From a virus (taxonomy: Duplodnaviria > Heunggongvirae > Uroviricota > Caudoviricetes): a DNA stretch of 9,856 nt. Both the position numbers and the translations under genes were made by a program. This document shows positions 1 to 9,856 of the stretch, one piece after another. Numbering within the stretch: the first letter of the stretch is position 1; every line of letters starts with the position of its first letter. The notes under the pieces are model-generated. The model ran no database searches. It was given only the letters and a program-made list of their open reading frames with translations, and was not told where the DNA came from. The DNA lies in IMG/VR virus record IMGVR_UViG_2698536570_000006, positions 1 to 9,856 of that record; one strand, written 5' to 3'.

Positions 1-1086
<1,086 letters not shown>

Positions 1087-1499
1087 CTAACGTCAGAAAA
1101 GAGAGCATATACATCAATCCAAAGTGATGATGGATGAACATCCCGGTTTCTTCCACCATCACACCGGAAAAGCGACTATGAGGGTAACCCTGCGTCTGTC
1201 AGCACAGTAAAACCCGGTGTGCATCGTTTTTGATTATTCCCGCACACTCACGCATAAGGAATTCCCCGTCGGGCTACGGTCATGGTTAATGCGGGAATAC
1301 GGCGACGATACAGCGCAGCTAAAAGGGTAATAGACGGATAGACCGGTTTATTTCATTCCACAGGATTCTGAGTGTCCCCAACTTCCTCCAATAGTCTGAG
1401 CGTACACCTATATAGTTTTAATTTTCATCAATCCATTTAACTATCGTTTAATTGTTGTCACATAGGATTCTGCCATTTTTAACAATGCAGGATAATAAG

Positions 1500-1793
1500 A
1501 TGAAAAAAATGTTGTTTTCTGCCGCTCTGGCAATGCTTATTACAGGATGTGCTCAACAGACGTTTACTGTTGGAAACAAACCGACAGCAGTAACACCAAA
1601 GGAAACCATCACCCATCACTTCTTCGTTTCGGGAATTGGACAGGAGAAAACTGTTGATGCAGCCAAAATTTGTGGCGGCGCAGAAAATGTTGTTAAAACA
1701 GAAACCCAGCAAACATTCGTAAATGGATTGCTCGGTTTTATTACTTTAGGCATTTATACTCCGCTGGAAGCGCGTGTGTATTGCTCACAATAA
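1500..1793 (+). CDS. borD: Bor-family outer-membrane lipoprotein (serum-resistance, lysogenic conversion), 97 aa
   Basis: MKKMLFSAALAMLITGC lipobox followed by AQQTFTV...ETITHHFFVSGIGQEKTVDAAKICGGAENVVKTETQQTFVNGLLGFITLGIYTPLEARVYCSQ, near-identical to lambda Bor as I recall it. ATG at 1500 is preceded by AGGATAA. The track's upstream extension to 1452 is rejected. Confidence 0.9.
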   Translation: MKKMLFSAALAMLITGCAQQTFTVGNKPTAVTPKETITHHFFVSGIGQEKTVDAAKICGGAENVVKTETQQTFVNGLLGFITLGIYTPLEARVYCSQ

Positions 1794-1803
1794 TTGCATG
1801 AGT

Positions 1804-1821
1804 TGCCCATCGATATGGGCA
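1804..1821. terminator. Short hairpin between convergent bor and rzpD (TGCCCAT-cgat-ATGGGCA)
   Basis: 7-bp inverted repeat with 4-nt loop, seen directly, in the 31-bp gap between bor stop (1791-1793) and Rz stop (1825-1827). No clear U-tract on either side, so function as a bidirectional terminator is a guess. Confidence 0.3.
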
Positions 1822-1824
1822 GCT

Positions 1825-2286
1825 CTATCTGCACTGCTCATTAATATACTTCTGGGTTCCTTCCAGTTGTTTTTGCATAGTGATCAGCCTCTCTCTGAGG
1901 GTGAAATAATCCCGTTCAGCGGTGTCTGCCAGTCGGGGGGAGGCTGCATTATCCACGCCGGAGGCGGTGGTGGCTTCACGCACTGACTGACAGACTGCTT
2001 TGATGTGCAACCGACGACGACCAGCGGCAACATCATCACGCAGAGCATCATTTTCAGCTTTCGCATCAGCTAACTCCTTCGTGTATTTTGCATCGAGCGC
2101 AGCAACATCACGCTGACGCATCTGCATGTCAGTAATTGCCGCGTTCGCCAGCTTCAGTTCTCTGGCATTTTTGTCGCGCTGGGCTTTGTAGGTAATGGCG
2201 TTATCACGGTAATGATTAACAGCCCATGACAGGCCGACGATGATGCAGATAACCAGAGCGGAGATAATCGCGGTTACTCTGTTCAT
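1825..2286 (-). CDS. rzpD: Rz i-spanin (inner-membrane spanin subunit), 153 aa
   Basis: [22 protein letters not shown]-terminal TMD, then a coiled-coil-rich periplasmic domain ending ...[11 protein letters not shown] at 2286 overlaps the endolysin stop (ATGA). The upstream in-frame extension to 2298 is rejected. Confidence 0.88.
1884..2066 (-). CDS. rzoD: Rz1 o-spanin lipoprotein, 60 aa, embedded in another frame within rzpD
   Basis: [20 protein letters not shown] lipobox then the proline-rich [19 protein letters not shown], lying wholly inside the Rz ORF: the classic embedded Rz/Rz1 arrangement. Confidence 0.85.
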
Positions 2287-2780
2287 TGCTGACCCCACAA
2301 ACAGATTTCACGCTCAATCTCACGACGAGTCATGAGACCTTTCCATTGCTTACCGCCAGCATATGTCCAGCGACGTAGCTGATCACATGCGCCTTTGATA
2401 TCGCCCTGGTTTATTTTGCGAAGAAGCGTCGATGTTCTGAAATTGCCAGCACCCACGTTGTAAACGAATGAGTAAAGAGCGCCGCGCATTGTTTCCGGTA
2501 TATCGACTTTGATGTACGGGTTAATTTGTCTGGCGACCGTGGCAAGGTCTTTATTCAGGAGGGCTTTGCATTCTGCTTTGGTATACGTTTTACCGAGCAT
2601 GATGTCTTTTCCTGTATGCCCGTGACATACAGTCCATACACCAACAATATCTTTGTATGGTATGTAGCTGACACCTTCCAGACCATCGTTACCACTTGGG
2701 CCAGTAATTAACACTGATGCTATAGCAATTGCTCCGCCACCAATAGCAGCAGCAACGGCTTTTCGTAATGATGGAGGCAT
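2283..2780 (-). CDS. rrrD: SAR (signal-anchor-release) endolysin, T4-lysozyme-type muramidase, 165 aa
   Basis: Gly/Ala-rich weakly hydrophobic N-terminus ([20 protein letters not shown]) typical of a SAR domain, followed by a lysozyme core (...[16 protein letters not shown]...); matches K-12 RrrD/phage 21 R as recalled. ATG at 2780 overlaps the holin stop (TAATG). Confidence 0.9.
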
Positions 2781-2995
2781 TATTCACCTCTCGCAGCCTT
2801 GCGCTTATCTTCTTTAATCTTGAAATAAAGGTTTGTCAGGTACGTCAGCAGGCCAAATACCAGGCTACCCAGCACACCTATTGCTGCCCACTGTGAGGGC
2901 GTGACTTTATCGAGCAGCTGTAAAAACCAGTAACCGGCACTACCTGCTGAGGTGCCATAGGCGACACCCGTTGTTAACTTATCCATGGATTTCAT
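2780..2995 (-). CDS. essD: Class II pinholin (S21-like) with dual-start MKSM motif, 71 aa (68-aa form from Met4)
   Basis: [71 protein letters not shown]: two TMDs and a charged C-terminus, S21-like. GAGGTGGGG RBS upstream of ATG at 2995. The track's 86-aa extension to 3040 is rejected. Confidence 0.88.
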
Positions 2996-3040
2996 AACCC
3001 CACCTCGCAGACAAAGCGGGTGTAAATTGAGGGAATACAA

Positions 3041-3584
3041 CGTATCGCAAAAAAGCAGAAACGTAACAGACTCGGAGTCAGTGAATAACTCAGGTATTGA
3101 GTTATCAGCTAATATCGAGACTCAAAAAATGGAAAAACCAGCTCGACGGCGGGTTTAAGCTGTGTGACGAAGTAACCACTCTTAACAGCATAACCAATTT
3201 TTTACGTACGTAAACCACTGAATGATATTTATGAGAATGCTACCGAGTGTTCAAAACACCACCACAAATACATAAGAAAACCTCAACAAATAACCAACAA
3301 ATAATTTCCAGTGTTATTTTTAGCCGATTTAAATTGAACCTTCAAATTATAGAGCACTTATAAATAACAGCTGTTAATATAAATTGGCTAATAGATTTAT
3401 TTTTATTCAGCCAAGAGCTATGAATAGGATTCGATAGAAAAAAGTTCAGATAAAAATAGAGATCTACTTCACAAATCAAACGAGAAACCAAAACTTACAT
3501 CTTGAAATAATCACATTGATTAGATGAATATTTATCGCGCAGTGACATCATTTTTTAATAATAGTTCAAAAAAAAGGGCTCACG
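3041..3584. promoter_or_regulatory. Long AT-rich intergenic region upstream of the porin gene, divergent from the holin start; presumed porin promoter and regulatory region
   Basis: About 540 bp with no ORF of note. Contains a 12-bp palindrome TTACGTACGTAA (3202-3213), a tandem direct repeat CAACAAATAA-c-CAACAAATAA (3284-3304), and an AAGGG RBS before the porin ATG. No promoter hexamers could be assigned confidently by eye. Confidence 0.4.
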
Positions 3585-4682
3585 ATGAAAAAATTAACAG
3601 TGGCAATTTCTGCTGTAGCTGCATCAGTACTGATGGCGATGTCTGCTCAGGCAGCTGAAATTTATAATAAAGACAGTAACAAGCTGGATCTGTACGGGAA
3701 AGTTAATGCCAAGCACTACTTCTCCTCTAATGATGCAGATGATGGTGATACTACTTATGCCCGTCTTGGCTTCAAAGGTGAAACCCAAATCAACGATCAA
3801 CTGACTGGTTTCGGTCAGTGGGAATATGAATTCAAAGGCAACCGCGCTGAATCTCAAGGTTCCTCCAAAGACAAAACCCGTCTTGCATTTGCAGGCCTGA
3901 AATTCGGTGACTACGGCTCAATCGATTACGGCCGTAACTACGGTGTAGCATACGACATCGGTGCGTGGACTGACGTTCTGCCAGAATTCGGTGGCGATAC
4001 CTGGACCCAAACAGATGTGTTCATGACTGGTCGCACCACTGGTGTTGCAACCTATCGTAACAACGACTTCTTTGGTCTGGTTGATGGTCTGAACTTTGCT
4101 GCTCAGTACCAAGGCAAAAACGATCGTAGCGATTTCGATAACTACACTGAAGGTAACGGTGATGGCTTCGGTTTCTCTGCTACCTATGAATACGAAGGAT
4201 TCGGTATCGGTGCAACTTATGCGAAATCTGATCGTACCGACACTCAAGTTAATGCAGGGAAAGTTCTTCCTGAAGTATTTGCTTCCGGTAAAAATGCAGA
4301 AGTTTGGGCCGCAGGTCTGAAATATGACGCTAACAACATTTACCTGGCCACTACCTATTCTGAAACCCAGAATATGACTGTATTTGCTGATCACTTCGTT
4401 GCTAATAAAGCCCAAAACTTCGAAGCTGTTGCACAATATCAGTTCGATTTCGGTCTGCGTCCGTCCGTTGCTTACCTGCAATCTAAAGGTAAAGATCTTG
4501 GAGTATGGGGCGATCAGGACTTAGTCAAATATGTTGATGTAGGTGCAACCTATTACTTCAACAAAAATATGTCTACTTTCGTTGATTACAAAATCAACCT
4601 GCTTGACAAAAATGACTTCACTAAAGCACTCGGTGTAAGCACTGATGACATCGTTGCTGTAGGTCTGGTTTACCAGTTCTAA
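3585..4682 (+). CDS. nmpC: General-diffusion outer-membrane porin of the OmpC/OmpF/PhoE family (NmpC/Lc-type prophage porin), 365 aa, apparently intact
   Basis: Signal peptide [23 protein letters not shown] then AEIYNK. Porin hallmarks are [64 protein letters not shown] and the C-terminal VGLVYQF with terminal Phe. It is encoded opposite to the flanking Q and lysis genes, as in DLP12/PA-2. Confidence 0.9.
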
Positions 4683-4707
4683 TCTGATTACGAAAAAGAT
4701 ATGTTGC

Positions 4708-4724
4708 GGGAGGCGTTGCCTCCC
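4708..4724 (-). terminator. Hairpin GGGAGGC-gtt-GCCTCCC followed on the minus strand by a CTTTTT tract about 10 nt away; candidate early terminator or late-leader structure
   Basis: Perfect 7-bp GC-rich stem seen directly. The U-tract is displaced from the stem, so terminator function is uncertain. Confidence 0.3.
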
Positions 4725-4820
4725 CAACATATAAGTGGCTCCCTCAAGCCACTTCCTTTAGAAGCACAACCTTGCTTCTAACTATATAAACCTTCTGTTA
4801 TATATTACCCTTTATTTTTG

Positions 4821-4855
4821 GGGGCGTCTCAACGCCCCATTTTTAATAATTTTTA
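4821..4855 (+). terminator. Rho-independent terminator (GGGGCGT-ctca-ACGCCCC then ATTTTTAATAATTTTT), probably ending the porin transcript
   Basis: 7-bp GC-rich stem, 4-nt loop, immediate T-run on the plus strand, about 140 nt after the porin stop. It also lies just downstream of the Q stop on the other strand. Confidence 0.6.
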
Positions 4856-4871
4856 GTAAACAATTGGCATA

Positions 4872-5255
4872 TTAATTAGAGTTATTAACAACGATATCCA
4901 TCTCTAACCGGATATCTAATGCCATTAACATCCCTTCAATTATGCCCTCAGCCTTCTGTAACCTTTTCCCGATATAACCATCAGAGCAGCAATGCTTACC
5001 TGCCAGTGACATGAATGTCATACCGACTACATAATAATCTACTAATAAATCGTGCAAATCGCTGTTGTTCTTTTTCAGACGGGCCATGCACCCGCAAATG
5101 ATCATCGCGTCATCGTCACAACATTGCGGGCGAGATTTTACTTTTGAAGGAATTAATCCCTTAAAACCGGCGGCAATGGACGACCAGGTCACATCTTCAT
5201 GATTATTAGCCGCCCACGCTCCCCAACGCTCAAGAACCATCTGAATATCACGCAT
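4872..5255 (-). CDS. quuD: Q-like late-gene antiterminator, 127 aa
   Basis: [60 protein letters not shown]..., matching K-12 QuuD as recalled; Cys-rich, suggesting a zinc-binding motif. ATG at 5255 has GGAG 9 nt upstream. The track's TTG-initiated extension to 5270 is rejected. Confidence 0.85.
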
Positions 5256-5340
5256 CAACTTACTCCACAAAAATCAGACCAGAACGCCAATCACAAGCAA
5301 AAATCAACAAAACAGTATTAGTTGATTGTTATCTCTGACT

Positions 5341-5481
5341 TCATACTCCTGCTCCTGTCAGGGTTTTGGCGTAATTCTTCAGTATTCGGTAATCGGTCAA
5401 AACAGAACCGGGGAAACGATATAAGCGCAGATGCCCCCAGCGGTGGCGAAGAAGTTCTGCCATATAAAACTCAAACATCAT
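5341..5481 (-). CDS. ylcG: YlcG-like small protein, 46 aa; absent from the supplied ORF track
   Basis: Found by hand translation of the minus strand: ATGATGTTTGAG... gives [46 protein letters not shown] then stop. The start overlaps the rusA stop and the product matches DLP12 YlcG as recalled. Confidence 0.7.
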
Positions 5482-5840
5482 TCATTCCCCATTTCGGTGA
5501 TGGTCAGTTCCAGCCTCCCACCTTTGGTAACAGGCATCTTCACAACGCGGTAATCAACGACCTGAGCATCATCCAGCCAGAAACCTGCTTTAGTGAGTGC
5601 GTCAAAAGCGGCTTTTTGCAGATTATCCAGGTCACGGCGACGGCGATCCGGCATGTGGCACTCAATGCGGATTTTCACAGGCATAGCCAGGCCGATATCC
5701 AGCATTGCGTTTTTAATGATTCGGGCGACGTTATCGCGGTATGCCTGCCCCTCTGCGCTGATGTGCGTGCGCCCGCGATTATGGCGGTAATAGCGATTAT
5801 TGCTCGGAGGCCAGGGTAATGTGATGCTGTAGGTATTCAC
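5478..5840 (-). CDS. rusA: RusA Holliday-junction resolvase, 120 aa
   Basis: [120 protein letters not shown], essentially K-12 RusA. GTG start at 5840 overlaps the ybcO stop (GTGA). Confidence 0.95.
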
Positions 5841-6127
5841 GCCTTAATAACCCCCTCTTTCAGCCAGATAACCTGTGTTCTCGCCATACCTTCCAGCGCG
5901 CATTCTTTTGCATATGCAGCATCGACAAAATGTGTGCGGCGGTCGATTTCGTCGTGGCAGGCAGAACATGCAATGGTGGCAATCAGGTCTGGCGGTTTGA
6001 TACCGGTACCGCACAATCCAGCCAGCCGGATATGTGCCAGTACAGACGTTTCAGGGTTGCCATTACATACGCCAGGGATTCTTACCTGGCATTCCCGACC
6101 ACGCGCTGCTTTTCTCAAATCAGCCAT
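5837..6127 (-). CDS. ybcO: YbcO-like Cys-rich nin-region protein (DUF1364-type, putative metal-dependent nuclease), 96 aa
   Basis: [64 protein letters not shown]... with GGAGG RBS upstream of ATG at 6127; matches K-12 YbcO as recalled. The track's longer form from 6166 is rejected. Confidence 0.85.
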
Positions 6128-6290
6128 GACTCCTCCTTGCTGCCAGTCGCAACCATTTTTTATCAACCAAGCTGGCGGTATATCCGAGCAGTGTTGGTAT
6201 TTCGGATGGCTTCAGCTCAGGTTTACGCTTACGACGATTTGGTACTCTGTAGATGTGTCCGTTCATGACACGAATAAGCGGTGTAGCCAT
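6120..6290 (-). CDS. ninE: NinE-family protein, 56 aa
   Basis: [65 protein letters not shown]; ATG at 6290 overlaps the ybcN stop (TAATG). The track's longer form from 6353 is rejected. Confidence 0.85.
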   Translation of the reverse strand: MATPLIRVMNGHIYRVPNRRKRKPELKPSEIPTLLGYTASLVDKKWLRLAARRSHG

Positions 6291-6745
6291 TACGCCTCCT
6301 GCTTGTCGCGCAGCAGCTGAAACTCGCAGCTCTGTGGAATAGTCAGGTGGCAACCAATATTCATCGCCCAGGCTTCAACCTTACACAGGAAGACATACAT
6401 CTCTCCGGTATCAAGATCGGAGGTATGGCGTAACGACTGGATAGTGGTGATATCACCGGTTACGACATCAACCAGGTCTTTGGTTTCATAACCGAGATAT
6501 GTGTGTTTGAGAGCATCTTTTACCCAAGCTGGAGTAGCGAACGTTTTACCCTTGCTGATGAGGTATTCACTGATTTCGCTGTACCACATGTGGCTGAGTG
6601 CATTCTGGGAAAGACTGCGTCTCTCGCGCCACGGTTTAAGCACCATGCGAAAGCATTTGCCGTCCTCCAGATAAGGCTGGATCTGCCGACCGATAGCGGT
6701 GAAGTTACCGCGATGCAATTTGATACCATCTTGTGGGAGGTTCAC
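6290..6745 (-). CDS. ybcN: YbcN-like nin-region protein (DNA base-flipping protein family), 151 aa
   Basis: [62 protein letters not shown]... matches DLP12 YbcN as recalled. The start at 6745 is GTG with GGAG upstream; the exact start is uncertain. Confidence 0.82.
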
Positions 6746-6864
6746 GCTTCATCTCCGCAGAGATCAAACGCTGGATGCAAAATATCGCAGGTGCATTTCT
6801 GCATCTGTGAATGGAGAAGAGAGGTTGGATTGTATGTGCGCATAAACGTCCCCGTTTAGCGCAG

Positions 6865-6897
6865 AAGTCACCGGAGGAGTTCAAACTCCGGTGACTT
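6865..6897. repeat. Perfect 12-bp inverted repeat AAGTCACCGGAG-n9-CTCCGGTGACTT between the HNH gene stop and the ybcN start
   Basis: Seen directly: GC-rich 12-bp arms with a 9-nt spacer, 41 bp downstream of the HNH-protein stop. No adjacent U-tract on either strand, so it is not a canonical intrinsic terminator. Could be an RNA structure, a factor-dependent terminator or a protein-binding palindrome. Confidence 0.6.
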
Positions 6898-6937
6898 AAT
6901 TATGGCAAGTTGATTGTTGAAAATCAATTTAGTGGAT

Positions 6938-7720
6938 TTAGGCGCAATACAAAGGATCATTAGCAGCTCTAATACCGCCCTGAATCGCAAGCCCTGTATG
7001 GCAATTTGACATTGAGCATGATTGCCATCTGTGCAAGGGACCTCCATTAATCGAAACTTCCAGCAGATCTTTATCTCCTTTCATCCTGACCCCTTCATAC
7101 AACATATCAAGACGCTCAACAATCAATCCTGTTGGAGGTTCCATTTTTAGAACGAGGGCAAACTCTCCTGGCCCACGTCGTATTGTTATACGCGGGCCGG
7201 TACACTCCATATCCCAATTGTCTGATTTAGCTTTCCATTCATTTTCATCTATCAGTAAAGTCTCCTTACCAATAGAATTACAGAAAATTCCTGATAAAAG
7301 CATCGGTCCATGTGGTATGGGTGAAGGTTTCACAGAAAGAATGGGTTGTTCGTTGACTACAATCAAATTTTGACAGTTATGAAACGTCACTCCTGCAAAT
7401 TTTACTGTTATAGGCTCATTATGAAAATCAAACATTTCATTTGCAAAACCAGCCTGTAAGCACTTGGGATTTCTGTCAGCTATTTCCACTGTCTGTGCTG
7501 AAAGTCTACCACGAGCTCTTTTTTGATTGCATTGGGAGCAAAGAAGTGTCATTCCATTCGGATCATGTATTTTGGCATCAACGAAGTCAGGTTTAAAATG
7601 CTCATAATCATAAAATCCAAATCCACAAATTACACAGCCAAAGCCGCACCTTTGCCTTATCTGACGTTTTATTGTCTCAGGTATTCTTCTTGAGAGCCCG
7701 TGTTTATTAATATTGTCCAT
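6938..7720 (-). CDS. Uncharacterised 260-aa protein with an N-terminal HNH-type (zinc-finger) nuclease motif and an about 190-aa C-terminal domain of unknown function
   Basis: Residues about 25-68 read CGFGCVICGFGFYDYEHFKPDFVDAKIHDPNGMTLLCSQCNQKRA, fitting the HNH pattern CxxC...(D/E)H...P...N..LLC..C(N/H)..K. I recognise no family for the remainder. AT-rich coding sequence, weak RBS, ATG at 7720. Confidence 0.7.
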   Translation of the reverse strand: MDNINKHGLSRRIPETIKRQIRQRCGFGCVICGFGFYDYEHFKPDFVDAKIHDPNGMTLLCSQCNQKRARGRLSAQTVEIADRNPKCLQAGFANEMFDFHNEPITVKFAGVTFHNCQNLIVVNEQPILSVKPSPIPHGPMLLSGIFCNSIGKETLLIDENEWKAKSDNWDMECTGPRITIRRGPGEFALVLKMEPPTGLIVERLDMLYEGVRMKGDKDLLEVSINGGPLHRWQSCSMSNCHTGLAIQGGIRAANDPLYCA

Positions 7721-7734
7721 ATGGTTAGTACGCT

Positions 7735-7776
7735 ATAAGTTTGTTTCTATAATTTTACCACAATAGATAAGTTTGT
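7735..7776. repeat. Two exact copies of ATAAGTTTGT (7735-7744 and 7767-7776) spaced 32 bp apart, immediately upstream of the HNH gene start
   Basis: Seen directly in the 5' leader or promoter region of the HNH gene. Spacing of about three helical turns suggests a paired operator or iteron, but this is inference. Confidence 0.5.
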
Positions 7777-7850
7777 ATCAGAAATCGCTATATGGAGTGA
7801 GCGGAATATTTATATTATTCATACAATTGCTCTCCCGTACGCAGCCCGCA

Positions 7851-7876
7851 CTTCCGTCATCGCAGAATGACGGAAG
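7851..7876. repeat. Perfect 10-bp inverted repeat CTTCCGTCAT-cgcaga-ATGACGGAAG between the 107-aa ORF and the HNH gene
   Basis: Seen directly; 19 bp downstream of the 107-aa ORF stop (7895) on the minus strand. No U-tract. Candidate transcript-end structure or regulator-binding palindrome. Confidence 0.6.
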
Positions 7877-7894
7877 CCTTACTAACTAGCGCCT

Positions 7895-8218
7895 TTATTG
7901 AAACAGATTCTGAGGTAAATGCGGCAATACTCGACTCCACTTATCATCCTGCCACGGCTGAAGTTTTACATGTGCCGTTTCTCGGGCGAGGATTGCTCGC
8001 GCTCTGTTGAGTATCTGGGGATATTCTTGCTCGATGGAAGTGAAGTGACCAGCCTCACCATGCTCCGCATCCTGAAGAAGATGAGTAACGTTCTGGTAGG
8101 CAATTAACATCACATTCCCTGCTCGCCATAACCAGGCGAGTGTGCAAAGTTCGTTATCAGTGAATTGTTTTGTGATTGGGAATTGTTGAACTGCTAGAAC
8201 GAGAACGCCAGCATCCAT
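7895..8218 (-). CDS. Hypothetical protein, 107 aa, no recognisable family
   Basis: ORF MDAGVLVLAVQQFPITKQFTDNELCTLAWLWRAGNVMLIAYQNVTHLLQDAEHGEAGHF... with GGGA 6 nt upstream of ATG at 8218. Same strand as its neighbours and protein-like composition, but the coding status is unproven; an antisense 62-aa ORF also exists. Confidence 0.4.
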   Translation of the reverse strand: MDAGVLVLAVQQFPITKQFTDNELCTLAWLWRAGNVMLIAYQNVTHLLQDAEHGEAGHFTSIEQEYPQILNRARAILARETAHVKLQPWQDDKWSRVLPHLPQNLFQ

Positions 8219-8329
8219 TGGCAGTCCCTATAGTAAAACCATAGCTCAGGACGCTTCGTTCAGGATAGATACTTTTATTGTACTTACCTAACTTTCTTAC
8301 TATAGCACGGTTGAAAAAGTGATTATTAC

Positions 8330-9856
8330 TCAAAAATAAACCTCACCATCAACCATATATTTGAGAGTACTTATCGCCTGCTGGGCGGATATTGTTTTCA
8401 TTAAAGGATAGTGTTTAAAAACAATGCCATTCATAAAATAGATATCACAGGTTTTATTATCTGTATTGATTATGATTTTTTCGAATGTTTTATAGGCAAG
8501 TGTACGACATAGCTCTCGCCCATTTTTACTGGTTAAGTCAATAGCATGAAAATCACCAAGTGAACTCACCGCTTTACTCTTCAAAGTTTTTAATGATACC
8601 GAAGCCCTTCGTAATTCCTTATCTAATACTCTGATTTTTTCTGCTATAGCGGTAACTTCAGGCGCGACAGACAATGCAACGATTAAATTATTAATTTTCA
8701 TCTGAAGCTCAATAATTTTTAACTCTAAAGTTTCATTAGCATCTTTCTTGTTTTCAACTGGTTGAATTTTGCCACAATTAAAAAGCAATTCATTAATGAT
8801 ATTATAATCAACCAAATCTCTTTTTATTGATGGCCTGTCACATCGATGTAATCTTCTCATCGGACAAACATAATAGCCATGCAAACTTCCAGATACCGCA
8901 TGAACAATCATGGTATTACCACAAGCCTCACACTTCATAACTGTTCGAAGTAGATTTATTAGCATAGGATTCTTGCTACTATTGCTAATACCAAAAGGTG
9001 CCAACCGAATTTCCTGTACAGCGTAAAACAAATCATCTGATATGACTCTGGGATAATAGCCAGCGATTTCACTTATCCCTTTCCCTCTTGCACGATATGA
9101 AGGTACGCATATACCTATCAGAGCTTTATTCGCTAATAATTTTTCAATTACAGAAGGCCCCCATGCACTTTCTTTTCCTGAGAAATTCTTTACAGCATGA
9201 TCATTTAAATACTTGGCTATTGCATTCAATGAGCGCCTTTCCATCCTGAGTTTAAAAATTAGCTCAATAGTTTTCACCCTGTCGGGGTCTGGAACAAAGG
9301 CCGTTCTTTTGTCATCTAAGGAGAGCCATCTCGGACAAGACGCCGTCATAATCGTACCTGATTCCAGTGCATCCTGCCGTTTTTTCTTCCATGATAATTT
9401 AACCCGACTTGACTTTATCTCGCTTTCTTCATTTGCCCTTTGTGCTATAAGTATGGCTTTTATTAATGAATATGGCTCATTCAAAGAGTCAATATTATAG
9501 ACTGTATTGTCGCAAAGAGTTATAACATCAATACCGTGATTCAAAATCAATTTCAGACGTTCAATCGCTTCACCGACTTTTTCTCTTGAAAGTCTGTCCA
9601 GACTTTCAACTAACAATGTAGTTCCTGGCAATATATAACCATGCTCTATAGCATCTAAAAATTCCGAAAAAGCTCCTGATTGTGCATGCTTTCCTTTGAA
9701 TGCACTTAATCCTAAATCTTCATATGTTATGGTATCAAGATAATAATCACTATTTACCTTTAACCATTCAGCAATAAGTCTTCTCTGTCGGTTTAATGAG
9801 TCGCCAGACATCTGACCTGGTGATGAAAATCGCATATATGCTATGGCTTTTTTCAT
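8330..9856 (-). CDS. ybcK: Large serine recombinase (YbcK-like): resolvase-type catalytic domain, recombinase domain, Cys-rich zinc-ribbon-like segment and predicted C-terminal coiled coil; 508 aa
   Basis: N-terminal AIAYMRFSSPGQ...SLNRQ...TLLVESLDRLSR fits the serine-recombinase catalytic motifs (YxRVS..Q, SLxRQ, DRLxR). CEACGNTMIV...YYVCPMRRLHRCD is a candidate zinc ribbon; the C-terminal region is Leu/Ile/Lys/Glu-rich. The ATG sits exactly at the window end (9856), so the promoter and anything upstream are not visible. About 35% GC. Confidence 0.85.
   Translation of the reverse strand: MKKAIAYMRFSSPGQMSGDSLNRQRRLIAEWLKVNSDYYLDTITYEDLGLSAFKGKHAQSGAFSEFLDAIEHGYILPGTTLLVESLDRLSREKVGEAIERLKLILNHGIDVITLCDNTVYNIDSLNEPYSLIKAILIAQRANEESEIKSSRVKLSWKKKRQDALESGTIMTASCPRWLSLDDKRTAFVPDPDRVKTIELIFKLRMERRSLNAIAKYLNDHAVKNFSGKESAWGPSVIEKLLANKALIGICVPSYRARGKGISEIAGYYPRVISDDLFYAVQEIRLAPFGISNSSKNPMLINLLRTVMKCEACGNTMIVHAVSGSLHGYYVCPMRRLHRCDRPSIKRDLVDYNIINELLFNCGKIQPVENKKDANETLELKIIELQMKINNLIVALSVAPEVTAIAEKIRVLDKELRRASVSLKTLKSKAVSSLGDFHAIDLTSKNGRELCRTLAYKTFEKIIINTDNKTCDIYFMNGIVFKHYPLMKTISAQQAISTLKYMVDGEVYF

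Follow-up and report, generated by a model that had tools for sequence, protein, structure and literature searches.

The lc/nmpC porin genes were among the earliest phage conversion genes to be sequenced. In PA-2, a plaque-forming phage, lc (GenBank J02580, 1986) lies with Q on one side and the holin, endolysin and Rz genes on the other. The cryptic K-12 prophage DLP12 (qsr') carries the order ybcN-ninE-ybcO-rusA-ylcG-quuD-nmpC-essD-rrrD-rzpD-borD. Published studies report NmpC pore conductance and thermoregulation of NmpC/lc, with induction at 37 °C, and cite work on high NmpC expression in E. coli AW1.7 and its contribution to heat resistance. The other described systems of relevance here are the late promoters pR', which abut Q in lambda and in Stx phages. 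That of VT1-Sakai is annotated as TTTACG-16-TATCAT, and a start placed 7 nt past its -10 accounts exactly for the 258-nt length of StxS, an RNA mapped by Term-seq.

We examined a stretch of 9,856 nt (the window), a 100% match to E. coli AW1.7, in which the element hosting the porin cassette is a defective DLP12-like prophage, in contrast to plaque-forming PA-2. Sequence comparison identifies the cassette as an intact copy of lc/nmpC, the classical lysogenic-conversion porin carried by lambdoid prophages of the PA-2/DLP12 type. The porin itself is thus already known, and what is corrected here is the placement of the late promoter, which most probably lies on the side facing the holin. A sequence-only reading of the locus had proposed that Q-dependent late transcription traverses about 1.6 kb of porin antisense. 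Instead, the only pR'-type unit in the window is located at 3214-3133 on the minus strand, downstream of the porin for late transcription. This places the porin cassette between Q and pR', so that late transcripts would leave the porin behind. The best overall explanation, to which we assign a probability of about 0.8, is an lc/nmpC cassette inserted antisense between Q and pR'.

The porin gene (3585-4682, plus strand) is a single uninterrupted ORF encoding 365 aa. The Porin_1 profile (PF00267) covers the protein in full (profile positions 1-337 of 337, E=1e-156), residues 24-365 align end to end with the solved OmpC, OmpK36 and OmpF (E ~1e-135) and the constriction-loop L3 motif PEFGG is present. 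A cleavable Sec signal peptide of 23 aa (3585-3653) corresponds to the sig_peptide annotated in J02580, and the protein ends in VYQF, with Phe as the C-terminal aromatic residue. The product is therefore predicted, by homology, to be a trimeric 16-strand beta-barrel forming an outer-membrane pore, and the cassette would thus encode a Sec-exported porin of the OmpC/OmpF type. These data bear out the earlier description of a 365-aa porin with a full signal peptide and a C-terminal Phe, encoded between the Q antiterminator and the holin on the opposite strand (quuD and essD are both on the minus strand).

Comparison with the two known copies revealed an intact frame with only two residue differences from each. 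PA-2 Lc is identical at 363/365 residues (differences R99H and V154F, possibly 1986 sequencing differences) and, once IS5 is removed, K-12 NmpC differs by G149Q and T151A. At the nucleotide level, PA-2 is 99.3% identical over 3041-4871 (leader, ORF and 3'UTR), and its record shares with the window the annotated CRP sites, the 23-aa signal peptide and the tR' stem allele. As previously stated for K-12, nmpC is disrupted there, by IS5 after codon 346; no IS5 is found at codon 346 in the window. This does not make the intact copy a special state, since the IS5 site is uninterrupted in 770 of the 1069 genomes that carry the porin 3' end; besides K-12, 434B also has IS5 in the porin gene. More distantly, the chromosomal OmpD-type porins of Salmonella, Citrobacter and Enterobacter share the Porin_1 fold family and 74-79% aa identity over their full length. 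Unlike the cassette, their loci lie outside prophages and are without IpeX, and no similarity of the upstream or 3' flanks to the cassette was found at these loci in Citrobacter, Salmonella and Enterobacter.

Downstream of the ORF, positions 4683-4849 (plus strand) correspond to the IpeX region, a structured 3'UTR closed by an intrinsic terminator (stem 4821-4838, T-run 4840-4844). The earlier delimitation of the cassette as 3041-4682 held for the ORF and missed this 3'UTR, which lies just beyond it. The sequence is identical to the K-12 region that defined IpeX, with about 167 nt to the terminator and four to five stable hairpins, and its fold (MFE -62.9 kcal/mol, z=-9.5) is strongly stable. 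An Rfam scan of the whole window returned nothing relevant, Rfam having no IpeX model. The 189-bp spacer between porin and Q (4683-4871) is 100% identical to K-12 and PA-2, an identity that holds over 4660-4900, and in the E. albertii locus homology to the window stops at 4847. According to the literature, IpeX lowers OmpC and OmpF; from its identity, the 167-nt window copy is predicted to do the same. Expression of the cassette would therefore swap the major porins, removing phage receptors and altering permeability. The role in superinfection exclusion proposed earlier is consistent with the lc/IpeX literature.

On the minus strand of the same spacer, 11 nt from the porin stop codon, a hairpin of about 16 bp with one bulge is followed by TTTTT (4693-4733). 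One compared locus carries a compensatory C-G to T-A change in its stem. As judged by sequence and fold, it probably terminates the Q transcript. The Q gene itself, quuD (4872-5255, minus strand), encodes a 127-aa antiterminator (PF06530, E=8.5e-54) that shares 82% identity with H-19B Q over residues 1-126, with similarity stopping near residue 120. Q and porin would thus converge, with a terminator for each direction. We also considered 'ORF1' of PA-2 (window 4521-4730, minus strand) as a first late gene. It was rejected: a 1-nt indel or stop codons interrupt its frame in five compared loci, and it has no Pfam match.

At the other end of the cassette, window positions 3133-3215 match the promoter, qut and terminator annotated for H-19B and VT1-Sakai. 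The pR' homolog (3187-3214, minus strand) consists of a -35 TTTACG (3214-3209), a 16-nt spacer and a -10 TATGCT (3192-3187). Its -35 and spacer length are those of VT1-Sakai, and its -10 stands where Stx phages (H-19B, 933W, VT1-Sakai) have TATCAT. The hexamer matches are weak (8/12). The initial transcribed sequence TAAGAGTGGTTAC (3172-3184, minus strand) is a unique exact match in the window and is invariant across 7 aligned phages. It is followed by a hairpin and T-run, CCCGC CGTCGA GCTGG TTTTT (3133-3153, minus strand), homologous to the putative terminator of the Stx-phage pR' transcript. The window allele of this hairpin has a C/U stem mismatch, which gives a free energy of -5.3 kcal/mol in the window and PA-2 versus -11.5 in K-12, where the stem is intact (GCGGG). 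Among DLP12/PA-2-type loci, the GCTGG and GCGGG alleles occur at n=17 and n=22, respectively. The Stx-phage unit, source of StxS, thus shares with the window the invariant initial transcribed sequence, the hairpin and T-run and the symmetry of a dyad described below, and its cognate Q is about 80% identical. It differs in location, since in Stx phages it abuts the Q stop codon whereas in the window it is found 1.64 kb away, behind the porin. Sequences beyond the first hairpin, including the 3' part of StxS, are unrelated.

From the homology with VT1-Sakai pR', late transcripts in the window would start near A3180, giving a predicted 5' leader on the minus strand from A3180 to the essD ATG (2996-3180), in which a 16-bp stretch (3043-3058) is deleted in K-12. 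Between 3128 and 2996 no clear second terminator was identified; in Stx phages the mapped RNA 3' end is found past the hairpin, at +258. The first gene reached, essD (2780-2995, minus strand; PF04971, E=2e-35), encodes an S21-type holin, is so annotated in AW1.7 and heads the late lysis cassette. The late promoter thus probably lies between the holin and porin genes, and late transcripts would form without crossing the latter. In one locus whose downstream late genes differ, the pR' unit is nonetheless co-inherited with quuD. A possible remnant of the longer Q933 C-terminal tail was sought upstream of the pR' -35 (3216-3290); only scattered, unconvincing matches were obtained in a MAFFT alignment.

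The crossing of the porin as first proposed would require a pR' immediately downstream of quuD, from which Q-modified RNA polymerase would read about 1.6 kb of porin antisense and the AT-rich leader. This is where lambda and Stx phages have their promoter (all H-19B-type loci show a Q-to-pR' gap of -14), and the minus strand of the Q-porin spacer is also strongly structured. That spacer, however, has the terminator-like hairpin and T-run at its end on this strand and is the reverse complement of IpeX. No promoter-like site was found on the minus strand between Q and porin (4683-4871) with a simple scan, which also missed pR'; this promoter and terminator scan missed the bulged minus-strand hairpin as well and found only the plus-strand porin terminator. 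In addition, the unit at 3214-3133 is unique in the window, and related phages with other cargo likewise have pR' beyond the cargo. We therefore consider a promoter next to quuD very improbable. Antisense reading of the porin could still arise in an intact phage by N-antiterminated read-through from the early operon.

The pR' unit also accounts for a palindrome that had been listed among candidate regulator sites of the porin. The 12-bp TTACGTACGTAA at 3202-3213 is indeed present and grows to a perfect 14-bp palindrome, TTTACGTACGTAAA (3201-3214). Palindromes of at least 12 bp occurred in 20% of 2000 dinucleotide-preserving shuffles of 3041-3584, and those of at least 14 bp in 5.5%. Two properties do not fit a role in porin regulation, namely its overlap with the pR' -35 and its co-variation with Q subtype. 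Using TAAGAGTGGTTAC as a search seed, we collected 120 IMG/VR loci, in which the dyad tracks the Q cluster; at equal offset, a distinct dyad is found in each of six Q-protein groups. The Stx-phage dyad, TTTACGATCGTAAA, remains symmetrical despite a TA-to-AT swap at its centre. Since the palindrome overlaps the -35 and changes with Q subtype, TTTACGTACGTAAA is a candidate site probably bound by Q.

The AT-rich DNA between essD and the porin had been described as a single regulatory leader of 540 bp. The interval 3041-3584 (544 bp) has 32.9% GC and 3200-3584 has 29.4%, compared to 44.9% for the whole window. The true intergenic region begins at 2996, position 3041 resulting from a mechanically TTG-extended ORF, and it resolves into two parts: the late-operon promoter and leader (2996-3215), and the AT-rich porin upstream region with the lc/nmpC promoter (3216-3584, plus strand, 27-29% GC). 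The proposal that this DNA is regulatory and a target of H-NS agrees with PMC3661553, which lists a 354-bp stretch of the intergenic region between K-12 nmpC and essD as a 'promoter island' bound by H-NS in every ChIP study compared. H-NS binding is predicted for the window too, the K-12 region being 96.5% identical over 3216-3584.

In K-12, PnmpC is a sigma70 promoter with a 'G' start site determined by 5'RACE, lies at most 199 bp from the ATG and has reported Crp, OmpR, IHF and MprA sites (PMC11677980). In the window, the putative porin promoter (3502-3531, plus strand) combines a -35 TTGAAA (3502-3507) and a -10 TGAATA/GAATAT (3525-3531), with transcription probably starting at G3537 or G3539. 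These promoter blocks are invariant across 8 leaders; we infer the assignment of the hexamers within them. Two CRP sites are annotated in J02580. 'CRP site 1', mapped by offset to 3160-3180 (plus strand), falls inside the pR' initial transcribed region and fits the consensus only in its TGTGA half; its conservation is explained by the overlapping pR'. CRP site 2 (TGTGAAGTAGATCTCT, 3456-3476, minus strand) is nearly invariant in diverged leaders and is centred about 71.5 bp upstream of the putative porin transcription start. The porin promoter, some 50-80 bp ahead of the ATG, would thus be of the sigma70 type, CRP-activated, H-NS-bound and thermoregulated, within a self-contained plus-strand cassette extending from about 3216 or 3433 to 4849.

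The same region holds a tandem repeat that had been proposed as a regulator site. Two copies of CAACAAATAA (3284-3293 and 3295-3304, plus strand, period 11) and a degenerate third, ACCACAAATA (3261-3270), are present as described, and a close direct repeat of at least 10 nt occurred in only 2.9% of 2000 dinucleotide-preserving shuffles of 3041-3584. Taken alone, repeat and palindrome are only weakly beyond chance. Binding of a porin regulator (OmpR, IHF or other) to the repeats would be in line with this rarity and with the OmpR, IHF and MprA sites of the PnmpC literature (PMC11677980). The 3' end of copy 2, moreover, sits in an element that survives in leaders of only 78-81% identity. This conserved element is, however, a different and inverted one, AAATAA-N9-TTATTT (3299-3319), whose two arms stay unchanged in 8 leaders (78-100% identity) around a variable spacer; upstream of 3433, nothing else in the E. 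albertii locus can still be aligned. The repeats themselves do not persist as a tandem. At its fourth base, copy 2 has C in the window, T in PA-2 and A in K-12; copy 1 reads CGATAGATAA in E. albertii and AAACAAATAA or AAACAAACAT in other variants, and is lost in diverged homologs; and the third copy is ACTACAAATA in K-12. Regulator binding to these repeats is thus quite unlikely.

A published model for DLP12 places the lysis promoter elsewhere. PMC7918800, which cites Rueggeberg 2013 and 2015, describes the lysis cassette as being under Q, RpoE and Hha control, and the primers of the 'essDp' fragment ('-121 to +650') map to window 3657 and about 2871, with +1 near 3536 on the minus strand. By this mapping, 'essDp' lies about 540 nt upstream of essD and about 350 bp upstream of pR', overlapping the porin promoter. 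In the defective prophage, this RpoE-dependent promoter could drive the lysis cassette, the pR' homolog being a relic or a pause/termination site on the resulting long leader. RpoE-like hexamers, GAACT (3567-3563) and TCACT (3545-3541) in the arrangement GAACT-N16-TCACT, are indeed present in our mapping at the implied position (3541-3567, minus strand). They overlap the conserved porin 5'UTR and RBS, and their conservation is therefore uninformative on an antisense promoter. In contrast, the Q-subtype dyad, initial transcribed sequence and hairpin at 3214-3133 are conserved among functional phages and inherited together with the Q gene, and a transcript from 3536 must still pass the pR' unit. 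We consider this model unlikely as a replacement for pR', the two promoters not being mutually exclusive.

With the cassette between Q and pR', the late promoter and the porin promoter would stand back to back over about 320 bp of AT-rich DNA. Q would act on a target, pR' with its Q-subtype-specific dyad (3214-3187, minus strand), from which the cassette separates its gene, and Q-modified late transcription would start near 3180 and proceed into essD-rrrD-rzpD, away from the porin.

This arrangement extends beyond the porin. It is also seen in functional phages, and in the 120 loci Q and pR' either overlap or lie up to 2.4 kb apart. The gap is about 1.64 kb, the size of the porin cassette, in all QuuD-type loci but one 85%-identical outlier. 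In related phages the gap holds different antisense cargo genes, Kiwa and further defence genes among them; the contents found elsewhere comprise Kiwa, a KAP-NTPase (PDC-S20), an HNH effector, an NA37-like protein, an esterase, lipoproteins and a lipocalin. PADLOC gave 0 matches on three unassigned or recombinase proteins of the window (6938-7720, 7895-8218 and 8330-9856). We tentatively propose, at somewhat less than even odds, that the Q-to-pR' interval of lambdoid phages with a PF06530-type Q is a dedicated, insulated slot for lysogen-expressed cargo. Such cargo would almost always be antisense to Q, bordered by the Q-transcript terminator on one side and by the Q-subtype dyad over the pR' -35 on the other. 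If true, the published 'essDp' model of DLP12 overlooks a canonical pR' about 350 bp downstream, and the dyads would be a ready-made specificity code for the PF06530-type Q family.

With the late promoter on the holin side, porin expression and Q-driven lysis would be divergent and insulated, without antisense conflict. The placement of pR' bears on the design of reporter fusions and on experiments with the DLP12 lysis cassette, concerning biofilm, outer-membrane vesicles and RpoE control. More generally, the Q-to-pR' gap is recurrent for conversion and defence genes, which may aid the mining of prophages for defence systems, and its recognition may help to predict Q/promoter pairs, including those of Stx phages.

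The porin ORF (3585-4682, plus strand) encodes 365 aa, comprising a 23-aa signal peptide as read from the ORF, the mature N-terminus AEIYNK, the L3 motif PEFGG and the C-terminal VYQF. Pfam Porin_1 covers it along the whole profile (E=1e-156) and residues 24-365 align with solved OmpC, OmpK36 and OmpF. All sequence statements of the sequence-only reading (ORF, composition, repeat and palindrome) were found correct on re-checking, including that of an intact porin with a signal peptide and a C-terminal Phe. Over 3041-4871 the window shows 99.3% identity with the lc record of phage PA-2 (GenBank J02580), whose annotation covers the porin, its 23-aa signal peptide and a pair of CRP sites. The gene is lc/nmpC, already known and here intact. 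Its product differs by two changes from PA-2 Lc (R99H and V154F) and by two from K-12 NmpC with IS5 removed in silico (G149Q and T151A). K-12 nmpC is indeed disrupted by IS5, which sits after codon 346 there and in the hybrid phage 434B, whereas the window copy is uninterrupted. The same cassette is present in 36 phage genomes, and the porin upstream region was found in 3135 of 5426 complete E. coli genomes. Of 1069 genomes that have this allele, 770 are uninterrupted at the IS5 site, and the listed split copies come from laboratory lineages of K-12, so an intact porin is the normal state in nature. Also present in the 1986 PA-2 record is an 'ORF1' (4521-4730, minus strand), annotated in 434B too, which is antisense to the porin C-terminus and has its start within the first IpeX hairpin; five related loci have a broken frame, which makes it very unlikely that ORF1 is a gene.

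The host element is a defective DLP12-like prophage, and 2780-5270 is 100% identical to the E. coli AW1.7 chromosome. Genes on the minus strand run ybcK recombinase, P22AR_C fragment, 260-aa hypothetical protein, ybcN, ninE, ybcO, rusA, ylcG, quuD, [porin, plus strand], essD, rrrD and rzpD/rzoD, beyond which lie a plus-strand bor/iss gene and then a tail-fibre pseudogene. The 260-aa protein (6938-7720, minus) has two CxxC pairs near its N-terminus and no Pfam or PADLOC match; it stands where K-12 DLP12 has ybcL/ybcM, and its gene adjoins the P22AR C-terminal domain fragment (7895-8218). In E. coli CX15 and NCTC11129 (comparison loci L093 and L094), a ~80% identical version of the porin upstream region sits near yedK/fliE, adjoining ybcM-ybcL-emrE beside an IS200/IS605 element, without annotated porin. 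This is apparently what remains of a decayed DLP12-like element at a different chromosomal site.

Late transcription dependent on Q (quuD, 4872-5255, minus) had been expected to traverse the porin in antisense, which is contradicted by the position of the late promoter pR'. A sensitive search with the leader unexpectedly showed that 3133-3215 is 77-87% identical to the segment directly after Q in Stx phages, and its VT1-Sakai counterpart carries annotations for a late promoter, qut and a terminator. The window unit consists, on the minus strand, of TTTACG (3214-3209), 16 nt, TATGCT (3192-3187), GTTAAGAGTGGTTAC and CCCGC-CGTCGA-GCTGG-TTTTT (3153-3133), and aligns column for column with TTTACG-16-TATCAT-GATAAGAGTGGTTAC...CCCGC-CGATGC-GCGGG-T7 of VT1-Sakai and H-19B. 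TAAGAGTGGTTAC is found at a single place in the window. Over residues 1-126, QuuD shares 82% identity with H-19B Q, the likeness stopping near residue 120. In VT1-Sakai, exactly 258 nt separate a start placed 7 nt past the annotated -10 from the end of the second terminator annotated there, a distance equal to the StxS length by Term-seq; the homologous start in the window would be A3180, 185 nt upstream of the essD ATG. A promoter scan detected no promoter-like site in the minus-strand interval that separates quuD from the porin. Strain 1217KP keeps the quuD-IpeX-porin-leader-pR'-hairpin block and has everything beyond the hairpin swapped for other late genes, which argues that the pR' unit belongs with Q and not with the lysis genes. 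We conclude from these observations that the porin cassette is placed between Q and pR', and that late transcription would begin past the porin and head away from it.

The palindrome noted in the leader is present and extends to 14 bp (3201-3214), although palindromes of at least 12 bp and at least 14 bp arise in 20% and 5.5% of dinucleotide shuffles, respectively. IMG/VR was scanned for the invariant transcribed motif, yielding 120 loci that were oriented and in which the nearest upstream Q was located; these Q proteins form 14 clusters at 85% identity. The dyad that overlaps the -35 and precedes an A-tract has a constant offset and a sequence particular to each Q group: TTTACG(TA/AT)CGTAAA in the QuuD/Q933 group (47 loci), and GCGGTCCGC, GCGTACGC, TGTTATAACA, TGGAATTCCA and ATTCGTTACGAAT in the remaining groups. 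The downstream -10, transcribed motif and hairpin are common to all groups. A Q-binding element would be expected to behave in this way, so the palindrome is most likely the Q site of pR' rather than a porin operator.

PMC7918800 describes cloning of a 'DLP12 promoter region -121 to +650' in the numbering of Rueggeberg 2015. The cloning primers map to window 3657 and ~2871, which would place the +1 of this published essD promoter (essDp) on the minus strand near 3536. Hexamers of RpoE-like type (GAACT-N16-TCACT, minus) lie near this position and overlap the porin 5'UTR, and the conserved pR' unit lies ~350 bp downstream of the mapped +1. Both promoters may exist, and neither requires traversal of the porin ORF.

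Two common alleles of the post-pR' hairpin (3133-3153, minus) were seen in the window, comparison loci L004, L092, L095 and L096 and IMG/VR loci. The GCTGG allele (window, PA-2, G6/7) has a mismatch in the 5-bp stem (-5.3 kcal/mol, versus -11.5 kcal/mol for the GCGGG allele of K-12, 434B and others), and this weaker form permits an alternative CAGCU/AGCUG pairing. The DLP12/PA-2-type loci sampled divide into 17 GCTGG and 22 GCGGG. A 16-bp segment of the essD leader (3043-3058, minus CTGCTTTTTTGCGATA) is present in the window and PA-2 and missing from K-12 and 434B. It adds a T-run after a long compound hairpin and so could affect termination before the holin.

GC content is 32.9% in 3041-3584 and 44.9% in the window as a whole; the proposal of AT-rich regulatory DNA upstream of the porin is reasonable. 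In an alignment of eight versions of this region (78-100% identical), a CRP site (3456-3476, minus, TGTGAAGTAGATCTCT), TTGAAA (3502-3507), ATTGATTAGATGAATAT (3515-3531), GCAGTG (3539-3544) and the porin ribosome-binding site are nearly invariant. The CRP site would be centred near -71.5, a class I position, if the start is G3537 or G3539. These blocks agree with work on K-12 PnmpC, a sigma70 promoter at most 199 bp from the ATG, for which 5'RACE gave a 'G' start; Crp, acting at two sites, is an activator, and OmpR, IHF and MprA are repressors (PMC11677980). 'CRP site 1' of the PA-2 record (3160-3180) falls within the pR' transcribed region and matches the consensus in the TGTGA half only. Farther upstream are conserved short AT-rich blocks, the clearest being the inverted repeat AAATAA-N9-TTATTT (3299-3319). 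The 10-nt tandem repeat (3284-3293 and 3295-3304) is present and moderately unusual (2.9% of dinucleotide shuffles), more so than the palindrome. As a candidate regulator site it is not conserved: copy 1 and the 'third copy' vary freely among homologs, and the fourth base of copy 2 is C in AW1.7, T in PA-2 and A in K-12.

The suggestion of H-NS binding is supported by induction at 37 C and by a 354-bp nmpC/essD intergenic stretch of K-12, one of the 78 'promoter islands' bound by H-NS in all ChIP studies compared (PMC3661553). At 37 C, nmpC RNA is induced 16.5-fold in K-12, and nmpC paralogs are up at the RNA and protein levels in CFT073; a 2025 paper, with reference to Ruan 2011, states that AW1.7 expresses NmpC at a high level and that overexpressing it makes cells heat resistant (PMC5093140, PMC8544407, PMC12890032). 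These reports largely answer the possibility that no porin protein would be detectable. The original observation is confirmed, and its object, lc/nmpC with IpeX, is known, the AW1.7 porin being already a subject of this literature.

Across the 189 bp that separate the porin stop codon from quuD, the window, K-12 and PA-2 are 100% identical. The plus-strand fold of this spacer contains four or five hairpins (-62.9 kcal/mol, z=-9.5), closed by an intrinsic terminator (stem 4821-4838, T-run 4840-4844). This segment, overlooked in the sequence-only reading, is the IpeX region; IpeX is described in PMC12197685, PMC5069750 and PMC3333887 as a 167-nt RNA that is produced within the porin transcript and reduces OmpC and OmpF. 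In the first hairpin there is a single compensatory C-G to T-A change. Homology with a diverged E. albertii locus spans 3433 to 4847 and ends at the terminator, thus delimiting a mobile cassette. Read in the minus direction, the first IpeX hairpin (4733-4698) has TTTTT (4697-4693) directly behind it, at 11 nt from the stop codon of the porin, and looks like a terminator of the Q transcript. If the Q transcript stops there, the Q and porin transcripts would converge and overlap by ~155 nt, and the IpeX region (4693-4849) would be the exact reverse complement of the Q transcript 3' end. Such complementarity could allow mutual antisense effects between porin/IpeX and quuD RNAs.

Among IMG/VR loci, the distance from the Q end to the -35 is -14 (all H-19B/Stx type), 22-65, 595-851, 1086-1688 or 2265-2445 bp. 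With QuuD-type Q it is always ~1.64 kb, corresponding to the porin cassette; the sole exception is an outlier (85% identical, 801 bp). In many related phages (IMG/VR loci L097-L216; phage loci L007-L011) the gap is occupied by antisense cargo of 0.6-2.4 kb, the main ORFs being antisense to Q in 21 of 23 size classes. In IMG/VR loci this cargo includes a complete Kiwa system (KwaA and KwaB), a KAP NTPase (PDC-S20), PDC-M53A, an HNH protein (PDC-M68A), an NA37-like protein, an esterase (alpha/beta hydrolase) and small lipoproteins; in Lambda_ev087 it is a lipocalin. Several two-gene cargos (a ~300-aa protein with a ~150-180-aa membrane protein, as in L165 and L126) gave no Pfam or PADLOC match. 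The annotated phages SfII, PhiR40_1, Stx2a_1447 and mEp460_4F5 share the layout, and a limited literature search found no published description of the slot. Among Q proteins of this family, similarity ends at about residue 120 and the C-terminal tail varies with what follows (porin cassette, other cargo, or pR' directly). The sequences suggest a recombination junction inside the Q 3' end.

The earlier interpretation thus finds partial support. Moron status, regulatory AT-rich DNA, H-NS and a role of the porin in exclusion are reasonable, whereas antisense traversal, its most distinctive point, is contradicted by where pR' lies; of the two motifs, the palindrome is reassigned and the tandem repeat lacks conservation. 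The receptor of PA-2 is OmpC. Given the recurrence of cargo in this gap, the porin and IpeX module occupies a recurrent conversion/defence slot, a position that fits a receptor-swap or exclusion role.

Follow-up and report, generated by a model that had tools for sequence, protein, structure and literature searches.

The locus in a defective E. coli prophage

The window, by which we mean the whole 9,856-nt stretch of DNA analysed here (IMG/VR virus record IMGVR_UViG_2698536570_000006, positions 1 to 9,856), is a DLP12-like defective lambdoid prophage of E. coli, and its DNA is 100% identical to that of E. coli AW1.7 (NZ_CP073624.1). On the minus strand, the serine recombinase gene ybcK is followed by a 107-aa ORF and then by the 260-aa ORF with which this study is concerned, after which come a 33-aa ylcH-like ORF, ybcN/ninB, ninE, ybcO, rusA, ylcG, quuD, a porin gene and lysis genes (Table 1). 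According to the ORF list and the sequence, the 260-aa ORF is intact and begins with ATG, with the coordinates and length that an earlier note on this DNA had given it, and its product is the same protein as WP_072188611.1, a 'hypothetical protein' of E. coli. Here we refer to the gene and its family as HNH-beta, after the two domains described below.

Table 1. Features of the HNH-beta locus, in window coordinates
Feature	Position (nt)	Strand	Basis or remark
Gene of the 260-aa protein, predicted HNH nuclease with orphan beta domain	6938..7720	-	ORF list, sequence, WP_072188611.1
Predicted basic Zn-finger HNH (beta-beta-alpha-Me) nuclease domain, residues 1-90	7451..7720	-	
HNH core motif, residues 22-68	7517-7657	-	
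Acidic all-beta domain, about 15 strands, residues 92-246, without recognisable relative	6983..7447	-	
Conserved patch I157-x2-N160-E-W...W169-D170...G175...R181	7178-7252	-	
Sigma-70-like promoter match, CTGATA-18-TAAAAT with TG, 31 nt upstream of the ATG	7752..7781	-	consensus scan; weak
Perfect inverted repeat (arms 12 nt, loop 9 nt), 41 nt past the stop codon	6865-6876/6886-6897		conserved DLP12 backbone
Perfect inverted repeat (arms 10 nt, loop 6 nt) that separates the 107-aa ORF from the HNH-beta gene	7851-7860/7867-7876		inside the variable segment
107-aa ORF, C-terminal fragment of a P22-type antirepressor	7895..8218	-	Pfam P22_AR_C, E 5.8e-14
1363-bp variable segment replacing ybcL-ybcM of K-12 DLP12, between ybcK and ylcH/ybcN	6928..8290		blastn
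ybcK, serine recombinase	8330-9856	-	

When the window was compared with the K-12 genome (NC_000913.3) by blastn, a common block covered window positions 4616-6927, and the shared blocks stopped at 6927 and restarted at 8291. The segment in between takes the place of ybcL-ybcM and bears out the idea of a prophage cargo slot, as another E. coli prophage carries a defence-like SIR2 gene at the same site. In E. coli, the slot from P or ybcK to ninB thus holds alternatively ybcL-ybcM, the HNH-beta gene or the SIR2 protein. The latter, found in E. coli Res13-Lact-PEA06-10 between replication protein P and ylcH/ybcN, is 643 aa long and matches both the pAgo-associated SIR2 and the candidate system PDC-S65. 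Its gene is accompanied by an antirepressor pseudogene and by the final 50 nt of an HNH-beta gene, a remnant indicating that the gene was formerly present there and was lost through an imprecise deletion of the sequence corresponding to window positions 6988-7990. The deletion in this loss allele (locus L100) also removed part of the neighbouring gene, and the remnant is carried by 26 E. coli genomes, so the HNH-beta gene is dispensable.

Two palindromes had been said to flank the gene. Both perfect repeats exist, but the one at 6865..6897 is part of the backbone shared with DLP12 and not of the insert. Upon RNA folding, 6865..6897 and 7851..7876 gave -21.4 kcal/mol (z -3.5) and -22.8 kcal/mol (z -3.1), respectively; neither hairpin is followed by a U-run, and the one at 7851..7876 is thus not a canonical intrinsic terminator.

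The 107-aa ORF upstream had been considered as a partner of the HNH-beta gene, a role that our data do not support. PHROG Ant matches to this ORF cover only the C-terminal end of profiles of roughly 213-319 positions, its antirepressor counterpart in locus L100 is a frameshifted pseudogene, and it is absent from the other loci among the 86 family loci compared. As such, the 107-aa ORF is a remnant and not a partner. Clustering of all neighbouring ORFs (70 aa or longer, up to 5 kb away) in these 86 loci likewise gave no conserved partner, with no neighbour family present in more than 7 of the loci and a largest cluster that was heterogeneous. Neighbouring genes are separated from the HNH-beta gene by median gaps of 201 nt on the upstream and 150 nt on the downstream side, and the few that are tightly coupled to it, inspected in addition, are unrelated to one another. 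A conserved partner gene for the 260-aa ORF was thus rejected.

The gene has a GC content of 40.6% and a GC3 of 31.8%, and its lowest 100-nt windows lie at 31-33%, in agreement with the AT-richness (parts near 33% GC) noted earlier. Although a weak ribosome-binding site had been described, the 40 nt that precede the ATG show no Shine-Dalgarno sequence. The consensus scan that produced the promoter match of Table 1 returned 6 sites where 4.2 were expected, which is not significant. A conserved promoter or operator that moves with the gene was also considered and ruled out, as the upstream DNA of seven enterobacterial homologs could not be aligned.

A divergent HNH domain joined to an orphan beta domain

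The motif CVIC...YEHF.P...DPNGMTLLCSQCNQKR, on which the HNH assignment was first based, occupies residues 29-68 (nt 7517-7636), residue 25 starting at nt 7648. Although the signature had been called clear, the Pfam HNH model (PF01844) gives the 260-aa protein only 14.4 bits (E 0.043), below the gathering threshold of 21.4 bits, and the assignment therefore needed further support. Among the relatives, P0155 scores 25.0 bits and others 17.9-20. NCBIfam returned no match for the protein, and PADLOC 2.0, a version that predates the Sirona and Nemetona systems discussed below, returned nothing significant, its match to PtuB having an E value of 0.04 and 11.8 bits.

The beta-beta-alpha-metal fold is present in the N-terminal domain, and the residues that define such enzymes are conserved in an alignment of 80 relatives with 28-100% identity. 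R22, R24, G28, C29, C32, H41, H52, L60 and C61 are invariant, and C25 is kept in 79 of the 80. The catalytic histidine H41 is thus present throughout and is preceded at position 40 by E, H or D in 79/80 sequences, while position 65 is occupied by H (57 sequences), N (20) or Q (3); the 260-aa protein has N65 and so represents an 'HNN' variant, as in Cas9-type HNN. In the zinc finger, of the form CxxC...CxxC/H, the three cysteines C29, C32 and C61 occur in 80/80 relatives, and position 64 is C in 58 and H in 20. Taken together, these positions make the catalytic set and the zinc finger complete in the 260-aa protein, with E40 and N65 as putative metal ligands, H41 as the putative general base and C29/C32/C61/C64 as the putative zinc site, as judged by sequence and model. 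Motif, fold and catalytic and zinc residues thus uphold the HNH signature, albeit not as one that a standard Pfam search would accept. The N-terminal domain, which is basic in family members (median pI 8.8), is a predicted Zn-finger HNH DNase, and the family is, to judge by its sequences, a divergent branch of the HNH / His-Me finger superfamily. The closest HNH structures are those of immune effectors, namely Cap5, McrA-type type IV enzymes and HNH-Cascade; IscB, type I-E HNH-Cascade, GVE2 HNH, ScoMcrA, TagI, ZRANB3 and P1 Ref were also listed.

The earlier description of an N-terminal HNH nuclease fused to an unrecognised C-terminal domain is supported, the latter measuring about 160-170 aa and matching nothing known. 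Modelled alone, the C-terminal domain reached a pLDDT of 87.9. It had no match in Pfam, NCBIfam, PADLOC or the PDB sequences, Foldseek against BFVD gave none below E 0.17, and the predicted fold resembles no solved structure. As such, profile searches and structure prediction, which had been suggested as a check, did not connect the protein strongly with any well-characterised family. We also considered whether this domain imitates a structural protein of phages, as has been suggested for SVIR, and rejected this for want of a BFVD match. The best-kept positions of the domain are I157, N160 (78/80), W162, W169, D170 (79/80), G175 and R181. The Cys/His-rich tail, which we considered as a metal site, is not conserved, and within the tail region only W229 and G243 are kept.

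A profile built from the C-terminal domain alone retrieved proteins of 233-313 aa, a length consistent with the combined HNH and beta architecture, the exceptions being three fragments of 88-163 aa. Within the limits of this word-indexed search, the two domains thus seem to form an obligate unit, and we rejected the possibility that the C-terminal domain is a swappable sensor mounted on other effectors.

The C-terminal domain is acidic, with a median pI of 5.4 and a net negative charge in 79% of members, which argues against a generic DNA-binding module and is better suited to a regulatory or sensor role; a role of the domain as a sensor is, however, purely inferred. Its charge also bears on the proposal that HNH-beta is a type IV-like restriction endonuclease dependent on DNA modification or structure, which we regard as unlikely. 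In such an enzyme, the C-terminal domain would be a new kind of reader, with a pocket of N160, W162, W169 and D170 by which modified bases or unusual forms of DNA are flipped or bound, and the HNH domain would cut non-self DNA without being gated by a phage protein. Enzymes of this type are solitary, lack a methylase and are often prophage-borne, and the conserved patch, being composed of aromatic and acid or amide residues, may resemble the chemistry of a base-binding pocket. However, an acidic domain would be unusual for a DNA reader, no reader-like fold is present, and the HNH domain is N-terminal here and C-terminal in McrA-type enzymes. A P2-type paralog, described below, has a weak PADLOC match to mREase_IV (E 0.009), but this match is not significant. 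A type IV-like enzyme would still have a defence function.

Distribution and genomic settings of the family

The 260-aa protein matches phrog_6544, annotated as 'unknown function', with an E value of 1.4e-140, and neither this PHROG id nor the accession WP_072188611.1 was found in any paper in our literature search. Its 305 close homologs come from Enterobacteria, Burkholderia, Comamonas, Pseudomonas and Vibrio, with identities of up to about 50-60% between Gamma- and Betaproteobacteria; nearly all are about 250-270 aa long, and they bear the name 'hypothetical' or 'HNH endonuclease'. A profile search of 1.84 billion cluster representatives returned 2693 at E<=1e-3, 836 of them at E<=1e-30; nearly all of the 150 matches listed out of the 2693 cover both domains, and some members carry C-terminal additions (TPR, CxxCxxCC or SEC-C). 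In a scan at the species level, relatives came from Proteobacteria, Cyanobacteria, Planctomycetes, Acidobacteria, Verrucomicrobia and Chlamydiae, as well as from Deinococcus, Streptomyces and one archaeal MAG, of Methanothrix. The present allele (at least 99% identity) is found in 82 of 5426 complete E. coli genomes, and the gene in 1 of 50,697 deposited phage genomes, whereas 107 IMG/VR viral contigs encode the protein. This patchy, cross-phylum distribution, together with the identity between classes and the foreign composition of the gene (GC3 32%), is typical of horizontally traded accessory genes.

A sporadic distribution and a presence/absence polymorphism in otherwise similar prophages might also be expected of a free-standing selfish homing endonuclease, which would cut cognate sites in genomes lacking the HNH-beta gene and use the C-terminal domain as a sequence-specific DNA binder. 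HNH homing endonucleases are, moreover, solitary, AT-rich, intergenic insertions in phage genomes. We nevertheless think this explanation improbable, since Pfam finds no NUMOD, IENR1, AP2 or HTH module in the protein, the C-terminal domain is acidic, and strong conservation extends over both domains and across phyla and includes invariant polar residues, unlike the fast-diverging specificities of homing enzymes. Furthermore, the insertion contexts differ wholly between loci and do not amount to one cognate site, one setting of the gene is an integron cassette, which moves by attC recombination, and the loss allele L100 is imprecise and takes part of the neighbouring gene with it.

In other enterobacterial phages and prophages, homologs follow O/P or DnaC at the point where the nin region begins, among DinI, HolE, DUF1367, NinG and Q, and the gene of lambdoid phages has the same orientation as the early-right operon. 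Given this place among non-defence genes such as DinI, HolE and NinG, HNH-beta could serve the phage itself. As a nuclease of the phage life cycle it would, like NinG/Rap, RusA or HNH packaging helpers, process intermediates of the phage's own replication, recombination or packaging, and the proximity to ninB, ninG, rusA and Q, a weak PHROG similarity to NinG/Rap (E 0.52) and the presence of the gene on viral contigs are compatible with this. We consider such a role improbable as well. HNH-beta co-occurs with NinG or RusA and does not replace them; relative to lambda NinG/Rap and DLP12 YbcO/RusA, it also differs in having no PF05766 match at E<=1. It is rare among both E. coli and deposited phage genomes, it has been kept intact in a defective prophage that is unable to replicate, and in a Pseudomonas prophage it lies on the strand opposite to its neighbours. 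Moreover, its settings include an integron cassette, plasmids and housekeeping neighbourhoods, none of which belong to a phage.

Often, the family is found in slots with a known or likely content of defence genes. A paralog with 41% identity and the classical H at position 65 lies between gpA and the portal gene gpQ of P2-like prophages in 21 complete E. coli genomes, where it adjoins an AbiU/AIPR-like gene (E 6e-35) or a PD-T7-4-like gene (E 1e-6); a related P2-like arrangement is present in P. luteola. The gpA-gpQ interval is the P2 defence hotspot that holds old and tin (Rousset et al., PMC9122126). In V. cholerae, the homolog P0119 (53% identity) forms a superintegron cassette by itself, with VCR repeats on either side at 605-728 and 1495-1618 of its locus (L093). 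Some homologs adjoin the integrase at a prophage end, further members are on plasmids, one adjoins DISARM and another a mad3/mad8-like giant ATPase. General association with defence islands was considered and rejected, as most of the 148 neighbours within 4 kb in 22 diverse bacterial genomes, analysed with Pfam and PADLOC, were housekeeping genes, with a single DISARM locus among them, and such an association is thus not universal. The claim of an anti-phage effector accordingly draws circumstantial support from the P2 hotspot, the integron cassette and the prophage ends, but not from defence islands in general.

Relation to known systems and possible role

HNH-beta can be distinguished from the described defence systems with HNH nucleases. 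In contrast to CBASS Cap5 (HNH-SAVED, PDB 7RWK), it has no C-terminal SAVED sensor, and the adjacent CD-NTase of CBASS was not found, no neighbour being conserved in the 86 loci. Compared with the McrA-type enzymes EcoKMcrA (6GHC), ScoMcrA (5ZMM) and TagI (6GHS), its domain order is reversed, and it contains none of their SRA, EVE, SBD or NEco reader domains but an acidic extra domain. The similarity to Septu PtuB and the retron-associated HNH proteins (TIGR02646) is far below significance; these have no equivalent of the C-terminal domain, and the PtuA ATPase neighbour of Septu is absent from the window and not conserved in the 86 loci, nor is there a retron neighbour.

A closer parallel is offered by the integron of V. 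cholerae N16961, 16 cassettes of which are anti-phage, including the single-gene superintegron cassettes Sirona and Nemetona, which are described as distant relatives of His-Me/HNH endonucleases (Darracq et al., bioRxiv 10.1101/2024.07.02.601686). Homologs of Sirona are reported from 34 genera of Pseudomonadota. In another study, Sirona was recovered again by selection with phage T4 or ICP2 (10.64898/2026.03.17.712381). The V. cholerae HNH-beta homolog is also a single-gene cassette flanked by VCR repeats, although we compared it with Sirona and Nemetona by their description only and this shared property is no proof of homology. It comes from a strain other than N16961 and belongs to a rare cluster of 7 sequences, and a homolog search started from it revealed no N16961-type cluster. 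HNH-beta, which we set beside these systems by description only, could be Sirona or Nemetona, and to call the family undescribed may thus be too strong. If it is one of the two, our analysis would add a two-domain anatomy, conserved residues to mutate and the occurrence in E. coli prophages, none of which the original study gives.

DS-7/SVIR (WP_225403053.1), an E. coli single-gene candidate from DefensePredictor, combines a Cap5-like N-terminal HNH domain with a baseplate-like DUF2634 (PMC13092281) and thus resembles HNH-beta in the fusion of an N-terminal HNH domain to a non-enzymatic, beta-rich C-terminal domain. The two are unrelated in sequence (BLASTP E 0.29, hhalign probability 0.4%), and the available part of the DefensePredictor supplements does not contain WP_072188611.1, so that identity with a DefensePredictor hit was set aside. 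Sirona, Nemetona and DS-7/SVIR nonetheless provide a precedent for single-gene defences of the HNH type.

As a nuclease that comes without an immunity or methylase gene, HNH-beta must be either gated or specific. With about even confidence, we therefore interpret the 260-aa protein as a self-contained anti-phage nuclease gated by its C-terminal domain, and we infer that its function is the exclusion of competing phages. HNH-beta is a stand-alone cargo gene, in a variable slot at the start of the nin region, that would need no partner. The beta domain might act as a built-in regulator or sensor that keeps the HNH nuclease harmless in the lysogen, and a cue from a superinfecting phage would release or direct the nuclease, probably via the patch of N160, W162, W169 and D170. 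The invader would then be stopped by cleavage of DNA, whether as direct restriction or as abortive infection. The solitary HNH-beta gene is thus a good but unproven candidate for single-gene immunity.

A more far-reaching version of this model, which we put forward only tentatively and think somewhat doubtful, is that the family is a previously uncharacterised, widespread single-polypeptide immune nuclease, in which a new C-terminal fold detects a conserved cue of infection by means of the invariant N160/D170 patch and thereupon activates the HNH DNase. Candidate cues are phage proteins, nucleotides and unusual nucleic acids, and the sensor would form a class distinct from SAVED, CARF, STAND and the known modified-base readers. 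Its range would extend over prophages, P2 hotspots, integrons and plasmids, and from Proteobacteria to Cyanobacteria, Actinobacteria and the one Methanothrix MAG.

Unless it is Sirona or Nemetona, HNH-beta represents a well-defined and widespread HNH fusion family with good positional evidence for a role in defence. If it is indeed an immune nuclease, a compact defence of roughly 250 aa and one gene, equipped with a new sensor or regulatory fold, would be distributed over many phyla and 2693 cluster representatives, and the P-to-ninB slot of lambdoid prophages would be a defence hotspot comparable to those of P2 and P4. In addition, a small HNH DNase gated by a ligand or trigger would offer a tractable system in which to study the silencing of nuclease effectors.

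Setting and gene content of the host prophage

The window belongs to a DLP12-like defective prophage of strain AW1.7, which is bounded by bioA/ybhB on one side and by ybhC on the other, an interval that is the lambda attB region; the DLP12 of K-12 lies at a different chromosomal place. The prophage, which adjoins an IS3 element and a truncated integrase, has retained emrE and ybcK as well as the nin and lysis genes. Its nmpC/ompC-like porin gene is intact, whereas nmpC of K-12 DLP12 is interrupted by IS5. At 36% GC, the large serine recombinase gene ybcK is markedly AT-rich compared with the nin genes (51%), and it adjoins, 40 nt from its stop codon, the variable segment that carries the HNH-beta gene. 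The left end of the window, which holds the DUF1983 remnant, is high in GC (54-65%), and the numerous overlapping ORFs called in it are probably not genuine.

Coordinates of the features discussed (window coordinates unless a locus or genome is named)
Feature	Position	Strand
DLP12-like defective prophage, AW1.7 (L001)	NZ_CP073624.1 3274116-3299746	
DLP12 of K-12	564,755-586,056	
DUF1983 tail-fibre (J-like) gene remnant, annotated pseudogene	1-1068; L001 4786-6369	-
nmpC/ompC-like porin gene, 365 aa	3585-4682	+
ybcK	8330-9856	-
VCR/attC repeats around HNH-beta homolog, V. cholerae GCA_046530255.1	L093 605-728 and 1495-1618	
UvrA/ABC-like protein, Paraburkholderia sp. A2WS-5	L005 1527-7490	
ImmA/IrrE + DUF4411 pair, E. 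coli prophage	L097 1116-2764	
Second-subfamily HNH-beta gene	L179 6001-6711; also L174-L180	
HNH-beta remnant with antirepressor fragment	L100 4001-4272	
SIR2-family protein in P-to-ninB slot, E. coli NZ_CP062883.1	L100 4550-6481	

Relatives and their neighbours

Among relatives of the HNH-beta protein elsewhere (P0133, P0142, P0351, P0353), some bear C-terminal additions, namely TPR repeats, a CxxCxxCC zinc/iron-chelating domain or a SEC-C motif, and others, of 400-670 aa, have extensions without a Pfam match. In V. cholerae, where every gene on the contig is flanked by VCR/attC repeats, the homolog is the sole gene of its superintegron cassette, and the cassettes on either side carry an acetyltransferase and a glyoxalase. 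A DISARM system (DrmA, DrmMI, DrmD) is found within 4 kb of one homolog among loci L013-L036, probably that of L032, a Synechococcaceae MAG, a guess made from its very long flanking ORFs. The Paraburkholderia homolog adjoins a UvrA/ABC-like protein of 1987 aa that matches the MADS components mad3 and mad8. E. coli prophages with a 62%-identical HNH-beta homolog (e.g. L097) also have an ImmA/IrrE metallopeptidase and DUF4411 pair that adjoins the repressor; the peptidase matches PADLOC capP and RmrA weakly. The same pair of product names appears as 'PIN2' among the DefensePredictor hits (PMC13092281).

A second E. coli subfamily of 236 aa, which has 41% identity and ends its HNH motif with the classical H, occurs in 21 genomes, among them NZ_AP027694.1 (1304020-1304920), where the gene is located in the P2 gpA-gpQ defence hotspot (Rousset et al., PMC9122126) with AbiU/AIPR-like or PD-T7-4-like genes as neighbours.

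The P-to-ninB slot in other E. coli

In 26 complete E. coli genomes the HNH-beta gene is reduced to its last 50 nt, which are joined to a decayed antirepressor fragment (corresponding to window 6938-6987 and 7991-8165), and this allele arose when window 6988-7990 was imprecisely deleted. In another E. coli prophage (L100), the P-to-ninB slot, the cargo position that holds the HNH-beta gene in the window, is occupied by a 643-aa SIR2-family protein that matches pAgo-associated SIR2 and the PADLOC candidate PDC-S65 (E 5e-63 to 4e-33), and this occupancy suggests a hotspot for defence genes where the lambdoid nin region starts.

Follow-up and report, generated by a model that had tools for sequence, protein, structure and literature searches.

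The window analysed here, a stretch of 9,856 nucleotides, represents a DLP12-like defective lambdoid prophage of E. coli that is littered with IS elements and whose genes in this region all lie on the minus strand; the whole window is present at 100% identity in E. coli AW1.7. The gene order is emrE, ybcK (encoding a large serine recombinase), a 107-aa ORF (rha'), an ORF for a 260-aa HNH protein, a ylcH-like ORF, ybcN and ninE, followed by ybcO, rusA, ylcG, quuD, a porin gene, lysis genes and bor/iss. A scan for tRNA and tmRNA genes found none. The interval under study, positions 7721–7894 (174 bp), is the exact gap between the 260-aa ORF (6938–7720) and the 107-aa ORF (7895–8218), and a preliminary description had taken it for a structured leader that serves the HNH gene as a dedicated regulatory region. 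The features of the locus are as follows:

6865–6927, minus strand: promoter-like TTGATT-17-CATAAT (6927–6899), then a perfect 12-bp hairpin (6865–6897); right edge of the cargo slot
6938–7720, minus strand: cargo gene for a 260-aa HNH-fold protein with a beta-rich C-terminal domain
7721–7843, minus strand: AT-rich, cargo-specific region upstream of the HNH gene, as delimited by similarity searches
7735–7747, minus strand: direct repeat, copy B, GAAACAAACTTAT, at about +1 to +13 of the predicted transcript
7752–7760, minus strand: predicted extended -10 element TGgTAAAAT, the best promoter candidate on the strand of the gene
7767–7779, minus strand: direct repeat, copy A, GATACAAACTTAT, overlapping the predicted -35 hexamer and the spacer
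7776–7781, minus strand: predicted -35 hexamer CTGATA (4/6 matches, 18-nt spacer)
7844–7894, minus strand: 3' flank of the antirepressor gene, left edge of the cargo slot, about 85% identical to PhiR26_1/PhiR5_1 and to some 177 E. coli genomes
7851–7876, minus strand: perfect 10-bp inverted repeat with a 6-nt loop (12 pairs as RNA), a terminator-like stem-loop lacking a U-tract
7895–8218, minus strand: 107-aa ORF, C-terminal half of a Bro-N/P22AR antirepressor (Rha/Ant-like; Pfam P22_AR_C, 5.8e-14)

In the 5'-to-3' direction of the genes, the stop codon of the 107-aa ORF is followed by 18 nt, the palindrome, about 70 nt, repeat A, 19 nt, repeat B, 14 nt and the ATG of the HNH gene. No credible small ORF was found within the spacer, comparison of the whole window with Rfam at E values up to 1 gave no match inside 7721–7894, and RNA folds of the whole interval were unremarkable on both strands (z about -1). 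Elsewhere in the window, the coding sequence of the ybcK recombinase contains another perfect palindrome, TTGAAAGTCTGTCCAGACTTTCAA, of 10 bp and a 4-nt loop, at 9586–9609.

The cargo slot and its HNH gene

Homology between the window and the DLP12 prophage of strain K-12 breaks at 6927/6928 and 8290/8291, and K-12 carries ybcL-ybcM between these two points. In related phages and prophages, the flanks are either contiguous or differently filled, as is expected of a moron. The slot is occupied by an unknown 169-aa protein (phrog_1779) in L093, L094 and PhiR26_1, by BstA in L095 (PADLOC, 3.6e-121) and by small ORFs in phage Turner, and 26 genomes, L122 among them, hold a deletion remnant. Between the antirepressor gene and ylcH/ybcN, DLP12-like prophages in this way alternate among BstA, the HNH protein and the 169-aa unknown. 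The GC content of the cargo is 0.37–0.42, versus about 0.50 in the backbone.

At the right edge of the slot, where K-12 homology resumes at 6927, the hairpin AAGTCACCGGAG...CTCCGGTGACTT stands just upstream of the ylcH-like ORF. Every cargo class is followed by this conserved element, as is the HNH gene in the unrelated prophages L086 and L088; in L086 the hairpin carries a compensatory change from a C:G to a T:A pair. The hairpin at 6865–6897 lacks a U-tract and is part of the backbone, not of the cargo. In several lambdoid prophages, the HNH gene is followed immediately by 650–1000 bp in which no gene is called (L086 3784–4627; L096 2037–3074; L097 3284–3943; L099 3287–4009; L101 3293–3976).

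The protein encoded by the cargo gene of the window shows a beta-beta-alpha-metal fold with conserved Cys4, His and Asn, as found in HNH endonucleases, and it scores 14.4 bits against the Pfam HNH profile, which is below the curated cutoff of 21.4. No structural match was obtained for its beta-rich C-terminal domain, and searches of PADLOC, NCBIfam and PDB sequences gave no assignment for the protein. The family (phrog_6544, without functional annotation) comprises 305 hits, mostly of about 250–265 aa, spread over Proteobacteria, Cyanobacteria, Chloroflexi and even a Methanothrix MAG; the nearest relative outside this lineage is 78% identical. Relatives at 60–78% identity likewise stand alone in lambdoid prophages, where they sit between the replication genes and the nin/Q genes and have upstream gaps of 88–422 bp. 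Across 61 distant loci no conserved partner gene of the immunity or antitoxin type was found, the HNH gene being always alone. The toxicity that had been put forward as a reason for tight control of this gene was an assumption, to which the missing immunity partner lends no help.

The HNH and 169-aa proteins are candidate anti-phage proteins because they share their slot with BstA, and for the HNH protein a role in defence is plausible on this ground. Sibling DLP12-like prophages carry, in the slot or just upstream of it, BstA, the 169-aa phrog_1779 protein, a PD-lambda-1/DUF4041 protein and a SIR2-family protein (L095 1365–2294; L094 1807–2316 and 3973–5147; L122 2050–3060). With such contents, the slot region resembles a defence hotspot.

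Spacer and HNH gene were found jointly in 81 of 5426 complete E. coli genomes, all copies being at least 98.9% identical with two SNPs only (7814 and 7823), a near-identity that makes selection on the repeats and the hairpin unreadable within the species. Hairpin and repeats co-occur in each of 17 IMG/VR contigs. In strain UPEC-245U, IS1203 occupies the place of the HNH gene, of which no CDS is annotated (L104 56–1269), and in E24377A the 107-aa ORF is cut by IS66 (L103 1938–3174); both genes are dispensable, as these insertions indicate. The 26 genomes represented by L122 (1501–1560) carry a deletion derivative of the cassette, in which a diverged HNH allele (about 92% identity) has shrunk to its last ~55 bp, now fused to a frameshifted antirepressor remnant.

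The hairpin at the left edge of the slot

The 107-aa ORF is 80% identical to residues 100–202 of a 202-aa protein of L094, in which a Bro-N domain (residues 17–100) precedes P22_AR_C, and it has lost Bro-N. This domain is the sole putative DNA-binding domain of the full-length antirepressor. In L093 the antirepressor ORF contains an internal stop. Since the 107-aa product lacks Bro-N and its gene is a pseudogene or IS-truncated in some strains, it is a poor candidate for the binding protein that the preliminary description had suggested it might be; the ORF is a gene remnant and is unlikely to regulate the adjoining HNH gene.

A direct reading of the sequence confirmed the palindrome, CTTCCGTCAT-cgcaga-ATGACGGAAG, with its arms at 7851–7860 and 7867–7876, 18 nt downstream of the stop codon of the 107-aa ORF and about 130 nt upstream of the HNH ATG. 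Among 2000 dinucleotide-preserving shuffles, only 0.15% held a perfect hairpin of at least 10 bp within 174 bp, and in the whole 9.8-kb window three such hairpins were observed where the shuffles predict 0.09 (about 30-fold enrichment). As RNA, the palindrome folds with -26.6 kcal/mol (z -3.1), which is the stable stem expected of an intrinsic terminator. It falls outside the definition of such a terminator, since a U-tract is absent on both strands: the stem is followed by GUGCGGGCUGCG on the minus strand and by CCUUACUAAC on the plus strand, and a terminator scan called the site on neither of them.

The origin of this structure is apparent from the class-B prophages and phages, whose homology with the window (about 85%) begins within the antirepressor gene, passes its stop codon and ends at 7844. 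In L093 and L094, the homologous site is a canonical terminator, with an A-rich run, a stem of TGCCAGCA/TGCTGGCA and a U-run (U8 in L094, U6 in L093); the L094 terminator folds with -20.7 kcal/mol (z -4.2), and a canonical terminator occupies the homologous site of PhiR26_1 as well. The central segment ATGACGGAAG is unchanged between the window and the class-B siblings. In the window, the 5' arm has changed from CTGCCAGCAT to CTTCCGTCAT by three substitutions and as a result pairs with the central segment and not with the distal arm, and the distal arm and U-tract of the class-B terminator are replaced by sequence from the cargo side. The class-B siblings keep a hairpin at the site, but only 7 of 10 arm positions of the palindrome. 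That a hairpin is maintained while the palindromic sequence changes argues for an RNA or DNA structure at the end of a gene, rather than for a conserved site of a dimeric protein. A site for the YbcK recombinase was also considered for the palindrome and rejected, K-12 and other ybcK-bearing prophages lacking it. Altogether, we take the hairpin, which marks the left edge of the slot, to be either a degenerate terminator or a stem-loop of the 3' end.

Predicted promoter and direct repeats upstream of the HNH gene

The remainder of the interval, 7721–7843, gave no significant similarity in local alignments with the upstream regions of other cargos, with K-12 or with HNH relatives. Two resemblances of the segment 7721–7850, one of 33 nt to the tail of K-12 ybcK (p=0.2) and another of 24 nt to the region upstream of BstA (p=0.017), were taken as chance or marginal. 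The 125 nt preceding the HNH ATG have a GC content of 0.34, and the promoter-like hits found in this region (7, versus 4.7 expected from shuffles) are not above expectation in number.

The best candidate, TGgTAAAAT, conforms to the definition of a sigma-70 extended -10 element, with TG one base upstream, A at position 2 and T at position 6, and it would place the start of transcription near 7745–7747. In an ATG-anchored comparison of three HNH lineages, namely that of the window, that of L086 and L087 (78% amino-acid identity) and that of L089 and L006 (74–75%), whose upstream DNA cannot otherwise be aligned, the only conserved upstream block was T..T.TG.TA.A.T.A, 39–40 nt before the ATG; all five members share TGnTAnAnT at -39/-40. 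Conservation of this position in three diverged lineages is the strongest evidence for a promoter of the HNH gene itself, from which we infer promoter activity; the gene is very probably not simply co-transcribed with the upstream ORF. That the upstream ORF is a truncated remnant ending in a stem-loop of its own likewise argues for separate transcription. In the related locus L096, a canonical 13-bp terminator hairpin stands 65–97 nt upstream of the HNH gene, and the order terminator, putative promoter and gene is repeated there.

The -35 hexamer is poor, the leader has no Shine-Dalgarno sequence when inspected directly, and the predicted 5'UTR is about 25 nt long and unstructured. The term "structured leader" is a misnomer for a leader of this kind; the palindrome precedes the predicted promoter, as part of the 3' flank of the adjacent gene. 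The proposal of separate control of the HNH gene holds in that its separate transcription is supported by the conserved extended -10 element, and it does not hold for a single dedicated regulatory region, the interval being made of two parts of different origin.

The direct repeats were also confirmed by reading the sequence: ATAAGTTTGT occurs at 7735–7744 and 7767–7776, and the two copies, 32 bp apart, extend to 13 nt with one mismatch (7735–7747 and 7767–7779), or -27 to -15 and -59 to -47 relative to the HNH ATG. They did not arise as a tandem duplication of 32 bp, an origin rejected because, on direct view of the sequence, the similarity stops at the 13-mer. Exact direct repeats of at least 10 nt within 174 bp occurred in 1.6% of the 2000 dinucleotide-preserving shuffles, and the local p for the 13-nt repeat with one mismatch is about 0.007–0.013. 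Over the whole 9.8-kb window, direct repeats of 10 nt or longer within 50 bp turn up in 27% of shuffles (mean 0.33, against 2 observed), and on account of this look-elsewhere effect the repeat alone is not compelling and is suggestive only for its location. The motif (GATAAGTT) also appears to resemble the high-affinity motif of H-NS, a likeness that serves as a lead only.

The location invites the explanation that the repeats, possibly together with the palindrome, are operators at which a dedicated repressor tightly silences the gene of a toxic HNH nuclease. The copies overlap the core promoter at the predicted -35 and at +1 to +13, the 32 bp between them amount to about three helical turns, a classic repressing geometry that would repress if a protein bound, and the chance probability at this place is only about 0.01. 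However, the repeats are missing from all of the relatives examined, the sites being neither conserved nor co-varying in related loci: between -125 and +70, nine of ten other HNH lineages have no comparable repeat, and the 11-mer repeat of L086 is unrelated. Over 19.7 kb of prophage no further copies exist; none of the genes in the cassette codes for an intact DNA-binding protein, the 107-aa ORF having no Bro-N; a partner gene is conserved in none of the 61 distant loci; 27% of shuffled windows show such a repeat; and the class-B siblings keep the hairpin of the left edge without its palindrome. Tight repression through the repeats, as first proposed, is left without comparative support, and we regard a dedicated repressor as unlikely; that the repeats are a functional operator of any kind is a doubtful, if slightly less doubtful, proposition.

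The opposite explanation, which denies the interval any dedicated function, appears improbable as well. It would have the repeats and the palindrome be incidental to AT-rich DNA and mosaic recombination, and the HNH gene be expressed only by read-through or silent and decaying. The repeat is indeed not significant window-wide, the prophage is defective and IS-littered, an IS interrupts the HNH gene in UPEC-245U, and 26 genomes retain no more of it than its last ~55 bp. Against this, the position of the extended -10 element is conserved across lineages; the genomes listed have an intact, annotated HNH ORF, and 80 genomes hold no less than 80% of a query made of gene plus spacer; perfect hairpins are about 30-fold enriched over shuffles, and the palindrome falls exactly at the position of the terminator.

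The slot shared with BstA raises a further alternative. In BstA-encoding prophages, aba is a 63-bp DNA element at the 5' end of bstA (-29 to +34) whose terminal direct repeats are essential and which confers self-immunity (PMC8585504). In broad form, the HNH protein would be an undescribed single-gene prophage defence, with the lineage-specific 13-nt repeats on either side of its promoter serving it as a cognate element in cis, be it an operator for autoregulation or DNA for self-immunity as in aba; by analogy this is conceivable, but we consider it very unlikely. If true, the element would restrain the HNH nuclease on the replicating DNA of the prophage itself. In strict form, the repeats would be an aba-like element that titrates or switches off the HNH defence protein on the replicating prophage and so confers self-immunity, and this we rate as still less credible. 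BstA fills the identical slot in sibling prophages, its aba is likewise a short DNA element at the 5' end with essential terminal repeats (PMC8585504), and the lineage-specificity of the HNH repeats is what would be expected of cognate elements; yet the HNH protein is unrelated to BstA, with no BstA match in PADLOC, its repeats end 15 nt before the ATG where aba spans the start codon, most HNH lineages have no comparable repeats from -125 to +70, and the defence function of the protein is itself only putative.

On the plus strand, a perfect TATAAT at 7748–7753 lies back-to-back with the predicted -10 element of the HNH gene, and an antisense start from it is possible but unlikely. A small or antisense plus-strand RNA that starts there and ends at the palindrome, some 100 nt downstream, can be set aside as scarcely credible despite the perfect -10 hexamer and the hairpin, given a -35 match of only 3/6, no plus-strand U-tract past the hairpin, a fold z of only -1.9, whole-interval fold z values of about -1 and no Rfam match.

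Altogether, we consider that the interval is probably a composite mosaic joint in the accessory-gene (moron or defence) slot of a DLP12-like lambdoid prophage, and not a single regulatory leader. Under this interpretation, 7844–7894 would be the tail of a truncated antirepressor gene, and its stem-loop a re-paired form, devoid of U-tract, of the intrinsic terminator of the siblings, which might at most weakly insulate the cargo from upstream transcription or stabilise the 3' end of the upstream RNA. The segment 7721–7843 would have arrived with the HNH cargo, bearing a sigma-70 extended -10 promoter with a weak -35 that would transcribe the HNH gene alone. The leader of about 25 nt, unstructured and without Shine-Dalgarno sequence, suggests low constitutive expression in the lysogen. 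A protein bound to the two 13-nt repeats on -35 and +1 would repress this promoter, and these repeats, specific to the lineage, may be incidental. If they have no function, their local improbability (p about 0.01) and their placement on the -35 and +1 positions are left unexplained.

Relation to known systems

The left edge of the slot finds its closest counterpart in the antirepressor terminator of PhiR26_1 and the class-B E. coli prophages. Both structures stand at homologous positions, 18 nt past the stop codon of a Bro-N/P22AR antirepressor gene, with about 85% identity and a shared ATGACGGAAG; in the window, however, the 5' arm pairs with the central segment, and GC-rich sequence from the cargo side replaces the U-tract. 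The predicted promoter resembles sigma-70 promoters of the extended -10 (TGn) type, in that TGgTAAAAT with a weak -35 is usual for promoters dependent on the TG motif; the element of the window is recognised from consensus and positional conservation.

Comparison with the bstA locus of prophage BTP1 and its relatives (PMC8585504) shows the same slot in sibling DLP12-like elements. BstA is reported to be highly expressed in lysogeny in such prophages, and its gene to have its own terminator (PMC8585504). The HNH gene is likewise a single-gene cargo with lysogenic expression of its own, here predicted, and with short repeat-bearing DNA at its 5' end. On the other hand, the HNH-fold protein has no relation to BstA, and the repeats of the window do not reach across the start codon.

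The most general parallel is with phage morons. Morons, in the concept of Juhala and Hendrix, are autonomously transcribed accessory genes at the mosaic joints of lambdoid phages. Like them, the HNH gene is a single cargo between conserved flanks, with a GC content below that of the backbone and a predicted promoter of its own; terminator-like hairpins flank it on both sides, and other cargos fill its slot in siblings. It differs in the loss of the U-tract from the upstream hairpin, in a downstream hairpin that is backbone and not cargo, and in a promoter and termination that are both putative. The find is itself of little weight, as one more case of lambdoid prophages swapping accessory genes between fixed boundaries, each swapped cargo bringing its own promoter. 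The architecture, a mosaic joint in which the remnant of a terminator is followed by a moron promoter, is already known, and the locus described here is a new instance of it.

Follow-up and report, generated by a model that had tools for sequence, protein, structure and literature searches.

A short open reading frame next to ybcK in a DLP12-like Escherichia coli prophage is almost certainly a 5′-truncated Bro-N/P22AR-C antirepressor-type gene

A 107-amino-acid (aa) open reading frame (ORF) adjoining the serine recombinase gene ybcK of a DLP12-like lambdoid prophage is, on sequence grounds, almost certainly a 5′-truncated remnant of an antirepressor-type gene that encodes a Bro-N domain followed by a P22 antirepressor C-terminal (P22AR-C) domain. 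The ORF lies at positions 7,895 to 8,218, on the minus strand, of the window, by which we mean the whole 9,856-nucleotide stretch of the viral record IMGVR_UViG_2698536570_000006 that was analyzed here. An earlier sequence-only reading had presented it as an orphan without any recognizable family or motif, and had suggested that it might be a regulator, antitoxin, or partner of an adjacent HNH protein, or else a decayed gene fragment. Among these options only the last holds, the ORF being the 3′ half of a Bro-N + P22AR-C gene. The same reading had named clear homology to a larger known gene as the observation incompatible with its proposal, and precisely this homology emerged from the Pfam, alignment, and domain evidence. 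We consider the remnant probably nonfunctional or dispensable.

RESULTS

The 107-aa protein belongs to a catalogued family

The ORF starts with an ATG (8,216 to 8,218), ends with a TAA stop codon, and has an open frame. As the sequence-only reading stated and the ORF list bears out, it is oriented like both of its neighbors, namely ybcK (8,330 to 9,856, minus strand), identified as a large serine recombinase gene by its Pfam Resolvase, Recombinase, and Zn_ribbon_recom domains and by its RefSeq context, and a gene for a 260-aa protein (6,938 to 7,720, minus strand).

The sensitive homology search that had been recommended places the protein in two known families. Pfam PF10548 (P22_AR_C) matches with 52.4 bits (E = 5.8e-14), above the gathering score of 22.4 bits, and the match joins residues 15 to 85 of the ORF to profile positions 3 to 73 of 73. 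The P22AR domain was reportedly defined by Iyer, Koonin, and Aravind in 2002, an attribution for which PMC9043618 and PMC10111431 provide citations. The complete domain, which Pfam, AlphaFold2, and BFVD all support, is encoded at 7,964 to 8,176 on the minus strand. The phrog_7640 profile matches end to end (residues 1 to 107 against profile positions 1 to 107 of 107; E = 5.8e-71), and the longer PHROG profiles matching the ORF are all annotated as “anti-repressor Ant.” A search of NCBIfam returned nothing useful, the best match having an E value of 0.063. RefSeq labels the identical DNA “P22AR C-terminal domain-containing protein” (WP_016243516.1), and in the RefSeq genomes that carry it the ORF adjoins ybcK, inside a lambdoid prophage of the DLP12 type. 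RefSeq, Pfam, and PHROGs all list the protein already; the finding is ordinary, and the ORF is no orphan. The phrog_7640 family, whose function is listed as unknown, is the truncated form itself and shows no difference from the ORF; the form was thus catalogued earlier, without mention of a truncation.

The suggested structure prediction was also carried out. The AlphaFold2 model of the 107-aa protein has a mean pLDDT of 82, with a core above 90, and consists of a helical hairpin (helices 21 to 50 and 56 to 80) preceded by 20 new N-terminal residues that are predicted to be disordered. Its top match in BFVD is the model of a 135-aa “P22 antirepressor C-terminal domain” (probability 1.0, TM 0.71). 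Foldseek comparison with the PDB gave no meaningful match, only generic helical hairpins with a best E value of 2.4, and a PDB sequence search with a 202-aa relative found nothing below E = 0.5, which indicates that the P22_AR_C domain has no solved structure.

Dozens of giant proteins (700 to 3,400 aa; P0037, P0038, P0048, P0050, P0062, P0063, and others) also match the ORF. These matches cover approximately residues 12 to 51, the first helix of the hairpin, occur in 3 to 11 repeated stretches per protein with E values down to 3e-17, and could reflect either a repeat family with the same helix motif or a compositional or coiled-coil bias.

Full-length relatives occupy the same prophage slot

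Elsewhere, in further E. coli prophages as well as in isolated lambdoid phages, the position of the ORF, flanked by the replication genes (P, ren) on one side and the nin genes (from ybcN on) on the other, is taken up by genes for proteins of 202 to 234 aa, and ybcK is missing. The products of these genes carry an N-terminal Bro-N domain (E = 1e-9 to 1e-13) and a C-terminal P22_AR_C domain, an architecture with 4,668 relatives that is found in E. coli, Klebsiella, and Raoultella. When 1.8 billion cluster representatives were searched exhaustively, the relatives proved to be mostly 186 to 307 aa long, with the match to the ORF at their C-terminus, and the distant ones included a few short stand-alone P22AR-C proteins of 86 to 135 aa.

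The closest known systems are the full-length proteins themselves (WP_000211451.1, 202 aa; WP_039022782.1, 234 aa; phrog_245, “anti-repressor Ant”). Those of E. coli and Klebsiella are 78 to 86% identical in amino acid sequence to the ORF over the C-terminal ~100 residues, and their genes share with it the prophage position (P/ren to ybcN), the 3′ untranslated region (UTR), and, through recombination, variants of the C-terminal tail. Unlike these proteins, the ORF lacks the whole Bro-N domain (~95 residues) and the arc/mnt-type upstream regulators; unlike their genes, it has its first four codons out of the ancestral frame and has lineage-specific substitutions that look neutral (see below). 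Measured against the features of the Bro network, the ORF has the C-terminal P22AR-C domain and lies in the lambdoid early region between the replication and nin genes, but it gives no Pfam hit to Bro-N, of which only a diverged trace of the last helix is left.

Two Arc-family genes flank one of the full-length copies, and their divergent arrangement resembles the mnt/arc/ant layout of the immI module of phage P22, a context that supports an antirepressor-type role of the intact gene. A functional antirepressor of the P22 Ant kind would bind and inactivate a phage immunity repressor and would be under the control of dedicated regulators (arc/mnt or LexA). Upstream of the 107-aa ORF in the window there are no arc/mnt-type genes, and ybcK is found there instead. 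P22 Ant, the namesake of PF10548, shares the C-terminal domain family with the ORF by profile match. The link is remote: tblastn of 50,697 phage records yielded no phage of the P22 type, and among the annotated Ant proteins that it did find, the one of Aaphi23 was the most distant, at 30% identity. P22 Ant is a larger multidomain protein, and repressor binding in the E. coli subfamily is putative.

The naming of Bro-network proteins is inconsistent between phage records, the full-length gene being called “Rha protein” or “hypothetical protein” depending on the record (PhiR26_1, L092 2204-2812; L090; others).

Both breakpoints of the truncation can be located

The ORF is homologous to part of a longer, widespread gene, and the limits of this homology were defined by DNA alignment and by a 15-nucleotide (nt) identity profile against the full-length genes. 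Identity is 15/15 per block from ~8,180 downstream, drops to 9 to 13 of 15 between 8,195 and 8,225 (9 to 11 of 15 at 8,210 to 8,225), fades at ~8,225 to 8,235, about 15 nt upstream of the ATG, and is at background level beyond ~8,235. According to the alignment and the profile, this 5′ junction zone (8,185 to 8,235, minus strand) is a diverged remnant of the last Bro-N helix (...RRWVLDILDRE...). The ancestral end of Bro-N reads CGC TGG GTT CTG GAT ATT CTC GAT CGA GAA GTT CAA CAA (R W V L D I L D R E V Q Q), and its counterpart in the window reads CCA ATG GAT GCT GG-C GTT CTC GTT CTA GCA GTT CAA CAA. The ATG straddles two ancestral codons, and codons 1 to 4 are read in a different frame from the ancestral one, which is restored after codon 4 by a 1-nt deletion between 8,208 and 8,207. 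A derivation from the last part of the Bro-N coding sequence can be recognized in the first 12 codons of the ORF and in the ~15 nt that precede its ATG. The start codon itself was probably gained after the truncation, since the Ecol_745 allele has the same junction and the same deletion but a CTG where the window has the ATG.

P22_AR_C is listed among the domain-swapping domains of the Bro network (PMC10111431), and domain shuffling of this kind might also have run the other way, so that the short form would be original and the long Bro-N + P22AR-C genes would have arisen from it by fusion. We give this order of events almost no credence and rejected it on the junction anatomy, in which the start of the ORF is derived from Bro-N, begins out of frame, and returns to the frame only through the deletion. 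Moreover, the long form is widespread in the three genera named above, whereas the short form occurs only with one particular ybcK junction, in E. coli phages.

On the 3′ side, homology to the full-length locus extends past the stop codon, includes a 10-bp hairpin (7,852 to 7,877), and ends at ~7,845 to 7,850, a point that falls inside the hairpin + T-run terminator of strain EC6868; past ~7,845 the AT-rich module with the 260-aa gene starts. The alignment of this junction and the sequence identify 7,845 to 7,894 (minus strand) as a remnant of the ancestral 3′ UTR. A terminator scan left the hairpin of the window unscored because it lacks a T-run. On the 5′ side, the segment from 8,236 to 8,329 (minus strand) is the 3′ flank of the ybcK module and is unrelated to the ancestral antirepressor gene; the identity profile shows background-level identity to full-length loci, and the segment, in which the promoter scan found no site, is common to genomes that have ybcK only. 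The ybcK junction does not vary: in 54 of 54 alleles the 60 nt preceding the ATG are nearly identical.

Base composition is in keeping with these limits. The GC content of the ORF (0.472) differs from that of both AT-rich neighbors (ybcK, 0.361; 260-aa gene, 0.406), as the sequence-only reading had pointed out. The separate origin that it read into this contrast is right in substance but reversed in direction: the ORF has the GC content of the phage backbone (0.50 for ybcN and 0.52 for ybcO-rusA), and the AT-rich neighbors are the imported modules. The contrast arises because the ORF sits in an island of ~390 bp of phage-backbone DNA between two such modules.

From these observations, we propose that the AT-rich emrE-ylcJ-ybcK module replaced the 5′ half and the upstream regulatory region of a Bro-N + P22AR-C gene and left ~390 bp of phage-backbone DNA (~7,845 to 8,232) behind. 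At the junction, a point change (C-TGG to A-TGG) and the 1-nt deletion common to all junction-bearing lineages would then have produced a frame that begins with ATG and runs through the intact C-terminal domain, which would be the reason why gene callers annotate a 107-aa protein.

Two viable phages, Turner (L090 1274-3389) and 4A7 (L091 775-2889), carry an emrE/qacE-type SMR efflux gene together with ybcK between ren and nin, from which it follows that the emrE-ybcK module of the cryptic K-12 prophage DLP12 circulates in active phages. The window matches E. coli AW1.7 with 100% identity. The prophage to which it belongs is defective and has lost its structural genes, because a fragment of the tail-tip gene J (~1 to 1,069), which matches gpJ in two pieces, is fused near the bor/lysis region that it adjoins. 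Positions 1 to 1,450 form a GC-rich (55 to 65%) stretch without a complete ORF, and the 100% match over the whole stretch occurs only in E. coli AW1.7 records.

The downstream gene is variable cargo

The sequence-only reading had cast the ORF as a possible regulator, antitoxin, or partner of the neighboring HNH protein, given that the two genes are adjacent and on the same strand. The 260-aa gene is, according to the ORF list, Pfam, PHROGs, and a promoter scan, an AT-rich cargo gene of phrog_6544, a family of unknown function, and its HNH label is itself weakly supported, since the N-terminal match is below threshold in Pfam (HNH, E = 0.043) and reaches E = 6e-4 with phrog_7785. The two genes are separated by a 174-nt spacer that contains the hairpin, and the 260-aa gene has a promoter-like site of its own (7,781 to 7,752). 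A PADLOC search of the 107-aa ORF, the 260-aa gene, and ybcK gave no hits. Above all, the pairing is not conserved: the short ORF stays with ybcK, but what follows on its 3′ side changes from strain to strain. In the window it is the 260-aa gene; in other strains it is a gene for 118, 168, or 309 aa or different sequence. At least five such contexts were distinguished, and some of them also follow full-length alleles. On account of these variable neighbors we rejected a toxin-antitoxin or partner relationship, which we regard as very improbable.

Between ybcN and the antirepressor gene or its remnant, a slot (6,938 to 7,894 in the window; also L002-L009 and L090-L092) carries AT-rich cargo that differs in each strain: the 260-aa gene in the window and, elsewhere, a HEPN-domain pair, hypothetical proteins of 118, 168, and 309 aa, and an esterase. 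In some strains PD-lambda-1/DUF4041 is located directly upstream of the slot, and the slot has the appearance of a moron or defense hotspot.

Lineage-specific changes in the short form look neutral

Comparison of 89 loci yielded 54 junction-bearing alleles (13 distinct coding sequences) and 34 full-length alleles (14 distinct). The 54 junction-bearing alleles encode 99 to 109 aa, all begin with MDAGV at the same ATG, and all have an open frame. They are mosaics whose C-terminal tails are shared with different full-length alleles, so that recombination imports diversity already filtered by selection. Over the 87 shared codons, the full-length alleles gave a pN/pS of 0.10 and the short alleles one of 0.39; in comparisons of one class with the other it was 0.22. 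Pairwise dN/dS is not decisive for recombinant mosaics, and lineage-specific changes were counted for this reason. Codon states found only in truncated alleles comprised 18 nonsynonymous and 6 synonymous changes (omega ~0.82), which is no different from the neutral expectation of 3.66:1 (binomial p = 0.62), and those found only in full-length alleles comprised 6 nonsynonymous and 24 synonymous changes (omega ~0.07). The two classes differ (Fisher p = 8e-5), in a test for which no more than 24 lineage-specific changes were available and full-length alleles were incompletely sampled. Selection thus appears relaxed relative to intact copies, as expected of a remnant, in a small sample that recombination confounds, and we infer that the fragment is no longer under meaningful selection.

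The allele of the window has two radical changes, P46H and R102P, at strongly conserved positions; Pro is found at the first in 35 of 40 family members and Arg at the second in 38 of 40, and the residues of the window occur at these positions in none of them. Conserved columns are otherwise largely intact (37 of 41). The reading frame of the ORF in the window is not disrupted, and disruptions are confined to relatives. Approximately 4.7% of point changes create stop codons, and with ~24 changes neutrality predicts 0 to 1 nonsense events; the open frame is therefore weak evidence of constraint.

The fragment is frequently decayed or lost

The junction and the ORF are present in 343 of 5,426 complete E. 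coli genomes, full-length alleles in complete genomes number roughly 350, and genomes with both a short and a full-length copy are few (median of one place per genome). One short lineage has a TAT-to-TAA nonsense allele that costs it 8 residues. Decayed stubs, which are unannotated and have indels and a deleted 3′ half, make up ~13% of the sampled hits; that of Ecol_745 also has the CTG start. Many ybcK prophages lack the fragment altogether. Viable isolated phages display three states, with an intact short ORF in Turner, only a stub in 4A7 and seven relatives, and the full-length gene in PhiR26_1.

Signals for expression were sought in the window. A Shine-Dalgarno (SD)-like AGGGA at 8,225 to 8,229, 6 nt before the ATG, accounts for the ribosome-binding site that had been called acceptable; it is present as described, but it is weak and reads AGAGA in 13 of the 54 junction-bearing alleles. 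The promoter scan detected no promoter-like site in the interval between ybcK and the 107-aa ORF, and an Rfam search of the whole window found no family. The start codon lies within a weak 5-bp hairpin with a T-rich run behind it (8,206 to 8,223, minus strand); this element matches a terminator-like consensus and could occlude the ATG, but the match is probably due to chance.

DISCUSSION

The homology to the full-length genes covers the 107-aa ORF from its out-of-frame start to the hairpin behind its stop codon, both breakpoints adjoin imported modules, and the gene downstream changes from strain to strain. The fragment may at most be read through from upstream early transcription, and it would have no required function; its product, if translated, is modeled as a helical-hairpin domain deprived of Bro-N.

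Several observations count against a mere remnant and speak for a second possibility, namely that the fragment, having gained its own start codon, was retained or repurposed as a functional stand-alone P22AR-C protein. For instance, the hairpin module might titrate the full-length Bro-N/P22AR-C proteins that superinfecting or co-resident phages produce, or the target of these proteins, or might interfere with either in a dominant manner. The ATG that probably arose after the truncation is shared by 54 of 54 sampled junction alleles, the frame is open in viable Turner phage and across the 343 genomes, the domain is complete and retains most of its conserved columns and a confidently predicted fold, and pN/pS among short alleles is below 1, a value to which the diversity imported by recombination contributes much. 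Short stand-alone P22AR-C proteins also occur among the distant relatives. Furthermore, AriS of Listeria phage phi10403S and Gp07 of phi11 are Bro-network proteins whose C-terminal domain acts alone (PMC9043618). Like the full-length genes considered here, they combine a swappable N-terminal domain of DNA-binding type (AntA/B, Bro-N, pRha) with a C-terminal effector domain (PMC9043618); in contrast to the P22_AR_C domain of the ORF, their C-terminal domain is ANT/KilAC (PF03374), and its stand-alone activity was observed with engineered constructs, not natural truncations.

A retained function is nonetheless doubtful in our judgment. The lineage-specific changes have a neutral ratio, the window allele has radical replacements at conserved positions, no promoter of its own precedes the ORF, and the SD sequence varies. 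The nonsense allele, the decayed stubs, and the frequent complete loss, which extends to viable phages, point in the same direction, and an interfering role is further weakened by the small number of genomes in which short and full-length copies meet. Nonfunctionality or dispensability of the remnant thus remains the more probable reading.

More specifically, a domesticated P22AR-C hairpin might be a dominant-negative decoy, an “anti-antirepressor” directed against full-length Bro-N/P22AR-C antirepressor-type proteins, an idea that we consider improbable. If it were true, prophages carrying ybcK would be protected from cross-induction by invading or co-resident phages, and the ORF would be a natural example of an antirepressor-derived decoy.

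As a truncated antirepressor-type gene, the ORF is of little importance in itself, and its recognition removes a false “orphan gene” lead. The RefSeq coding-sequence label borne by 343 complete E. coli genomes hides the truncation, and the entry would be better flagged as a remnant. In a wider sense, the ORF illustrates how modules exchanged where ren meets the nin region in lambdoid phages, a hotspot of cargo and defense genes, leave in-frame fragments behind that pass for small genes.

Follow-up and report, generated by a model that had tools for sequence, protein, structure and literature searches.

The gene at the end of the window, by which we mean the whole 9,856-nucleotide stretch analyzed here (positions 1 to 9,856 of the IMG/VR record IMGVR_UViG_2698536570_000006), is ybcK of the DLP12/Perceval-type lambdoid phages, and the present finding therefore re-identifies a gene that is already annotated. 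We consider it probable that ybcK encodes an intact large serine recombinase (LSR), that the gene is a single-gene accessory module of the early-right region (ren to nin) in these phages, and that the enzyme is active but an orphan. The comparative results suggest that YbcK is probably a working enzyme that is kept for the phage's own reasons and not a relic, an integrase or a device for capturing cargo.

The gene at the window end is ybcK and is under purifying selection

The coding sequence occupies positions 8330..9856 of the minus strand as a single open reading frame of 508 codons plus a stop, and it was assigned from its translation, its Pfam domains and the ybcK annotation of identical genomes. 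Its ATG (9854-9856) is formed by the final bases of the window, as the initial annotation had pointed out, and its stop codon lies at 8330-8332. The DNA of the reading frame is 100% identical to annotated ybcK in six E. coli genomes. The comparison with the ybcK and emrE region of K-12 that had been proposed earlier gave 98.4% nucleotide identity, with emrE nearby; the K-12 counterpart is the same 508-aa gene, the "putative recombinase" (b0544) of the cryptic prophage DLP12. To our knowledge, YbcK is the sole LSR of E. coli K-12.

A quarter of the complete E. coli genomes (1424/5426) carry ybcK, near full length in 1398 of them, and 58/59 copies that were extracted are intact. The gene is also present, at ~98% amino acid identity, in 12 sequenced lambdoid phage genomes, among them that of Perceval, which makes virions (PMC9928086). 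Across 38 unique alleles with dS up to 0.19, the median dN/dS is 0.06, which indicates that the YbcK protein is under selection, and this purifying selection is strong.

YbcK has the domains and the predicted fold of a large serine recombinase

The initial annotation had described the product as a large serine recombinase with zinc-ribbon and coiled-coil segments, and Pfam, an AlphaFold2 (AF2) model and Foldseek all bear this description out. Three Pfam domains score above their gathering cut-offs, all encoded on the minus strand: (i) an N-terminal catalytic (Resolvase) domain at aa 4-161 (9374..9847; PF00239, E 8e-19), with the long E helix at aa 128-166 in the AF2 secondary structure, (ii) a Recombinase domain (RD) at aa 191-284 (9005..9286; PF07508, E 2e-14) and (iii) a zinc-ribbon domain (ZD) at aa 302-357 (8786..8953; PF13408, Zn_ribbon_recom, E 8e-8) that contains Cys309, Cys312, Cys331 and Cys339. 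As profiles, the catalytic domain aligned with the catalytic domains of TP901-1, PhiC31 and gamma-delta, and the RD with that of the SPbeta and A118 integrases. In the AF2 model (mean pLDDT 85), a pair of long antiparallel helices (368-397 and 401-430) makes a coiled-coil hairpin at about aa 366-430 (8567..8761, minus strand), and the A118 and SPbeta integrases have their coiled coils at the aligned position. Beyond the coiled coil, the chain forms a small alpha/beta C-terminal subdomain and comes back to the zinc-ribbon domain; this segment, aa 444-507 (8336..8527, minus strand), is modelled with a pLDDT of 85-95 and aligned with C-terminal strands of the A118 integrase. The top Foldseek matches of the model were the full-length SPbeta, PhiC31, Bxb1 and A118 serine integrases (E 9e-19 to 2e-10). 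PHROG 2371 spans aa 348-508. A Pfam search at E <= 0.1 gave no match of YbcK to DUF4368, no PADLOC family matched YbcK or three downstream proteins at E <= 0.01, and an Rfam search and a single-sequence PDB search of YbcK were likewise without a match.

The catalytic motifs from which the initial annotation had argued are retained. The predicted nucleophile, Ser11 (codon 9824..9826, minus strand), stands in the motif Y7-x-R9-x-S11-x3-Q15, and the active-site residues Asp87, Arg88 and Arg91 stand in ESLDRLSR (codons 84-91; 9583..9606, minus strand), a motif that is present in 27/27 loci checked. Conservation was read from three alignments, of 100 sequences (A2), 22 enterobacterial homologues (A3) and 12 sequences (A4). 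Arg9, Asp87, Arg88 and Arg91 are invariant in all three. Ser11, which aligned with the serine of YtRvST in the TP901-1 integrase, is invariant in A3 and A4 and conserved at a level of at least 90% in A2, and the same holds for the four zinc cysteines. Overall, Y7, R9, S11, Q15, D47, S51, D87, R88 and R91 are each either invariant or at least 90% conserved. At the position equivalent to Arg45 of gamma-delta, YbcK has Ser60; many homologues have Arg there, and Ec03 likewise is without an Arg45-equivalent residue. We count Ser60 as a point against the explanation that we favor.

At the protein level, YbcK shows all the features of an LSR, and it is from conservation alone that we infer recombinase activity. 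By analogy with other LSRs, a YbcK dimer would bind each of two sites of ~40-50 bp through the RD and ZD, the coiled coils would mediate synapsis, and Ser11 would cut at a central dinucleotide, the strands then being exchanged by subunit rotation.

ybcK is welded to emrE while the downstream genes shuffle

ybcK is internal to the prophage and lies between ren/emrE and the nin genes. Among 80 related loci, 78 reach far enough upstream to display the left side, which is the same (ren-emrE-ylcJ-ybcK) in 76 of them; ren was detected in 77/80. The linkage between emrE and ybcK is kept in every locus of sufficient upstream reach, so that no E. coli copy was seen in another context among the 80. To the right, the stretch from ybcK to ylcH/ybcN is variable, with cargo of at least 10 length classes. 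When AW1.7, K-12, Perceval and 12 cargo representatives were compared pairwise by blastn, the breakpoints proved nested and heterogeneous, at +40, +285 and ~+420 bp after the ybcK stop, and IS-sized insertions are present. The first ~40 bp past the stop (8290..8329, minus strand) are common to all cargo types, and the K-12-type cargo (ybcL/ybcM) diverges here. The variable block of the window (6928..8289, minus strand) holds a 107-aa ORF (7895-8218), which has the P22AR C-terminal domain only, and a 260-aa ORF of unknown function (6938-7720); other phages have ybcL/ybcM, an alpha/beta hydrolase or other genes in this slot. Homology among all cargo types restarts at position 6927, just upstream of ylcH-ybcN. 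ybcK is thus tied firmly to emrE, and it is the downstream genes that are reshuffled.

K-12 and the window are alike in that emrE-ylcJ-ybcK lies upstream of ylcH-ybcN-ninE-ybcO-rusA-quuD. They differ in the downstream cargo (the P22AR-C ORF and the 260-aa ORF in the window, ybcL/ybcM in K-12), in the site of the prophage (a remnant at lambda attB, between ybhB and ybhC, in the window; DLP12 at argU in K-12) and in the porin gene, which is intact in the window and broken by IS5 in K-12. The host prophage in the window is heavily degraded.

The GC content of the window is 0.36 at ybcK versus 0.46 in the flanks, and two genomes have the arrangement emrE-terminator-hydrolase-ylcH, from which ybcK is absent. 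ybcK thus has the atypical composition and the differently filled slot that mark a moron. The gene is oriented as the early-right operon, a terminator hairpin of emrE lies upstream of it, and a Rho-dependent terminator has been reported in its 5' UTR (PMC4150792). Given this orientation and the intrinsic and Rho-dependent terminators upstream, ybcK is probably silent in the lysogen; it would be made only after induction, by antiterminated early read-through. In the interval from the emrE terminator to the ybcK ATG, a pattern scan, which is weak evidence, picked up nothing promoter-like.

Recombination sites around ybcK

The presence of YbcK had been taken as a sign of a nested mobile element that could have delivered the adjacent cargo. 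In that case, YbcK would serve as integrase or transposase for a small element, consisting of ybcK alone or together with emrE and the downstream cargo, that inserted in the nin region and brought the cargo along. The low GC of ybcK and its position at the edge of the variable block are in line with this proposal, but the left side of ybcK is fixed, in the 76 of 78 loci noted above, and the cargo changes at several nested, type-dependent breakpoints that offer no single common site. The unbroken linkage of emrE and ybcK also argues against such an element. YbcK probably did not bring the neighboring cargo.

Sequence beyond base 9856, where repeats and att-like sites were to be sought, was read in a 100%-identical genome (L001), and 4.2 kb were scanned. 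The ybcK flanks contain no inverted repeats, attP-like 18-nt arms or central-dinucleotide dyads above chance: the best dyads scored 13/22 and 11/22 versus shuffle means of 12.6 and 11.8, in a scan that would miss weakly symmetric or distant sites, and known attPs, which served as positive controls, were detected with scores of 13-17. This result, too, speaks against a nested element. A 24-bp perfect palindrome inside ybcK (9586-9609) was dropped as a candidate site because its synonymous positions are not preserved in 24 homologues.

Only one direct repeat was found. In Perceval-type phages, copies of 38 bp of the emrE 3' end flank a 2.07-kb ylcJ-ybcK segment to the left and right, and the "empty" post-emrE junction reconstructed from them is matched exactly in two genomes, as a nested element would predict. 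However, the right-hand copy lies inside a P22AR-C ORF that is truncated in the Perceval-type phages and stands intact in the window, so that the Perceval-type junction is secondary and absent from the window; for the same reason, the two genomes were ruled out as attB. In addition, the core of the repeat consists of at least 15 identical bases, whereas LSR sites need only a common dinucleotide, and phage-phage recombination explains the junction more simply. A search for an empty site between ren and ybcN gave only two deletion derivatives. Homologues flanked by partial gene duplications (L092, L090 and L115; see below) are a further point for a nested element, which we nevertheless regard as unlikely.

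Homologues of YbcK recur as single-gene modules

Homologues at 40-83% identity recur as single-gene modules, mostly of low GC, in prophage moron hot spots, and full-length homologues at 40-61% identity occur in at least 8 genera; phmmer marker-gene annotation labelled only a minority of the contig loci. Their surroundings range from tail-fibre ends and nin regions to plasmids and an island. Several homologues are placed after a tail-fibre assembly gene, and some are the last gene at the end of a prophage or island, beside ssrA, glmY, lepA or norR. Homologues of this terminal type occur in Atlantibacter (DHIB01000016), Erwinia (JAGGMP010000001), Ewingella (JALCNN010000002) and Citrobacter (CDHL01000051). 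In about half of 20 loci compared, GC is 10-15 points under that of the flanks. A homologue at 61% identity had no megablast match in complete E. coli genomes. A pairing of the LSR with a hydrolase was considered and rejected, as the hydrolases of Perceval and of an Enterobacter plasmid are merely 30% identical over 86 aa.

When related LSRs stand in unrelated contexts, they have in common nothing but the gene, ~60-220 bp upstream and 0-400 bp downstream. Four such pairs are 83-97% identical, and their similarity is confined to the gene and short flanks. The edges vary by pair (left -67, -61, -120 and -220; right 0, +55 and +400), the boundary is at or within ~60 bp of a stop codon in most pairs compared, and neither a motif common to the ends nor a terminal inverted repeat was found at the module edges of these pairs. 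The four pairs, the varied contexts and the anomalous GC could suggest that the LSR and its short flanks are an autonomous element that moves itself among phages, plasmids and islands, with its att hidden in the ~60 bp upstream and in the 3' end of the gene. We consider this unlikely: an element with ends of its own is hard to reconcile with edges that differ from pair to pair, lie mostly near stop codons and lack a common motif, E. coli ybcK was never outside the emrE context in the loci examined despite a dS of 0.19, and junctions at gene boundaries are ordinarily put down to phage mosaicism.

In four loci, including L092, L090 and L115, the LSR is flanked by partial duplicates of a neighboring gene, which could be the scar of site-specific insertion rather than of ordinary mosaicism. 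We count these duplicates, together with the homologues at prophage or island ends, against the accessory-module explanation. It is conceivable, though we give it a low probability, that the YbcK family is a distinct functional class of LSR, made up of orphan single-gene modules that strong purifying selection maintains in temperate phages, plasmids and islands; its members might be self-mobile or might join mobile elements to one another. If this class does join phage to phage or phage to plasmid, the flanking partial gene duplications would be explained. Several hosts of these modules were seen to have a tyrosine integrase of their own.

YbcK is not the integrase of its prophage

YbcK is, as the initial annotation held, a second recombinase within a lambdoid prophage. 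DLP12 of K-12 is located at argU and has intD, the AW1.7 copy is in a prophage between ybhB and ybhC (lambda attB) with the remnant of a tyrosine integrase, and Perceval carries its own Int and Xis. Prophages with near-identical ybcK genes thus occupy both argU and lambda attB, sites that match the respective tyrosine integrases. With an internal gene, differing sites and a tyrosine integrase or its remnant in each host, YbcK is not the prophage's integrase.

It might still be a second, alternative integrase that inserts the phage as a whole at a secondary site of the bacterium, with an attP elsewhere in the phage. The predicted integrase of cluster1000 (41% identity) and the characterized Ec03 (33%) have typical attP inverted repeats, several homologues are terminal in their prophage, and purifying selection acts on ybcK in viable phages. 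The end-placed homologues could be true integrases, in which case the word "accessory" may fail for the family as a whole. The prophage sites of ybcK itself are accounted for by the tyrosine integrases, and no attP-like dyad was seen near ybcK in the scan. The only att pair predicted for a close homologue (cluster10915, 66% identity) shares its 26-bp core in the 3' end of what we take to be glmY, a small RNA gene, and tyrosine integrases usually show this pattern. We therefore hold a second integrase to be quite improbable.

A role other than recombination, for example in regulation through DNA binding, in exclusion or defence, or in the stress tolerance of the lysogen, seems very unlikely. 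Over-expression of ybcK in BL21(DE3) changed sabinene tolerance by +128%, and a knockout lowered tolerance (PMC7181518). SIR2 and NACHT genes are neighbors at some homologue hot spots, where defence and conversion genes gather, and Ser60 in place of Arg45 would also suit such a role. Yet the nucleophilic Ser, the three Arg/Asp active-site residues and the zinc ligands are retained by at least 90% of homologues, or by all of them, which is expected only if catalysis matters, PADLOC gave no match, and the sabinene phenotype is one of over-expression and comes without a mechanism. Hardly credible, finally, are a decaying functionless relic, which the degraded prophage of the window might suggest but which dN/dS and the 1398 near-full-length copies among 1424 genomes contradict, and a DNA invertase that flips an adjacent segment, for which one could cite the small serine invertases beside tail-fibre genes in Mu, P1 and e14 and the several homologues after a tail-fibre assembly gene, but around 20 family loci neither inverted repeats of >=25 bp (-6 to +4 kb) nor an inversion was found, and none of 13 cargo representatives occurred in both orientations.

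Comparison with known systems

The small invertases (Hin, Gin, Cin and Pin) are proteins of ~190 aa with a C-terminal HTH and an invertible segment, whereas YbcK has 508 aa with an RD and a ZD. The TnpX/TndX-type transposases (Tn4451 and Tn5397) and the multi-targeting DUF4368 clade are LSRs that move small elements and not whole phages, and a TnpX fragment is a weak profile match to YbcK (E 0.001-0.01). Unlike these, YbcK has no DUF4368 match, a single context among the E. coli copies examined and no defined element ends. The integrases of SPbeta (SprA/YokA), A118/LI, PhiC31 and Bxb1 have the catalytic domain, RD, zinc ribbon and coiled coil of YbcK, with profile E values of 4e-27 for SPbeta and 6e-18 for A118, although the identity of solved integrases to YbcK is only 14-19%. 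Each of them is the sole integrase of its phage, with an adjoining attP and a known directionality factor, none of which was seen for YbcK.

The moron concept of Juhala and Hendrix describes accessory modules that sit between conserved phage genes and that, in the classic cases, come with a promoter and a terminator of their own and are active in the lysogen. Like lambdoid morons, ybcK is a discrete low-GC module that is present in some phages and absent from close relatives, and modules of its type share hot spots, behind ren or behind the tail-fibre genes, with other accessory genes and have boundaries mostly at or near gene ends. It differs from the classic morons in that no promoter-like site was found, transcription is terminated upstream, and the product is a recombinase and not a host-fitness factor.

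The E. coli LSRs Ec03 and Ec04 are 33% and 29% identical to YbcK (E 2e-50 and 3e-58), have the same domain order and share with it a clade-specific N-terminus, Y-x-R-x-S-S ... D-S-x-R-R-Q. The supplements of Durrant et al. 2022 (PMC10083194) list both as experimentally characterized integrases and, for Ec03, give landing-pad integration reads in human cells. Ec03 and Ec04 have defined attP/attB pairs and are located at the edge of their mobile element, whereas YbcK is internal to a phage with its own integrase. Finding the sites of YbcK would explain why phages that bear an integrase pay for a second recombinase, and it would add one more orthogonal integrase from the clade that gave genome-engineering tools such as Ec03.

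YbcK is a full-length large serine recombinase

The sole ORF at window positions 8330-9856 (minus strand) comprises 508 codons, with its stop at 8330-8332 and its ATG formed by the window's final three bases. Pfam assigns it, above curated cut-offs, a Resolvase domain (aa 4-161), a Recombinase domain (aa 191-284) and a Zn_ribbon_recom domain (aa 302-357), and PHROGs groups it with integrases (E 6e-120). An AlphaFold2 model built from 100 homologues (mean pLDDT 85) has an alpha/beta catalytic domain that includes a long E helix, followed by the recombinase domain and zinc ribbon, a two-helix coiled-coil hairpin (aa 368-430) and a short C-terminal alpha/beta segment. The top Foldseek matches of this model are the full-length serine integrases of SPbeta, PhiC31, Bxb1 and A118, and the family profile matches the integrases of SPbeta (E 4e-27) and A118 (E 6e-18). 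Because these analyses agree, the initial annotation of a large serine recombinase (LSR) with a zinc ribbon and a coiled coil is accurate.

The gene is already known, and the novelty of this locus is low: six E. coli genomes have an identical DNA sequence annotated as ybcK, and the suggested comparison with K-12 ybcK identified the same gene (98.4% DNA identity). Of 5426 complete E. coli genomes, 1424 carry ybcK, nearly always at full length; it also occurs in 12 sequenced lambdoid phages (~98% aa identity), including Perceval, an active prophage of strain LF82 that makes virions (PMC9928086). In AW1.7, a genome that carries the identical DNA, the corresponding prophage is DLP12-like and heavily degraded; it occupies the lambda attachment region, between ybhB and ybhC, and terminates with IS3 and a truncated tyrosine integrase. 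K-12 DLP12, in contrast, lies at argU with intD. YbcK is not the integrase of the prophage. The window's own prophage is reduced to a stump (window 1-1793; 9700-26200 of L001, the locus from an identical genome) in which head and tail genes are absent. Window 1-1068 is a tail-fibre pseudogene with GC up to 0.65, iss/bor lies at 1500-1793, and a very AT-rich stretch (3200-3600, GC 0.29) lies upstream of an intact NmpC/OmpC-like porin gene (3585-4682, plus strand, 365 aa) whose K-12 copy is interrupted by IS5.

In an alignment of 100 sequences, Q15, R23, Q24, D47, S51, E84, D87, R88, R91 and R140 are invariant, and conservation is 90% or higher at Y7, R9, S11, C309, C312, C331 and C339; Y7, R9, S11 and the four zinc-ribbon cysteines are invariant among 22 enterobacterial homologues. 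S11 falls on the catalytic serine of TP901-1 integrase in an HMM alignment. The catalytic motifs noted initially are kept, with S11, R9, R88 and R91 conserved across the aligned homologues. Ser60 occupies the position of the "RP" arginine (gamma-delta Arg45), which is Arg in many homologues, not all. Pairwise comparison of 38 unique alleles from E. coli and IMG/VR gives a median dN/dS of 0.06 (dS up to 0.19). Of 59 copies extracted, 58 are intact, and full-length homologues of 40-61% identity were found in Atlantibacter, Yersinia, Erwinia, Pantoea, Ewingella, Citrobacter, Kluyvera and others. Active-site conservation, low dN/dS, intact copies and full-length homologues thus argue that YbcK is selected for its catalytic function and is not a relic.

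Cargo breakpoints beside ybcK do not coincide

The initial annotation had proposed a nested mobile element whose recombinase could have delivered the adjacent cargo, the variable genes between the ybcK stop and ylcH-ybcN. We examined 80 IMG/VR ybcK loci, 78 of which extend far enough upstream; 76 of these 78 have the same left side (ren, emrE, the small ylcJ ORF and then ybcK), and 77 of all 80 have a recognizable ren. Between the ybcK stop and the conserved ylcH-ybcN block lie 741 to 3854 bp, with at least 10 different lengths. When one representative per length class was compared, only ~40 bp past the stop were common to all cargo types, a further 245 bp to most non-K-12 types and ~420 bp to several; an IS-sized insertion of 1333 bp is present in two types, at differing positions, and all matches had the same orientation, with no inverted cargo among these representatives. 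Since the lengths shared after the stop differ between cargo types, the breakpoints are nested and heterogeneous, like ordinary lambdoid mosaicism, and do not converge on one recombination site. With breakpoints that do not coincide and no att-like site above chance, cargo delivery by ybcK is not borne out, and we found no positive evidence that ybcK moved the neighbouring genes.

In the window, the cargo includes a 260-aa ORF (6938-7720, minus strand) with no Pfam family, assigned to PHROG 6544 (unknown function), with only weak HNH-endonuclease similarity (E 6e-4) and a 16/22 dyad near 7434. A 107-aa ORF (7895-8218, minus strand) consists of the P22 antirepressor C-terminal domain (P22AR-C) alone.

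In Perceval-type phages, 38 bp of the emrE 3' end are repeated where the alpha/beta hydrolase cargo starts, and direct repeats therefore flank their 2.07-kb ylcJ-ybcK segment. The reconstructed "empty" junction was found in one piece, at 98.3-98.5% identity, in two genomes, in prophages with different immunity regions. We rejected a reading of these as attL, attR and attB because the right repeat lies inside the P22AR-C ORF, truncated in Perceval and intact in the window, and because of the short GTCAC microhomology at the joint and the shared core of at least 15 bp. More simply, the Perceval-type junction may have arisen by recombination between a phage carrying emrE-ybcK and one carrying emrE-hydrolase. 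The two E. coli prophages with the "empty" junction (L096 and L097, both 5857-7742) have the order ren-emrE-terminator-alpha/beta hydrolase-ylcH-ybcN and no ybcK; on this reading they show only that emrE can occur without ybcK, and that their otherwise constant link is not obligatory.

Search for recombination sites

Using the sequence past base 9856 taken from the identical genome, we found in the ybcK flanks no attP-like inverted repeat, no long inverted repeat and no dyads beyond chance level; the repeats or att-like sites that the initial annotation had suggested looking for there did not exceed chance. The same scripts detected the literature attP sites of related LSRs as positive controls.

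Within ybcK, a perfect 24-bp palindrome, TTGAAAGTCTG-GA-CAGACTTTCAA (window 9586-9609), spans the VESLDRLS codons and is rarer than expected from shuffles. It was rejected as a site, as synonymous positions in 24 homologues do not preserve it, and it probably reflects chance or codon bias. K-12 (L003, ~7626-7690) has a perfect inverted repeat of 13 nt, AAAATACGTGACA ... TGTCACGTATTTT, 197 bp past the ybcK stop in K-12-specific cargo upstream of ybcL; the window lacks this repeat. In the Ewingella homologues the shared module starts exactly at the palindrome TTGTTCACAWWATGAACA, ~60 bp before the start codon (L091 9937-9955; L102 and L103 about 9935-9955), a possible operator or promoter element.

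Contexts of the wider YbcK family

The contexts of ~30 YbcK homologues fall into three groups. The first occupies a ybcK-like place between the replication and nin/Q genes of lambdoid prophages (Pantoea L088, with a tyrosine integrase at the prophage end; L092, L093, L100, L115). In the second, the LSR is the last gene at the prophage end, after a tail-fibre assembly gene (Atlantibacter L084, adjoining ssrA; Erwinia L089, adjoining lepA; Ewingella L091, adjoining an aldehyde dehydrogenase; L086, L102-L104, L109); these terminal homologues may be genuine integrases. Both locations are classic moron hot spots of lambdoid phages. The third comprises plasmids and islands (L090, L107, L110, L178, L179). 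On the Pantoea plasmid L179, an 8-kb island (469-8521) has a YbcK-like recombinase at one end and a tyrosine integrase at the other; it adjoins norR and encloses a RelA/SpoT-domain protein, a NACHT protein and an HTH regulator.

Where two LSRs of 83-97% identity sit in unrelated contexts, the sequence they share is limited to the gene with 60-220 bp before it and 0-400 bp after it. For most pairs the module edge lies at a stop codon or within ~60 bp of one, and no common terminal motif was found at the edges of the pairs compared. In about half of 20 loci the LSR gene is 10-15 GC points under its flanks; in a few it is GC-richer.

In four family members the LSR lies between partial copies of a neighbouring gene; these members include the unrelated loci L092 (5' end of DUF1367, 9623-9851 and 12609-12831), L090 (pilV-like gene, 8986-9332 and 12943-13291) and L115 (replication gene P and pseudo-P, about 9250-9700 and 12150-12870). 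The duplicates could be either mosaic scars or traces of LSR-mediated site-specific joining. Only the pattern across the wider family, not the window locus, might repay experiments.

Family genes often adjoin SOS-type accessory genes, namely DinI, UmuC/UmuD-like polymerase subunits and SRAP peptidase (L092 12094-12327; L093 2182-2415; L100 about 11970-12310; L101 8932-9738 and 11607-12869; L102 8597-9862; L104 9107-9742), possibly merely through shared hot-spot residency.

Expression and related recombinases

An intrinsic terminator lies past emrE, upstream of ybcK, and work on K-12 has established a Rho- and NusG-dependent terminator within the ybcK 5' untranslated region (PMC4150792). A pattern scan, which is weak evidence, found no promoter-like site between the emrE terminator and the ybcK ATG, and ybcK is oriented like the early-right operon. 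Given these features, ybcK would be silent in the lysogen and made by antiterminated read-through after induction. Over-expressed ybcK raises sabinene tolerance by a mechanism not given (PMC7181518), and no other ybcK phenotype turned up in the literature searched. The best-supported reading is that YbcK is an active, selected, orphan LSR carried as an accessory module.

Cluster10915, an LSR 66% identical to YbcK, has predicted attB and attP sites with a 26-bp core in common (Durrant et al. 2022, PMC10083194). This core falls on the 3' end of a small RNA gene that we take to be glmY, a pattern usual for tyrosine integrases. Cluster1000, a phage LSR 41% identical to YbcK, has an attP that is a typical inverted repeat (Durrant et al. 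2022, PMC10083194). The experimentally characterized E. coli enzymes Ec03 and Ec04 from the same study are 33% and 29% identical to YbcK. Like YbcK, Ec03 lacks the Arg45 equivalent, and landing-pad integration reads are reported for it in human cells (Durrant et al. 2022, PMC10083194).
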